Positions 1 through 64,000 of a stretch of DNA of 64,000 bases are shown here, piece by piece. The stretch comes from an uncultured Candidatus Saccharimonas sp. (GTDB lineage: Bacteria > Patescibacteriota > Saccharimonadia > Saccharimonadales > Saccharimonadaceae). Location: contig CAURDS010000001.1 of assembly GCA_963524215.1 (NCBI GenBank), positions 99,625-163,624 on the forward strand. Direction: 5' to 3'. Under the pieces are notes generated by a model, which saw nothing but the letters and a program-made list of their open reading frames with translations, did not search any database and was not told the origin of the DNA. The position numbers and the translations under genes are program-made. Positions within the stretch are counted from its first letter, which is position 1. Every line of letters begins with the position of its first letter.

Positions 1-2
1 TC

Positions 3-698
3 GACTCTATTAAACAGAATTATATAGATTCAAAAGATAAAGAATTATTCCGTGCATCAGGTTTAACTGTATATTGCGGTTGGCAAGGTTCAGGAAAAAC
101 ACTATCAGCCGTAAAGCACGTTTATAATCTTATGGTTCGTTATCCAAAAGCAATTTTAGTCACGAATTTAGAGTTTAATTCTGATTTACCGAACAAAATT
201 ATAACTTTCAAAAATCACGATGATTTGCACCGTTTATTGGTTGAAGTTAATAACAACAAATACGGCGTTATCTACTTAATAGATGAAATACACACATATT
301 TTAATGCGTTAGAGTCTAAAGATATACCACCGTATATTTTTACCGAAATTTCACAACAGCGCAAACAGCGTAAAGCTATTATAGGCACTTCCCAACTATT
401 CTTGCGTATGGCAAAACCTTTCAGGGAGCAAGCAAACTATTTAGTTATGTGTTCTACTCACGGCAATATTTTTACTGTTAATAAAGTTTATGATGCACAT
501 AAACTCACAACTGATTACTCAGGGCAACTTATCGGACACGCAATTAAAATGGGTTTTTTCTTTCATTCAGAAAAATTACGCAATATGTACGACACCCTTC
601 AAAAGGTTGTATCAGGAAAAGCAGAATTTGAAGATTTTCAGACAATTAATGTAGAACAGAAAAAACGAAAAGGTTTTCGCGTCACCGCAAGTCGATGA
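3..698 (+). CDS. Zot/pI-like morphogenesis ATPase (5' end outside the window)
   Basis: Frame is open from base 3 and holds Walker A (CGWQGSGKT) upstream of the tracked start at 132. Walker B YLIDEIH and QQRK...GTSQ motif are typical of Zot/pI. Confidence 0.85.
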   Translation, partial: DSIKQNYIDSKDKELFRASGLTVYCGWQGSGKTLSAVKHVYNLMVRYPKAILVTNLEFNSDLPNKIITFKNHDDLHRLLVEVNNNKYGVIYLIDEIHTYFNALESKDIPPYIFTEISQQRKQRKAIIGTSQLFLRMAKPFREQANYLVMCSTHGNIFTVNKVYDAHKLTTDYSGQLIGHAIKMGFFFHSEKLRNMYDTLQKVVSGKAEFEDFQTINVEQKKRKGFRVTASR

Positions 699-715
699 CG
701 CGGACGCGAAAACCT
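671..715. other. 13-bp perfect stem-loop overlapping the Zot 3' end
   Basis: AGGTTTTCGCGTC (671-683) pairs with GACGCGAAAACCT (703-715). Confidence 0.75.
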
Positions 716-745
716 CAATAACGATCATCATTTAAAGGAGAAAAT

Positions 746-1012
746 ATGTTATACGAACTTAAAATTACTCGTAAATTTCAATACACGTTATATCACAACC
801 GAACACCCCTTGCTCATTACAGAACTAAAAAAGACGCAAAAACCGCATTATTAGTTATTAGACAGCGTTTTGAACTTCTCGATAAATTACAGAATGTTAT
901 GAAAATACAAACAAGTTTATTTTGTGGGGACACTCATTTAGCCGTTTATCAGTATTGTCCAGATTTTGAAATTAAACACTGTTTCAAAATTAAACGCGAA
1001 CAAATCGCGTAA
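746..1012 (+). CDS. Hypothetical phage protein (88 aa)
   Basis: AAGGAG SD before the ATG; lies between Zot and Rep. Confidence 0.7.
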   Translation: MLYELKITRKFQYTLYHNRTPLAHYRTKKDAKTALLVIRQRFELLDKLQNVMKIQTSLFCGDTHLAVYQYCPDFEIKHCFKIKREQIA

Positions 1013-1013
1013 T

Positions 1014-1059
1014 TGTGGCGGGGCGTTCCCGCTTGCGGGAACCCTTGTCAAGAGCCACA
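1014..1059. other. GC-rich hairpin upstream of rep, candidate replication origin
   Basis: GTTCCCGC-TT-GCGGGAAC (1025-1042) inside an outer TGTGGC/GCCACA pair. Confidence 0.5.
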
Positions 1060-1097
1060 CTTAACACACAAAACGCTAATTTAAGGAGATTATTTAT

Positions 1098-2018
1098 ATG
1101 CAAGCTTTGCGCTCTCAAACCTCAAACCTTTTGAAGTCGATCTTTGAATCTAATAAGGAGATCAAATTTAAAGAAATATGCTCATATGCTAAAATTTATC
1201 CAGATTCAATCAAAATCATCAAATATCACCGCCCTGTTGTTTTTACTAACTTTTCAGATCGTGGCACTTCTGCTATCTTGATGAACGAAGAAAACTCAGA
1301 AGAAAATGATTATCTGCAAAAGTCGATTAATCGCACAAAAACTAAAATATCAGATTACGTACTGTGTAACAATTTTTCGCATTTTGCTACCTTCACTTTT
1401 GACCCTTCGAACTCTAAAGTAAACGGCGAAGAAAACCGCCACGACTTTCAAAAGATGTCTTCCCTACTCAAAAACTGGCTTAAAACCGAACAACTCAACC
1501 ATTTAAGGCGACACGGTCGAAGATTTCGCTATCTAATCGTTCCAGAACGGCACAAAAACGGTGCTTGGCACTTCCACGCTCTACTCGAAGACTATCAAAA
1601 CGAAACGGAAGGCTTTTACACTCGAAAAAACAAATATATCACTGTATCTGAACTTAAAAAAACCAAAAAAGAAAAAGATCGCAAATTCATTACAAGATAT
1701 AAGCTTGGGCGATCCGAAATAGCTCCTATTAAAGATAAAACGAAGATGTCAAGCTATATCAAAAAATATATTACAAAAGAACTTATTCAAGATAAAAACG
1801 CTAAACGCTACTGGGCAAGTCGAAACCTTAAAACTCCTGAAATTATACCAAACTTTATTTCAGAACATCAAAAAATACCTGAACAATTCCTAACCGCCAA
1901 ACACGACTACCACGATATTTATATAATTCCAAAAGAATCTTCATATTTCAGCTTTTCTCAATATGTAAATAAACTCGAAAATCACTTTAAACGTGAAAAT
2001 TTATGCATAAAAATATAA
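1098..2018 (+). CDS. rep: HUH rolling-circle replication initiator
   Basis: Motif I FATFTF, motif II WHFHAL, motif III YIKKY with two Tyr; AAGGAG SD. Confidence 0.85.
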   Translation: MQALRSQTSNLLKSIFESNKEIKFKEICSYAKIYPDSIKIIKYHRPVVFTNFSDRGTSAILMNEENSEENDYLQKSINRTKTKISDYVLCNNFSHFATFTFDPSNSKVNGEENRHDFQKMSSLLKNWLKTEQLNHLRRHGRRFRYLIVPERHKNGAWHFHALLEDYQNETEGFYTRKNKYITVSELKKTKKEKDRKFITRYKLGRSEIAPIKDKTKMSSYIKKYITKELIQDKNAKRYWASRNLKTPEIIPNFISEHQKIPEQFLTAKHDYHDIYIIPKESSYFSFSQYVNKLENHFKRENLCIKI

Positions 2019-2019
2019 C

Positions 2020-2050
2020 AGTTATCATCTTGATTTATCAAGTGATAACT
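2020..2050. terminator. Hairpin after rep (terminator or origin element)
   Basis: AGTTATCA-T-CTTGAT-TT-ATCAAG-TGATAACT. Confidence 0.55.
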
Positions 2051-2100
2051 CCTTATTTTAATTTATTGAAATAAGCTTATTCTTGATGTATAATATTCTT

Positions 2101-2709
2101 ATGGTTAAATTTGCGATTTCGTTATATATTTTTATTCTGATTATCGTGGTTATCGCTATTGTATTAAGAAATAAAATTAAATCTGAAGAGATTAAAAAAT
2201 ATAATGAAACTCTTGAAGAAAAAAGACAAGAAGGCTTTTATAAAATAGTTCCAGTTACTGTTAGAGATCTTGAAACTAAAACTGTTAAAGAAGAAAAGCC
2301 AAAAGTTCATCGTTCTAAATATAGATACTATAAGAAAAAAATAATGACAGATCGTGAAATTATTTTTTTCAAAAAATTAAATAGAGTTATTCCCCGTGGA
2401 TTTATAGTTATACCTCAAGCTCACCTTTCTTCTTTTTTTGGTGTTCAATCTGGGCAAGCTTTTAAGTATGCGTTTTTACATATAAATCAGAAGTCTGTTG
2501 ATTTTGTTATTTGTGATATTGATGATTTTATGCCTGTTATTGCTTTAGAACTTGATGATAGAACGCATATGAATAAAAATAGGCGTGAAAGAGACATTGA
2601 AGTTAATGCTATTTTTAGGGATTCTCACCTTCCCCTAATTCGTGTATGGTCTATAAATGTTAGTGATGAAAAATTAAGACAAGCTTTATATTCTCGGTTG
2701 TACAGATAA
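2101..2709 (+). CDS. DUF2726-like protein with N-terminal TM helix (phage accessory gene)
   Basis: N-terminal hydrophobic helix; SVDFVIC...IALELDD.H...RD..VN pattern. TATAAT lies 6 nt before ATG 2101, which favours this start. Confidence 0.75.
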   Translation: MVKFAISLYIFILIIVVIAIVLRNKIKSEEIKKYNETLEEKRQEGFYKIVPVTVRDLETKTVKEEKPKVHRSKYRYYKKKIMTDREIIFFKKLNRVIPRGFIVIPQAHLSSFFGVQSGQAFKYAFLHINQKSVDFVICDIDDFMPVIALELDDRTHMNKNRRERDIEVNAIFRDSHLPLIRVWSINVSDEKLRQALYSRLYR

Positions 2710-2924
2710 ATAAAAATGGTGTAAAATAAACAACATTTTTTATGTAATTTTATGTTATAATATTTATATCTAACACTTTTAAAAAGTATATATTTTAACA
2801 TAAACTTGACAAACACACAAAAAAGATATATTGTGCGACGCTTCTTGTATTTCCTTTTTGAGTATGCTGTGCTATTATGTTTTTGTAATTAAAAAATATA
2901 ATTTTCAAGGAGAAAAAATAAATT

Positions 2925-3159
2925 ATGCAAGAAAAAATTTTAAATCAAGACAATATCATTTCAGCAGTTTCCCCGTGTAGCACTTCGAACTCAAAAATCT
3001 GAAAAAACTGGAAATTATTTTACTATTCTAACTCTTCGATTCAAAAATGGTTTAGAAATTGATTATTTTGTAGATAAAAAAGATAAATTTGGTCTTATGG
3101 ACGCTATCAAATCAATTTCACAATCAGATAAAATCGATAACTTTCTAAACGAGGACTAA
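2925..3159 (+). pseudogene. Frameshifted ~77-aa phage gene, possibly a pV-like ssDNA-binding protein
   Basis: AAGGAG SD and ATG at 2925. Removing one C from CCCC (2971-2974) gives a single ORF to TAA at 3157-3159 (MQEKILNQDNIISAVSRVALRTQKSEKTGNYFTILTLRFKNGLEIDYF...NED). Confidence 0.6.
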
Positions 3160-3233
3160 CAGACTATGTGAAACTTAAACTGTTAGCCCAAGCTCGCAAA
3201 AAAACAAAAAGCGAACAAAAATATAATACATGT

Positions 3234-4412
3234 TTACTGCCAACCTATTGAGCCCATTGAATTTCCGACCGCAACAATCCAAGATTGGCCTCGATTTATT
3301 TTAAAGTTTGAACCATCATTATTTTGTAAAATCAACGGGGAGCTTTCACTTGATTTTACCCATTTTACCTCTTGAGCTACTCCATCTTGAAATACAATAG
3401 CTACTCCACTACCAATATTCCCGTAGACATTATGATATCTGTCTGTAGCTAGTCTGTTTTCCATTTTTAAAACAATTAGGGTTTTCGTTGAGATTTGAAT
3501 TCCATTTGCATCTGTATGAGCAACTCCGGCCTGACTTCGCAAATAGCAATTACAGTTTTCTCGGTAAACATAGGTTGAATTATAAGAAAAACCTGAAATA
3601 TTAACCTGAATTTGTGTTGCATTCTTCTCTTTTACTGGTGAGTCTTCTTTTCGACTAAAACCTTCAAAATTCGAAGAATTCCAACCTTTCGAAGAGCCTA
3701 ATGTTGATAAATTTGTAAAATTCGTATAGACATTATGAGGCGCGTAGCGATTTTTTGAACGCCAAAAGGTCTGTGTGTTTAAGAACTCATCCATATCCTT
3801 ATGTTTGCCGTCTCGCATTCTCGCCAAAGCATCTCCTGGCCCACCAACATGGGCAACCGAGGCATCAAATCCTGAAGCCCAATCAATATAATAACTGCGA
3901 ACGCTTCTAACGGGCCCCAATAGTTCAGGCTTATTTTGCTGATATAGAGCCAAAAAACGTGTAATTCCACCTTCAGCAATTGCTTCAAAAACAACCTCAG
4001 CTTGGCTTAATCCAGATTGTGGTCTTGCTGGAATCGAATTTTCGATCATAACACCAAAAACTGGTGCGTTTTCGAGCGATTTTTCAGAAACTTCAACTCC
4101 AGATAATTTTGAATAAAATTTTTCTGGTTTAGCTTTCTTTTTTGGCTCGGTTTTTTGGCTTTTTGGGGCTGGATTTTTCACGGGTGCGCTTTCTGGTTTT
4201 CTAAAAAAGAACAAAAAACTAAAAACAATAACCAAAATCAAAAATATTACACCAATAATTAAACTAATTTTTTGTTTTTTTGACAAATTCGAAAGTGAAA
4301 AACGTGATTTTTTAGGATTATCTAATAAAGCTTTCTCTTTTTGAGGATTTTTCTTTATTCTTTCAATATTTTTCTCAGCTTTATCTTGGCGAGTCCTCTT
4401 CATTTCAATCAT
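3234..4412 (-). CDS. DUF3048 (YerB-like) membrane-anchored protein
   Basis: VMIENS..ARPQSGL..A.VVFE...EGGITRF and GPVRS motifs; one TM helix. Confidence 0.85.
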   Translation of the reverse strand: MIEMKRTRQDKAEKNIERIKKNPQKEKALLDNPKKSRFSLSNLSKKQKISLIIGVIFLILVIVFSFLFFFRKPESAPVKNPAPKSQKTEPKKKAKPEKFYSKLSGVEVSEKSLENAPVFGVMIENSIPARPQSGLSQAEVVFEAIAEGGITRFLALYQQNKPELLGPVRSVRSYYIDWASGFDASVAHVGGPGDALARMRDGKHKDMDEFLNTQTFWRSKNRYAPHNVYTNFTNLSTLGSSKGWNSSNFEGFSRKEDSPVKEKNATQIQVNISGFSYNSTYVYRENCNCYLRSQAGVAHTDANGIQISTKTLIVLKMENRLATDRYHNVYGNIGSGVAIVFQDGVAQEVKWVKSSESSPLILQNNDGSNFKINRGQSWIVAVGNSMGSIGWQ

Positions 4413-4460
4413 AAAAATCTCGTATTATAAAATCAATTATAATACTTATGTTTTTAAAAA

Positions 4461-5267
4461 TCAAGATGATATTGCTGTGATCGCAGCTTTTGACCTCTGG
4501 TTTTTATTCCAAATTTGCCAAACCGCAATTTTTGTAGGAATTTCACCCGACCAGATTTGGATAGGGGAAAGCTTTCCCAGGTTTACATTAGAATTTAGCG
4601 GAGATGAAAAAACTTCGCCATTTTCAGAAATAATAAAGTTTTCGTTATTTAAAGTTAAGATTTGAGCAGGATAAGAAAGTGTAAATTTGTGCAGAACTTC
4701 AACAATATTCGAAAGATTCATAGAGAAAGTTAGAACTTTTGGGTAAAAAACTTTCGAAAAAATCTTTTGAAGTTGTGCAAAGCTTGCCAAGATACTTATA
4801 TTCTCTTTTAATAAAATCTCGCTAAAAGAATCAAGTAAAATATCAACTGCATCGCGAGCGATAAGAACAGGCTTCTCGCTTTCAAGAATAAATTTTTCGA
4901 AAAGAATTGCTGTTTCGGAGTTTTTGTTCGTGTCGCCAATAAATAAAATAGAATCCGCCCACTTTTCCCCAGCTTTAAAAACTGCCCAAGCTTCATTCGA
5001 AAATCCACCAGAAAGATTACTTTTTGCAAAGATTAGCTCGCTTGAATCAATTTTAATGTCTTTTTTTAAACTATCTGGTAATAAAATTCTAACCTCCCCA
5101 ACGCCAGTCTTTAGAGCAGTTTGGTGAGAAGTTGCAAGTCCGCGAAAAGCCCCTGCTCCGCCGCCGATAATCAAAAGTTTGCCCGCATGTCCTTTTTGCT
5201 CAGGTTTATTCCAAGCAATTTCAGGAAAAAGTAATTTCGAAGATTGAACTTGCCAAAAATCAAACAT
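4461..5267 (-). CDS. Divergent YjeF-C / NAD(P)HX dehydratase-like protein
   Basis: KGHAGKLLIIGG N-terminal motif; rest is divergent. Confidence 0.6.
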   Translation of the reverse strand: MFDFWQVQSSKLLFPEIAWNKPEQKGHAGKLLIIGGGAGAFRGLATSHQTALKTGVGEVRILLPDSLKKDIKIDSSELIFAKSNLSGGFSNEAWAVFKAGEKWADSILFIGDTNKNSETAILFEKFILESEKPVLIARDAVDILLDSFSEILLKENISILASFAQLQKIFSKVFYPKVLTFSMNLSNIVEVLHKFTLSYPAQILTLNNENFIISENGEVFSSPLNSNVNLGKLSPIQIWSGEIPTKIAVWQIWNKNQRSKAAITAISS

Positions 5268-6144
5268 CTTTAAGCTCCAACGAAATTGGACAATGATCGC
5301 TCCCCATAATTTCGTTATGAATTTCGGCTTTATTTTTTTCTGAATTTAATGATTTTGAAACAACAAAATAATCAATCCGCCAGCCAACATTTCGTTCGCG
5401 AGATTTTGCAAAATGGCTCCACCAAGTGTAAATTTCAGCCTTTTCTAGGTTTTGATTTCGAAAAATATCAAATAAATCGGCTTTTAAGAAATTAGAAAAT
5501 CCAAGTCGCTCTTCATCTGTAAAGCCATGTTTTCCGCGATTAGCTTTTGGGTTCGAAAGGTCAATTTCCTCGTGTGCAACATTTAAGTCACCACAAAAGA
5601 TAACCGAACTCGGCTTAAAAATATCTTGAGGATTTTCTTCAATAATTTCTGAATTTTCTGCAAAATCTTCTTTTGAAAAATCGCCATTTTCTAGACCTTT
5701 CGAAAAAGCCAAAAAAGCTGCATCCCAATTTTCTCGTAATTTCAAGCGACCCAAATCATTTTTAGTATTTGGAGTATAAACTGTAATTAGCCAAAAATTA
5801 TTAAATTTTGCAGCACAAATTCGCCCTTCAGTTGTGGCATCGCCAAAATTATCACTAAGTTCAAAATTTTCTAAAATTTTTTTTGGGAAATTTCGTAAAA
5901 TTGCTTGCGGTTTTTGCTTTGACCAGATTGCCGTTCCCGCATAGCCTTTTCGTTCGGCGTGAGAATAAAATTTAAAATATTCAGGATATTTTTTGTCAAA
6001 GTTCTCTTTCGAAATTTGTGTTTCGTCAATTTTTATCTCTTGAAAACATGCGATATCGGGATTTTTTAGGCTTAAAAATTCCGCTAAATTCCCCTTTTTT
6101 TCGACCGCACGAATTCCATTAATATTCCAAGAAAAAATTTTCAT
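5260..6144 (-). CDS. xth: Exodeoxyribonuclease III (AP endonuclease)
   Basis: SWNINGIRA, QEIK, GDLNVAH, GWRIDY, SDHCP motifs. Confidence 0.95.
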   Translation of the reverse strand: MKIFSWNINGIRAVEKKGNLAEFLSLKNPDIACFQEIKIDETQISKENFDKKYPEYFKFYSHAERKGYAGTAIWSKQKPQAILRNFPKKILENFELSDNFGDATTEGRICAAKFNNFWLITVYTPNTKNDLGRLKLRENWDAAFLAFSKGLENGDFSKEDFAENSEIIEENPQDIFKPSSVIFCGDLNVAHEEIDLSNPKANRGKHGFTDEERLGFSNFLKADLFDIFRNQNLEKAEIYTWWSHFAKSRERNVGWRIDYFVVSKSLNSEKNKAEIHNEIMGSDHCPISLELKDV

Positions 6145-6624
6145 CTAATACCTCTTTAACATTCTTGCATTTTCGCGTTCAGATTGGCGACGTTTTAAAG
6201 TTTCACGCTTGTCATATTGTTTTTTACCTTTTCCAAGCGCAATCACAATTTTAATAAAGCGACCTTCGGCTAAAATTTTAACTGGTACAATTGTAAAACC
6301 TGCCTTCTTTTGGCTCGAAAAATCCTTAATTTGTTTGCGAGTTACGAGTAGTTTTTTGGGTGAAGTGTCAATTGTATCAGCTTTCGAAATTCCCTCGCCC
6401 TGATTTTTGAGTGAAAAGCTTGCGTTATTGAGCCAAAGTTCTTCACCTCTTCGCCCGTTTCGAAGAGTTACAAAAGCGCCCTTTAAACTAACACGGCCAC
6501 CACGCACCGCACGAACTTCAACTCCACGCAAGCTCATTCCAGCGACAAGCTCATCACCAAGTTCATAATCGAACCGCGCTCGACGATTAATAATATTTTT
6601 AGCAGAAGTTTTTGCCTTTTTCAT
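6145..6624 (-). CDS. smpB: SsrA-binding protein SmpB
   Basis: NRRARFDY...G.EV and GKGKKQYDKRE motifs. Start set at ATG 6624, 7 nt after TGTTATAAT. Confidence 0.95.
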   Translation of the reverse strand: MKKAKTSAKNIINRRARFDYELGDELVAGMSLRGVEVRAVRGGRVSLKGAFVTLRNGRRGEELWLNNASFSLKNQGEGISKADTIDTSPKKLLVTRKQIKDFSSQKKAGFTIVPVKILAEGRFIKIVIALGKGKKQYDKRETLKRRQSERENARMLKRY

Positions 6625-6877
6625 CTTAAAAATTATAACATTTTTAGTTGATGTTTTCAATTGAGCGTATCGAAAAAAACTTAATAAACTTAAGTACGGT
6701 CAAAATTACGAGGAGAATTATGCCAAATATTAAGACTGAATTTAGTATTTCAATTATAAGGTCGATTTCGTGAAGAACGTTCCTGGATAAGAGGGTTTTA
6801 TTAGCAGATTGATTGTAAAACAACTGATTCTATATTTAAAAAAGTTATAAGATTATTTTTTAGTTAATAATGGATAT

Positions 6878-8764
6878 TTAGCCAATATTAAATTTATCAA
6901 ATATCCCTTTTGCTAGTGCGTAAAGTTTAGGCGCTTTTTCTTCGGTGATTGACTTCTGGTCATATTCAGCAATCTTAGTCTTTATGTCGGTTATAATGAT
7001 CTTTAGCTTTAATTTCTTATCTTTTTTTGAGGTAGTTGTATCTCCTGATGTAATATAATTATAGTGTTCAACTATCTGATCACAGAAAGGCTCGGTATCA
7101 TTAAGTGTTATAGCACTGTCTAAATTATGGCTATTAAGCACTTCTTTGGTCTTACTTTCTACAAACTCTCTCGGAAGTGTGTCTTCTATAGTTCCATTCG
7201 CTGTAATGTTTCCATTAAGATCGCGAATGGTAAATGTCTTACTTTTAAAGTCATCGCCTATCTCGACGATTTTTTTCTTATATTCCTTTCCGTCCTTGTC
7301 GTCATCGACAATAACCATAGGGGTAACGTTGTTCAAAAGCAGAATTGAAGAAAGGGCCTCTATGTTCGAACCGTTTCCATTTGTTATCAAGATATCATTA
7401 TCGCTCTTAACTTGTTTTAAGGCTTTCTGTAGTAATTTTCTATCAGTTGCACCTTCGACAAGTAATTTGTGTGGCGCTAAAAAGTCGGTAATTACGTTTA
7501 TACCAAAAGCTGATTGTAAAATTTCATCATCATTTATATCTTCATAGCTTGTTATGTGATGTGCTTCCGTTAGGCCTGCCTTATTTTTGGTAAGTAAATA
7601 GTGTCTTTCTTGTGTATTCTTGTCAAGCATAAAATTAGAATGAGTTGAGATGAATAAATAATTGTGTTTTCCAATTTCTATAAGCTCCTTAAGCATCCAA
7701 CGAACACCAGAAGGGTGCAAATGAATCTCAGGTTCGTCTATCAATATCAAATGATCCTCGATATCACCAGATGCGCTACTAATAGATAGACTGAGTAGTA
7801 GAGAGACGAATTGTTTAAAACCTTGACTTCTGTCGGCCATATCGTAATAGTTATCCGTATCACACTTGTCTTTAACTGCTACTGATAGCTCTAGTGTGCT
7901 ACTTTCTATTTCTACATCGATTTCTATTTCATGCTCTTTCCACTTATCATTTAGATATTTCGTTGTCTCCGAGCTAATTTTTTTCACCAGTTTTTTACGT
8001 TTTTTATCTGAATTATCAATATCGTTAATCTTAGACTTAATTTCAGATTGATCTTTACAACCAGCTAGATAAAACATATTTTTTAAGGGCACGTTGATAT
8101 CTGGATTATCGGCAAAAGTTTTAAGATTAATTTTCCCCTTAATAAGGTATTTTTCTTGGTAAGCCCAGTGGTCTACAGGGATATTTATTGTATTCACGAA
8201 GTTCCATAATGCCGACTTTATAATATCTTTAAATTTTTCACTTGTAAGTTGCGTGTAAGATTCTTTTTCTTCATCAGTTAGCTCGCTATTAAGCTTTATG
8301 GTATATAGTGCTGTGGGCTCAGCTGCAGTCTCGATAAAGCTGTACTTATTAACTGCTATTTTGCTCATCTCGCAATCATAGTCGACAGCATATTTATCTA
8401 GATCGCTCTGAAGATATATTTCTTTTGACATTTTTGTGATATTTATTTCATCAGCAAGCTCGTCAGGTATTGTAATTGCTTGCTTAATAGCGCTTCTATA
8501 GTCGTCGGTGTCTTCGATACTGAAATCAAAAATTATAGATACTCTATCTGGTTCTTGTTGCTGGTTTTGTATCTTGTGAAAATATACTGTTTCTTTATGG
8601 CCTGGTGTCGCTATAGCATCAAGTACGTTGCTTTTACCTGCTTCGTTCTTGCCGATTAAAATTGTAGTATAACTTTCATTGTTATCTTCGCCATATTTTC
8701 TCACAGGAAAATCCAATTTATCTATAGATTTGTAGCCTCGAATCTTTATCTCTCTCAGTTTCAT
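6878..8764 (-). CDS. OLD-family-like ATP-dependent nuclease (ABC ATPase + TOPRIM)
   Basis: GKNEAGKS, SQGF signature, LIDEPEIHLHP, STHS, then TOPRIM LLVEGATD...VDDD. Confidence 0.8.
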   Translation of the reverse strand: MKLREIKIRGYKSIDKLDFPVRKYGEDNNESYTTILIGKNEAGKSNVLDAIATPGHKETVYFHKIQNQQQEPDRVSIIFDFSIEDTDDYRSAIKQAITIPDELADEINITKMSKEIYLQSDLDKYAVDYDCEMSKIAVNKYSFIETAAEPTALYTIKLNSELTDEEKESYTQLTSEKFKDIIKSALWNFVNTINIPVDHWAYQEKYLIKGKINLKTFADNPDINVPLKNMFYLAGCKDQSEIKSKINDIDNSDKKRKKLVKKISSETTKYLNDKWKEHEIEIDVEIESSTLELSVAVKDKCDTDNYYDMADRSQGFKQFVSLLLSLSISSASGDIEDHLILIDEPEIHLHPSGVRWMLKELIEIGKHNYLFISTHSNFMLDKNTQERHYLLTKNKAGLTEAHHITSYEDINDDEILQSAFGINVITDFLAPHKLLVEGATDRKLLQKALKQVKSDNDILITNGNGSNIEALSSILLLNNVTPMVIVDDDKDGKEYKKKIVEIGDDFKSKTFTIRDLNGNITANGTIEDTLPREFVESKTKEVLNSHNLDSAITLNDTEPFCDQIVEHYNYITSGDTTTSKKDKKLKLKIIITDIKTKIAEYDQKSITEEKAPKLYALAKGIFDKFNIG

Positions 8765-9145
8765 AAACTAATTATATCATATAGTAAAAAATTATAAAAT
8801 GACTAGTAATATTTCATCTGGTTAGGTTGGTAGCGTTTTTTTATAATCGATTGTTATGCTGTCGAATGACTTTGTCGAGATTGTGATTGGTTACATACTC
8901 TATCGAGAGAATATTTGTTTTAAGATCTCCTAAAATTTATAAAAACGTCCGTTTGGGAGACTAAATATCATATTTGGCGTGACTTTATCACGCCGCTAGA
9001 ATCTAAAATCCCCCCTTGCGACCAAGATGTCGTCACTCTAACAGTGCGCCCCCAAAATAATTATAAATACTCATTCAATATAAAAAGCAAGCTAATCATG
9101 ATTAATGTTAAGCTGATTCTTTACTATATATGGTACAATATATTT

Positions 9146-9796
9146 ATGAATAAGGTAAATGTATTACTTACTGGAGCTAATGGCAATCTTTCTAATAACA
9201 GAAAGATGATTATAGACGCCATAAAGACTGCCGAAGAGTATGTATTTTCAAAGTTTAAAGTCGATTGGGATATCGATTTGCTAGTAACTAACCGCTTATA
9301 TGATATCATTATTCCGGAAGATGGAGTCGGCGGGTGCGCTAGGACTTCCGATTTTATTGAATTTGCCATCAATGAAGAAAAAGCAACCAAAAACCTGATT
9401 TCCGAAATGGTGGCGCATGAACTTTGCCACGCCGCTCGCTGGGGCAAAAATGATGAGTGGATTAACTCTTTGTTCGATGGCATGATTAGCGAGGGTATTG
9501 CAACTTATCTTGAAGCAGAGTTTGTCAAAGATCGAGAAGAAAAAACAGTTTTTATCAAAACAATTCTTGAACGAACAGATGATGAGAATGAAAAGATTCT
9601 TGAAAAGCTTTGCGACCAATTAGATTCCAATTATTACGATTACGATACTATATTCTTCAACGGCAACGATGAACTACCACGCTGGTCGGGTTATTCACTT
9701 GGATATTATTTAGTCAAAAAGTATCTCGAGAAAACTAATAAAAAAATCGACGATGCTTTCGCTGACAAATACGCAGAATTCAAGATTGCTTTGTAG
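9146..9796 (+). CDS. DUF2268-like predicted Zn-dependent protease
   Basis: HELCH (HExxH), SEGIAT, W.GY.LGY motifs. TGGTACAAT lies 6 nt before ATG 9146. Confidence 0.8.
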   Translation: MNKVNVLLTGANGNLSNNRKMIIDAIKTAEEYVFSKFKVDWDIDLLVTNRLYDIIIPEDGVGGCARTSDFIEFAINEEKATKNLISEMVAHELCHAARWGKNDEWINSLFDGMISEGIATYLEAEFVKDREEKTVFIKTILERTDDENEKILEKLCDQLDSNYYDYDTIFFNGNDELPRWSGYSLGYYLVKKYLEKTNKKIDDAFADKYAEFKIAL

Positions 9797-9799
9797 ATG

Positions 9800-9829
9800 A
9801 AAAAGCACGGATGTAAACCCGTGCTTTTT
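9800..9829 (+). terminator. Intrinsic terminator
   Basis: AAAAAGCACGG...CCGTGCTTTTT. Confidence 0.8.
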
Positions 9830-9874
9830 GTTGAACCCTAGCTCTTTTAGACAAAATAGTGTGGCGTTCTCAGG

Positions 9875-10453
9875 CTTGTCACCGAGAGCTTTAAGAGCGA
9901 TCGCTGAACATTCTAGATGTCAACTAGGAAAACCCATCCTATCGCGGTACTTCCATTCCATATCGCGCTTTTTCCATTTTCGTTAATAGACCATTTCCAC
10001 AGAGTGAAATCTGAAATATTTTTCTTTTATAAATTGAAATCGACTCGCGTTCCAGACTTTAAGCCTGTTAGATCTAGTTTTGCAAAATTAGCATAGTGAG
10101 GAAACTTGGCGGTATCAAAATAAATCCCATCAGAAGTTTCATAGGTGCAACCTTTTGCTGTTAGGGTGTCAATGATTTCTATCTGTTCTTGAATGAAACT
10201 AGTTACTCTAGTGAGATGATTTGGAGCTATCAAGTTTAGGCCCTTCATACCTTGCTTGAATTTATTAGTATAAAAATTCGCCACCTCCCATGACGTCTTA
10301 CCAGACTAAAATATCCCAATAAATACTGCCCAGTTTCCGATATGTGGCTCAACATAAACAATTGGACTACAAAATGTAAATTTTAACATTCTGTGGATCA
10401 ATTGACTAAAATATTTCTATTTTTCGGTGTGGAGTATTGTAGAATTTTAACAT
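9875..10453 (-). pseudogene. cysS: Decayed 5' part of a second cysteinyl-tRNA synthetase gene
   Basis: MLKFYNTP..., PHIGNW, TYETSDGIYFDTAKFP, DFTLWKWS and HLECSAIA align to the intact cysS at 50817-52217, with stops, frameshifts and an internal deletion. Confidence 0.85.
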
Positions 10454-10481
10454 GTTATGCTAATAATATTTTACTATAAAT

Positions 10482-11804
10482 TTATTTTTTTGACAAATCA
10501 ATTAAAAATTTTATACCAATCTTGCTATTTTCTATTTTATATTTAATTTTATAATTTGTTAAAATATTTTTAACGATATAAAGTCCAAATCCGCTACCTT
10601 TTTCTTTATTTAGGTCGAAATTTGTTTCGAAAATTTTAGCATTTCTACTATCTTTAATTTTCTGATTTGAATTTTCAATATAAAACCAGTTATTCTTGAC
10701 GCCAATATTTATTTGACCGTTTTGGTCGGAATGCTTTACAGCGTTGCTCACTAAATTTGAGAGAATGATTTCTAGCGCTGTTTCACCGATATAAATTTCT
10801 TCTTGCCTCAGCTGATTATTTATTGAAATATTTCTTTGCTCGGCTAATAATTTATAACTATCTAAAACCTTTTGCAATACTTTATTGATATTGATAAACT
10901 TCTCGTCATTTTTTAGATTTTCGAATGAAGAGGTTGATAGTATTTGAGCAATATTTTGAGCTAATTGATCAATAATATTAAGACAATCTTCAATAGATTT
11001 CTCTTTGTTTTTATATTTGCCAATGCCATATTTCATATTCTCGAGAATTATTTTAAGGCTTGCTAACGGAGTTTTTAGCTCGTGGGAAGCACCTCTAAAA
11101 AACTCGCTTTTTAGTTTTTCGAGTTTAGTGATTTCTTGGTTTTTTATTTCTAGGCCGTCAATCGATTTTAGGAGTGTTAAATATAAGTCATTTATTTGGC
11201 TTTTTAGAGCGCCAACTTCATTTGTGGAATTAACTTTCAGCTTGGCATTTTGGTTGAGCTTCATCATTTGAGTAGTTGTAGTTTTGATTTCATTTATATT
11301 TTTGGTAATGATTTTGGCATAAATTAATGAAACGATAAACGAAAAAAAGAAAGAAAACAAAATTGAAATTGGCAAAAATTGAAAAGTTAGCTCTTTTGCA
11401 TCTTTGTTCATATCTGTTGTTGAGATGAATTTAACCAGTATTTTTTTGTTAGAGTCAGTCTGTACTTCTCTATCTTCAATAACTAAAGAGTTATTATTGC
11501 TGGTTAGATCCGCCTCAATCTGATTATCGATTTTAATTTCATTTAAATGGTCGCTATCTTTCACGAAAGCTTTAACTTTGCTACTTTTAGAATACAGCTC
11601 AAGTATTTGCTTGATGCTTTCGATATTTTTTCCTTGGATATTCTTGGTAATTTGGTCTGCTTTTTGGGTAATTTCTTGCTTGCGGGTTTCAAGGTATACT
11701 TTTGGAAAAATAAAGTAAATTAACGCATGAATTAAAATCGCTAAAATACTCAACGTAGAAAACGTATACAAAAACATCTTTGGAAAAATTTTCAAATTTC
11801 TCAT
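10482..11804 (-). CDS. vncS: Sensor histidine kinase, VncS-like
   Basis: Two TM helices, HAMP, SHELKTP, NLVSNAVK, GSGFGLYIV; position in a vex-vnc locus. Confidence 0.75.
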   Translation of the reverse strand: MRNLKIFPKMFLYTFSTLSILAILIHALIYFIFPKVYLETRKQEITQKADQITKNIQGKNIESIKQILELYSKSSKVKAFVKDSDHLNEIKIDNQIEADLTSNNNSLVIEDREVQTDSNKKILVKFISTTDMNKDAKELTFQFLPISILFSFFFSFIVSLIYAKIITKNINEIKTTTTQMMKLNQNAKLKVNSTNEVGALKSQINDLYLTLLKSIDGLEIKNQEITKLEKLKSEFFRGASHELKTPLASLKIILENMKYGIGKYKNKEKSIEDCLNIIDQLAQNIAQILSTSSFENLKNDEKFININKVLQKVLDSYKLLAEQRNISINNQLRQEEIYIGETALEIILSNLVSNAVKHSDQNGQINIGVKNNWFYIENSNQKIKDSRNAKIFETNFDLNKEKGSGFGLYIVKNILTNYKIKYKIENSKIGIKFLIDLSKK

Positions 11805-12463
11805 TTTTTCTCCAGTTTGTAGCCAATGTTACGGATGGTTTTAATGCAATCAAGCCCAAATTTTTTGCGCAGGTCTTTTATATAAACGTCAATTACTCGG
11901 TCGAATGGCGTGTTCTCACTTTCCTTCCAGACATTTTCTAAAATCTGCTTTCTAGTTAAAGCTCTGCCTTCGTTGAGTAATAAATATTTTAAAACCTCAA
12001 TTTCTTTTGCGCTAATTTCTACTGTGGAATTATTTATTTTTGCAGAAAAATTACTAAAATTAACTTCTAGATCTTTATAACTGAAAACTTCGAATTTTTC
12101 ATAATTTTTTGTAATTAGTGCGTCAATTCGAGCTTTTAAAACTGGGAGTGAAAATGGTTTTTCAATATAACCATCCGCTAGATTTGAAAAGGCGGTGATT
12201 TTGAATTCTTCATCGCTAAAAGCAGTTAGAATGAGAACTGGCAGATTGCTTTTCTCTCTAATTTTTCGAAGGACGTCCAGGCCATTTATAAATGGAATTT
12301 GAATATCCAAAATCACCAAGTCGATTTTATTTGATTCGAATTTAAATAAAGCCTCTCGCCCGTCGCGCGCCTCGATTATTTCGTAGCCAAATTCAGATAA
12401 ATATGCGCAAATTCCTTCTCGTATTGTTGCGTCATCTTCGGTAATAAGTATTTTCATTGTCAT
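11801..12463 (-). CDS. vncR: OmpR-family response regulator, VncR-like
   Basis: Receiver plus winged helix (RVIDVYIK.LRKK, TIRNIGY); overlaps vncS. Confidence 0.8.
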   Translation of the reverse strand: MTMKILITEDDATIREGICAYLSEFGYEIIEARDGREALFKFESNKIDLVILDIQIPFINGLDVLRKIREKSNLPVLILTAFSDEEFKITAFSNLADGYIEKPFSLPVLKARIDALITKNYEKFEVFSYKDLEVNFSNFSAKINNSTVEISAKEIEVLKYLLLNEGRALTRKQILENVWKESENTPFDRVIDVYIKDLRKKFGLDCIKTIRNIGYKLEKK

Positions 12464-12539
12464 CTTTTAATATTATATCACTTTATAGTATCTACTTCAA
12501 AGAGAATATCAGCGCCATTGTGGAGCTGATATTATTTCT

Positions 12540-13916
12540 TTATTCCGCATCTGATAGTAAATCTTTAGGGTTTTTCTTTAGAATACCAGATGAAGCAATG
12601 TATAGCGAAATTGCGAGCACGATAGTCATGAATATAATTACCCAGACCAGCATATTTGGATTGATCGTCATATCGAGGCTGCTGAGAGTTTTATTAAATC
12701 CATCCACCTCAGCACCACCACCTAGGCCTGTTGAAGCTGATTGTTTAGCAATTTGCTTGGCGATATTTCCGGTAACACTTTGCAAAATATTGTTTCCGAT
12801 ATGTTTTCCAGCATAGCTAGCCAAGAAATATGAACCGATGAAAGCTGGGATTGTTACAAAGGCTAGTTCTGCTGCAAACTGAGCCAAAATTTGGCCTTTC
12901 GAAATTCCTAATGAAAGCAATACTGCAATTTCTTTTTTGCGGGCATTGATCCATAAGAACAATAGTAGTGAAACTATAATTCCAGCGAATAACAATGACC
13001 CAATAAATAACTGGTTAGCTATAGAATAAACTCCTGAAATTGATTGTTGAAGCGCAGGATAGTTTGAAGAGCTTTTAATTAGACTGTATTCTTGCCAATT
13101 TATATCTAATTTTCCAAGATCTTTTATAACTTGGTCAAGATTTTTATTTCCTTTAACGGAAAAAGTTGCATCTTGGTAGGTTGCTGTGTCTTCGGTATTT
13201 CCGTAAACCTTTGCTGCGGTGTGAATATCTGTAACTAAGGTATTTTCGTAAAGTTCTTGTGCAGCAGTAACGCCGCCTTTGTTGTGCCCGTCAAAAAGGC
13301 CTTTTATCTCAACTTCTACTGTTTCGTTAGCGCCTTTTTCATTATCTGCATCAAATAAATTTGATTTTAGCTTAATTCTATCGCCAACTTTGAGATTGTT
13401 CTTTTTGGCTAAATCTTTGTGAATCAAAACCTTATTTTTGTCTTGAGCGGTTAAATGCTTGCCTTCAACTAATTTATATGCGCCTGAAATAAATTTTGTT
13501 TCTTTAGAAGAATCATTAACACCAGTAAGCATTACGGCTCTTTTGAAATTCTTAGCTCGCTCAGGCGATTGATTGGCTGCGGTTTCGGCTGTTTCAATGA
13601 TGTCATGGCCGTCTAAGTCGGCAACGCTATTAATTCTTTTTACGTAGCTTTCTATATTTTCAGAATTTGCGATTTTTTTAATATCCTGGCCTTTGACGTT
13701 TCCTCCACCTCTTGGTGTTCCAGGATTAACTCGGCGGTTTATTTCCATCGAAAAGCTATTTGTGATATTGCTAAAAGTTTTGGTTGAAGCTTTGTCGGTA
13801 GCTTCTTTGATAGATAAACTAATTAAACTTAAAGCCGACATTGTTAAGATGACCAATAAAATCACTAGTGATTTTAAGCCTTTTCTTGTTACGTATGCAA
13901 AAGCATTTTTTAACAT
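12540..13916 (-). CDS. vex3: MacB/FtsX-type ABC permease, Vex3-like
   Basis: NAFAYVTRK, INRRVN.GTPRG.GN, KSSSNYPAL and LGGGAEVDGF segments as recalled for pneumococcal Vex3. Confidence 0.8.
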   Translation of the reverse strand: MLKNAFAYVTRKGLKSLVILLVILTMSALSLISLSIKEATDKASTKTFSNITNSFSMEINRRVNPGTPRGGGNVKGQDIKKIANSENIESYVKRINSVADLDGHDIIETAETAANQSPERAKNFKRAVMLTGVNDSSKETKFISGAYKLVEGKHLTAQDKNKVLIHKDLAKKNNLKVGDRIKLKSNLFDADNEKGANETVEVEIKGLFDGHNKGGVTAAQELYENTLVTDIHTAAKVYGNTEDTATYQDATFSVKGNKNLDQVIKDLGKLDINWQEYSLIKSSSNYPALQQSISGVYSIANQLFIGSLLFAGIIVSLLLFLWINARKKEIAVLLSLGISKGQILAQFAAELAFVTIPAFIGSYFLASYAGKHIGNNILQSVTGNIAKQIAKQSASTGLGGGAEVDGFNKTLSSLDMTINPNMLVWVIIFMTIVLAISLYIASSGILKKNPKDLLSDAE

Positions 13917-13930
13917 TATTTTACTCCCTT

Positions 13931-14569
13931 CTACCCACGTTTATTAATTAGTTTTTTATTTTTAAGTTCGAACACGATATCAGCAGCGCGTGCCACTTCT
14001 TTGCTGTGAGTTACAACAATTACACATTTGTTCCTCTCTTTGGCTAGTTTTTTGAGAATTTCGATAATTTCGCTAGCTGTATTTTCGTCCAAATTTCCAG
14101 TTGGCTCATCGGCCAAAATAACTGGCGCGCTCGAGACTAATGCGCGGGCGATCGCCACCCTTTGCTGCTGGCCACCTGAAAGCTTCATTACATTTCGTTT
14201 AATTTGATGTTCGCTAAGGCCAAGTTCTAGCAAAATATCTTGCTGAGCTTGGTTATTCACTAGGCGGATATTTTCCAGCGGTGAAAGGTAGTCAATGAGA
14301 TTATAGTTTTGAAAGACTAGCGAGATGTTGTTTTTGCGGTGATTTGTGTAACCAGCTTCTTGAATATTTTCTCCATTGAAAAGTATTTTTCCGCTGTCTG
14401 GCTCATCTAGGCCGGCTAGCAATGAGAGTAGTGTGGATTTTCCGGAGCCAGATTTACCAATAATTGCGTAAAACCTTCCCTCTTCGAAACTTTCATTAAC
14501 GTTTGCTAGAACTTTTTCTCTTGAATCTTTATAACTATAAGTTAAATTTTTAATCTCTAATATTTTCAT
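13931..14569 (-). CDS. vex2: ABC ATP-binding protein, Vex2-like
   Basis: [27 protein letters not shown]. Confidence 0.8.
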
Positions 14570-14578
14570 ATTATTCTC

Positions 14579-15868
14579 CTAACTAATTTTTGATAAAATT
14601 TCCTTTGGTTTTTTAACTAAAATCATCATTGACGCAGTAATCACGGACAGAATAATTATTGTGATTAATATGCTGTAGCTTTGGGTGAAAACCGCTAAGC
14701 TGTCTAATCCAAAAATATTGTTTGTGAAACTTGATACTATAGATGAGGTTTCTTCCGTCTCACTAAGCCCTTTTGTGATTAAGCTGAAAACTAAATTCCC
14801 AAGAATGAAAGAGATGATCATTGTTGGGATTGAAATTAAAACTAGCTCTATAATAAATTGTGATACTATATGAAGTTTACTTGCACCGATTGATAGTAAA
14901 ATCCCTATTTCATAAATCCTCTCTCGCAACCAAAGCATTAGAATCAAACTAAGCACCACGCTTCCACCAATTATTATCAAATAAGTCATTAAATTGATAA
15001 TATTTTTAACTCCAGCTATTGACTCTAAACTGTCTTTGAAAGCGGCATTATTTTTCTCGATCTTATATTTAGACCAGTCAATATTAAGCTTTTCAGTTTT
15101 TGCAATGGCTTTGTCTAGCTGGTCTGCTGTTTCGGTGTATAGAGTTATTTTGCTTAAAAGGTCTTTATCTTCTGGCAAATTAAGAGATCGCATAGTTGTT
15201 TCAAAATCTGAAAATATTGTATTTTCGCTAAAATCAGAAGATAAACCAGTGTATTTCTCTTGCTTTTTGCCGCTAAAAATCCCGATGATTTCGAATTTAG
15301 TTTTTTGAGTTTCAGTTTTTTTGCCGCTCGCATTTATTAAACTTAGCTCAATCTTGTCGCCAATTTTTAGATTATTTTTTTGAGCGAAAGCCTCGTGGAT
15401 TAAGACCTTTGCTTTATCGTTTTGCTCCAAATGGCGACCTTGTTTGAGTTTAAATACGCCACTACTAAATAGTGTATTTTTGGCAGTATTGTTGGCACTG
15501 TGAATTGCGACTGTATTTTTTAAGTCTTCATTGAGATCGTCTCGCTGAACCTGCTGATTAGCAGATATAGCTTTAGCATTTTTAGGTTTAGCCAATCCTT
15601 CGTATTCAAGCAATGATTCTTTGATTTCTTTAATATTTTGAATATTCTTAACATCTTTGTAGCTAAAGTAGCCCTGAGAATCTTTCTTAACTATCGAGAA
15701 AGATGAATTCGATGCTTTATATAGTGAATTCTCTAGGTTCCTACTAGAATTAACTACGCTCAAACATGCGTATAGGCTTGAAAGCACCGCGGTAAGAATT
15801 AAAAAAACAATCGTAGTTCTTTTTTTCTTTCGCGTAACATAAGCCAGTGACTTTTGTATGATTCTCAA
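14579..15868 (-). CDS. vex1: MacB/FtsX-type ABC permease, Vex1-like
   Basis: AYVTRK N-terminus, LWLRERIYEIGILLSIG, PKEILSKIS C-terminus. Confidence 0.75.
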   Translation of the reverse strand: MRIIQKSLAYVTRKKKRTTIVFLILTAVLSSLYACLSVVNSSRNLENSLYKASNSSFSIVKKDSQGYFSYKDVKNIQNIKEIKESLLEYEGLAKPKNAKAISANQQVQRDDLNEDLKNTVAIHSANNTAKNTLFSSGVFKLKQGRHLEQNDKAKVLIHEAFAQKNNLKIGDKIELSLINASGKKTETQKTKFEIIGIFSGKKQEKYTGLSSDFSENTIFSDFETTMRSLNLPEDKDLLSKITLYTETADQLDKAIAKTEKLNIDWSKYKIEKNNAAFKDSLESIAGVKNIINLMTYLIIIGGSVVLSLILMLWLRERIYEIGILLSIGASKLHIVSQFIIELVLISIPTMIISFILGNLVFSLITKGLSETEETSSIVSSFTNNIFGLDSLAVFTQSYSILITIIILSVITASMMILVKKPKEILSKIS

Positions 15869-15905
15869 TCTATCTCCTTTCGCTTTAGTTTCATACTTAA
15901 CTATA

Positions 15906-15938
15906 TTTTATGATAGTTTTATGAAGTGAATATGAAAT
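15906..15938 (-). promoter_or_regulatory. Three TATGA direct repeats at 11-bp period upstream of vex1, candidate VncR boxes
   Basis: TATGA at 15909, 15920 and 15931. Confidence 0.55.
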
Positions 15939-16084
15939 TTGGTAGATTTTTTTACAGAAATTTCAATAAGTGAAAGATCTTCTAAATTTGAAGTGGTGTT
16001 TGATGGGGCTAAAAAGCTGAGAAAAGCCAGAGCTCCCCCCATGGTTATTTTTATTATTTATATAAAAGCAAATAAGAATATTTT

Positions 16085-16645
16085 TTAGATTGAGCGCCTA
16101 TCGTTTTCGAGTGAATCTTTCGCGAATTTTTCAACAAAATCTTCACAAACTTCAAAAATCTGGGGCAGTTTTTCGCTTTCACTTTTCGAAAATTTTGCAA
16201 GAACAAAATTCATCGCGCCGATTGTTGGCAAAAAATCATTAGCGATGCCAATTTTAATTCTTGGAAAATCTTCGCCAAAAACCGAAATTAAAGATTTCAA
16301 ACCATTATTTCCGGCCGAGCTTCCACTTTTTCGAACACGGACCACGCCAAAATCCAAATCTAGATCATCGTGAATTGCTAAAAAATCTTTTTGAAAATTA
16401 ATTTTATAAAAATCACAAATCGCCTGCGCTGAAAAACCTGTTTCATTATAAAAAGTTGTTGGTTTAACAAGCAAAACTTTTTCACCAAAAAGTGTAATTT
16501 CGGCAATAAAAGCTTTAAATTTTGGCTTTTCTTGGAATTTTGCGTTAAATTTTTTTGCTAAATAATCTGCAAAATTAAAGCCGAGATTGTGGCGAGTTCC
16601 GTTGTATTTTTCGGGGAAATTACCTTGAAAAAGTATGACTTTCAT
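16085..16645 (-). CDS. pth: Peptidyl-tRNA hydrolase
   Basis: TRHNLGF, KPTTFYN, HDDLD, GNNGLKS. Confidence 0.95.
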   Translation of the reverse strand: MKVILFQGNFPEKYNGTRHNLGFNFADYLAKKFNAKFQEKPKFKAFIAEITLFGEKVLLVKPTTFYNETGFSAQAICDFYKINFQKDFLAIHDDLDLDFGVVRVRKSGSSAGNNGLKSLISVFGEDFPRIKIGIANDFLPTIGAMNFVLAKFSKSESEKLPQIFEVCEDFVEKFAKDSLENDRRSI

Positions 16646-16684
16646 TTTATCCTTTCGAAAATCGCCCCAAGCGCGGGGCGAAAA

Positions 16685-18145
16685 TTATTGATTTTTTTGA
16701 ATTCGAGCGAGTTTTTCGTCGCGTTTGCGTTCGCGTTTATTTTGCGTATCGGTAGCTTTTTTAAGCGCGCCAGAGTTTTTGTTGACTATTTTTTTACCGG
16801 CTGAAATTCTTGCGCGGTTTTCTTTAATTTGCTTTTCATCTCTGAAAGAAAACTTAATCGGCGTGCCAGAATAATCGAAATTCTCGCGGATTAAGCGCTC
16901 CAAATATCGTTTATAGCTCCAATGAACAAATTTTAAATTTGAGCCGTGAATAATAAACCAAGGTGGATTGCTATCACTTTGCGAAATATAGCGCAATTTT
17001 GGGTGAGTATTCTTCAAGCCTGCTGGTGGATGAGCTTGAGTTGCTTTTTGCAGAAGCTGATTTAAGATTGAAGTCTTTGCTTGCCTTGCACGGTTGCGGT
17101 GAACTTTCAAAATCAAATCATAAATTTTTGTCACATTTTGTCCAGTTTTCGAACTCGTAAAAATTAACGGAGCCCAAGGTGTAAACTTGAAGTAATATGC
17201 GATTTGTGGCGCCAAAGCATCGCGAGTGAAGGCGTCTTTTCCTTCAACGCTATCCCATTTCGAAACCACAATAATCATCCCTTTTCCGGCATCATTAATT
17301 AAGCCAGCAATTCGTTGATCGAGCTGAGTGTTGAGTTCATTCGCATCCATCAAAAGCAAACAAATATCAGCTTCATCAATCGCATTCAAGGTTCGAAGCA
17401 CACTAAATTTCTCAATTCCAACTTCCTGTTTGCCGGGTTTTCGCATTCCAGCTGTATCGATAATTTCGATAGTTTTTTCATTAAAGCGAATTTGCGTTTT
17501 GTTGGTATCACGCGTTGTTCCAGCAACATTTGCAACAATCGCCTGCTGTTTACCTGCCATCGTATTGAAAAGGTAAGATTTTCCGGCATTTGGGCGTCCA
17601 ACCAAAGCCACACGAATTATATCTTCATCGCGTTTTTCTTCTTTAACTTTTGGAATTTTTTCAGCAATTTCGGTCAAGAGCTCATCGACGCCAGCATTGT
17701 GCTCGGCAGAAGTTCGAATAATCGGTTTAATACCAAGTCGCAGAAATTCTTCATTTGGTAAATTCCCTTTTAAGTCAGTTTTGTTCAAAACCAAAACTAC
17801 TGGCTTTCGAGATTTTAAAGCCTTTTTTGCAATCAAGCGGTCTTCGTTCGAAAAAGGTTTAGTGCTATCAAGAACTACCAAAATCAATTCACTGGCGTCA
17901 ACCGCGTCTTGAATTTGTTCTTGAATTGTCGCTTCAAAATCATCATTCGGGTCTTTTAGACCAGCTGTATCGATCAGCCAAAAAGCCTGTTTTTTGTAAC
18001 TAACTTTTCCAAGAACGCTGTCGCGCGTCGTTCCGGCTTCTCGTGCAACAACGGCTTGTTGGGCACGAATCATTCGATTAAAAAGCGAAGATTTTCCAAC
18101 ATTCGCCTGACCAATAATTGCAACTTTAGGGAGATTTTTAGACAT
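16685..18145 (-). CDS. der: Ribosome biogenesis GTPase Der/EngA
   Basis: Two tandem G domains (G..N.GKS, GTTRD, DTAG) plus KH-like tail. Confidence 0.95.
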   Translation of the reverse strand: MSKNLPKVAIIGQANVGKSSLFNRMIRAQQAVVAREAGTTRDSVLGKVSYKKQAFWLIDTAGLKDPNDDFEATIQEQIQDAVDASELILVVLDSTKPFSNEDRLIAKKALKSRKPVVLVLNKTDLKGNLPNEEFLRLGIKPIIRTSAEHNAGVDELLTEIAEKIPKVKEEKRDEDIIRVALVGRPNAGKSYLFNTMAGKQQAIVANVAGTTRDTNKTQIRFNEKTIEIIDTAGMRKPGKQEVGIEKFSVLRTLNAIDEADICLLLMDANELNTQLDQRIAGLINDAGKGMIIVVSKWDSVEGKDAFTRDALAPQIAYYFKFTPWAPLIFTSSKTGQNVTKIYDLILKVHRNRARQAKTSILNQLLQKATQAHPPAGLKNTHPKLRYISQSDSNPPWFIIHGSNLKFVHWSYKRYLERLIRENFDYSGTPIKFSFRDEKQIKENRARISAGKKIVNKNSGALKKATDTQNKRERKRDEKLARIQKNQ

Positions 18146-18194
18146 AGTTTCTTAATTATAACACAATATGCCTAAAAATTCAAACTTTTCGAAA

Positions 18195-19529
18195 TTAAAA
18201 TCCAACTTTAATTTTTTGTTTTCGAAGATAAATTTCAGATAAAAAGAATTGCAAAAATCCAACAATTGCAGTGGTCAAGAATACGCCAGTCAAGCCAAGG
18301 TTTAAAGTTTTTAGAAAAATTAAAATTCCAATTGGGGTTAGAATGCTGGTTGCTGCTGCATAAATTACTTGCATGGTGCCATTGTATTTTTTCAAAAATG
18401 AACGCGTAATTGAAAGCAAGATATAATAGCGAATTTTTGAACCAACTTCGATCGCGAATAAAATCAAAATCATCGGATTGAGGATTGCGTTTTTTACCGC
18501 TGAATCGTTTGAAATAATATTCACCCAAATTGGCGCCGAAAATCCAATCGAAATTGTAAGAATAAAGAAAAATTTTAAAGCTAACCGCCAAATAAATTTG
18601 TTATTTTGATAAACTTCTTTTTGTGTTTTAAAGCCTAATTTCGAGTTGTAAGAAACGTCAACATTTGCAAGACTTGCGCTTGCATCAACTACGCCTTCAA
18701 GAAAAGCACCAATCGTATAAATCCAATATCGGGCTGAAACAAATGATGGTGAAAGATATAACAATGATGATGTTGTGAAAATAGCAACAATTCGTGGAGC
18801 TAATCTGCGGATAATTTCCCATTTTGTATTTAACCAAAGTTTTTTAATCCATCTCTGATCAAATTCAAAACCATTTTTAAAGAAGTTCGGGCAAGGTTTA
18901 GCAATTAAAAAATAAATCAGTGGAATTGCGTTAGCCAAAAAACAAGCAATCATCATTCCATTCGCTCCCCAATTAAAAACCCAAAGTGCTATAAAAGAAC
19001 CGATCGCCATAAACCAAGTTGTAGCATGGTCGAGAATCATTGCTTCTCGTGTTCGAAAAGTTGCTTTCAGATAAGAAGTTATTAACATCTGGTTTGGACA
19101 AATCAAGAAAATTGTTGCTACACAAATTCGCCAATAAGGCACATACATTGAAAGCAATTCTTTCGAAACCCCAAGACTACCAAGAATTTCGCCCGCAAAA
19201 ATAAAAGAAATAAGAGCGGCTGGTGTTAAAATTAAATAAACCAAATAAAATGCATTTTTTAAAGGTTTCGAAGCTTTTTCGGCGCTTTTGCCCACCATGT
19301 AAGCTGGCAAATTTGCAACTAGAGCTGTTCGAACGGCATAATAAGCACACGAAAGTACCACCCACAGCGTATCTGATACTGCAAACATTGTTAATGATTT
19401 TTGAGCATAAGCTACATTTGGATACCAGGCCATTACTAGCGCCCAGTTTGCTTCGACAAGATTATCGGCAATCGTGCCGAGAAAATTATCGAAGAACATT
19501 TTTCGAAGTTCTTTTTTAGTTTTTAGCAT
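18195..19529 (-). CDS. Polytopic membrane protein, MATE/MOP-like
   Basis: About 12 hydrophobic segments in ~445 aa; family by size and topology only. Confidence 0.55.
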   Translation of the reverse strand: MLKTKKELRKMFFDNFLGTIADNLVEANWALVMAWYPNVAYAQKSLTMFAVSDTLWVVLSCAYYAVRTALVANLPAYMVGKSAEKASKPLKNAFYLVYLILTPAALISFIFAGEILGSLGVSKELLSMYVPYWRICVATIFLICPNQMLITSYLKATFRTREAMILDHATTWFMAIGSFIALWVFNWGANGMMIACFLANAIPLIYFLIAKPCPNFFKNGFEFDQRWIKKLWLNTKWEIIRRLAPRIVAIFTTSSLLYLSPSFVSARYWIYTIGAFLEGVVDASASLANVDVSYNSKLGFKTQKEVYQNNKFIWRLALKFFFILTISIGFSAPIWVNIISNDSAVKNAILNPMILILFAIEVGSKIRYYILLSITRSFLKKYNGTMQVIYAAATSILTPIGILIFLKTLNLGLTGVFLTTAIVGFLQFFLSEIYLRKQKIKVGF

Positions 19530-19760
19530 ATTCAATTATTGTATAATTTTTCGAAATAAAAATCAATATTGAGAAACTTGCTCGAGCTTGTGAGTTCGAG
19601 TCTAACTCTGGCAATGAAGATAAAATTCCGATTGAAATTAAAGAATATTTCGAAAAGATTTTGGATATTTTTTGTCAAATTATGCTTGACGAAAGTGTCG
19701 AAATATCAGCTGGTTATATAATGAATTTACTGATTAACATTGAAAAAATGTAGCAGATTT

Positions 19761-19784
19761 AAAAGACCTCTTTTGAGGTCTTTT
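19761..19784. terminator. Bidirectional terminator
   Basis: AAAAGACCTC-TTTT-GAGGTCTTTT. Confidence 0.8.
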
Positions 19785-19795
19785 CTTCTTTTGTA

Positions 19796-20488
19796 TTACA
19801 GCTTTTCAACTTTTCGAAAATCACCAAAATTTAAATCTTTCGGTAAAATATATGAGCCAAAAACTATTCTGTGCAGCTCTTTAACTTCATAGCCTATAGC
19901 CGAAAACGTTCGGCGTATCTGGCGGTTGCGACCTTCACTCATGATAACTTTCCAGTTTTTTCGTGAATCATCAAGTCGTTCAAGCCCGAGCTGTGATTTT
20001 CCGTCTGGTAGATTAATTCCAAAATCGGCAATCATCTGTTGATGAATTGGCTGAAGCGGCGTATCAAGAGAAACTAGATATTCTTTTACCTTTCGAAATT
20101 TTGGGTGGGTCATTTGAAAAGCAAAATCGCCATCATTTGTTAAGAGTAAAATTCCGCTTGAATCTTTATCGAGCCGACCAACTGGTTTTAGCACGCTAAA
20201 TTCTTTTGGAAGAATAGCATAAATTGTTTCATTTTCACCCTGTTTTTTACGCGAGCAGACATAACCGCGAGGTTTATTGAAAATTACATATTTTTTTTCT
20301 TCGCGAGTTTTTGAGATTATTTTTTCGCCAAGCTTTATTTCATCGCCTGCTTTGAATCGTTCGCCGAGTTTAGCGGTCTTATCGTTTATAGAAATTCGCC
20401 CTTTTTCAATAAGCTCATCTGCTTGCCTACGCGAAATTCCTAGCTGTAATGCCAGGAATTTATTTAAGCGTTCTGTTTTTTGCTCCAC
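19796..20488 (-). CDS. RsuA/RluB-family pseudouridine synthase
   Basis: S4 domain (RLNKFLA...SRRQAD), GRLD catalytic motif, EGRNRQIRR. Confidence 0.9.
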   Translation of the reverse strand: MEQKTERLNKFLALQLGISRRQADELIEKGRISINDKTAKLGERFKAGDEIKLGEKIISKTREEKKYVIFNKPRGYVCSRKKQGENETIYAILPKEFSVLKPVGRLDKDSSGILLLTNDGDFAFQMTHPKFRKVKEYLVSLDTPLQPIHQQMIADFGINLPDGKSQLGLERLDDSRKNWKVIMSEGRNRQIRRTFSAIGYEVKELHRIVFGSYILPKDLNFGDFRKVEKL

Positions 20489-20491
20489 AAC

Positions 20492-21460
20492 TTATTGGGC
20501 TCCAAAAGGAGGTTGAGGGTTGTTATTTAAAGGATTTTCGCCTGTTCCGCCTTTTAGGATATCGTTAATTTGAAAAGATAATATTTCTTCATCACTTCGA
20601 CTATTCTTGATTGGTTGAACTACTCGTTCGCCAGAAACAGTTGGTGTGGCTAGCTGATTATTTTGAGCAGCTACTTGAGGTTGATTTACAAAATCACTAA
20701 TTGGATGAGCTGGAGCTTCAATTGTTGGTGATTCTGGTGCTCTAAAATTTTGAGCTGGTACTACTTTAGCGTAAGGCTGTTCAAGCTGTACAGATTGAGG
20801 GGCTGGCTGAATTGGCTGGTTTGTAGAAAAAGATATTGGTTGTTCTCTTTCGAATTGAGCTAAACCTGGTGCTGCGGCACGTTCTGGAGATTGAATAGGT
20901 TGAATTGGCCGAACTGGTGCTGGTGCTGGTTTTTCGAAATTTTGAATTGGCGCTTGAGCTGCCTGCGTTTGCGCGGTAGAATATAATTCAACTGGTGCTT
21001 TAATTTCTTGCGATTGAATTTCAGAAGTTTCTTCGGCGGGCATAGGTATTGGTGCTTGTTTTTGTGCAGTTCGCTGTTCTACTGTTAAATCGCCATCTCC
21101 AAGAACCTCGTGAACTGTTCGCACAACATCTTCGATTCCCACTTGAGATTTTACTAGATAGCGGTCGGCACCAAGTGCTTCACCACGACGGCGCTGATCT
21201 TCACTAGAGAGAGCTGTCATCATAATAACTTTAATGCCGCGCGTTTCAGTTGTTGAGCGCAATATATCAAGCATATCAAAGCCAGAAATCTTTGGCATCA
21301 TTACATCGCTTACAATTAAGTTTGGTCGTTCTTTAATCGCCATTGCGAGTGCTTCTTCTCCGTCACCGGCCGAAACGATATCGTATCCTTCTGCCAATAA
21401 TCGAACGCCATAAATCTCGCGCAAACTTTTATCATCTTCTACTAATAAAATCTTTGTCAT
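20492..21460 (-). CDS. Response regulator: receiver plus long P/Q/A-rich tail
   Basis: LLVEDD, DVMMP, YLVK; no recognisable output domain. Confidence 0.85.
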   Translation of the reverse strand: MTKILLVEDDKSLREIYGVRLLAEGYDIVSAGDGEEALAMAIKERPNLIVSDVMMPKISGFDMLDILRSTTETRGIKVIMMTALSSEDQRRRGEALGADRYLVKSQVGIEDVVRTVHEVLGDGDLTVEQRTAQKQAPIPMPAEETSEIQSQEIKAPVELYSTAQTQAAQAPIQNFEKPAPAPVRPIQPIQSPERAAAPGLAQFEREQPISFSTNQPIQPAPQSVQLEQPYAKVVPAQNFRAPESPTIEAPAHPISDFVNQPQVAAQNNQLATPTVSGERVVQPIKNSRSDEEILSFQINDILKGGTGENPLNNNPQPPFGAQ

Positions 21461-21510
21461 ATTGCTCCTATTATACTATTATTTTTCGAAAAAATCTATA
21501 CTATTTATGC

Positions 21511-23415
21511 TTAATTTTTCCTCTGATTTATCATTTTTTGAGCGTATTCAATTTTCATTCTTTCGATATCATTTAGAGTCGGCTGATTTGATGGATACTG
21601 GCTCGGCTGAGGTGCTGTATTCTGCGTAGTTTCCATCATCTGGGGCGGTTGAAATTGTTGATTTTTTATATCTATTGAACTTTGAGGTGAGTAATTATTT
21701 TGAACAGTTTGTGCGTTCTGTTGTGAATTTTCAGCTACTATTTGAGCATTATAATTTTGTACTGTTTGAGGATTTGGCACAGAATTTTGGCCATTATGAT
21801 TTTGTGCTCCCGATAGAGGGCTAAAACCTTGAATCGCGCCATATTTAGAAAATTCTTGCTGTGTTTGAGCTACATTTTGCGCTAATTGGTTTTGTTTAGT
21901 ATTTACGACATTTGATTGCGGAATTGGAGCTGTATTCTGCACGAAATTATCATAAATTTGTTGTTCTTGTTGTTGAACAGCTTCAGTTGTATTTTGTATA
22001 TACGGAGTTTGTTGAGCTTGCGAAACCTCTGGTTGTGTATTTTGCGGAATAGTTTCAGGAATACTAATTGAAGTTTCTGGCTGAATTTCTTGGGTGATTT
22101 CGAAAACTTCTTCGCTTGGATTTTCTATTTTAGGATCTTCAAGAATTGCCGTAATGTCGCGGTCGGCCTCGTCGATTTCGCGTTGATTATTCTTTTGTTC
22201 AATTTTTTGGTGCTCTTCAGCTTTTTTAGTATCTTCAATAGCTTTTAATTTTTCGGCGTTTTCGCGCGTAATTCTTGGCAATTTTACAGTAAAAGTGCTA
22301 CCTTTTTTATATTCGCTTTCAACATCTAAAAAGCCACCAATTGACTCGGTAAGTTTGCGCGACAAAAATAGCCCGAGCCCTGTACCATTAATTTCTCGCG
22401 TTTCAGAATTATCTACACGATAAAATTTTTGAAACAAATGTGGAATATCTTCGGCCGGAATTCCAATTCCACTATCTTTAACAGAAATTTGAACATTGTT
22501 GTTATCGCCCGTAACATTCACAGAGACTGTTCCGCTCGGCGTATATTTTATGGCATTTTCGAAAAGGTTATTCAAAATTTCATGTAAGTGATCGCGGTCG
22601 GCATGAACAAAAAATACTGGTGTTAGAGTTTTTTCGCCCGTTTTGTGTTTATCTGGTTCGAAAATATAATTCAATCCCTTCGCTTCAGCTTTTGGCTTTA
22701 GCCCTTCCCAAATGTTTCGTGAAAATTCAATTGCATCTAAAACAACAGGTTCATTTTTGAGCCGTCCGTCTTCTGCTTTTGTAATATCGAGTAAATCTTG
22801 AAAAAGTTGGCCTAAATGCTTGGTGTTTTCGTGGGCTTTTTGAAGGTAAGATTTTGCGCGTGCGTCAATCGTTGCGGTAGCTGGGTTGAGAGCCAAGCCA
22901 ATATATCCTTCAATACTTGCAACTGGTGTTCTCATTTCGTGGCTCGCAGTTGATATAAACTCTGCTTGTTCACGGTTGTCTTTTAACTCTTTCGAAATAT
23001 CCCTAAAAACTACAACTACGCCAGAATTTTGACTATCAATCGAGTTTACGGCCAAGAAAATCGGAACAATTTTCCCGCTTTGAGTTTTAATGAATAAATC
23101 TCGTGTTGTAAAATTTTCACCAGTTTGTAAAACGCGATTCACCGGGTTGGAAATTTCAATCATTTCGCCACCCTCATTATTAGTAATTTTTAAAACTGAA
23201 TTAAAAACCAATCCAGCCGCATCACTACCATTCCAGCCCGTAATTTGTTCTGCTGCTGGGTTGATTGCCAAGATATTCCCTTTTGAATCAACTGCTAAAA
23301 CTCCATCATCAACAGCATCTAAAATTGCTTTTCCGTCGCCTAAAAAGCTGCTCGAAGTATTTTTCGAATTTTTATTTTCTGAGTTTTCGCTAAAAATATT
23401 TTTTAAGTTAAACAT
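21511..23415 (-). CDS. Cytoplasmic PAS histidine kinase with Q/N-rich C-terminal tail
   Basis: PAS (DGVL.VD..G.I...NPAAE), SHEMRTP, NAIKYT, DSGIG, GTGLGL. Start position uncertain. Confidence 0.9.
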   Translation of the reverse strand: MFNLKNIFSENSENKNSKNTSSSFLGDGKAILDAVDDGVLAVDSKGNILAINPAAEQITGWNGSDAAGLVFNSVLKITNNEGGEMIEISNPVNRVLQTGENFTTRDLFIKTQSGKIVPIFLAVNSIDSQNSGVVVVFRDISKELKDNREQAEFISTASHEMRTPVASIEGYIGLALNPATATIDARAKSYLQKAHENTKHLGQLFQDLLDITKAEDGRLKNEPVVLDAIEFSRNIWEGLKPKAEAKGLNYIFEPDKHKTGEKTLTPVFFVHADRDHLHEILNNLFENAIKYTPSGTVSVNVTGDNNNVQISVKDSGIGIPAEDIPHLFQKFYRVDNSETREINGTGLGLFLSRKLTESIGGFLDVESEYKKGSTFTVKLPRITRENAEKLKAIEDTKKAEEHQKIEQKNNQREIDEADRDITAILEDPKIENPSEEVFEITQEIQPETSISIPETIPQNTQPEVSQAQQTPYIQNTTEAVQQQEQQIYDNFVQNTAPIPQSNVVNTKQNQLAQNVAQTQQEFSKYGAIQGFSPLSGAQNHNGQNSVPNPQTVQNYNAQIVAENSQQNAQTVQNNYSPQSSIDIKNQQFQPPQMMETTQNTAPQPSQYPSNQPTLNDIERMKIEYAQKMINQRKN

Positions 23416-23496
23416 TGCCCACTTCCTTGATGTAAATAGTTTAACATAATCACTTTCAAAAATCAATAAAAAAGCGAGCATTTTGCTCACTCTGTT

Positions 23497-24348
23497 TTAG
23501 AATAATTTTGCAACTACTACATCACAGCAGTGCAAATTATTCTTGAAATTATCGATGTAAAAATCGATAATCTTGTAATGTACCTCTATGTCATGATCAA
23601 TTTGCTCTGTGCTTAGATCTTTTCGAGCTGCAATAGCGTTAATCTTGAGCTTGTTTTCGTTGATTAAGTTTTCGAAACGAACTTGTCGTTTAATCCTTGC
23701 ACTACGAAGCTCTTCCTTGATTCTGAGAAGCTCTCCGTTCCCTTCTTTTGGCTCTGGGCCTTGAAGCTCCTTTTTTCGAAGCTCCAAATCCATCAGGTAT
23801 ATCGCTTTTTCATCTCGGCAAATCGTTCTGCAAAGATTGAATGCGTAAGCCGGAACGATTTCTGCAGCGTTCAAAATTTTCCCATCTTTTTTGATTTCGC
23901 CGCTATATCCATTCACCGCAAATGAACGCGGAGATTTCGAGTTCAAAAAAGCGTAGGTGCCATCAATTGTAGGTTGAGCTTCGGCCCATTCGTCAATTTT
24001 ATGAACTAAATAGCTAGCACAACCTTGATTTTGATAGTCTTCGAGCGTGAACATTGAACCGATTTCGCCCAATTTCCAGCCTAAAGAATTAATTTGTGGC
24101 TTCATCATTGAAGCCGATGCGATAACCTTATCGGTTTTTTTGTCAAAAAGTAACGCAACGCAAGCTTTTTCCATAATGTCATCTGGTGACATATCTAAGA
24201 CTGTGCTGTCTTGCTTTGTTAGGCTTGAAAGCCACAATGCAATTTTATGCTGCAGTTCTAAGTCTAGATTATGCAAAAAACAAAACAGCCATTCGCCGTT
24301 CTCGACCTTTTTCGTAACATTTAAAATACCTCTATCCTTAATTTTCAT
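23497..24348 (-). CDS. GNAT-family acetyltransferase
   Basis: EIGSMFT..DYQNQGCA acetyl-CoA motif; GGAGG SD. Confidence 0.65.
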   Translation of the reverse strand: MKIKDRGILNVTKKVENGEWLFCFLHNLDLELQHKIALWLSSLTKQDSTVLDMSPDDIMEKACVALLFDKKTDKVIASASMMKPQINSLGWKLGEIGSMFTLEDYQNQGCASYLVHKIDEWAEAQPTIDGTYAFLNSKSPRSFAVNGYSGEIKKDGKILNAAEIVPAYAFNLCRTICRDEKAIYLMDLELRKKELQGPEPKEGNGELLRIKEELRSARIKRQVRFENLINENKLKINAIAARKDLSTEQIDHDIEVHYKIIDFYIDNFKNNLHCCDVVVAKLF

Positions 24349-24491
24349 TTTCCCACCTCCAAAATATATTTCGAAAAATCGATAGATTTTATAATTATAT
24401 CATAAAATTCATAAAAAAGCAATAATCTAAAAAATATTAAAATAAAAAACCGCCCTTCTTTAAGAAAAGCGATTTTTTAAAATTTTTAAAA

Positions 24492-24617
24492 TTATTTTGC
24501 GGCCAAAGCTGCTGCAATTCGTTCGCGGCGTTTTGCTTCGCGGCGTTTTTCAATTTTTAGTTTTGCGCGCAAAGCTCGTTTGCGGTCTGCTCCATGCCAA
24601 CTTTTATGTTTAGCCAT
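24492..24617 (-). CDS. 41-aa K/R-rich small protein, absent from the ORF track
   Basis: MAKHKSWHGADRKRALRAKLKIEKRREAKRRERIAAALAAK; GAAAGGA SD; TTGAAA-17-TATAAT promoter; downstream hairpin. Confidence 0.8.
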   Translation of the reverse strand: MAKHKSWHGADRKRALRAKLKIEKRREAKRRERIAAALAAK

Positions 24618-24685
24618 TTCTTTCCTTTCGTTAAAAAATAAAACAATTCTGAACAATTATAGCACACTTTTTTGAGAATTTCAAA

Positions 24686-25360
24686 CTATCTGCCATAAAC
24701 CAATCGTGAGACATTCTGGTAGTAAACTTGCACCGCATGGTAAAAATTTTGAAGTTCTGTTCCTTTTAAATCAAAATAGTGTGGCCCAGCTTCAATTTTA
24801 ATCACTTGGTCTTTTCGAAGCTCATATCTGGTTGTATTTTGGTGAACTTTTCGCTTGCCGTCAATCCATTCTTCATGATAAATCCAAGAATTATGGTCAA
24901 GCACGAAAAATTCTCGCCGAATGCCGTTCGTTGTTGGCCCAAAAATTTGTGCGCCAACTTTGCTCTCAAGATTAATTAACGCTCGCGAAATATCTTGCGG
25001 ATTTTTCTTAAATTTCGCAAAAATATATTTATAATAGAGCTGATTGCTCTCGTGTTTTTTTGAATTTTTCAAAAAAGATTTTCTAGTATATTTTAAGTGC
25101 GAAAGACGAATTTCTTCTTCAGCGATATTTCGAAATTGCAAAATTTGGGCGCTTTTTGCAAACATTTCACCAAAAATATCAATTTGATTATTCTTTACTA
25201 TTGGCTGGAATGTGGGCTTTCTAACCTGTTGAATAGGTTTTAAAGGCATTCGTTTTGGCGTGTCATAAGCAATCTGGATTTTTGGTTTTTTGAAATCTGG
25301 CTCTTTCTGAGCTTCTGGAAAATATGGAATTTGATATAAACTTTTGTCAGAATTGTTCAT
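24686..25360 (-). CDS. Hypothetical protein
   Basis: 224-aa ORF with TTGACA-17-TACAAT promoter. Confidence 0.75.
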   Translation of the reverse strand: MNNSDKSLYQIPYFPEAQKEPDFKKPKIQIAYDTPKRMPLKPIQQVRKPTFQPIVKNNQIDIFGEMFAKSAQILQFRNIAEEEIRLSHLKYTRKSFLKNSKKHESNQLYYKYIFAKFKKNPQDISRALINLESKVGAQIFGPTTNGIRREFFVLDHNSWIYHEEWIDGKRKVHQNTTRYELRKDQVIKIEAGPHYFDLKGTELQNFYHAVQVYYQNVSRLVYGR

Positions 25361-25423
25361 TTTTAAACCTTAAATATGATTAAATTGTATCATATTTTAA
25401 TATTTTTGTCAATATTTGGTAGA

Positions 25424-26206
25424 TTAAATTTTAAATAGTTTTTCACAATTTTCGGTTGTAATTTTGGCAACTTCTTCAGCTGAAATTTGCCGTTTTTCTG
25501 CTAAATCTTCAATAATTAACTTCGAAAAAGCTGGCTGGTTTGGCTTACCACGCTTGCCTTTTGGTGCTAAAAATGGTGAATCTGTTTCAATTAATATTTT
25601 TGAAAGTGGAATGCTCGCAAACATTTCAAGATCTTCGGGCTTTTTTGTAAAAGTTGAAATTCCATTTACGCCAATAAATAAATCGCGCTTTAAAGCTTTG
25701 CTTAAATTATCTTTCGAATCTGTAAAAGAATGCAAAACTCCACGAATTTTACCGAATTTTGAAATTTCATCAAAAATTGGCCAAAAATCTTCGAAAGCAT
25801 TTCGAACATGAAAACTTACGGGCAGATTTAGTTTTTGAGCAAGCTTGAGCTGAGCTTTTAGAATTTGTTTTTGCACCTCGCGGTTGGAATTTTCATAAAA
25901 ATAATCAAGACCAATTTCACCAATAGCCACCACTTTTGGAGCTTTCGAAAGCCGTTCAAGTTCATGAATTAACTCTTCTGGGTCGTATTTCTCGGCTTCA
26001 TGTGGATGAACGCCAATTGCTGCAAAAAGTTCAATTTTGCTAGAATTTTCTTCAGCAAATTTAACGCCAATTTTAGAATTTTCAAGATTTTCGCCAATAC
26101 AAATCGCTTTCGATATTTTAGAATTTTGCATATTCTCAAAAACTTCTTCTTGCGGAATTGGAAAATTTGCATCGTGAATGTGGCAATGTGAATCAATGAT
26201 TTTCAT
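25424..26206 (-). CDS. tatD: TatD family hydrolase
   Basis: IDSHCH, GVHPH, GEIGLDY, ETDSP. Confidence 0.95.
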   Translation of the reverse strand: MKIIDSHCHIHDANFPIPQEEVFENMQNSKISKAICIGENLENSKIGVKFAEENSSKIELFAAIGVHPHEAEKYDPEELIHELERLSKAPKVVAIGEIGLDYFYENSNREVQKQILKAQLKLAQKLNLPVSFHVRNAFEDFWPIFDEISKFGKIRGVLHSFTDSKDNLSKALKRDLFIGVNGISTFTKKPEDLEMFASIPLSKILIETDSPFLAPKGKRGKPNQPAFSKLIIEDLAEKRQISAEEVAKITTENCEKLFKI

Positions 26207-26254
26207 TTTATCCTTTCGAAAGTCGAAACCTCAGCATTAAAGCCGAGGTTCTGG

Positions 26255-27775
26255 TTATTTTTTAGCTTGATTATTTTGTGCGGCTGCGATTTTTGCGACA
26301 CGTGGATCTTCAGTTTTAAGATAAATTTTTGGGAAAAGTAAGCCAATTTCTTCGTCGCGAATTACGCCACTACCAAAAATCGTTTGGAGTTTTTCGGCTG
26401 TATCTGGCATAAACGGTTCAAGCATTTTGCTGATTTGCAATAAACCTGAAACAGAGTGTGCAAGAACTTCTGCTAGATGATTTTCTTCATCTTTATTCTC
26501 TTTTGCTTTTTTAGCAATTTCCCAAGGTTTTACACCTTCAATATATTGATTGTGGGCGCGAACCAATCCCCAAATTTCATCAATTGCTTTGTTGAATTCT
26601 AGAGATTTCATATATTCATTGTAAGTATGGCGGTCGTGCTCATCACTAGGAATCTCACCAACCACGCCAGATTGATAACGTTTAACCATATTAGATACAC
26701 GTGAAGCCAAATTGCCGAGGTCGTTACCAAGTTCGTTGTTGTAGGCATTTTCGAACTTCTCCCAGGTAAAATCTCCATCATCTTGAGTTGCAACGTGCCG
26801 TGAGAAATAATACCTAAAAGCATCTAGCCCGTAATTATTGATAATTTCGTTCGGATCAACCACATTGCCGATCGATTTACTCATTTTCACACCGTTGCTT
26901 GAAATGTGGCCATGAACAAGCAGAGTTTTTGGTAAAGCTAAATCAAGCCCAAGCAGCATTGCTGGCCAGATTCCCGCATGAAAACGTAAAATATCTTTTC
27001 CAATAACTTGCACATTTGCTGGCCAAAATTCTTGCCAGCCTGCAACATCTGGGTATCCGATCACGGTTAAATAGTTTGCGAGCGCATCAATCCAAACATA
27101 CATTACTTGTTCTGGATCACCAGGAACAGGCACGCCCCAAGTTAAATTCTTTTTTGGTCGCGAAATCGAAACGTCTTCAAGTCCGCCTTTCAAAAAGTTT
27201 AAAAATTCTTTCTTGCGATATTCTGGCGCGATTTTCATTCGGTCAGTTTCAATGGCTTCGATAATTTTTGGTGTAAATTCTGAAATTCGTAAGTAATAAT
27301 TCTCTTCTGAAAGCCTTTCGAAAGGTTTTTGATGGTTTGGGCAAACGCCATGAAATTCAGTCACTTCTTTTTCAGTGTAAAAACTCTCACAACCTGTACA
27401 ATACCATCCTTCATAAGTATTTTTATAAATATATGGCTGAAGTTTCATCCAAATATATTGAGCTGCTCCAACGTGATGAGAATCGGTTGTTCGCACAAAA
27501 TCCGTATAAGTTGTCTTCATTTTGTCCATTAAATTTTTAAAATTCTGGACAGTTCCATCAACGTATTCTTGTGGAGTTAAACCGTTTTCGGCGGCTTTTT
27601 CAGCGATTTTATTACCATGTTCATCTGTTCCAACCTGAAAACGAACTTCATTTCCTTGCTGGCGCTGGTATCTTGCCCAAATATCGGCAATTAAGTAATC
27701 AAGAGCGTTTCCAATATGAGGCGCTCCATTTGCATAAGGAATTGCAGTTGTTATATAAAGTTTTTTCTTTGTCAT
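26255..27775 (-). CDS. metG: Methionyl-tRNA synthetase (short form)
   Basis: YANG.PHIGN, GTDEHG, YVWIDAL, KMSKS. Confidence 0.95.
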   Translation of the reverse strand: MTKKKLYITTAIPYANGAPHIGNALDYLIADIWARYQRQQGNEVRFQVGTDEHGNKIAEKAAENGLTPQEYVDGTVQNFKNLMDKMKTTYTDFVRTTDSHHVGAAQYIWMKLQPYIYKNTYEGWYCTGCESFYTEKEVTEFHGVCPNHQKPFERLSEENYYLRISEFTPKIIEAIETDRMKIAPEYRKKEFLNFLKGGLEDVSISRPKKNLTWGVPVPGDPEQVMYVWIDALANYLTVIGYPDVAGWQEFWPANVQVIGKDILRFHAGIWPAMLLGLDLALPKTLLVHGHISSNGVKMSKSIGNVVDPNEIINNYGLDAFRYYFSRHVATQDDGDFTWEKFENAYNNELGNDLGNLASRVSNMVKRYQSGVVGEIPSDEHDRHTYNEYMKSLEFNKAIDEIWGLVRAHNQYIEGVKPWEIAKKAKENKDEENHLAEVLAHSVSGLLQISKMLEPFMPDTAEKLQTIFGSGVIRDEEIGLLFPKIYLKTEDPRVAKIAAAQNNQAKK

Positions 27776-27849
27776 ACTGCTTATAGTATAACATATTTTT
27801 CGAAAAAGAGAAAGTTGGAATCATTGTTAAGCTTATGAATAAAAATTAT

Positions 27850-28737
27850 TTATTTCAAATCAAGATAGTATCGAGTAATTTCAAGCCAGTTTTCGATAGT
27901 TAATTCTTGTGCACGCGCATCTGGCGAAACCTTGGCTTGCGCAAGTATTTCAATTGTTTGTTCTTTACTCAATGCTAAATTCGCACTTAGTGCTTTTAGA
28001 ATTTTTTTTCGTCGAGCAGTAAAACCAGCTTTAACTATACGGAAAAATTGTTTTTCTGATATTTTAGTGCTATTTTGCTCATTAAAACACTCAAGCTTAT
28101 TTTTTTCTAGAATCTTTAGAATTACTACTTGCGAATCAACTTTTGGCGGCGGCGTAAACAACTCTCGTGGTACAAATTGGCCAAGTTTGCAATCAGCGTA
28201 AATCTGTGATGCGATTGATAAAACACTTAAATCGCCAGATTTTGCACAAATTCTCTCAGCAACTTCTTTTTGCACTAAAAGTGCGGCAATACTTGGTTTA
28301 TTTTCGCTAGTGAGTAATTTTTCAACAATTTTTGAAGTAATATAATACGGTACGTTCGCAGCAACTTTATAATTTTTTGGTAATTTCGAAAGATCGAAAT
28401 CTAAAAAATCCGTATTTTTTACGGTTAAATTTTTCCCTGGGAATTGTGCTGGTAGTTTTTTTGCCAAATTTTCATCAAACTCGATTGAGAGAACTTCACC
28501 ATCTTTACCTGCGAATTTTAAAAGTGAAGAAGTTAAAGTTCCAAGCCCTGGGCCGATTTCAAGTACGAAATCACCGTTTTTGATTCCAGCTTCTTCTGCT
28601 ATTCCATCTAGAACAACCCTGTCTCGCAACCAGTGCTGACCAAGTGATTTATTATTTTTTAAATTTGAATTTTCGCTATTTTTGGATTTTTTCGAAAACT
28701 TTTTATCAGATTTTTGATTAAATTTCAAATTTACCAC
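27850..28737 (-). CDS. rsmA: 16S rRNA dimethyladenosine transferase KsgA
   Basis: KSLGQHWL, EIGPGLG, ANVPYYI, QKEVAER, F.PPPKVDS. GTG start overlaps the upstream stop. Confidence 0.9.
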   Translation of the reverse strand: MVNLKFNQKSDKKFSKKSKNSENSNLKNNKSLGQHWLRDRVVLDGIAEEAGIKNGDFVLEIGPGLGTLTSSLLKFAGKDGEVLSIEFDENLAKKLPAQFPGKNLTVKNTDFLDFDLSKLPKNYKVAANVPYYITSKIVEKLLTSENKPSIAALLVQKEVAERICAKSGDLSVLSIASQIYADCKLGQFVPRELFTPPPKVDSQVVILKILEKNKLECFNEQNSTKISEKQFFRIVKAGFTARRKKILKALSANLALSKEQTIEILAQAKVSPDARAQELTIENWLEITRYYLDLK

Positions 28738-29930
28738 TAATACCAACCCTTTGCTTTTTTATGAGCATAAGCGTTTTGCCAGCTTCCATAGCGACCAAGT
28801 ACATAAGAATTCATCCACTTAAGCTGCGTAATTGGGTTTGTTTGCCAGTCAGCTCCGGCTGAAGCCATTTTCGAACCAGGTAAAGCTTGCGGAATGCCAT
28901 AAGCCCCACTCGATCTGTTTGTTGCGTTAACTCGCCAGCCAGATTCTTGACCGATAATTGCATTTGCAGCTCCGTGGTCGCTTGAAGAAATTCCTGCGGC
29001 ACTCAACCAATCGCTGTGCGAGCCAGCTGGTAGGTTCACTTTTGTGCCAACAATCTCAACTTGTTTTTTAGCAGCTTTAATTTCTGTCTCGTTAATTTTT
29101 TTGCGTGAAACTTCTTTACCATTTTGCATTTCAATTTCATAAGTTACGCTTTTCGAGCCTTTTTTCCCAGCTTCTTTTATTTCTTTATAGCTAGAATCTT
29201 TATTTGCATCTTTAATTATTTCGGTTGAGAAAGCAATTTCTTCTTCAGTTGTAATTGTTTGCTTACCGTTTCGCCAAATTCGAAAACTCAAACCGTTCGA
29301 AATTGTGGTTTTTTTATCAATTGAAATTCCGTCATCTTTTGTGAGCGATATACTCTTTTCTTTTAAGAAATCCTCTACGGTTTTACTCTGCGTTCGAAAA
29401 CTTTCGGTTTTACCAAAAAGTTCAACCAAAATCTCTTTTGCTCGTGTAATTTTTAATGAGTTTGTTGTTCCGTCTTCAAGAATGCTGCCAGATTGTTCAA
29501 AAGCAACTTTATCTTCATTATGAATTTTGATTCCGGATTTTTGAATGATCTGCCGCGGGGTTTGAGCGGCGGTCATTACTTTTATTTTCGAATCACCATC
29601 TTCAATAATTACTGGTTTTGCACGATAAATATTTACACTATATTCCGTGCCTGTTAGTTCGCCGTCAAGGCTTGGTTCAACCGTATCTTCTTTCGAAAAA
29701 CTAATTTTTTGCGCATTTAATGCTTCTCGAACAGTGTTTGCATTAGTTTTAAAAGAAAATCTTTGGCCATTTTCGAAAACAGTTAAAATTTTATTTCCTT
29801 CACCGCTAGCTTTGGCGGAATTTCGCCCAGCAATTGCAAAAATGTTTAATAAAAGTAAAAATCCAAGCGAGATAAATCCCGCAATTGTGATCTGTTTTTT
29901 ATAAAAATAAATTGGTTGTAAAACTCGCAT
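28737..29930 (-). CDS. YabE/RpfB-like protein: DUF348 repeats, G5 domain, C-terminal lytic transglycosylase
   Basis: TV.EAL/TV.DFL repeats, G5 (G.KG...VTY...NG), QESGW...SGAYGIPQALPG...NPITQL. Confidence 0.85.
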   Translation of the reverse strand: MRVLQPIYFYKKQITIAGFISLGFLLLLNIFAIAGRNSAKASGEGNKILTVFENGQRFSFKTNANTVREALNAQKISFSKEDTVEPSLDGELTGTEYSVNIYRAKPVIIEDGDSKIKVMTAAQTPRQIIQKSGIKIHNEDKVAFEQSGSILEDGTTNSLKITRAKEILVELFGKTESFRTQSKTVEDFLKEKSISLTKDDGISIDKKTTISNGLSFRIWRNGKQTITTEEEIAFSTEIIKDANKDSSYKEIKEAGKKGSKSVTYEIEMQNGKEVSRKKINETEIKAAKKQVEIVGTKVNLPAGSHSDWLSAAGISSSDHGAANAIIGQESGWRVNATNRSSGAYGIPQALPGSKMASAGADWQTNPITQLKWMNSYVLGRYGSWQNAYAHKKAKGWY

Positions 29931-29973
29931 TATTAAATCTATTTTAGCAAATAAAATTCGAAAGGTCAAATTT

Positions 29974-32115
29974 TTAGAGCTTTTCAAGGCGTGCGAATTC
30001 AGCATTTAATTTGCGAATTTTGCCGTTTTCGAACTGAATCTCAATCGCCATTCCATCGATTTCAAGTACTTTTCCCACGCCGAAAGCTGGACTTTTTACG
30101 CGGTCGCCAATTTGCAATCCTGCTTCGTCATAATAAAAATCATCAAAAGAAACTTCTTGGCTAAAATCATCTTCGTAATTATCTGAAAAATTATTCCATC
30201 CGCCAAAATCTTTTTTCGGTAATTTCAGCTCGGCATCCGTAATGAATCGGCTCGGGCTTGAATAATTCCTTTGTCCAAAAACTGCTCGCGATTCAGCGTA
30301 ACTTAAAATTAACTCTTCTTGTGCGCGCGTCATCCCCACATAACAAAGGCGGCGTTCTTCTTCTAGATCATCTTCTCCTGCATCAAAAACTCGGCTGTGT
30401 GGAAAGATTCCTTCTTCCATGCCGGCAAGAAACACGACTGGAAATTCCAAGCCTTTTGCTGAGTGAAGCGTCATTAAATTTACTTCATCGCCACTTTTCG
30501 CATCAGTTGAACTCATCAGTGCGGCGTCCTCCAAAAAACTTGCTAAATCTGCGTAGTTTTTTGCCTCACTCACTAATGTGGAAAGGTATTCACTGCGTTC
30601 GGTTGCTTCGTTTTCGGTTAGTTTTTCGTTCTTGCCATAATTTGTGCGTTCCAAAATTCGTTCAATAATTTCGCTCGGGTTTGAAGAATTTTCGCTTAAA
30701 ATTTGACATTCTCTAAAAATTTCACCCAAATTTTCTAAAGATTTTCGCGCCCGCGTTGCTAAAGTTGAAAGTTCGCTTGCTTGAAGTAGGCTTGAAATCA
30801 AATCTAAACCATTCGAACTTTGCCAGTCCAAGAATTTCGAAAGGCTCACCGCGCCCAAACCGCGTGCCGGTACGTTCACAATTCGCTCAAAAGCCACACG
30901 ATCGAGTGGATTATAAATCACTCGCAAATAAGCTAAAATATCTTTAATTTCCTTGCGGTCATAAAAACGTGTTCCGCCAAAAATTTTATACGGAATTTGA
31001 AAACGAATCATCGCTTTTTCGAAATTATAACTTTGTGCATTTGTGCGATAAAGAATTGCAAAATCGCTAAATTTTCGTGCGCCAACAGTTTTGAAACTAA
31101 AAATCTGGCCTGCGATTTTTGCTGCTTCCTCGCTTTCATCTCGTGCACTTTGTACTAAAACTGGCTCACCTTTGCCGAGTTCGGTAAAGAGTTTTTTATC
31201 GGTTCGGTTGTGGTTTTTTGAAATCACATTGTGTGCGGCGTTTAAGATATTTTCAGTTGAGCGATAATTTTGTTCTAATTTTATCACTTTTGCACCTTTG
31301 TAATCGCGTTCAAAATTTAAAATATTCGTAAAATCTGCCCCACGCCAAGAATAAATACTCTGCCAATCATCGCCGACCACGCAAATATTTTGATCAGTAT
31401 TTACAATCATTTTAATAATTGCATATTGCGCGGCGTTAGTATCTTGATACTCGTCAATCAAAATATGCTTAAATTTATTTTGCCAAAATTCACGAACTTC
31501 TTTATTTTGTTGAAGTAGTTTTACCGTTTCGAAAAGTAAATCATCAAAATCTAAAGCGTTAGCTTTGTTTCGTTCTTCTTCATAACGCAAGAAAATTTCA
31601 GCCACTTTTTGTTCAAAACCCCAATTTGTACTGTTCGAAAATTCTTCGGCCGTTAAGAGCTGGTTTTTAGCATTCGAAATTGCGCTTGAAACACTTTGTG
31701 GCTTTAAGCTTTTTTCGTCGATTTTTAGATCTTTCATTATTTTTTTAATTAAATTTCGGCGATCATCTTCGTCATAAATTACGAAATTATTCGCAACACC
31801 GATTGCCTCACCTTTGAGCCGTAAAATCTTCACACAAATTCCGTGAAAAGTTCCCATCCAAGGCATAAAAAAACGGTCGTTTGCGTTTCGATCAAGTAGC
31901 TCAGCAAGTCGCTCACGCATTTCTCTCGCAGCTTTGTTGGTAAAAGTTACCGCCAAAATTTCCTCGCTCGCTACGCCGTGCGCAATTATATTCGCAATTC
32001 GGTGCGTTAAGGTTTTGGTTTTTCCACTTCCTGCGCCAGCCAAAATTAGCATTGGCCCGCTTAATGTTTCTACCGCCTCTTTTTGATTTTTATTTAATCC
32101 TGCCGTAATTTCCAT
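29974..32115 (-). CDS. pcrA: PcrA/UvrD SF1 helicase
   Basis: AGAGSGKT, TFTNKAA, DEYQD, QNYRS, TLHSAKGLEF, YVGMTRA. Confidence 0.95.
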   Translation of the reverse strand: MEITAGLNKNQKEAVETLSGPMLILAGAGSGKTKTLTHRIANIIAHGVASEEILAVTFTNKAAREMRERLAELLDRNANDRFFMPWMGTFHGICVKILRLKGEAIGVANNFVIYDEDDRRNLIKKIMKDLKIDEKSLKPQSVSSAISNAKNQLLTAEEFSNSTNWGFEQKVAEIFLRYEEERNKANALDFDDLLFETVKLLQQNKEVREFWQNKFKHILIDEYQDTNAAQYAIIKMIVNTDQNICVVGDDWQSIYSWRGADFTNILNFERDYKGAKVIKLEQNYRSTENILNAAHNVISKNHNRTDKKLFTELGKGEPVLVQSARDESEEAAKIAGQIFSFKTVGARKFSDFAILYRTNAQSYNFEKAMIRFQIPYKIFGGTRFYDRKEIKDILAYLRVIYNPLDRVAFERIVNVPARGLGAVSLSKFLDWQSSNGLDLISSLLQASELSTLATRARKSLENLGEIFRECQILSENSSNPSEIIERILERTNYGKNEKLTENEATERSEYLSTLVSEAKNYADLASFLEDAALMSSTDAKSGDEVNLMTLHSAKGLEFPVVFLAGMEEGIFPHSRVFDAGEDDLEEERRLCYVGMTRAQEELILSYAESRAVFGQRNYSSPSRFITDAELKLPKKDFGGWNNFSDNYEDDFSQEVSFDDFYYDEAGLQIGDRVKSPAFGVGKVLEIDGMAIEIQFENGKIRKLNAEFARLEKL

Positions 32116-32180
32116 TTTTTGATTATAACAAATTTTCTTTTAAATTTCCATTTTTTTCGAAAATGTGCTAAAATATTTTT

Positions 32181-32669
32181 ATGGAAAATCACGCTTATTC
32201 TGATAAAAATCTTGAAGAATTTTTGCAAAAACATTTTGGTGTTAATTTTGGAATTGAAGAAGTTATTTCGCGTAATCTTTCGGTTGGATATTCAGCCGAA
32301 GCCACAATTTTCAAAAGCAAAAAAGGTCGTGTTTATGCTTTTATTTCGCTTGAAGCTCGTGCAACTTTGGGCGATATTCAATATATTCTTTCAAAAATGA
32401 ATTTAAAACCTGCTTATTTCTTTCCGCCAAGTGGTTTCGAAAACTATTTTTACGACCGTGCCAAGGTGCAATTTTTAGAGGTATTCCCGGGGCGCCATGA
32501 TGTGAAAGATGAAGAATTGCGATATTACAAAAAACGCGTGCTTTATAACCCTGCCCTTGTTGAAATTTCTGAAATCCGTGATGGTGAAATTCGCTGTTTT
32601 AATGCTGATTCTATTGGTTCGTGGCGAACAGCTCAAAGGTATTCTTACAAAAAAATTTTAATGAAATAA
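32181..32669 (+). CDS. Hypothetical protein directly upstream of the pilin locus
   Basis: 162-aa ORF; TGCTAAAAT lies 6 nt before the ATG. Confidence 0.75.
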   Translation: MENHAYSDKNLEEFLQKHFGVNFGIEEVISRNLSVGYSAEATIFKSKKGRVYAFISLEARATLGDIQYILSKMNLKPAYFFPPSGFENYFYDRAKVQFLEVFPGRHDVKDEELRYYKKRVLYNPALVEISEIRDGEIRCFNADSIGSWRTAQRYSYKKILMK

Positions 32670-32709
32670 ATTAAAATTGTGGAAAACTAAAAAATCCTCA
32701 AAAAAATGC

Positions 32710-32738
32710 TTGCAAAATGATTGTGCTTATGGTTTAAT
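32710..32738 (+). promoter_or_regulatory. Sigma70-type promoter of pilin A
   Basis: TTGCAA-17-TTTAAT with extended TG. Confidence 0.6.
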
Positions 32739-32765
32739 GGTTGCATACGGACAGACCGTAAATAA

Positions 32766-32957
32766 AAATAACAACAATAATCGTTCATTAGAAAGGTGGA
32801 TTTTCAGTATGAACTCAATTAATAAAAACAATAAAAAAGGTTTCACAATTATTGAAGTTGTGCTTGTGCTAGCTATCGCAGGTCTTATCTTCTTGATGGT
32901 ATTCTTAGCACTACCTGCCCTACAACGAAGCCAACGAGATACGCAACGAAAGAATGA
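32766..32957 (+). repeat. Left arm of perfect 192-bp inverted repeat (pilin 5' UTR and N-terminal coding region)
   Basis: Base-for-base reverse complement of 33844-34035. Confidence 0.97.
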
Positions 32958-33279
32958 TGCTTCACGATTGCGCGCAGCAGTGACTGACTATACTTCAAAC
33001 AACCGAGGAAAATTACCTTGGGATGGAGGTGGTCTAAATAGCGACTTCATTAGCAAATATATCACAACGAATGATACAACAACATTTAACGATCCTACAA
33101 CAAACTCTAAATACACAGTTAATACTGCTACTGGAGAAACAACTGCACCAACTACACTCGGTGAGATGAAAGTTTCTAACCAAGCTAAATGTGGCACAGA
33201 TGGAGCTATCGTAGCTGGTAGTGGAATTGCCGTTTCTGTTAAGACTGAAAATGGCGTTGCAAACTGCGTTGAAGGTTAG
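32809..33279 (+). CDS. Type IV pilin A (156 aa)
   Basis: Class III signal KKG|FTIIE, hydrophobic helix, C-terminal Cys pair. GAAAGG SD supports ATG 32809. Confidence 0.9.
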   Translation: MNSINKNNKKGFTIIEVVLVLAIAGLIFLMVFLALPALQRSQRDTQRKNDASRLRAAVTDYTSNNRGKLPWDGGGLNSDFISKYITTNDTTTFNDPTTNSKYTVNTATGETTAPTTLGEMKVSNQAKCGTDGAIVAGSGIAVSVKTENGVANCVEG

Positions 33280-33298
33280 TATTTAATCTATAAAACTT

Positions 33299-33332
33299 AA
33301 TTAAATAACTCTCTTTGGGGAGTTATTTAATT
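33299..33332 (+). terminator. Terminator of pilin A
   Basis: AATTAAATAACTC...GAGTTATTTAATT. Confidence 0.8.
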
Positions 33333-33417
33333 TTGTGAAAGTCTATTCTATTCTACTAGCTTTAATAATGAGTTTATTTTAGAATTGCCGGATACTAAAG
33401 ACACATTTTATGCCTAC

Positions 33418-33452
33418 AATAAAACAGCTTCCTTACGAAAAGCTGTTTTATT
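33418..33452 (-). terminator. Terminator of pilin B
   Basis: AATAAAACAGCTT...AAGCTGTTTTATT. Confidence 0.8.
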
Positions 33453-33467
33453 TTATTAAGATTGTAT

Positions 33468-33992
33468 CTAGTTATTTACGCAGTAGAATCCACCAGCTTC
33501 TAGAACTATTCGAAGTGCTACTTTACCTTTGTTTCCTTCTTCTCTTCTCACTCCGTCTGGTTGTGATGGATCGCATACTCCATTTGCTGACCATTCAATA
33601 TCTACATATTTAAAATAATCATTGTATTCTAGCTTGTGCGGAGTTCTGTCATATACTGCATAGTTTCGCCCACTTGGGTCCTTCATTTCTTCGCCATCTT
33701 TGAACAAATAATTTTTCACAAATCCTGTTGCACCTTTATCTTCTTTTGGAAAATCTCCTAAAGTAGCTTCTCCTTGATTGGAAGGTAGTTTTCCTTTATT
33801 GGCGGCTCGATATTCATTTACCGCTGCTAATATTCTACTTAGGTCATTCTTTCGTTGCGTATCTCGTTGGCTTCGTTGTAGGGCAGGTAGTGCTAAGAAT
33901 ACCATCAAGAAGATAAGACCTGCGATAGCTAGCACAAGCACAACTTCAATAATTGTGAAACCTTTTTTATTGTTTTTATTAATTGAGTTCAT
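33468..33992 (-). CDS. Type IV pilin B (174 aa)
   Basis: First 50 aa identical to pilin A; different C-terminal domain with a Cys pair. Confidence 0.9.
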   Translation of the reverse strand: MNSINKNNKKGFTIIEVVLVLAIAGLIFLMVFLALPALQRSQRDTQRKNDLSRILAAVNEYRAANKGKLPSNQGEATLGDFPKEDKGATGFVKNYLFKDGEEMKDPSGRNYAVYDRTPHKLEYNDYFKYVDIEWSANGVCDPSQPDGVRREEGNKGKVALRIVLEAGGFYCVNN

Positions 33993-34035
33993 ACTGAAAA
34001 TCCACCTTTCTAATGAACGATTATTGTTGTTATTT
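33844..34035 (-). repeat. Right arm of perfect 192-bp inverted repeat
   Basis: Reverse complement of 32766-32957. Confidence 0.97.
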
Positions 34036-34049
34036 ATCTGTATGATATT

Positions 34050-34078
34050 ATTAAACCATAAGCAAGATAAAAAATCAA
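34050..34078 (-). promoter_or_regulatory. Sigma70-type promoter of pilin B
   Basis: TTGATT-17-TTTAAT; shares TGCTTATGGTTTAAT with the pilin A promoter. Confidence 0.55.
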
Positions 34079-34092
34079 TATTTTCAAATATT

Positions 34093-35412
34093 TTATTGAT
34101 TTTTAAGTTCCAAAATAATTAAGTTTTCAATATGCGGTGTTCGTGGGAAGAAGTTATAGCCACGAGTGTAAATTATCTCATATTTTTTACTTAAAATTGC
34201 CGCATCACGTGCTTGCGTTGTTGGGTTACAGCTCAAATAAATCACCTTTTCTGGCTCTATCTCAAGAATCTTTTCGCAAACTTCACGGTTCATTCCGGCT
34301 CGCGGTGGGTCAACAATTAAATTTGCACCTTTTTTAATGAAGTCTAAAGCTTTTTCACTTGGTGACAAGATGGCTTTTGCAGTTTTTTCTCGCCCAAGCT
34401 TTGTGATATTTCTTTGCATTTCTTTGACTGCTGGTTCGTTAATTTCGACCAAAGTTAGATCACCTGCACCGATTGTTAAACCAATTGATCCTACACCAGA
34501 ATATAGATCGACTGTTGGTTTTGAAATATCGATGAATTTTTTCATGTCGCGCAAAGCTTGTTCATAAACTGGCAAATTTATCTGGAAAAAGCTCTCGGTT
34601 GCATAATTAAAATTCACACCAAGAACTGAATCTTGCAGATTTTCTTGGTTTTGGCTTTGAATCTTTTTAGTTATCACGCTGGCTGGCGATTTTGGGTTTG
34701 AAAAAATAATCTCAAAATTTTTAAATCCAAGGCTAGTTATTTCTTCTTTCGAAAATGGCTTAAACCTCTCATCTTTTACATAAAGTTGGGCTGAAATTTC
34801 ACCTTTTTGGTTCGCGCGAATTAATAAAGTCTTCAAATCTCGACTTGCAGTTTTTCTATTTCGTAAAATTGCAAGCACTTTTTGGCCTGCTTGGTTGATT
34901 TCTGGAGTAGCTAAACTTGTACCAAAAACTGGGATTTTTCCTTTTCCTCCACGTTTAAAAAACGCTAAATTTAGCTCGCCATCATTTTCATTTTCTTTAG
35001 ATTTTTCCCACCAAAATGAAAACTCCACTTTATTGCGGTATTCAAAAATTTTACCATTAGAATAAAAATCTTCTTGGTTTTTGAGTTCAATTTTTTCTTG
35101 GCGAAAACTTTCGAAAATTAGTGCCTGTTTGGTTTTTTGCTCGAAATCAAAGTTAAAAATCTGCCACGGGCTAGTTGAAAGAAAACTCTCCTTATCTTTT
35201 GGTTCAATTCTCTCGGGCGAACTTTCGAAAATTTCAACCGCAAAACCCTCTACAAAACTCGATTTACTTTTTGTAATTTGAATTTTTGCGGTTTCATTTG
35301 GTAGAACTCCCCAGGCAAAGATTTTTTTGCCATTTTCAAGCGCGCCTAAGGCTTGCCCGCCAGGCGTAATTTTATCAAATTTAGCTATTTCGAACTTAAT
35401 TTTCCGTGCCAT
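34093..35412 (-). CDS. RlmD/TrmA-family m5U RNA methyltransferase
   Basis: YRNK, FFQIN, DLYSGVG, DPPRAG, YLSCNP.TQARD, FPRTPHIE. Confidence 0.9.
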   Translation of the reverse strand: MARKIKFEIAKFDKITPGGQALGALENGKKIFAWGVLPNETAKIQITKSKSSFVEGFAVEIFESSPERIEPKDKESFLSTSPWQIFNFDFEQKTKQALIFESFRQEKIELKNQEDFYSNGKIFEYRNKVEFSFWWEKSKENENDGELNLAFFKRGGKGKIPVFGTSLATPEINQAGQKVLAILRNRKTASRDLKTLLIRANQKGEISAQLYVKDERFKPFSKEEITSLGFKNFEIIFSNPKSPASVITKKIQSQNQENLQDSVLGVNFNYATESFFQINLPVYEQALRDMKKFIDISKPTVDLYSGVGSIGLTIGAGDLTLVEINEPAVKEMQRNITKLGREKTAKAILSPSEKALDFIKKGANLIVDPPRAGMNREVCEKILEIEPEKVIYLSCNPTTQARDAAILSKKYEIIYTRGYNFFPRTPHIENLIILELKNQ

Positions 35413-35414
35413 AA

Positions 35415-36155
35415 TTATTCTATTTTATCAGAATTTTGCCAAAAACGCCATATCTCTAACCACTCTTCACCCTTCAATTCGCTTGGCTTTTTAGTTTTAA
35501 ATTTTGGTTGGCAATTTTTTTTATAAAATTCTGGCACGGCAAACATTTTTTCAATAAAATCATTAAAAATTGGCTGTTCTTCCTTCAAAATTAGTGGAGT
35601 TTCTCGCCGTTTCATTTCGAAAAATACGGTTTCGACAGCTGGTGGTGGTGTAAAATCAGATTTTTGAAGAGGTTTTTTAATTTTACTTTCAAAAAATGGA
35701 AATGTTTTTACACCAAGCGCAGAAGTGAAATTTTTATCACTCACAATTAGTTTGCGGGCGAATTGTTTTTGCAAAATTAAATAAATACTTTTTGGCGAAT
35801 TTTGAGCAGTTGTAAGCTTTTGGATAATCGGCGAACTTAAATGGAAAGGAATGTTTGCGCAAACTTTGTAATTTTTTGGTAATTTCGAAAGATTGAAGTG
35901 CAAAAAATCTGCACATAAAACTTCAACATTCTCTAATTTTTTAGTATTATTTTGAAGTTTTTTGAAAGTTTCGCGGTCAAATTCAATTGCCAAAACTTGC
36001 GCAGACTTCTTGCTAAGAGCATAAGTAAAAACACCACTTCCAGCACCTATGTCTAGCGTAAAATCTCGCTTTCGAATATTGCTGTGCCCAATAAGCATTA
36101 GTGCAATTCGTGGCGAACGCAAGAAATTTTGCGAAATGCGGTGTTTTCGTACCAT
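35415..36155 (-). CDS. Erm/KsgA-family rRNA adenine methyltransferase, Erm-like
   Basis: SQNFL, DIGAGSG, ANIPF, QKQFARK, F.PPP.V; second family member besides rsmA. Confidence 0.75.
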   Translation of the reverse strand: MVRKHRISQNFLRSPRIALMLIGHSNIRKRDFTLDIGAGSGVFTYALSKKSAQVLAIEFDRETFKKLQNNTKKLENVEVLCADFLHFNLSKLPKNYKVCANIPFHLSSPIIQKLTTAQNSPKSIYLILQKQFARKLIVSDKNFTSALGVKTFPFFESKIKKPLQKSDFTPPPAVETVFFEMKRRETPLILKEEQPIFNDFIEKMFAVPEFYKKNCQPKFKTKKPSELKGEEWLEIWRFWQNSDKIE

Positions 36156-37439
36156 CTATTCGTATCTCAAAGCTTCGATTGGGTCTTTTTTGCTGGCACT
36201 GCGTGCTGGTAAAGCGCCGGCCAAAAATGCCACAACTGCAATAATTAAAGTTATAGTTATGCTATTTTCAATTGTAAATTTAGTTAAATTAAATCCTTCA
36301 AGACCTTTCAAGAAATCTTTTGAGGCAAAACTATTTAAAGCATCTCCTGCTAAAGATGCGAGTATAATTCCTAAAATTGAACCAATTAAACCAATCAGAA
36401 TTGCTTCAATACTGAAAAGTTGGAAAATCTTTCGGTTCGAAAGCCCCATTGCTTTCATTAAACCAATTTCACGAGTTCGTTCGCGCACGCTCATGTAAAG
36501 TGTGTTAATAATTCCGAAGCTAGCGGCAAGAAGTGCAATAGCCCCAAAAACAATCAAAGAGCCAGTAATTCCATTTACAACATTCATGATAGTTTCAACT
36601 TGGTCTTTAGCTGTGTTTGCTGAATAACCTGCTTTTTTAGCGTCTTCTTTGATTTGATTTAATTTATCCTCAGTTACTTTTCCTTCAATTTGAGCTAGAG
36701 CGGAAATACTTTTTTCTTTAGACTCTTTTGGTAGGCTTTTTGTTTGAAAGTCATAAATTTCATTAAGGGCTGGTTCGTTAATTGTCACCATTGCTGATTG
36801 AATTAAGCTCTTAGCTGTTACGCCTGAAATTTTTTGAGTAAAGGCTTTAGTCTCGCCAGTCAAAGAATCTGAAACTTGAAAGGTTACTTTTTCACCAATC
36901 GCAGCTTGGGCATTTTTAAAGCCTAGAGGTTCAAGATAATCCTGAGAAATTGTTACCTCATCTCTATTTTTTGGTTTACCCCCAGCTAAGAAATCAAAGT
37001 CAAATTTTTGTCCTTCAACTTCTACTATAACAGATGTGATTGTAAGTTTCTTGCTGTCTTTGTATTGAATATAATCTGGCGTCGCCATTTTATAGAAGCG
37101 GGCATTTTTAACATTTGAAATTTTGTTAATTTTTTCAAGATCTTTAGAATTCAAGGTTTGTTGTGTATATCGCGAATCGGCTTTTTTAGAATCGCCTTCT
37201 TTGTATTCTTGTGGCCCAAAAGCTACGCCATTATCCTGCTTCGGCTTAAAATAAATTATAGAGTCGTCGCCAAAAACCGAAAGCTGTTTTTGGATATAAT
37301 CATTCACGCCGATATTCACGGCAGAAGTTAATGCTATGGTAAAAGAGCCGATACAAACCGCGATAATCGTCAAGAAAGTTCGGCCTTTATTCCGCCATAA
37401 ATTTGATGCTGAAGTTTTGACCATATCTAAAAATTTCAT
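36156..37439 (-). CDS. MacB/FtsX-type ABC permease
   Basis: NLWRNKGRTFLT, SVRERTREIGLMKAMG, PARSASKKDPIEALRYE. Confidence 0.9.
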   Translation of the reverse strand: MKFLDMVKTSASNLWRNKGRTFLTIIAVCIGSFTIALTSAVNIGVNDYIQKQLSVFGDDSIIYFKPKQDNGVAFGPQEYKEGDSKKADSRYTQQTLNSKDLEKINKISNVKNARFYKMATPDYIQYKDSKKLTITSVIVEVEGQKFDFDFLAGGKPKNRDEVTISQDYLEPLGFKNAQAAIGEKVTFQVSDSLTGETKAFTQKISGVTAKSLIQSAMVTINEPALNEIYDFQTKSLPKESKEKSISALAQIEGKVTEDKLNQIKEDAKKAGYSANTAKDQVETIMNVVNGITGSLIVFGAIALLAASFGIINTLYMSVRERTREIGLMKAMGLSNRKIFQLFSIEAILIGLIGSILGIILASLAGDALNSFASKDFLKGLEGFNLTKFTIENSITITLIIAVVAFLAGALPARSASKKDPIEALRYE

Positions 37440-38131
37440 TATTTTTCTCCTTTTGAAACAATTTGTCCGTCTTGAATTCGAATCTGGTGGTCGCATTTTG
37501 CCGCCAAAGATTCATCATGCGTTACAATAATTAGCGTAATTCCGCTTTCCTTATTTAAACCAAAAAGTAAATCCTCAATTTTTTTACTTGTTTTTGAGTC
37601 GAGATTTCCTGTTGGTTCATCGGCGAAAATAATTTCTGGTGAATTTGCAATTGCGCGAGCCACGCAGACACGTTGTTTTTGACCACCAGAAAGATTTGAG
37701 GCTTTATTTTTAGCTTTGTCGGTTAGTTCAACAGCTTCGAGAGCTTTTAGAGCAATTTCTTTGCGCTTTCTAGAAGCAACTCCGGCAATTTTAAGCGGTA
37801 GAATCACATTTTGTAAAACTGTGTCTTTTGGATTCATAAAGAATTGCTGAAAAACAAAGCCAAAAGTTTGGTTTCGAAGTTTATTCAATTCTCGTTTTTT
37901 CATTTTAGCAATATTTTGGCTATTAATTAAAATTTCACCCTCATTTGGTTTGTCGAGCGCTGCTAAAAGGTGCATAAGTGTCGATTTTCCGCTACCAGAT
38001 TTACCGATAATTGCAACACTTTCACCTTTTTGAATGCTAAAAGAAACGCCATTTAGTGCTTTAAAATACGTATTACCATCGCGATAAACTTTGACGAGAT
38101 TCTTAACTTCTATTAAATTACTTTTGTTCAT
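37439..38131 (-). CDS. LolD/MacB-type ABC ATP-binding protein
   Basis: [27 protein letters not shown] overlap with the permease. Confidence 0.92.
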   Translation of the reverse strand: MNKSNLIEVKNLVKVYRDGNTYFKALNGVSFSIQKGESVAIIGKSGSGKSTLMHLLAALDKPNEGEILINSQNIAKMKKRELNKLRNQTFGFVFQQFFMNPKDTVLQNVILPLKIAGVASRKRKEIALKALEAVELTDKAKNKASNLSGGQKQRVCVARAIANSPEIIFADEPTGNLDSKTSKKIEDLLFGLNKESGITLIIVTHDESLAAKCDHQIRIQDGQIVSKGEK

Positions 38132-38187
38132 TAAATTCCTTCCTTATAGCTATTTATTCTACTACTTATGATTTTTCCTGTCAAATT

Positions 38188-40980
38188 CTAATGCTCAATT
38201 TTAAGATTATTCGTATTTTGAGCTTCTCGAGTTTGCGGTTTTAAATTTCGCGAACGCGGTTTGCGGCGTTTTTTTACTTGCGGAATTTCAATTCCTTTTT
38301 CAGCAAAAGCTTTCGAAAGATCCTTAAGGCCTAAACTTGGTTCTTTTTGTTCAGCAGAATTTGGACTAATCTTTTTTGGATCAATTGGTGCTTTCGAAAA
38401 ATCAATTTTTTTCGCTTCAAACATTGGTTGAATTGGTGTAAAATTTTGTGGTTTTGCTGTTGGTTTTATGTTCTGGGATTTTTGGTTCGAAATTCCTTGA
38501 TTTTTAACTGGCGCAAAAACATTTTCCGCGACCTTTTTCGAAAATTCTACCCCATTTCGTTCCGCCCAAGCTTTTGTCATTAGTTCTTTTGGTGGCACTA
38601 GAATATCGCGGATGCGTTGTTCGATGACGGCTCGTGGCGTACTGTAATTTCGGCGCGTATTTTCAATAATCTTCGCGCTCAAATCATTAAAAGGTTTTGG
38701 CAAAGTTAAAGTTGTTGCGCTAAATGGTGTTGATTTTTCGCCGTTAATAATCATCGTCATTACAAAATGGCGGTTATTTAAGCTCATTAAATCTGAAGCA
38801 TCGAATTGTGGCTTAAACTGCTCGGCCAAAACTGGAGCGTCTTCAACCGAAACACGGAACGAAATGATTGATCCAACATTTCCAAAAACCGCATTTTTAA
38901 CGCTGTCGGTCATTTGTGAAACATATTGATTAGCAACGGTTAAAGTTAAGCCGTATTTTCGAATTTCTGAAAGAATTACCGCAAAAGAATCGGTAGCAAA
39001 GTTTTGAAATTCATCAACATAAAGATGAAATGGCCGGCGATCTTCAAGTCGTTCAATATCTGCACGCGATTGGGCGGCAAGCTGAATTTTAGTTACCAAA
39101 AAAGAACCAAGAACTGAGGCATTATCTTCACCAATTAACCCTTTTGAAAGATTAACAACCAAGATTTTACCTTCATCCATAATCTCGCGAATATTAAAGG
39201 TCGATTTTGGCTGACCAATGATATTTCGAATAATTGGGTTTGCTGTGAAAGCCCCAACCTTATTTAAAATTGGTGCAATAGCTTCATTCACCTGTTTTTC
39301 ACCCCATTGACCAAATTCCTTTTTCCAGAATTGAAGTACGGAGTCATCTTTACAATAAGTTAAAGTCTCTTTTCGAAAATCGCCATCTGTTAGCATTCTT
39401 GAAATATCAAGCATTGTAGTTTCTGGGCGATCAAGAAGTGCCAGAAGTGTGAAACGCAAGATATATTCAAGGCGAGGACCCCAAGAGTCGCCAAACATAC
39501 GCTTCAAAACACCGATAACCTCGGAAGAAATATTCGATTTTCGACTTGGATCGGTGACTTCAAGTGGATTGAAACCGAGCGGAAATTCAGTATCGGCAGG
39601 ATTAAAATAAATTACATCATTAAGACGATGCTCAGGAATGAATCGCATGTTGTTTTGCGCAAAATCGCCGTGTGGGTCGATAATTGCATATCCTTCCCCA
39701 TGAAAAATATCCGAAAGTGCCAAAAGCTCAAGCGATCCAGATTTCCCAGTTCCTGTTTGACCAATAATATAAAGATGGCGTGAACGGTCGCGGCGAAGCA
39801 TTCCGAATTGGTGATTAATTCCACGAAAGTTTGTTAAACCAAAAGCTGAAATATTTTCATCATGTGCGCGGTTGCCAGTAATTATTGGTAATTTTGAAGG
39901 TGGTTCGGCGGTTTTACTTGAAGCCCAAACAATGTTTGGAGTTTCTACGTTTGTGTGCGGTAAATGCCAAATGCTGGCGAGTTCTTGAATATTTAAAATA
40001 AAGCCATCATTAAAGAATATTCGCGACTGAAAATCTCGAATTTTATCTTTATCGAGTGAAGAATTTGAAGCTTTAAAACCATTTAAATTTGTACTATTAA
40101 ACTGTTTGAAAGTTCCAGTTAAAGCTTGAATTTGAAGCCGTGCAGTATCTTCATCTTCACCTAAATATGCCAAGCGAATTTTAACTTGATAACCAAGTTT
40201 TGTGGCCTTCTCTTCAGCTTTCGAAATACGAGTTTTATCGCGGTCGGACGGTTCTTTTTTAGCATTTTCTGAACCTTCCGGTGGTGTCCAAAGCGCTTCT
40301 AAAATTCGCAAAATATATTTCCAGTCGATTTTAAAAGCTTTTTTGCCAGACTTAACTTTTTTCACCCATTCGTCTGACTTTTTATGCCAATCATCGGCAA
40401 CTGGTCGTGCCAAAACTTGAATCCATAGCTGGTCATTTGTTCCGTCTAATTTTGCAAGCGTTCCAGTAATTCCCGCAAGCGGGTCAACTTCGAAACCATC
40501 AAAAGTTTTAATTGGCAAGGCCTCGTTTTCAATCAAGTCGATTTCAGTTGAATAAATTACGTGTTTATTTTCGAGATTTTCTGCGTAATCTTCTTTTGCT
40601 TCATAAATTTGAACTGTTGGGTATTGTGAATAAATTTGCCCTTCCACAAAACTTTGTAGAGTTCTCGGCATCCAAACATAAAACTGAATTGCGCCATTAA
40701 CAGATACTATCTCGAAACTTAAATGTTCCTGAACACCATTGTTGTTTTTAAGCTCGGTTGGGTCTCGCAAAATTCCGTGCAAACTGGCAAGGAGTTGCTC
40801 GGCAGCAAGCTCAGATTTATCGTTAGTTTTTGGAATTTCCAACGCTAAAAGAACACTGTCGGTATTCATCACAGTTAATTTGTCGATTTTTTTGTAATTT
40901 TGCCAAGTTAGAAAAGCTAAAATCGCTACGATAGTTAGCCAAACTAAAGGGTTAAATAAGATTGAAAAAAATGCCGTCAT
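38188..40980 (-). CDS. Membrane-anchored VirD4/TraD/HerA-like ATPase
   Basis: HLYIIGQTGTGKS, IDPHGD, LYVDEFQNF, E.RKY, ANQY..Q, GNVGS. Confidence 0.85.
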   Translation of the reverse strand: MTAFFSILFNPLVWLTIVAILAFLTWQNYKKIDKLTVMNTDSVLLALEIPKTNDKSELAAEQLLASLHGILRDPTELKNNNGVQEHLSFEIVSVNGAIQFYVWMPRTLQSFVEGQIYSQYPTVQIYEAKEDYAENLENKHVIYSTEIDLIENEALPIKTFDGFEVDPLAGITGTLAKLDGTNDQLWIQVLARPVADDWHKKSDEWVKKVKSGKKAFKIDWKYILRILEALWTPPEGSENAKKEPSDRDKTRISKAEEKATKLGYQVKIRLAYLGEDEDTARLQIQALTGTFKQFNSTNLNGFKASNSSLDKDKIRDFQSRIFFNDGFILNIQELASIWHLPHTNVETPNIVWASSKTAEPPSKLPIITGNRAHDENISAFGLTNFRGINHQFGMLRRDRSRHLYIIGQTGTGKSGSLELLALSDIFHGEGYAIIDPHGDFAQNNMRFIPEHRLNDVIYFNPADTEFPLGFNPLEVTDPSRKSNISSEVIGVLKRMFGDSWGPRLEYILRFTLLALLDRPETTMLDISRMLTDGDFRKETLTYCKDDSVLQFWKKEFGQWGEKQVNEAIAPILNKVGAFTANPIIRNIIGQPKSTFNIREIMDEGKILVVNLSKGLIGEDNASVLGSFLVTKIQLAAQSRADIERLEDRRPFHLYVDEFQNFATDSFAVILSEIRKYGLTLTVANQYVSQMTDSVKNAVFGNVGSIISFRVSVEDAPVLAEQFKPQFDASDLMSLNNRHFVMTMIINGEKSTPFSATTLTLPKPFNDLSAKIIENTRRNYSTPRAVIEQRIRDILVPPKELMTKAWAERNGVEFSKKVAENVFAPVKNQGISNQKSQNIKPTAKPQNFTPIQPMFEAKKIDFSKAPIDPKKISPNSAEQKEPSLGLKDLSKAFAEKGIEIPQVKKRRKPRSRNLKPQTREAQNTNNLKIEH

Positions 40981-41086
40981 AGTGTTTAAATAATAGCATA
41001 AAACTGCAAAAAAATCAAGATGGTGGTTATGCTTTTTGGTTTTTCGAAAGTAAAATTCGCCCAAATTTTTGAGCGAATCTCAGTTT

Positions 41087-42145
41087 TTAGGCGAGTTCAG
41101 CTAAAGTGTAAGTTGCTTTTGCTACGCGTTTGAATTCTTTTTTGCTTTGAAGATTTAGTAGAACAGTTGTCTCTTTAACTTTGCGTTTTTCAAGCACGCG
41201 TTTTACGATTTCATCTCGGTAAAGTGGTTCGCCCGCTTCCTTAAGAACCGCTGTAATTATATCAGCCACAGTTCCACGTTTGAAACCCCAAGTGTCGAGT
41301 GCATAAATTCCGCGGCCAATCAAAACAAAACGTTTGTCTTTAATTAGCTCATTATGAATTGCTTGAGTTGTGACCGCTTTTCGGCTAAAGTCACTCTTTC
41401 GAATTTCTTCAGCAATTTCTGAAAAATGCATTGGCTTTTTTTGGCTTTCTAAAATCACAAAAATTTTGTCGCGAATATTTTTCGGATTCACCGCTGGCCA
41501 TTTTTCAAGACCCCAAAGCCCGTTTAAGGTTGCGAGTAATTTTGAAATACTGGCAATCGCACTAATTTGGCTTGGATGTTCATAGCTCAATTGCTCGTCT
41601 AATTGTTCTAAGGTTACTGGACTTTTATTCTTTTTGATGATATTGACAATTTCATCGATTGATTTTTTAATTTTTCGTTCGTCGCCGTATTCTGCGTTAG
41701 CGATTGCACTGTTGTATTTATCGTTTTCCTGGACTAAAACTAATTTCGAACTAATTTCAGCAATAAATAAAAAGTTAAAAATTTGCTGATCGCTCGACTC
41801 AGATTCAATAGTTTTTTCAACAAGATTTTTAGTTTTCGAAATTCGCCCAACTTCGGCAAGATTTCGAATTATAGTTTTTTCGATTTCAGCAAGATGTTCG
41901 ATATTTCCCTTCTCAGCAGCGATTTTTAATCTAATAAGCGCGGCTTTTTCAAGCTGACGAACTCGCTCACGAGTGATATCAAGCCTTTCGCCAATTTGTT
42001 CGAGAGTTTCTTTTTGCTCGCCAAGCCCAAAGCGGCGGTTGATAATTTCGCGTTCTCGCGGTTGGTCGATAACTTGCAAAGCGTTCGAAATAACCGTTTG
42101 AATCAACTGGATTTTTTCATTCTGAATCTGAGTTTCTTGTTCCAT
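41087..42145 (-). CDS. Sigma70 region-4 domain fused to winged-HTH (HARE/RNAP delta-like) domains
   Basis: RRFGL...TLEQIG..L.ITRERVRQLE; P.HF.EI...HNELI...RFVL.GRG.YAL. Confidence 0.75.
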   Translation of the reverse strand: MEQETQIQNEKIQLIQTVISNALQVIDQPREREIINRRFGLGEQKETLEQIGERLDITRERVRQLEKAALIRLKIAAEKGNIEHLAEIEKTIIRNLAEVGRISKTKNLVEKTIESESSDQQIFNFLFIAEISSKLVLVQENDKYNSAIANAEYGDERKIKKSIDEIVNIIKKNKSPVTLEQLDEQLSYEHPSQISAIASISKLLATLNGLWGLEKWPAVNPKNIRDKIFVILESQKKPMHFSEIAEEIRKSDFSRKAVTTQAIHNELIKDKRFVLIGRGIYALDTWGFKRGTVADIITAVLKEAGEPLYRDEIVKRVLEKRKVKETTVLLNLQSKKEFKRVAKATYTLAELA

Positions 42146-42349
42146 AATTCCCTTGATTAAATTTAATACTTTATAAAAACCAAGTATTATTTTTCAATAA
42201 CACTTGAGTATTGTCAATACCATTTATCTCTTCTTTATTTATATTATACCACAAAATTGTAAAAAACAACAAAAAATGACATAAAAATTTATTTTTAAAA
42301 CTTTTATGTCATTATGCTTGCGCTTATAATAAAATATTAACTACTATTT

Positions 42350-44722
42350 TTAAGATTTTTTCGTTTTCGAAACGGATTTTTTAGTATTTTTAGAAGCTGT
42401 TTTTCGTTTAGTCGATTTTCTAGTTGTAGTTTTTTTGCCAGATTTTCGAGATTTTGCAACTTCAATTAATTCACTGGCTTGTTTTTCGGTAATTTTTTCA
42501 ATGTCTAAATCTTTTGGTAGAATTGCTTTAATTTCGTTATCGGTAATATATTTCCTTCCAAATCCGCCGCGAGAAATTGTAATTCCGTTTTTAAATTTCT
42601 TTAAAATTCGCTTTTCATCAGCCTTCAGTTTTTCTTCGTAAAGTATCTGCGCTTCAGTTTCAGTAATTTCGAAAGGAGACATTGGCTTAATACTCACAAA
42701 AGTATTTTCAATTTTAATATATGGGCCATATTGGCCAATGTTGGCTGTAATTTCTTTACCGTCCTCGGTTTTGCCAACTTTTCGTGGCAAAAGGAACATT
42801 TTTAAGGCATTCTCAAGTGAAACTGTTTCAATTTTTTCGCCAGCTGGCATTGGTGCAAATTTAACTTCTTCGCCCTCAACTTTATTATCGCCAAGCTGAA
42901 TCATTGGTCCGAAACGACCAAATCGTGCAAAAACTTTTCGCCCAGTTTTTGGATCGACTCCAATTTCACGAGCGGGCGCTACAGCGTTGCGGTCGATTTC
43001 GCCTGAATCCATAATTAATTTATGAAATGGTTTATAGAAATCGTCAAGCACTTCAAGACGATCTTCTTCGCCTAAAGCAATTTTGTCGAAGTCATTCTCG
43101 AGGTTTGCCGTCCAGCCATAATCAACAACCTGATTAAAATAATCATTCAAAAAATCACTCAAAACCTCGCCGCTCGCAGTCGGCAGTAATTTTCCTTTAG
43201 TTGAACCAGTTTTTTCTTGAATAACTTTGCGGTTAATTTGGTTTTTCGAAAGTGAAATTTGAATCACATCGCGCGGATTCCCTTCGCCTTCACCTTTTAT
43301 AGCGTAGCTACGAGCCTGAATTGTATCCAAAATTGTAGCATAAGTTGATGGGCGGCCAATTCCTAAATCTTCGAGTTTTTTAACAAGAGAACCTTCGGTA
43401 TAACGTGCCGGTGGTCGTGAAAAAACTTCTTTTGCGATGATTTCATTAAAATTCAAACTATCACCACTTGTAAGCTCTGGTAAGAATTCATCTTTCTTTC
43501 CGTTTGAATAAACTTTCAAAAATCCGTCAAAAACAACCACTTCACCTTTAGCTTCAAAATAATTTTCTTGACCAGAAATTTCAATTTTAATATTGGTTTT
43601 TTCAATTTGTGCTGGCGTCATTTGGCTAGCAAGTGTTCGGTTTCGAATCAGTGTATAAATTTTTTGTAAATCTTGGCTGGTTGAAACTTTTTCATTCGCT
43701 ATTACGGTTGGTCGAATTGCTTCGTGTGCTTCTTGCGCTGCGGCCGATTTTGTGGCAAAATTGCGTGCTTTGTGATATTTTTCACCGAAAGTTTTCTTAA
43801 TAAATTCTTCACTAGATTTAATTGCGAATCCACTCAAATTTACGCTGTCGGTTCGCATGTAGGTAATTTTACCAGATTGGTAAAGTTTTTGTGCGGTCGC
43901 CATCGTGCTTTTGGCTGAAAATCCGAGCCGTGCATTAGCTTCTTGCTGAAGCGTTGAAGTTGTAAAAGGTGCACTCGGGTTGCGAGTTCCAGGAGTTTTT
44001 GAAATATCCGCCACTTTAAAATTAGCATTTTTTAAGCTTTCGAGAAAATCGGTTGCAGCTTTTTCGGTTTCGAATTTTTCATTAAGTTCAGCTTTTAAGA
44101 TTTCACCTGAGCTTGGAACGAAAAACTCCCCAGTAATTTTAAACGAACTTTTTGCGCCAAATTTTTCAATTTCACGCTCTCGTTCCACGAGTAGTTTAAC
44201 TGCTGGGCTCTGCACACGACCAGCACTTTTGCCACCAGGAACTTTTCGCCACACAACAGGGCTTAAATCAAAACCAACCAACCAGTCCAAAGTTTGGCGA
44301 GTTTGCTGAGCTTCAACCATTTTCATATCAATTTTTCGTGGATTTTTAATCGCTTCTTCAATTGCATTTTTAGTAATTTCGTGAAAAACAATTCGCTTGG
44401 TAGTTTTTGGGTCTAATTTTAAAACCTCGCAAAGGTGCCACGCAATCGCTTCTCCTTCGCGGTCTTCATCGGTTGCAAGCCAAACTTCTTTAGCAGCCTT
44501 AACGGCTTTCCTGAGTTCACTAACTACTTTTTTCTTGCCCGGGTCAACTTCAAAAGTGATTTTATATTTATTATTTGTTTCGATTGGTCGCCCACCATCT
44601 TTATTTTTTTTGGCAATCTGGCGAATATGCCCAACGCTGGACATTACTGTAAAATCTTTGCCGAGATATTTTTCGATAGTTTTAGCCTTGGCGGGGCTCT
44701 CTACGATTACTAAATTCTTCAT
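42350..44722 (-). CDS. topA: DNA topoisomerase I
   Basis: IVESPAK, DEDREGE, SAGRVQ, ITYMRTD, GIGRPSTY; C-terminal G.FGP repeats. Confidence 0.95.
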   Translation of the reverse strand: MKNLVIVESPAKAKTIEKYLGKDFTVMSSVGHIRQIAKKNKDGGRPIETNNKYKITFEVDPGKKKVVSELRKAVKAAKEVWLATDEDREGEAIAWHLCEVLKLDPKTTKRIVFHEITKNAIEEAIKNPRKIDMKMVEAQQTRQTLDWLVGFDLSPVVWRKVPGGKSAGRVQSPAVKLLVEREREIEKFGAKSSFKITGEFFVPSSGEILKAELNEKFETEKAATDFLESLKNANFKVADISKTPGTRNPSAPFTTSTLQQEANARLGFSAKSTMATAQKLYQSGKITYMRTDSVNLSGFAIKSSEEFIKKTFGEKYHKARNFATKSAAAQEAHEAIRPTVIANEKVSTSQDLQKIYTLIRNRTLASQMTPAQIEKTNIKIEISGQENYFEAKGEVVVFDGFLKVYSNGKKDEFLPELTSGDSLNFNEIIAKEVFSRPPARYTEGSLVKKLEDLGIGRPSTYATILDTIQARSYAIKGEGEGNPRDVIQISLSKNQINRKVIQEKTGSTKGKLLPTASGEVLSDFLNDYFNQVVDYGWTANLENDFDKIALGEEDRLEVLDDFYKPFHKLIMDSGEIDRNAVAPAREIGVDPKTGRKVFARFGRFGPMIQLGDNKVEGEEVKFAPMPAGEKIETVSLENALKMFLLPRKVGKTEDGKEITANIGQYGPYIKIENTFVSIKPMSPFEITETEAQILYEEKLKADEKRILKKFKNGITISRGGFGRKYITDNEIKAILPKDLDIEKITEKQASELIEVAKSRKSGKKTTTRKSTKRKTASKNTKKSVSKTKKS

Positions 44723-44943
44723 AAGCTTAATTTATTTTAACACTTTCAAAGTTTTTCTGCAAATTTTAAAATTAATAATTTGGCAGAATTTCAGATTTTT
44801 TATAAATTTAATTAAAAATAAAAATATAAGTTAATTGCAATACTTCCACGCACCTAACTAGAAACGATTAAAAGTTGTTTTGAATTTTTAAGCATAACTA
44901 ATTTGGTTTGAAATCTGCTGCGAAATCTGATATAATCAAGCTT

Positions 44944-46254
44944 ATGAAAATTGCAATTGCATCTGATTTATTCTGGCCGATGATTAACGGAATTTCGGTC
45001 TTTTCGAAAAACTTGGCTGAGCAAATGACGGCTCGTGGCCACGAAGTTGTGGTTTTTGCGCCAAGCCAGACTGGTGAATATTATATCGAAGAAATCGACG
45101 GCTACCGCGTAGTTCGTTTAAGCTCGACCAACTTCCCTTTTTACCCGAATCAAACCGAGACTCTGCCTGAGCCTCGCAAAATTGCTGGTGGCCGAATTAC
45201 CATTCCGCGAATTTACCTTCATAATGGATATAGGCTTTCTCTTCTCCCGATTCGAGAAATCCGCAAATTTTGCAAAGAAAATAATTTTATGCCAGATGTT
45301 TCGCACATCCAATTGCAACTTTTTGTGGGTCAGGCAATGATCGATTTTTCGCGAAAGCATAATATTCCAGTAGTGATTACTAATCATTCTAGCCCCGAGA
45401 ACTTATTCGATAATTTAAAAATGCTTGCACCGCTCTCGCCTATTATCAATCGCACAGTTTTACTTTATACTAAACGCTTTGCGCTTCAGGCTGATTACGC
45501 CACAATGCCAACTCAGCAAGCAATTGAAAGACATTTTCGAAATCCAGAAAAAGCTAAAATGCCGATTGAAGCTGTTTCGAACGGTATTGATTTGAGCCGA
45601 TTCACTCCTGAAAAACCGCCAAAAGAATTTTTTGAAAAATTTGATTTAGCTCAAAATTCACCGATTGTAATGAATATTGGTCGTGTTGACGCCGAAAAAC
45701 ACATTTCAACATTGATTTTGGCATTTAATGAAGTATTAAAAAATAACAAAAAAGCTCAGCTCGTGGTTGTTGGTGATGGCACCGATCGTCCGAATCTTGA
45801 GAATTTGGTTTATAAATTAGGAATTTCGAAAAATGTGCACTTTATGGGCACGCAACTTGGTGAAGATTTGGTGAATTTTCACCGTGCGGCTAGCGTATTT
45901 GTCTCAGCAAGCCCAACTGAAACTCAAGGAATTGTTTTTCTTGAGGCAGCGGCTTGTGGTAAGCCTGTGATTGGTGTTGATGTTGGTGCGGTTAAAGAAA
46001 TCTGTCAAGATGGTGTGAATGGTTTTTTGTGTGAAACTGATAATGTTGAGCAAATTGCCGAAAGCATTTCGAAGATTTTAAACGATAAAAAACTTGCGGC
46101 AGATTTTTCGAAAAACGGTCTTGAAATTATTAAGAAACACGATTTGAATTTTACAATTTCAAAATTTGAAGAAATTTATAATTTTGTAATCGAAAAGAAA
46201 AAGCAAGAACCGCGAAATTGGCTCGAAAAACTCTCGCGAAAATTGAAGAAATAA
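44944..46254 (+). CDS. GT4-family glycosyltransferase
   Basis: P.INGIS, NGID, GR...EK, ETQGIV.LEA. TGATATAAT lies 7 nt before ATG 44944. Confidence 0.9.
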   Translation: MKIAIASDLFWPMINGISVFSKNLAEQMTARGHEVVVFAPSQTGEYYIEEIDGYRVVRLSSTNFPFYPNQTETLPEPRKIAGGRITIPRIYLHNGYRLSLLPIREIRKFCKENNFMPDVSHIQLQLFVGQAMIDFSRKHNIPVVITNHSSPENLFDNLKMLAPLSPIINRTVLLYTKRFALQADYATMPTQQAIERHFRNPEKAKMPIEAVSNGIDLSRFTPEKPPKEFFEKFDLAQNSPIVMNIGRVDAEKHISTLILAFNEVLKNNKKAQLVVVGDGTDRPNLENLVYKLGISKNVHFMGTQLGEDLVNFHRAASVFVSASPTETQGIVFLEAAACGKPVIGVDVGAVKEICQDGVNGFLCETDNVEQIAESISKILNDKKLAADFSKNGLEIIKKHDLNFTISKFEEIYNFVIEKKKQEPRNWLEKLSRKLKK

Positions 46255-46255
46255 T

Positions 46256-47950
46256 ATGATTCTTAGTGTAGAAGTTACTGAAAAATCTTTTGGCAACAAA
46301 CAACTTCTTCAGAATATAAAATTTAGCATTGATGAAGGTGAAAAAGTTGGTTTAATTGGGAGAAACGGGATTGGAAAATCTACGCTTTTCGGTATTTTGC
46401 TTGGCCGTGACCAAGATTTTTCGGGTGAAGTAATTTTTCGAAAAGGTTCAGTTATTGCCAGCACGCAACAGGAATATTCCAGCGTTGGTGAGCAGACTGT
46501 GCTTGATTTTATCTTGAATGATCTGCCGGAATACGCTCATCTTTCGAAACTTTTGCGTGAACTTCCTGAAAAAATGGGCGAAAACATGGCGCTGATCGAA
46601 AAATATACCGACGCCCTGAATCGTTTTCAAGAGAAAAATTTCCACTTTATTGAAGATAAAATCAAAGCTGAACTTCGTGATTTTGGCCTTGGTGGTTTTG
46701 AGAATCGGCAAATGAAAACACTTTCGGGCGGTCAGAAACGTTTAGTTGATACGATTAAAATTATCCATTCGAAAGCTGATTTGGCGCTCGTTGATGAGCC
46801 AACCAACTTTATGGATTCGCACGCTAAAAATCGTTTTTTGAGTTGGATGAAAAATTCTCATGAAGCGGTTCTCGTTATTACTCATGACCGTGATGTTCTC
46901 TCAAAGGTTGATCGAATTATTGAAATTCGTGATGGCAAAACTTATATTTTTAAAGGAAATTACGATGATTATTTGCGAGCGAATATGTTTTCGACTACCA
47001 ATCAAATTCAAGATTTTGAAAGTGTTCAGCGCCGAATTGCGAATTTGAAAGATAAAGTTCGTGAATATCAACGGATGAAGGAAAAAGCTCGCGATCCGAG
47101 CACGATCCAAAGATTTAAGCGGCTCGAAAATAAATCACGCGAAGAACTTGCAAGTCTTGAAGAGATTGAAAAACCAAGTTTTTGGATTGATCAAGAAAAT
47201 GTCGAAAATCTTGATTTCAAAGCAGCGAAATCTTATCAAAAATTTAAGGCTAAAAATGTTAAAATCGGTATTAAAAATGAAGAAACCCGTTCGGTGCGAA
47301 GTTTAGTGCGGGCAGAAAATCTTGCGCTTGGCTACGGTTCGCTTGAAGATGCGCTTGAAAGTAAAAACGGTGCAAAAATTCTTTTCAAAAATGTAAATTT
47401 TGATTTAAAAGTTGGTGGAATTTTGGAGATTTTTGGTCGAAACGGTGTTGGAAAAACCAGCTTAATTAAAACAATTTTTGGTGCGGAAAACGAAAAAGCG
47501 GAAATCTACGACGGCGAGATTTTTCTTGATGAAACCGCGAGAATTGGAGTTTATAGCCAAGAAATTGGTTCTGAGTTTTTTGAGATGAATCTAAAAGATG
47601 CAATTGAAAAAATCTACCTTGACCAAAATATTTCAATCACGGAGGAAAAAATTTATAGAATTTTACATCAATATCTATTTTCTGTTGAAGATTTTGAAAC
47701 GCCTATTCGTGAGCTTTCTGGCGGTCAAAAGGCACGTTTTCAGCTGATTAAAATGCTTTCGGATGAACCACAAATTTTGATTTTAGATGAGCCAACTTCG
47801 CACTTAGATTTGCCGAGTATTGAGGAACTTGAACGGGCTTTGAAGAATTATTCGGGTGCGATTATTTTTGTGAGCCACGATGATTATTTTCGAAAAGCGA
47901 TGAAATCTACCGAAAAGGATTTTCAAACTGTAGAAATTCATAGAAATTAA
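46256..47950 (+). CDS. ABC-F family ATPase
   Basis: Two ABC domains (GRNG.GK, LSGGQ, DEPT, HD), no TM segments. Confidence 0.9.
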   Translation: MILSVEVTEKSFGNKQLLQNIKFSIDEGEKVGLIGRNGIGKSTLFGILLGRDQDFSGEVIFRKGSVIASTQQEYSSVGEQTVLDFILNDLPEYAHLSKLLRELPEKMGENMALIEKYTDALNRFQEKNFHFIEDKIKAELRDFGLGGFENRQMKTLSGGQKRLVDTIKIIHSKADLALVDEPTNFMDSHAKNRFLSWMKNSHEAVLVITHDRDVLSKVDRIIEIRDGKTYIFKGNYDDYLRANMFSTTNQIQDFESVQRRIANLKDKVREYQRMKEKARDPSTIQRFKRLENKSREELASLEEIEKPSFWIDQENVENLDFKAAKSYQKFKAKNVKIGIKNEETRSVRSLVRAENLALGYGSLEDALESKNGAKILFKNVNFDLKVGGILEIFGRNGVGKTSLIKTIFGAENEKAEIYDGEIFLDETARIGVYSQEIGSEFFEMNLKDAIEKIYLDQNISITEEKIYRILHQYLFSVEDFETPIRELSGGQKARFQLIKMLSDEPQILILDEPTSHLDLPSIEELERALKNYSGAIIFVSHDDYFRKAMKSTEKDFQTVEIHRN

Positions 47951-48034
47951 AAGTGGAAACTGTTTTTGCTTTATTCTAAGCTTACTGAAAAAAATGCCGA
48001 ATCTTTTCTGCTTTATAATGATATGATAAAAATA

Positions 48035-48070
48035 AAATGTAGCGAAAGTTCAACCCTTCGCTACATTTTT
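48035..48070. terminator. Bidirectional terminator
   Basis: AAAATGTAGCGAA...TTCGCTACATTTT. Confidence 0.75.
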
Positions 48071-48076
48071 TTTCAG

Positions 48077-48328
48077 TTAAAATCGTTTAATATTAAGCAA
48101 TTTCGAAAGCTTTGCGCGATCAAAACCGAGTACAATTTCGCCATTTATATCTGTTACTGGCACGCCGCGGAATTCCCCACCCATTTTTGCAAGGAGCTCA
48201 TCGCGAGCTTCAGCATCTTCTTCAATATCTTTAGCTTCGAATTTTACACCGTTATGTTCGAGCCAGTCTTTTTCAGCTGAGCAAAATCCGCACCAGCTTG
48301 TTGAGTAAACAATAACTTTTTTATCCAT
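48077..48328 (-). CDS. Glutaredoxin/NrdH-like protein
   Basis: WCGFC, GVP, GFD. Confidence 0.9.
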   Translation of the reverse strand: MDKKVIVYSTSWCGFCSAEKDWLEHNGVKFEAKDIEEDAEARDELLAKMGGEFRGVPVTDINGEIVLGFDRAKLSKLLNIKRF

Positions 48329-48379
48329 AAATATAGTTTAGCATAAAAAGCTTAAAAAATCATTAAAATTTACAAAATA

Positions 48380-48577
48380 TTAAATTTTCTTGGTCAAATA
48401 CCATCCGCCATCTAAATCTTGATAAACTTTAAGTTCAAGTGAAAAATCCATCGCCATCAAATAATCCGCAGCTTTTTCAGCCTCAATCCTTGAAGTATAT
48501 CTCTTCTTTTTTGAACTTGAAAGCTGTATTTCGAATCGTTCAGACTTCACTTTCTGTTTATTATTTTTGCGTGGCAT
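48380..48577 (-). CDS. Hypothetical small protein
   Basis: 65-aa ORF overlapping the dus 3' end. Confidence 0.65.
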   Translation of the reverse strand: MPRKNNKQKVKSERFEIQLSSSKKKRYTSRIEAEKAADYLMAMDFSLELKVYQDLDGGWYLTKKI

Positions 48578-49571
48578 TTCGAAAATCCTTTAAAATTCCA
48601 CGAACTTCACTAACAGTCTTAGTTTCCATTAATTTTGCACGTAATTCACTCGCGCCAGCAAATTCTCGCACATAAATTTTAAAAAATCGCTTTAAAGGTT
48701 CAAAACGGCGTTTTTCAAGCTCGCGAGAATATTTTTCGAATAAATCAAGTTGAAGTTCAAGTAGGTTTAAATAATCACTTGAAGTTCGAGCTGTTTCCGG
48801 CGGATTTTTTTCAAAACAAAATGGGTTTTCGAAAACGCCACGGCCAATCATAATTCCATCAATTTTTGGGAATTTTCTCCAAAGTTCCAAGCCTTGCTCG
48901 CGAGTTTTAATGTCGCCATTAATCTGAATTAGGGTTTCTGGCGCAATTTTATCGCGTAGCTCTAAGATTTCTTGAATTAATTCAAAATGCGCTGGAACTT
49001 TACTCATTTCTTTCTTTGTTCGAAGATGAATTGTTAGAACTGCAATTTCTTGCTCAAGTAAAAATTTGAGCCAATCTCGCCACTCCTCCACTTTAGAAAA
49101 ACCGAGTCGCGTTTTTACTGAAATTGGCAAACCGCTAGCTTTTGCGTTTTTGATGATTTTGGCGGCAAGTTTAGGGTTTCGAATTAAATCACTTCCACCA
49201 CCACTTTTAATAACAGCTTTATCTGGGCAGCCCATATTGATATCGATCGCTTGATATCCAAGTTCTGGCAGTTTTTCACACATAAATTTAATATCGTCTG
49301 GTCGTGAACCCCAAATCTGAGCAATAATTGGTTGCTCATCTGGTGTGAAGGTCAATCGCCCGCATGTGCTATGGATTCCTTTTGGGCTGGCGAAGCTTGA
49401 AGAATTAGTGAATTCGGTATAAAAAATATCAGGTCGTGCCGCTTTCGAAACTACGTGTCGAAAAACTACATCAGTCACGGCTTCCATTGGCGCTAACGAG
49501 AAAAATGGTAGTTTTCTACCGTTTTCTTTGCCAGTTGATTCAATAATTTTATTCCAAAATTCACTTTTCAT
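48561..49571 (-). CDS. dus: tRNA-dihydrouridine synthase
   Basis: LAPME, DINMGCP, VKTRLG, HLRT, NGDI, MIGRG. Confidence 0.92.
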   Translation of the reverse strand: MKSEFWNKIIESTGKENGRKLPFFSLAPMEAVTDVVFRHVVSKAARPDIFYTEFTNSSSFASPKGIHSTCGRLTFTPDEQPIIAQIWGSRPDDIKFMCEKLPELGYQAIDINMGCPDKAVIKSGGGSDLIRNPKLAAKIIKNAKASGLPISVKTRLGFSKVEEWRDWLKFLLEQEIAVLTIHLRTKKEMSKVPAHFELIQEILELRDKIAPETLIQINGDIKTREQGLELWRKFPKIDGIMIGRGVFENPFCFEKNPPETARTSSDYLNLLELQLDLFEKYSRELEKRRFEPLKRFFKIYVREFAGASELRAKLMETKTVSEVRGILKDFRNATQK

Positions 49572-49634
49572 AGATAATAGTATAACACAAAAACCAACTT
49601 TCGAAAACTTAAAAAATATGATATAATTATTTTT

Positions 49635-50771
49635 ATGAAAGTTAAAATTGAAATCGATACAAAAACACTAATTCGCTTTTGGTTGGTGATTTTTGGTTTT
49701 ATTATTTTTGCAGGATTAATTTGGGTTGCAAAAGACGTTCTAATTATGATAATAATTGCGGCTTTTTTGGCTCTTGCCCTAAATGATCCAGTGGCGAGAA
49801 TCACAAAAATTCTACCCGGTTCAAATAAAAACCGTGTGGCGGCAACCGCAGTTGCATATCTTACGATTGTTCTAATTTTAGGTGCATTAATTTCTCTTCT
49901 TACACCGATTATTGCTGACCAAGTTAAACATTTTTCGAAAGATTTACCGCAAATTGTGAAAAATTATACTGGTGAGGAATCTGGAATCCGCAGATTTATT
50001 GTTGAAAACCATCTTGAAGGAATGATTTCGCAAGCAGTTGATTCAATTACGCGATCAATTAATTCTTCGGTTTCAAAGCTAGGTGACTTCTTCTTTGGAA
50101 GTATCGCTTCAATTGTTGGTTGGCTTATTTCTCTGTTTATGATTCTTGCGATGGCGTTTCTAATGCTCGTTGAAGGACCAGACTTAATAGATAAAATCTT
50201 TAAAGTTTTTTATACCGATAAAACGCTCGAAAAAGATCACCGCAGAATTCTTTCACGAATGTATGGAACAGTTTCAGGCTATGTTTCGAGCATTGTTACA
50301 ATTTGTTCAATTAGTGCAACTTGTGGTTCGATTGCGACGGCAATTTTATCGTTAATTTTTAGATTACCGATCGCTTTAGTTCCACCAATTGCAGTTTTAC
50401 TCTTCATTTTTGGAATGATTCCTATGGTTGGTGCCACAATTGCTGGGTTGCTTTCCGCCATAATTTTAGGATTAAATGCTCCAACTGCGGGATTGTTCTT
50501 CCTAATTTACTTCTTAATTTACCAGCAAGTTGAAAATAATGTAATTTCACCAATGATTCAAGCTCGAAATAATCAACTATCGGCACTAATAATTTTTGTG
50601 GCTCTTACAATCGGCGTTTATGCTTTTGGCCTACTTGGAGCGCTCCTTGCAATTCCTTTAGCGGCTTGCATAAAAATTCTTGTTCAAGAGCAATTGAAAT
50701 CTCGAAAACGCCGCACGCGTGAAGAAAACTCGGAAAAATTTGTTGAACTTCTTAAGAAAATTGGTAATTAA
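49635..50771 (+). CDS. AI-2E (UPF0118) family transporter
   Basis: IPMVGA, YQQVENNVI.P, G.LGALLAIP. Confidence 0.9.
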   Translation: MKVKIEIDTKTLIRFWLVIFGFIIFAGLIWVAKDVLIMIIIAAFLALALNDPVARITKILPGSNKNRVAATAVAYLTIVLILGALISLLTPIIADQVKHFSKDLPQIVKNYTGEESGIRRFIVENHLEGMISQAVDSITRSINSSVSKLGDFFFGSIASIVGWLISLFMILAMAFLMLVEGPDLIDKIFKVFYTDKTLEKDHRRILSRMYGTVSGYVSSIVTICSISATCGSIATAILSLIFRLPIALVPPIAVLLFIFGMIPMVGATIAGLLSAIILGLNAPTAGLFFLIYFLIYQQVENNVISPMIQARNNQLSALIIFVALTIGVYAFGLLGALLAIPLAACIKILVQEQLKSRKRRTREENSEKFVELLKKIGN

Positions 50772-50816
50772 AAAACAACTAATAAAATCAGCCCCAAATT
50801 CAAAGGCTGATTTTTA

Positions 50817-52217
50817 TTATTTATATTCCCAAAAACTCTTTTTTGGCGTATCGCGTAAAACAATATTTTTCGAAAGCAATTCATCGCGAATTTTATCGCT
50901 TTTTGCCCAATCTTTTTCAGCACGAGCGGCATTTCTTTCGATAATCTTCTGTTTAATTTCATCTGGAATATCGGGCGTTGAACCAAGCAGATTTAGCCCC
51001 AAAAGATCGTCTATAAATTCTAAAAGTTCAATTAGGTTTTGGTAATTTAGTTTTTCGGGGTTTGCTTTAATTATTTCACTAAAAACCTCATCAATTTTTG
51101 CTAAAGCTTTTGGCGTGTCGAGATTTTCATTAATTTCTTCAAGAATTGCATTTTTAGCAGCAAGGCTTGGAATTTCTCCTTCGCTTCCTTTAATTTGCCA
51201 ACGCATATTTGCAATGTTTTGCCAATTTTTGAGCCGATTCTTAGCTGCTTGCAGGCTTTCAAAATTAAAGTTGCTTTCGGTTTGATATTGGCTTTGTAAA
51301 ACAAACATTTTAAAATCTATTGGCGAAAACCCGCGAGACTTCAGTTCTTCAAGGTTAAAGCCATTACCAAGTGATTTCGAAATTTTTTGCCCTTCACTTT
51401 TCATATGATTACAATGCAGCCAATAATTCGAAAAAGTCTTACCTGTGAAAGTTTCACTTTGAGCAATCTCATCTGTGTGATGAACTGGAATATGGTCAAT
51501 TCCGCCAGTGTGAATATCGATCGTTTCATCTAAAGTATTAATCGCAATTGCCGAGCATTCTAAATGCCAACCAGGGAAACCCATCCTTCCACGAAATTCC
51601 CACTCCATGTCGCGTTTTTGGCTTTCTGGCGACCATTTCCAAAGTGCAAAATCGCTTAAATTTCGCTTTTCAGGGTTGAAATTTACACGTGCGCCAGCTT
51701 TTAAATTATCTAAGTCGAGATGTGCAAAATTGGCATAACGAGGGAATTTTGCTGTATCGAAATAAATACCATCACTGGTCTCATAAGTAAAACCTTTTTT
51801 CGAAAGTTCTTCAATAATTTTAATTTGTTCAGGAATAAAATCGGTAGCTTTCGAAAGATTATCAGGTTTAACTAAATTAAGTTCTCGCATTCCATTCAAA
51901 AATTCTGCCGTATAAAATTCAGCGACTTCCCAAGCTGTTTTTCCTTCTTGCCTTGCGCCTTTTTCTAGTTTATCTTCGCCGTCATCTTCATCGCTAACTA
52001 AATGTCCGACATCAGTAATATTCATTGTGCGAGTAACATTATAGCCGTTTAAACGCAAAGTTCGAACTAAAATATCCCAATAAATAAATGCTACCCAGTT
52101 GCCAATGTGTGGGCTGGCGTAAACTGTTGGCCCGCAAGTGTAAATTTTAACATTTTTTGGGTTTATTGGGTGAAATTCTTCAAGTTTTCGATTTGGCGTA
52201 TTGTAGAATTTTAACAT
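50817..52217 (-). CDS. cysS: Cysteinyl-tRNA synthetase
   Basis: CGPTVY, HIGN, GWHLECS, DIHTGG, KISKS. Confidence 0.97.
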   Translation of the reverse strand: MLKFYNTPNRKLEEFHPINPKNVKIYTCGPTVYASPHIGNWVAFIYWDILVRTLRLNGYNVTRTMNITDVGHLVSDEDDGEDKLEKGARQEGKTAWEVAEFYTAEFLNGMRELNLVKPDNLSKATDFIPEQIKIIEELSKKGFTYETSDGIYFDTAKFPRYANFAHLDLDNLKAGARVNFNPEKRNLSDFALWKWSPESQKRDMEWEFRGRMGFPGWHLECSAIAINTLDETIDIHTGGIDHIPVHHTDEIAQSETFTGKTFSNYWLHCNHMKSEGQKISKSLGNGFNLEELKSRGFSPIDFKMFVLQSQYQTESNFNFESLQAAKNRLKNWQNIANMRWQIKGSEGEIPSLAAKNAILEEINENLDTPKALAKIDEVFSEIIKANPEKLNYQNLIELLEFIDDLLGLNLLGSTPDIPDEIKQKIIERNAARAEKDWAKSDKIRDELLSKNIVLRDTPKKSFWEYK

Positions 52218-52300
52218 ATTGAAACTATTATATCAGATTTAGCTTTCGAAATCAAAAAGAAAAACCCGCCGAACGGGCGAGCTTTTCGAAAGGCTTAAAA

Positions 52301-53338
52301 TTAAGCAATTGGATTTTCGGTTTTAATGCTTGGGCCTTGTGAAGTTGCGATTGAAACGCTTTTCACGTAAGCACCTTTAATTAAAGATGGCTTTTGTGAA
52401 GCAAGGCTATCAAAGAATGCTTTTGCGTTTTCTTCGAGTTTTTCTGCTCCGAATGAAACTTTACCAATTGAAAGGTGAACGATTGCTTGCTTGTCTACGC
52501 GGTATTCAACTTTACCAGCTTTAGCTTCAGAAACGGCTTTAGCAACATCAGCGGCAACTGTTCCAGCTTTTGGATTTGGCATTAATCCGCGTGGGCCAAG
52601 AAGTCGTGCATATTTACCAAGTTTTGGCATATATGCTGGAGTTGCGATAAGAACATCAAAGTTCAATTCTTCTTTATCAAGTTGTTTTAAGAATTCTTCA
52701 TCACCAACAATGTTTGCGCCAGCATCTTTTGCAGTTTTGTGCTCATTTTCTGGAGCAAAAACAGCAACTTTCACATCTTTACCTGTTCCGTTTGGTAGAA
52801 TAACTGTTGAACGAATATTTTGGTCAGCTTGTCGTGGGTCAACACCAAGTCGAGCATGAATTTCAACTGAAGCGTCAAATTTAGCTGGGTTAGTTTCTGT
52901 TGCAAGTTTAAGAGCTTCGCTTAGGCTGTAAACAGTATCTTTTTCAACTTTTTTAGCAGCTTCTTGGTATTTCTTGCCGCGTCGTTCAAGGCGTGGTCGT
53001 GTAATTGGTTTTGGACCTTTTTTAACAACTACTTCAGAACCATCAAGTGGAGTTGTATCGCCAGCAGCTTTTCGAGCTTCTTTTGCTTCTTTTTCAGCAA
53101 CTTCCTCGGCGTGTTTTTTGCTTCGTTTTCCGCTTTTTGCGAATTTTTCTTCAGCAATTTCTTCGACAACTTCTTCTAGTACTTTTGCAGTTTCAACCGC
53201 CTCAACAATTTCTTCTGCAATTTCGGCAGCTTCTGCGCCTTTGATTGCTTCGTTAATTTGAGCGATTGTCATTTTTTCAGAAACTTCAAGCCCAAGAGCT
53301 TTTGCTTCTTCTATAAGATCAGCTTTTTTCTTTGCCAT
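52301..53338 (-). CDS. rplA: 50S ribosomal protein uL1 with ~110-aa N-terminal extension
   Basis: KFDASVE, LGPRGLMPNPK.GTV, SQGPS. GAAAGGA SD before ATG 53338. Confidence 0.93.
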   Translation of the reverse strand: MAKKKADLIEEAKALGLEVSEKMTIAQINEAIKGAEAAEIAEEIVEAVETAKVLEEVVEEIAEEKFAKSGKRSKKHAEEVAEKEAKEARKAAGDTTPLDGSEVVVKKGPKPITRPRLERRGKKYQEAAKKVEKDTVYSLSEALKLATETNPAKFDASVEIHARLGVDPRQADQNIRSTVILPNGTGKDVKVAVFAPENEHKTAKDAGANIVGDEEFLKQLDKEELNFDVLIATPAYMPKLGKYARLLGPRGLMPNPKAGTVAADVAKAVSEAKAGKVEYRVDKQAIVHLSIGKVSFGAEKLEENAKAFFDSLASQKPSLIKGAYVKSVSIATSQGPSIKTENPIA

Positions 53339-53352
53339 TTTCTTATCCTTTC

Positions 53353-53382
53353 TGTGGTAATAACGGCTTGCGCCTCCCAACA
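53353..53382 (-). promoter_or_regulatory. uL1-binding autoregulatory leader
   Basis: TGTTGGGAGGC-GCAA-GCCGTTATTACCACA just before the SD resembles the GUGGGAGG...CCG.UA..ACCAC L1 site. TTGACT-17-TATAAT promoter upstream. Confidence 0.7.
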
Positions 53383-53431
53383 TTGATTATTAACCTTTTA
53401 ATTATAACAATTTTTTGAGAAAAAGTCAAAA

Positions 53432-55438
53432 CTAAATTTTATTGCTAGAAAGAGTTTTGTTTTTGTTAGAGTTCATTTTAACGTAATATGCCAATAAGCT
53501 TATAACACTAAAAATTAAACCGAAAATAATTAAACTAAAGATGGAGCTTTCAAAAATTGGTTGAGATAATCCGCCTAATATTGCTTGTCTGAAAGCGGTT
53601 AGCGAATAGTAAAGCGGCATAAATGGCGCCATGTTTTGAAAAATTTGAGGTGTTGTCGCAATTGGGAACATTCCTCCGCTACTTGCAAGCTGTAAAATCA
53701 TAAAAACTATTGAGGCAAACTGACCAACTCTGCCAAAAGTAAACATTAATGCATGAACAATCAAAAGAAATGAAAATGCCGAAACATAAGAATTCAAAAC
53801 AAAAGAATTTATATCCGCAGGCGAAATGTTGAATATCCCACTAAAAATAATTGTGAGAACTAAAGTTTCAGCTCCAGCAAAGCCAGCCATAATCCCTGCC
53901 CTTGAAAGCCACCATCTAAACGCTGAACGGTTCTTTTTTGGTTTATTTTGTATTGGAAACACAATATTAAACGAAATCGCCCCAACAAACAAACCTAATG
54001 CGATGAAATATGGAGCCATTGCTTTTCCGTATGTTGCATCTCCAGAATTATTTGAAATTTCACTTTTAACAGGTGTTGCGATATTTTTAGCAGACTCATC
54101 TGAGAAATTGATTTTCGAAAGTTTTTCTGCGCCAGATGAAAGTTGCGAAGTTAATAGATTTGAACCATCTTGTAGTTTTGCAGCGCCGGAATTTAGCGTG
54201 CTTATTCCTGAATTTAAAGTATTGATTCCGCCCAAAAGTTGAGCCGTGCTTTCAGGGATTTTTTGTTCATTAGTGTTGAATTCGTTCATTTTTGTCGAGA
54301 AGGCTGCAGCTCCAGTTGAAAGCTGTTTTTCACCCGCTAGAATCAAATTATGCGAATTTTGTATTTTGCGTGAAGTTTGCGCCAAACTTTGTGCGGCAGG
54401 AACAATTTTTTGCGAAAATAGCGCTTGTAAGTTTTGCGATTTTTTAGCATTTTTTTGGGCATCAGCGGTAATACTTTTTGCCGAAACCGCCAACTCGTCG
54501 GCAAGATTTTTAATATTCTGATCGTTAGTTCGTTCAGCCAAAATGTGCATTTTTGCCACTTTTTGATTTAATTCCAATAAGTGTTCACTTTGATTTTTTG
54601 CGTCAGAATTATCGCTTATTGCAGAGTTTAATGTGCTTAAACTATTCGAAAATTCTTCACTTTTGGCTGAAAAATCTTGCAATCCCTTTTATAAGTTTTC
54701 GCTATTTTGGCTTAAAAGATTGGTTTTGTTTGAAATTTCAGTTGCACTAAAAGCAAGTTTATTGCTCGCTTTGGCTATTTTCTGGTTTGCTGAATTTAAT
54801 TTTTCTGCGCCATTTTTTAGTTTTATAGCTCCAGAATTTGCCGAATTTAAACCATTCTCTAAACTGCCAATCCCGTTTGAGATTTGTTCTGAACCGTTCG
54901 CTGCTTTCGAAAAACCGTTTTGAATATTTGAAAGTTGAGAAAGTAAAATCTTACTGTAGTTTTCACTAATTTGCGCTCGAACCTGTTCGCTCAGTTTTTG
55001 TGCGGCGTTGGTTGAAATCACTTCACCAGATTTACTTTTCGAAACATTTGTCTTAAATGAAATATTTACTTTTTGTGGATTTTCTCCCAAAAAACTAACT
55101 GAATTTTTCGAAAAATCTTTTGGAATATATACAATCATGAAAGTGTCGCCATCGGTCAAATCTTTCTCGGCTGTTTTTGAATCCGTAAACTGCCAGTTTA
55201 GAGCTCTTGATTGCTTAAGGTTTTTACTAATTTTGTTGCCAAGTTCAATATTTTGACCATTAAAAATGACAGGTTCATCTTCGTTTACTACTGATATCTT
55301 TAGATTTTCGATTTTTGAATAAGGATCCCAGATTGACGCCAAAAAAGTTCCAGCATAAATAACAGGAATAAAACTTACTATAAATAAAGTGGCTAGAAGC
55401 ACACGATTTTGCTTTATTTTTCTAAAATATTTCTTCAT
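53432..55438 (-). pseudogene. YhgE/Pip family membrane protein interrupted by an in-frame TAA at 54689-54691
   Basis: WDPY...VVNED N-terminus, coiled-coil repeats, YG..MAPYF and QL.SSGG.FP C-terminus. The two tracked ORFs are in the same frame. Confidence 0.8.
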
Positions 55439-55456
55439 CTTCCTCCTAATAAAATA

Positions 55457-55510
55457 GTTGTATTTGTCAATGATTACTCTATTGTATAAAATATTATTGT
55501 AAAAGTCAAC
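55457..55510. promoter_or_regulatory. Two candidate MarR operators (TTGTA-N3-GTCAA)
   Basis: GTTGTATTTGTCAAT (55457-55471) and ATTGTAAAAGTCAAC (55496-55510) between the divergent yhgE and marR genes. Confidence 0.55.
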
Positions 55511-55531
55511 AATATTTGGTATACTTATTTT

Positions 55532-55957
55532 ATGGAAGAAAAGATTCTTGATTTATTACAAAAAATTAATACAATTTATCGCTCGGCACAAAAATATGCA
55601 ACACGCGAGCTTTCGAAAAATGATATTTCGGCTATTGAGGCTGCAATTTTAACCAAAATTTATAATTCTTCTGCTCCGCAAGATGAAATCTCTAAAGAAA
55701 TTGGTGTTGATAAGGCCTATATTTCGCGAGTTTTAGCTAAAATGGAAGAGAAAAAATTAATTTTAAAGAAAAACTCACAGAAAGATAAGCGAATTCGGGA
55801 AATTGAAATTACAAAACTTGGTAAAGAAAAATTAAAGATTCGGCAGCAAATACTAGTTGAATGGTGTGAAGAAACCTTTGGCAATATTTCTTTAAAAGAA
55901 TTAAATCTATTAACTGAAGCGATTGAGATAATTTCAAATAAAGCAAGTGAAAATTAA
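55532..55957 (+). CDS. MarR family regulator
   Basis: Q.EI....VDK..ISR.L..ME, DKR...I.IT..G. Confidence 0.9.
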   Translation: MEEKILDLLQKINTIYRSAQKYATRELSKNDISAIEAAILTKIYNSSAPQDEISKEIGVDKAYISRVLAKMEEKKLILKKNSQKDKRIREIEITKLGKEKLKIRQQILVEWCEETFGNISLKELNLLTEAIEIISNKASEN

Positions 55958-56029
55958 AAAACTGAGAACAGCATTTGTTTTAAAACTGTAATTGACTTTT
56001 TGGGCTAGATTTGGTAAAATTAAAACACT

Positions 56030-56104
56030 GGCCTCATCGTCTAACGGTTAGGACACAAGGTTCTCATCCTTGCAATCGGGGTTCAATTCCCCGTGAGGTC
56101 ACCA
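56030..56104 (+). tRNA. tRNA-Glu (CTC)
   Basis: Cloverleaf, anticodon arm CAAGG-TTCTCAT-CCTTG, GTTCAA T-loop, CCA end; TTGACT-17-TAAAAT promoter. Confidence 0.95.
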
Positions 56105-56185
56105 TTTTTTGAAATAATTAGTCTATTTTGGCAACTAGCAGACTTTAAAATAACCTTACAGATTATAGTTCCGTAAGGTTATTTT

Positions 56186-57169
56186 TTACATATTTAGAAA
56201 AATTTTATCACAGCAAGTAATGAGTTCATGTAAGATTTTGTCGTATTTTTCATAAATTCGAAAACCTGCGGCATAAGCGTGACCGCCGCCACCAAAATAG
56301 CCTGCAATATCCGCAGCAATTGGTGAATTTGTCCGAACTTTCCCTGTTAATTTACCGTCTGGGTAGGTTTTTATAGCCACGCAAGCCTCTACACCTTCAA
56401 CCATTCGCATTTCATCAATCACCAAAACACTTGGGTTATACTTATCAGAGTATTCTTTAATCTCGCTCCATGGAATATGTACAACTGCCAATTTTCCATC
56501 TAAAAAATATTCAATTCGCTGGATTAGTCCTCCCTTATATTTTAAAATTTCAGGTGCTTTTTTTGAAAGTTCACGGCGATCCTCTTCAAGCTTGGCTGAA
56601 TTTGCGCCAAGTTTTATTAATTCGCCCGCAACTTCAAAAGTTCTGGCTGAAGTATTGCTTGTTGAAAGACCAAGCGTGTCGCTAAAAATCGCCCCAAGTA
56701 AATTTTGTGCGGCATTTTCGTTAATTTTCCAGTGATTTGCTTTTGCAATTTCGAAAATTAATTCACCTGCCGAGCTAGCCTCTTCTAAAAATAATTCGTG
56801 TTTAAAAAACAAATCTGGTGTTGCATCGGTGTGGTGGTCAATAACTAAAACTGGCGTTTTTTCAAGCAAGTTTTTATAAAGCGGGTCCTCAATTATTTTT
56901 GATAGTAGAATACTGCTGGTTGTATCAACAATAATAAAAAGGTCAAATTTTTCATAAATTGAACTCTCCACTCTATCCCAGCCCTTAAAATATCGCAAAT
57001 ATTTAGGGATATCAACTGGACAGAAAAGTTTAACTTTTTTACCCAACTCGCCTAAAATTTCTTCCAATCCTAGAGCCGACCCTAAACTATCGCCATCAGG
57101 GTTTTCAGCCTGAATAACGCAAATTTTTTCTGCATTTTCAACTAATTTTTTGGTATTTTCGAAATTCAT
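56186..57169 (-). CDS. DHH family phosphoesterase (NrnA-like)
   Basis: PDGDSLGS, VD, IDHH, DT, GGGH..AAG. Confidence 0.92.
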   Translation of the reverse strand: MNFENTKKLVENAEKICVIQAENPDGDSLGSALGLEEILGELGKKVKLFCPVDIPKYLRYFKGWDRVESSIYEKFDLFIIVDTTSSILLSKIIEDPLYKNLLEKTPVLVIDHHTDATPDLFFKHELFLEEASSAGELIFEIAKANHWKINENAAQNLLGAIFSDTLGLSTSNTSARTFEVAGELIKLGANSAKLEEDRRELSKKAPEILKYKGGLIQRIEYFLDGKLAVVHIPWSEIKEYSDKYNPSVLVIDEMRMVEGVEACVAIKTYPDGKLTGKVRTNSPIAADIAGYFGGGGHAYAAGFRIYEKYDKILHELITCCDKIFLNM

Positions 57170-57786
57170 TAAATTACCTTTCGTCCCTCTAAAGCATGAC
57201 TTAAAGTTATCTGGTCGGCATACCCTAAGTCAACGCCTACTGGTAGACCACGCGCAAGTCGTGAAATTACTAAGTTTTCGAAGCCTTTTTCGCGTAAATA
57301 GTTCTGAATATAAAGTGCTGTACTTTCGCCTTCAACGCTAGCGTTTGTTGCAATAATTATCTCTTGAACCTCGTCTTTTAAAATTCTTTCAGCAAGCTCG
57401 CGAATATGTAATTGATCGGGTGTAACTCCGTTAATTGGCGAAATAACTCCGCCTAAAACATGGTAGGTTCCGTTAAAATGATTTGTTTTTTCAAGGGCGA
57501 TAATATCTAGCGGCTCCTCAACGACCGCAATTAGTTTTTTATTGCGAGTTTCATCAGTATAAAGTGGTGAAATTTCTTCGTCTTTTGAAATTAATGCAAA
57601 AGTTATAGGGCAACTTTTAACATTTTTATGCAAATTTAAAAGACTATCGGCAATTTTTTCACTTATAGTAGCATTATTTTTTAGTAAATAGTAAGCATAG
57701 CGTTCGGCTGTTCGCGAGCCAACGCCAGGGAGCTTGCCGAGATTTTCAATAGTTTCAGTTAATGCTTGGGGCAGAATTTGTGACAT
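57169..57786 (-). CDS. recR: Recombination mediator RecR
   Basis: LPGVG.RTAER, YHVLGG, EGESTA, RLARGLPVG. Confidence 0.93.
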   Translation of the reverse strand: MSQILPQALTETIENLGKLPGVGSRTAERYAYYLLKNNATISEKIADSLLNLHKNVKSCPITFALISKDEEISPLYTDETRNKKLIAVVEEPLDIIALEKTNHFNGTYHVLGGVISPINGVTPDQLHIRELAERILKDEVQEIIIATNASVEGESTALYIQNYLREKGFENLVISRLARGLPVGVDLGYADQITLSHALEGRKVI

Positions 57787-57804
57787 TTTTCTCTTTCGAA
57801 AAGA

Positions 57805-58101
57805 TTAAAATCCCAAGTTTCCCAAACCGCCCATTAAAGGTTGCATTTTTTCAGCTGCAACTTTTTGAGCTTCTTCTAAGCCATCACGAATCGCAATTTG
57901 AATCCAATGCTCAAGTTCTTCGGTGTCTTCAAAATCAATCAATTCTGGGTTGAGTTTTACACTTTTCACTTTTAACTCACCGGTAAACTGAATTACAACT
58001 GCACCCTCACCAGCTTCAACTTCAATAATTTCTTTTTTAAGTTCTTTTTGCGCTTTCTGTAGTTCGCGCACCATTTTCATTTGGTCTTTAATTCCTGCCA
58101 T
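57805..58101 (-). CDS. YbaB/EbfC nucleoid-associated protein
   Basis: Size, motif and position upstream of recR. Confidence 0.88.
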   Translation of the reverse strand: MAGIKDQMKMVRELQKAQKELKKEIIEVEAGEGAVVIQFTGELKVKSVKLNPELIDFEDTEELEHWIQIAIRDGLEEAQKVAAEKMQPLMGGLGNLGF

Positions 58102-58158
58102 AATTCCTCCATTTAAAATAATTTACTCTTCTAATTTTATCAAAAAAATGCTTGAAAA

Positions 58159-59586
58159 TCAACCTCGCCTCAAAACATAAAATCTATCAGCATTATATTT
58201 ACGGTTTGAAACTAGAATTCTTTTCACGCTATAATTTGCTGGAATTTTTGCGTTTTGGTAGGCTTCTTTCGAAAGAATTACTTCAGAATCTTCGAATTTA
58301 TTTTTTACTTTTGCCCTTCCTTGACGCTCAAGTACTTTATAAAAATATTCTTCATTTTTCGAAACCATCAAAACACGGTTTGAATCTGTTTTTTCAAGTA
58401 AAATATTTAAATCTTGGCTAAAAGCAGCGAGCGGCTGTGGTGAATATCGATAGCTTAAAGCAAAGACTGAAAGATTGGTAATTAATAGGTTGAAAACAAA
58501 AATCGAAATTGGAATCAACCCAAAAATTCGAGCATAAGGGTTTTTTGGAAAGAGCGCATACCAAGTGTTAATCAAACCTTGGAGACCTGTAATTGTTAAA
58601 ATTAAAATTGGCGTAAAAAGAATTGTGATTGTTGTGGGGTTAATAATGCAAACTAAAAGCAGAATCATTGTCCAGATATTGATCAAATAACTTTTTGCGG
58701 AATGTTTTGCGATAAATGTAAAATATAGCCCGATTGCGATTAAAATTGAAGTTGCCGGGTTAATTATTGGCGAAATCATTCCGTTACTAATTGGATTCGA
58801 AAAACCAAAAAGTGCTAAAACTAAGCTTTTGAGATTTTCGAAAAGTTTTAACGAGTTTGGAATTCCGAAAATTATCTTCAAGATTGAAAGATCAAAAAAG
58901 ATCGAAACTAAAAGTGGTGAAGTTATTATTAAAAATAATATTAGTGCCGCGATTTTTTGGTAATTTGGTAATTTTTTAATAATAAACCGTAAATGTGGAT
59001 GAGCTAAAATTGTAATTAAAAATGCTAGTGCAATGTAAGAACTGAGTGGTGTGTAAAAACTAAGCCCTAAAATTGAAATTAAAGTGAAAATTTGGCGTTT
59101 TTTTGGCTCTTTTAGAAATTCCATTCCGCTCCAAATTAGCAAAATTGGGTAAAAAATATAAAGAATTTCACTCGTTCCGTTTTGAGCAATAAAGAAAAAC
59201 TGGCTTGATGTGATTGCGATAATGGAAGCTAAAATAGAGGCACGTTTCGAAAACCACATTCCTGAGATTTTCGTTATGAAAAATATTGAACATAGAGAAA
59301 TCAAAACCGACGGCAATTTAATTGCAAAATTGCTTAAACCAAAAATATCAATGCTAGTTTTTTGCAAAAATCTAAATGGAAAATCTAGAATGTTCTTCGA
59401 AAAAATATTTGAAAAGTTTAAGTTGATTGAACTTTTAGCGCTCTCAATTTCACCGGCGGTTAATCCATTTGGCGCAAAAAATAAAGTATAGATAATTATT
59501 GCAAGATAGCTGAGTGATAAAATCCCAACTCCAATTTGGTAACGAAATTTATAGATCCAAAAATCGCTAATTTTTAAGTTTTTCAT
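58159..59586 (-). CDS. GT-C (PMT/ArnT-like) membrane glycosyltransferase-like protein
   Basis: FG.S.FAIKLPSV motif, many TM helices; catalytic residues unclear. Confidence 0.6.
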   Translation of the reverse strand: MKNLKISDFWIYKFRYQIGVGILSLSYLAIIIYTLFFAPNGLTAGEIESAKSSINLNFSNIFSKNILDFPFRFLQKTSIDIFGLSNFAIKLPSVLISLCSIFFITKISGMWFSKRASILASIIAITSSQFFFIAQNGTSEILYIFYPILLIWSGMEFLKEPKKRQIFTLISILGLSFYTPLSSYIALAFLITILAHPHLRFIIKKLPNYQKIAALILFLIITSPLLVSIFFDLSILKIIFGIPNSLKLFENLKSLVLALFGFSNPISNGMISPIINPATSILIAIGLYFTFIAKHSAKSYLINIWTMILLLVCIINPTTITILFTPILILTITGLQGLINTWYALFPKNPYARIFGLIPISIFVFNLLITNLSVFALSYRYSPQPLAAFSQDLNILLEKTDSNRVLMVSKNEEYFYKVLERQGRAKVKNKFEDSEVILSKEAYQNAKIPANYSVKRILVSNRKYNADRFYVLRRG

Positions 59587-59619
59587 TCTTTTTAGTATAT
59601 CACATTTCTTTTTAAAAAT

Positions 59620-60480
59620 CTACTTCAAGCTCCAGATATTTCCGCCATTGTTTGAGATTAGCCCTTTAATTTCGAGCATTGTTGCAGCTTGATTAAAATC
59701 GCTCACAGAAAGCCCAGATTGATTAATTATAGAATCGCTAGCTGTTGTGCCATTTTTTGAAAGAATTTCGAGAATTACGTTTTCGGCCGGTGTGTCACCC
59801 TGGAAGAGCTTGGTTTGTTTTTCGAAACGGTCTGGAATTAAAAAATCGAGCAGATCTTCAATTGAAGTTAAAGGATTTGCCCCGTTCTTGATAAGCTGAT
59901 TGCAGCCCGCTGAAAGTGGTGAGGTAATATTCCCGGGAACAGCAAAAACTTCTTTTCCTTGGTCAAGAGCATGATTTGCAGTCGAGAGAGTTCCGCTACG
60001 CGAGGCGGCTTCAATAATAACTACGGCATCAGCAAGACCTGAAACAATTCTGTTGCGTGCCAAAAACTGCCAAGGTTGGGCTGGCATTCCGTTTGGATAT
60101 TCACTTAAAATGACTCCATTGTTTTCAAGAATTCTCTGCCCTAAGGCTTCATGTGAACGCGGATAAATTTTATCAACGCCATTCGCAAGAACTGCCAGAG
60201 TAATTCCTCCACTATCAAGAGCTGCCCGATGTGCAACCGAGTCAATCCCTAAAGCCAAACCGCTCACAACCACAATACCGTTTTTTGCGCATTCGCTGGC
60301 AATTTTGGTTGCAACTTCTTTACCATAGGCGCTCGGCTTGCGAGTTCCTACAATCGCTACGGTTTTGATCCTTTCTGGAGGCAACTGCCCTCTTATAAAA
60401 AGCTGCTTTGGTGGGTCTGGAATATGTTGTAAATCTTTTAAATAATCTAATGATGTAGGTTTAATTTTAATAATTTCCAT
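59620..60480 (-). CDS. dprA: DNA processing protein DprA
   Basis: AIVGTR, VSGLALGID, RNRIVSGL, SGTLSTA. Confidence 0.95.
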   Translation of the reverse strand: MEIIKIKPTSLDYLKDLQHIPDPPKQLFIRGQLPPERIKTVAIVGTRKPSAYGKEVATKIASECAKNGIVVVSGLALGIDSVAHRAALDSGGITLAVLANGVDKIYPRSHEALGQRILENNGVILSEYPNGMPAQPWQFLARNRIVSGLADAVVIIEAASRSGTLSTANHALDQGKEVFAVPGNITSPLSAGCNQLIKNGANPLTSIEDLLDFLIPDRFEKQTKLFQGDTPAENVILEILSKNGTTASDSIINQSGLSVSDFNQAATMLEIKGLISNNGGNIWSLK

Positions 60481-60532
60481 AAAATTCTAAAATATTGTTG
60501 ACATTGTTGTAAGTTTATGATAATATATAAAT

Positions 60533-60790
60533 ATTGATAAAATGATTTAAAAATTTGTCAATGAAACTTAAATCTATTGTTATAGTGTGCAATATGTTAT
60601 TAATAATTCTGTATCCCTCCTTTATATACTATAAGGATTATAAATATTGCACATGGTAACCTCTTTGACCGGCGAACCCTTTGTTGAATTTTGGTGGGTT
60701 TTCAGCTTCGAATTTTTCGAGCCTTAGCGGGTGCGTCGAAGAGATAAAAAACCGTCTAAGCGATGCCCACCCGTGCTTAGGCGGTTTTTT
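60533..60790 (+). ncRNA. Candidate structured RNA of unknown class, possibly containing a 24-codon ORF
   Basis: TTGACA-17-TAATAT promoter with extended TG (60498-60526). Several stems whose mismatches are G-U on the + strand. Ends in a long terminator hairpin. Confidence 0.45.
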
Positions 60791-60906
60791 ATGTTATAAT
60801 ATTAAAATATATATTACTTTTGTCAATGTGCTTAAGGTTAATAATTAACTCACCTATTTTAACATAAGCGATTATATTTAGCAAGTTTTCGAAAAAGTAA
60901 ACAAAT

Positions 60907-60948
60907 TAAAAATCGTGCGACCTCGCAATAGTTTCGCACGATTTTTAA
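60907..60948 (-). terminator. Terminator
   Basis: TTAAAAATCGTGCGA...TCGCACGATTTTTAA. Confidence 0.8.
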
Positions 60949-60971
60949 CTAATATAAATCTCTCAATTTTT

Positions 60972-61490
60972 TTAGAATGAAGCCTCAACCGCAGCCCAAG
61001 TGGTGTCGGTGTTGTCTTCTGGGATGATAATTGTGACCTGGTCGCCAGCTTGAAGGCGGAAGTAAGTCACGCTTGCAAGCAAAATTTTATATTCGTTGCC
61101 GCCGGCTTCAACGAAGAACGAACCATCGTGATTGATGAGCGTTCCGATAATTTGTTTTCGCGGAACTGGACCAATTTGCTTATAAATAAACCCACCATCT
61201 TCATTGATTGTAAGCTTCAAAATATCGCCCTCCACAAGCTTTGATTTTGAAGCGTAATTTGCTGGAACTGGGTAATTTTTGCCATCTGGACCAATCATAG
61301 TTTGACCATCGAAAACACCTTCAATAACTTTGCCATGAGGGCTTTCGATGATGGAATTGCTTGGAGCTGTCACGGTGTTATCTTCACCGCTAATGCTTAT
61401 TAGCAATTCTTTGGCTGCCGCAAGATTCGTTTCCGCTTCTTGAATCAAGCTTTTTAGCCGCTTTACTTGTTTTTCTGGTAATTCAGACAT
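60972..61490 (-). CDS. Hypothetical protein (N-terminal coiled coil, VIEGVFDG...YPVPANYASKSKL core)
   Basis: 172-aa ORF with GAGGA SD; recalled as a CPR-common family, not verified. Confidence 0.8.
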   Translation of the reverse strand: MSELPEKQVKRLKSLIQEAETNLAAAKELLISISGEDNTVTAPSNSIIESPHGKVIEGVFDGQTMIGPDGKNYPVPANYASKSKLVEGDILKLTINEDGGFIYKQIGPVPRKQIIGTLINHDGSFFVEAGGNEYKILLASVTYFRLQAGDQVTIIIPEDNTDTTWAAVEASF

Positions 61491-61722
61491 ATTCCTCGCA
61501 TTTTCCTTGTCTGTTTTCTTTTGATATTATCTTTTAAATTCTATCACGAATTAACCTAAAAGTCAATATTTTTATATAATTTTAAGCTAATTTTAAGTTT
61601 TCCACAATTTTTAATCTGTTAAATGTGGGATGTTGTAATTTTTACAGAAATGCTTATGCTTAAAATAAGATCTTAGTATTGAATTTTATTTAAAATTAAA
61701 AACCCTGGTTTAGGGTTTTATT

Positions 61723-61965
61723 TTAAGAGGGTTTCCAATCGTGCTTGTAGATTGACAATGAATCTCCGATTATGTCGACCTCGTAGACTTCTCCCGCACT
61801 CTCAAAAAGAAAGTGCGTTTGATTTTTATTGGCTCCAGTTAGGCAATATTCTTGGATGTAGGCCCAGAGGTTCTCTGCTTCTTTCTCAGTAGAGACTCCT
61901 GAAGGGTTTTCTTTTGTTAGCTTTCTCAGTTCTTTTAAAGCTCTTCCGCTAATATTATAGCTCAT
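61723..61965 (-). CDS. Hypothetical small protein
   Basis: GGAGGAGG SD inside the upstream ORF; hairpin follows. Confidence 0.7.
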   Translation of the reverse strand: MSYNISGRALKELRKLTKENPSGVSTEKEAENLWAYIQEYCLTGANKNQTHFLFESAGEVYEVDIIGDSLSIYKHDWKPS

Positions 61966-62272
61966 TTTCTTCCTCCTCCAATTTTATAACTTTGATTGTA
62001 TTATCTTTCAAAAATTCAATACTAAATTTCCTCTCCTTTACATCCTGAAAACTATCATAGATTACAAAATTATTTTCATTTTGTTCAAATAAGCTACGAA
62101 TTCTCTCTAATTCCTTATAAACTTCTTTTCGAATTAGAGTCTTTTCATCTTCAGTTAGAAGATTCGATCCATCAACAACTATATTCAATTCTTGCATTAA
62201 ATCATCACTGTTGCGATCATAAAAGATTTCAGTGCCAGCGGGATTGCAAATAATAAAATTATAATAAGACAT
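61955..62272 (-). CDS. Hypothetical acidic protein
   Basis: TTGATT-17-TATAAT promoter. Confidence 0.7.
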   Translation of the reverse strand: MSYYNFIICNPAGTEIFYDRNSDDLMQELNIVVDGSNLLTEDEKTLIRKEVYKELERIRSLFEQNENNFVIYDSFQDVKERKFSIEFLKDNTIKVIKLEEEENEL

Positions 62273-62392
62273 ATAGGCTAAGCCCTCTTTTCTAATATAC
62301 TACTCAAATGAGTGCTAAAGATATTATACAACTTTTTTAAAGAAAAATCAAGGTTAAAAAATCCCCGCAAAATTGCGAGGTTCCACATTAAT

Positions 62393-62746
62393 TTAATTCG
62401 AACGAATTCTTTTGATTTCAATACTGTCACCTCTTCGACAGTAAATTTGGAAACCATTATTTTCGCCTGAATTTTGAAATATTTTATAGTAATAAGCTGA
62501 ATCGTTAATGTTCTGTTCTTCGAAAATATCGAAGACTTCTTCCATTAGCACTAGTCTATCACTAAAAATATTGACTCCAGCCGTTATTCTAAGAGAATCC
62601 TTTCCCTCAAGGAGCGTTTCGAGATTTTTCACGATTCGCTCTGCAGATTCACCTTCGATTTTAACGGGTTTGATTTTGTTGAGCTCAACCGAAAGCTGTC
62701 TTTCGCTTACGGCTTCGTCAACAAGTTTGATGAAAAAACTGCCCAT
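62393..62746 (-). CDS. Hypothetical protein
   Basis: TTGCAT-17-TAAAAT promoter, leader hairpin, GGAGG SD. Confidence 0.7.
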   Translation of the reverse strand: MGSFFIKLVDEAVSERQLSVELNKIKPVKIEGESAERIVKNLETLLEGKDSLRITAGVNIFSDRLVLMEEVFDIFEEQNINDSAYYYKIFQNSGENNGFQIYCRRGDSIEIKRIRSN

Positions 62747-62875
62747 AATGAGCCTCCCCCATAAGCTTATAGATTTCGGCGAACCGAGAAGCTTATTGCT
62801 TAAATTTTATAACAAGATTTTTTAAAATGCAAGCTTGAGCGTAATAAAAAAGCCGCGTTTTTGCGACTTTGAGGT

Positions 62876-63289
62876 TTAGAGAACTCTATTCTTTAAAAAT
62901 GGGGGAATTTCGAGCTCATCTTTTAATAAATATCTTCCAAAAGGTTTTTTACTGATTTTATCGCTGAAAAATTCTTCTGGAGTTGAAAGATCTTCTTCGA
63001 TCCGATGCGGAATTTCTTCGCCGCAAAACATTTTTATGACTTTGAAATCTAAATTAGACCACACGGCAATTTTTTTAACTTCTTGATGCGTTATGGATCT
63101 TTTTAGTGAAACACCGCCAAGATAAACAATTTCCGCTGATCCGCGGATCTCGATAATTTCTTTATTCAGATCATATGCTGAGTCGGGCTCTATTCGGATA
63201 ACTTTGTTTCCGTCCGCTTCAAGCCTAAGTGGTGTTCCGGTTTTTATTGATTGAAAAAGTGCATCTTGTAAGAAAAGCTGTTGGTTCAT
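62876..63289 (-). CDS. Hypothetical protein
   Basis: TTGACA-17-TATAAT promoter; AGGAGG SD before ATG 63289. Confidence 0.7.
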   Translation of the reverse strand: MNQQLFLQDALFQSIKTGTPLRLEADGNKVIRIEPDSAYDLNKEIIEIRGSAEIVYLGGVSLKRSITHQEVKKIAVWSNLDFKVIKMFCGEEIPHRIEEDLSTPEEFFSDKISKKPFGRYLLKDELEIPPFLKNRVL

Positions 63290-63332
63290 TCGAATCCTCC
63301 TAAATAAAATTTCCAAGCAAAAGCTTAGACAA

Positions 63333-64000
63333 CTAAATTATAGCAGAAAATATGAGTTTTGTCAATAGAAGGTTTTCGAAAAGCTCTTGAAAAGCATTAT
63401 TTTTTTTGATATAATTGAAGAATCTTGGGATGTCGCCAAGTGGTAAGGCAGCGGGTTCTGGTCCCGCCATTCGGGGGTTCGAATCCCTCCATCCCAGCCA
63501 AGCGGAATTATTTTTGAAAAAGACCATTTTATCGAATGGTTTTTTATATTTTAACAGTAGTTTTCCGTCTTTAAGTTGAAGGTTCTGACATACAAAATCA
63601 AGAATCTGTCTTCTTTCGTCGATGTTAGAACTTTCGAATATTTCGGTAGCGTTTAGTGCAATACCCATTAAAGTTGTAATATTTTCGTAAAATTTAAGAC
63701 GAGATTCATCGATATTATTGAGTTTTTCCTTGAAAATAGCCCTTGATCTTGAAATTTCTTCAATTTTCTTTTTATAATCTTCTTTCGAAATATCACCATC
63801 TAAATATAAATCTTGCAGCCTGTTAATTCTAACTTCAATTTTTGACAATTCAGCATTTAAAATTTTCTTTTGCTGTTTTATATTTTCTCGAATTGAATCA
63901 TTTGATTTTTTGGCAGTTTCTATGACTTGCTCAAATTGTTCTTTTGTTGGTTGAATTCTACTCAAATATCCCACAATTTGTTCGGTTAAATCTTCTTCTC
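63333..64000 (-). CDS. Large serine recombinase, C-terminal part (5' end outside the window)
   Basis: Frame open to the window edge: EEDLTEQIV, coiled coil with LQDLYLDG.IS...Y, and ERRQIL...NL.L.DG...YKKPF. No stop before the tRNA. Catalytic domain not visible. Confidence 0.75.
   Translation of the reverse strand, partial: EEDLTEQIVGYLSRIQPTKEQFEQVIETAKKSNDSIRENIKQQKKILNAELSKIEVRINRLQDLYLDGDISKEDYKKKIEEISRSRAIFKEKLNNIDESRLKFYENITTLMGIALNATEIFESSNIDERRQILDFVCQNLQLKDGKLLLKYKKPFDKMVFFKNNSAWLGWRDSNPRMAGPEPAALPLGDIPRFFNYIKKNNAFQELFENLLLTKLIFSAII
63426..63500 (+). tRNA. tRNA-Gln (CTG), probable integration site
   Basis: TGGGATG/CATCCCA acceptor stem, GCGGG-TTCTGGT-CCCGC anticodon arm, GTTCGAA T-loop, CCA end. 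Confidence 0.95.

Follow-up and report, generated by a model that had tools for sequence, protein, structure and literature searches.

Concerted evolution of inverted-repeat arms in a convergent type IV pilin pair of Saccharibacteria, with possible rare inversion

In the window, that is, the whole stretch of 64,000 nucleotides analysed here from an uncultured Candidatus Saccharimonas sp., two convergent type IV pilin genes share 5' ends that form a perfect inverted repeat, and the comparison of assembled cassettes shows that these 5' ends are repeatedly homogenised within each genome. The interpretation towards which we lean, with little more than even confidence, is that of a major/minor pilin pair kept alike by conversion and flipped only rarely by RecA-type recombination, in the manner of the slpA/slpB genes of Lactobacillus acidophilus and not as a programmed switch.

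The pilin pair and its inverted repeat

Pilin A (156 aa, 32809..33279, forward strand) and pilin B (174 aa, 33468..33992, reverse strand) are both type IV prepilins, judged by a prepilin G/F-x-x-x-E motif and a long N-terminal helix, and both match PF07963 and TIGR02532 above cut-off. The predicted model of pilin B (pLDDT 74.9) consists of a long N-terminal helix (residues 14-64) and a beta-strand head; Foldseek returned no match to this model at E<=0.001, the weak top rows including pilins. The left arm of the repeat (32766..32957, forward strand) and the right arm (33844..34035, reverse strand) are exact reverse complements of 192 bp each and enclose 886 bp. Each comprises a 43-nt leader, with a Shine-Dalgarno-like site at 32790-32799 in the left arm, and the first 50 codons of its pilin, identity extending up to ...QRKND. 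Beyond the arms, the heads of A and B are 25% identical in amino acid sequence and use the same codon at 12 of the 31 positions where the residue is identical. The stop codon of pilin A is followed by a terminator-like 15-bp hairpin at 33299..33332 on the forward strand (fold z -6.4) and that of pilin B by another at 33418..33452 on the reverse strand (z -4.8); both fold strongly, and neither is listed by the program-made annotation scan. A sequence-only reading of the window had claimed a perfect repeat of these dimensions around two different globular domains, each with its own terminator, and on re-computation the geometry proved exact and the domains distinct. An (ATAGA)n microsatellite lies between the terminators (33342..33355, reverse strand), with 2 copies here; in relatives (L007, L050, L051, L054-L056) the number ranges from 1 to 12 or more and the microsatellite breaks assemblies, and nowhere in the genome of the window is it expanded. 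In this genome (614 kb, 91% complete, assembled into 8 contigs), the 192-bp pair is the sole inverted match at >=90% identity and E<=1e-20. A direct repeat pair of 85 nt with 80% identity was also observed, at 10372-10456 and 52136-52220, the copies being 41.8 kb apart.

The two pilins also differ in composition. The content of Gly, Ala, Ser and Thr (GAST) is 38.6% in pilin A and 23.9% in pilin B, the head of which is charged, and by the GAST ranges given in the available part of a study of TM7x pilins (10.1101/2024.11.25.624915), pilin A is likely a major pilin while B does not look major-like. As reported in the same part of that study, PilA2 of N. lyticus TM7x is a highly expressed pilin with a GAST content of 38.7%, and host binding falls by half when it is deleted. 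PilA1 and PilA2 are small prepilins too, PilA2 and pilin A are alike in GAST content, and that portion of the study describes no paired or invertible pilins.

Upstream of each arm lies a putative promoter. The left promoter-like site (32710..32738, forward strand) has a -35 element TTGCAA (32710-32715), a 17-nt spacer with TRTG-n, and a -10 element TTTAAT (32733-32738), a layout kept in 14 of the 15 single-pilin loci examined. The right one (34050..34078, reverse strand) has a -35 element TTGATT (34078-34073) and a T-rich 17-nt spacer leading to TRTG-n-TTTAAT. The distance from the -10 element to the shared GTTCAT is 44 nt on the left and 31 nt on the right; different -35 elements, a common -10 region and unequal leaders had all been described before and are borne out here. 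Both sites are missed by a sigma-70 scan, the rule of which demands A at -10 position 2. Throughout the genus, pilin promoters have a non-canonical -10 element (TTTAAT or TTAAAT, T being second) after TRTG-n, seen here at 32728-32738 and 34050-34060.

A 5-bp hairpin (32746..32760, forward strand), which is missing from the right unit of the window, lies where the left transcript is predicted to start. The fold of the left leader as a whole is weak when taken alone (z -1.2). In the 16 cassettes compared below, this hairpin is intact at all 16 left sites and at 4 of the 16 right sites, having been deleted in 9 and broken in 3; of the 15 single loci examined, 14 could be matched, and all 14 have it intact. 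As its stem is invariant, it offers no covariation evidence; a role in mRNA stability may be envisaged. The two expression sites look unequal, and the left is probably the stronger because the conserved hairpin is retained there.

Homogenisation of the arms

The identity of the arms exceeds what the encoded protein requires. The genome also encodes a third pilin, on contig C6, which has 35 of 36 arm residues in common with the pair but only 9 of 34 codons; since the same residues are specified by different codons, protein conservation alone cannot account for the identity of the arm DNA, and recombination is needed. For the comparison of arms, 16 cassettes with both arms were available, 11 from genomes and 5 from metagenome contigs. 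Within a cassette the arms are on average 1.56 bases apart, with no difference in 11 of the 16, as against 7.0-7.3 between cassettes; among 22 variable columns, none holds a side-fixed difference, and 0 of 100,000 permutations reached a value as low as the observed within-cassette distance, a figure to be read with the kinship, and thus non-independence, of the cassettes in mind. Such likeness within cassettes, with nothing fixed to either side, indicates that recombination between the arms is ongoing. The right leader of 7 of the 16 cassettes is now of the long left type, the replacement reaching as far as the shared -10 island and ending there, as would be expected of exchange bounded by homology. 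The suggestion that perfect identity beside diverged domains implies continuing recombination or conversion is thus sustained, both by the codons of the third pilin and by arms that evolve in concert. The arms reach 233-240 bp in some strains, and no short invariant recombination site distinct from coding constraint was seen by eye in their alignment. The heads, by comparison, are hypervariable, far above the left flanking gene: mean identity across relatives is 84% for head A and 88% for head B, against 96.5% for that gene.

The left flanking gene (32181..32669, forward strand) encodes a protein of 162 aa of unassigned function, for which no Pfam or NCBIfam match was found. It lies left of the pilin in relatives and serves throughout the genus as a marker of the ancestral pilin locus; the left flank also contains uvrD. 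The right flanking gene (34093..35412, reverse strand; TRAM and PF05958) encodes a tRNA/rRNA uracil-5 methyltransferase, and in several relatives it comes directly after a single pilin. Twelve of the 35 genus genomes, representing 12 species-level genomes, carry the pilin pair; in 15 genus genomes examined there is a single pilin of the family at the locus or moved from it, and in 3 (G024, G012 and G007) the assembly is broken at the arms. Because this position is occupied in single-gene relatives by an A-type head or by another one, often with the methyltransferase gene next, we infer that A on the left is the ancestral arrangement and that the right unit was added. The spacer of the right promoter resembles that of the sister clade's single locus, and P0272 (38 contigs), which was not found among the 35 genus genomes, is a close relative of B carrying the sister clade's N-terminus, which suggests that pilin B may have been imported from that clade. 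Matches to the pilin N-terminus number 48 in G016, 32 in G004 and 23 in G008, compared with 2-9 in other genus members.

Homogenisation of this kind extends beyond the genus. Among 80 pilin loci of Saccharibacteria examined, 70 of them outside this locus, there is 1 convergent pair of a second lineage, located between pilD and pilC in G051 (L109:3983-5205), in which 130 bp over the N-terminal helix are repeated exactly in inverted form. The same pair in G084 (L176), one of 7 relatives with a match among 60 searched, has an exact stretch of 114 bp with its own shared variants and lies in the same orientation as in G051. Tandem pilin pairs, which are unable to invert, have exact shared stretches of 252 bp (L023) and 172 bp (L119). 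As tandem and convergent pairs both show exact stretches, homogenised N-termini are common among neighbouring pilins in the group, invertible or otherwise.

Orientation of the cassette and competing explanations

According to the interpretation that we favour, one clade of the genus would have gained a second complete pilin unit, made up of a promoter and pilin B and set in inverted orientation after the ancestral pilin A. The agent acting on the arms would be ordinary homologous recombination (RecA, RuvABC) and not a site-specific invertase, most events being conversions and a minority being crossovers that flip the 886-bp core. A flip would place B behind the left, probably stronger, site; the A-left state appears dominant and is probably favoured, and flipped molecules would form a rare reserve, as in slpA/slpB. 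RecA, RuvB and RuvC are encoded in the genome, which accords with the RecA route proposed from the sequence, and, as was also proposed, both orientations contain two intact genes.

Orientation was read from assembled contigs. Among 20 informative assemblies, 16 have the orientation of the window and 4 are flipped (binomial p 0.012), or 16 versus 1 if three doubtful joins are dropped. Eleven of the 12 genomes are in the window's orientation, the exception being G003, and of the 9 metagenome contigs found, 5 are unflipped, 3 have a flipped left junction and 1 is uninformative. Wherever a single contig spans both arms, as 13 do, its orientation is that of the window; a complete flipped cassette was found on no contig. 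Since neither the right flank nor the 5' portion of head A is present in the assembly of G003, both competing junctions are missing there and the left-B join arises by default; G003 was for this reason rejected as proof of inversion. A toy simulation of de Bruijn assembly, run on the unflipped DNA of one strain with error-free and unpaired reads, produced false left-B joins in 18 of 420 runs when k-mer coverage was 1.4-3.8 and in 0 of 180 runs when it was 5.1-7.6. The flipped joins of L052 and L058, with coverage 2.4 and 2.8, fall within the range of these simulated artefacts, and the tail of L052 joins unrelated genes; that both come from one strain was rejected, as 108 of 2617 bases differ. 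L051, which is flipped on a contig of 34.5 kb at k-mer coverage 6.6, in the range where the simulation gave no false joins, is, on its assembly, the best single evidence for a real flip.

Public proteins offer a second view, for gene callers often place the start of these pilins 24-44 residues too early, inside the promoter (P0004, P0028, P0038, P0059), and the extension tells the flank and the orientation. Each of the four junctions between a flank and a head is represented among public proteins with over-called starts. Among those listed, the left-A junction is found in at least 58 sequences (185 contigs for the 57 that have counts), left-B in at least 5 (18 contigs), right-B in at least 3 (9 contigs) and right-A in at least 1 (2 contigs), in an uneven tally to which each cluster contributes at most 15 members, in which A clusters outnumber B clusters, contig counts may be redundant, and right-side extensions are readable solely in long-leader strains. 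The longest contig is shorter than 5 kb for 5 of 5 left-B proteins compared with 12 of 57 left-A proteins among those listed (Fisher p ~0.001). The same B or A protein can be found in both arrangements (alleles of L054, L056 and L039), the flipped ones on short contigs, and one B allele is present on 8 contigs as left-B, possibly redundant deposits, versus 4 without the extension. In assembly X2 both flanks end inside the shared leader and the orientation is unreadable; the leader pattern had 0 matches in viral contigs.

The rare flips that we favour are weakened by the lack of any contig across the full flipped cassette, by the doubtful status of G003, L052 and L058 and by the short left-B contigs, as well as by the 4 right sites that keep an intact hairpin. 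Conversion alone is a possibility that we regard as real though rather doubtful, in which the two paralogous pilins are co-expressed, conversion and allele exchange homogenise their assembly helix, inversion is negligible and flipped contigs are assembly errors. Tandem neighbours that cannot invert have long exact stretches, every arm-spanning contig has one orientation, as do the second-lineage cassettes of G051 and G084, and the flipped joins, on short and low-coverage contigs, can be reproduced from unflipped DNA; G047, G011 and G005 have two different arm haplotypes each, as a recent single-gene import would give. L051, with its long contig and higher coverage, speaks against this explanation, as do the 8 left-B contigs of a single allele, redundant as they may be, and the RuvB and RuvC genes. 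When recombination occurs so often that inverted repeats of 200 bp stay homogeneous, some of it results in crossovers.

A programmed and frequently switching phase variation of the pilins, possibly served by a trans-acting site-specific recombinase, appears improbable, even though the genes are intact in either orientation, 12 species-level genomes have retained the cassette, a second lineage has a like architecture, the heads are hypervariable and 12 of the 16 right sites have lost the intact hairpin in two different ways. The orientation bias argues against it, and so do the arms themselves, which are long and freely drifting homology with no short invariant site seen by eye. No recombinase gene adjoins the cassette, which is flanked by the 162-aa gene and uvrD on the left and the methyltransferase gene on the right, in agreement with the earlier remark that no invertase is adjacent, and Piv/IS110 (PF01548, PF02371) had 0 matches in the 91%-complete genome. 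This genome encodes two tyrosine recombinases and one serine recombinase, none tied to the cassette. Of the 12 cassette genomes, no more than 3 contain the tyrosine recombinase on C2. The other, a XerC/D-like gene, lies tail to tail with a minor pilin cluster (L059:1162-3373, G000:C3), a neighbourhood that would favour a programmed switch. The large serine recombinase is 30 kb from the cassette, just beyond the end of the window (L168:2958-5268, G000:C1), where it ends at a tRNA-Gln and is accompanied by a small replication-like gene; the region looks like an integrated element.

The reversible major/minor swap put forward in the sequence-only reading is accordingly upheld in part: the unequal sites and the contrast in GAST content between A and B agree with it, but flipping in cells and a selected reversible switch both stay conjectural, given the bias of 16 in 20, the artefact-prone joins and tandem pairs of equal identity. 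The comparison of relatives that it called for showed the cassette in 12 of 35 genomes and, over 20 informative assemblies, the two orientations at 16 versus 4, most flipped joins being artefact-prone. That the perfect identity is merely an assembler consensus of similar but different arms, a danger acknowledged in the same reading, is very improbable, for although the assembly is in 8 contigs and those of G024, G012 and G007 break at an arm, 5 of the 16 cassettes resolve arm differences of 1-10 bases, the shared variants are lineage-specific, and G006, a genome in one contig, has arms that are identical over 192 bp with 5 differences just upstream.

Relation to known systems and significance

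The slpA and slpB genes lie in opposite orientation and have about 280 bp of 5' identity in common. It is this S-layer gene inversion of L. acidophilus, as described in the available part of its account (PMC3666127), that the cassette would work most like: oppositely oriented paralogues with long 5' identity are present here as well. In that system slpB is silent and inversion has been demonstrated, whereas here both genes have promoter-like sites and inversion is suggested by 4 apparently flipped assemblies of 20, 3 of them explicable as artefacts; furthermore, the segment is shorter than 1 kb and its products are type IV pilins. Shufflons, of which IncI pilV is an example, rely on short repeats and an adjacent recombinase. 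Together with partial intergenic invertons, they join a constant 5' part to alternative 3' domains via inversion, as set out in the accessible portion of one source (PMC10028968), but the present cassette consists of two whole genes and has no adjacent recombinase, the one on C2 being found in just 3 of its 12 genomes. Two type IV pilin genes are switched by inversion in Moraxella bovis and M. lacunata, according to the available part of another (PMC4073114); that inversion is site-specific and Piv-dependent, while the present arms are long drifting homology in a genome where no Piv/IS110 invertase was found.

It is tempting, though on present evidence unlikely, that Saccharibacteria have repeatedly built pilin switches free of invertases, from convergent pairs in which the shared helix serves as the arm and a flip brings another head under the stronger expression site, changing the bacterial host or surface bound. 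If true, this would be the first phase-variation mechanism for host attachment in Saccharibacteria within the literature searched, where no description of such a cassette was found under pilin inversion, phase variation or invertible repeats in Saccharibacteria or Patescibacteria. Repeats of this type also create false inversions in low-coverage assemblies, which should serve as a warning. Type IV pili mediate the attachment of Saccharibacteria to their bacterial hosts. Should the cassette flip, host choice in an uncultured lineage would be tied to a rearrangement of its DNA; should it never flip, the cassette would still represent a clear case of concerted evolution, with an identical assembly helix maintained beside diversifying heads.
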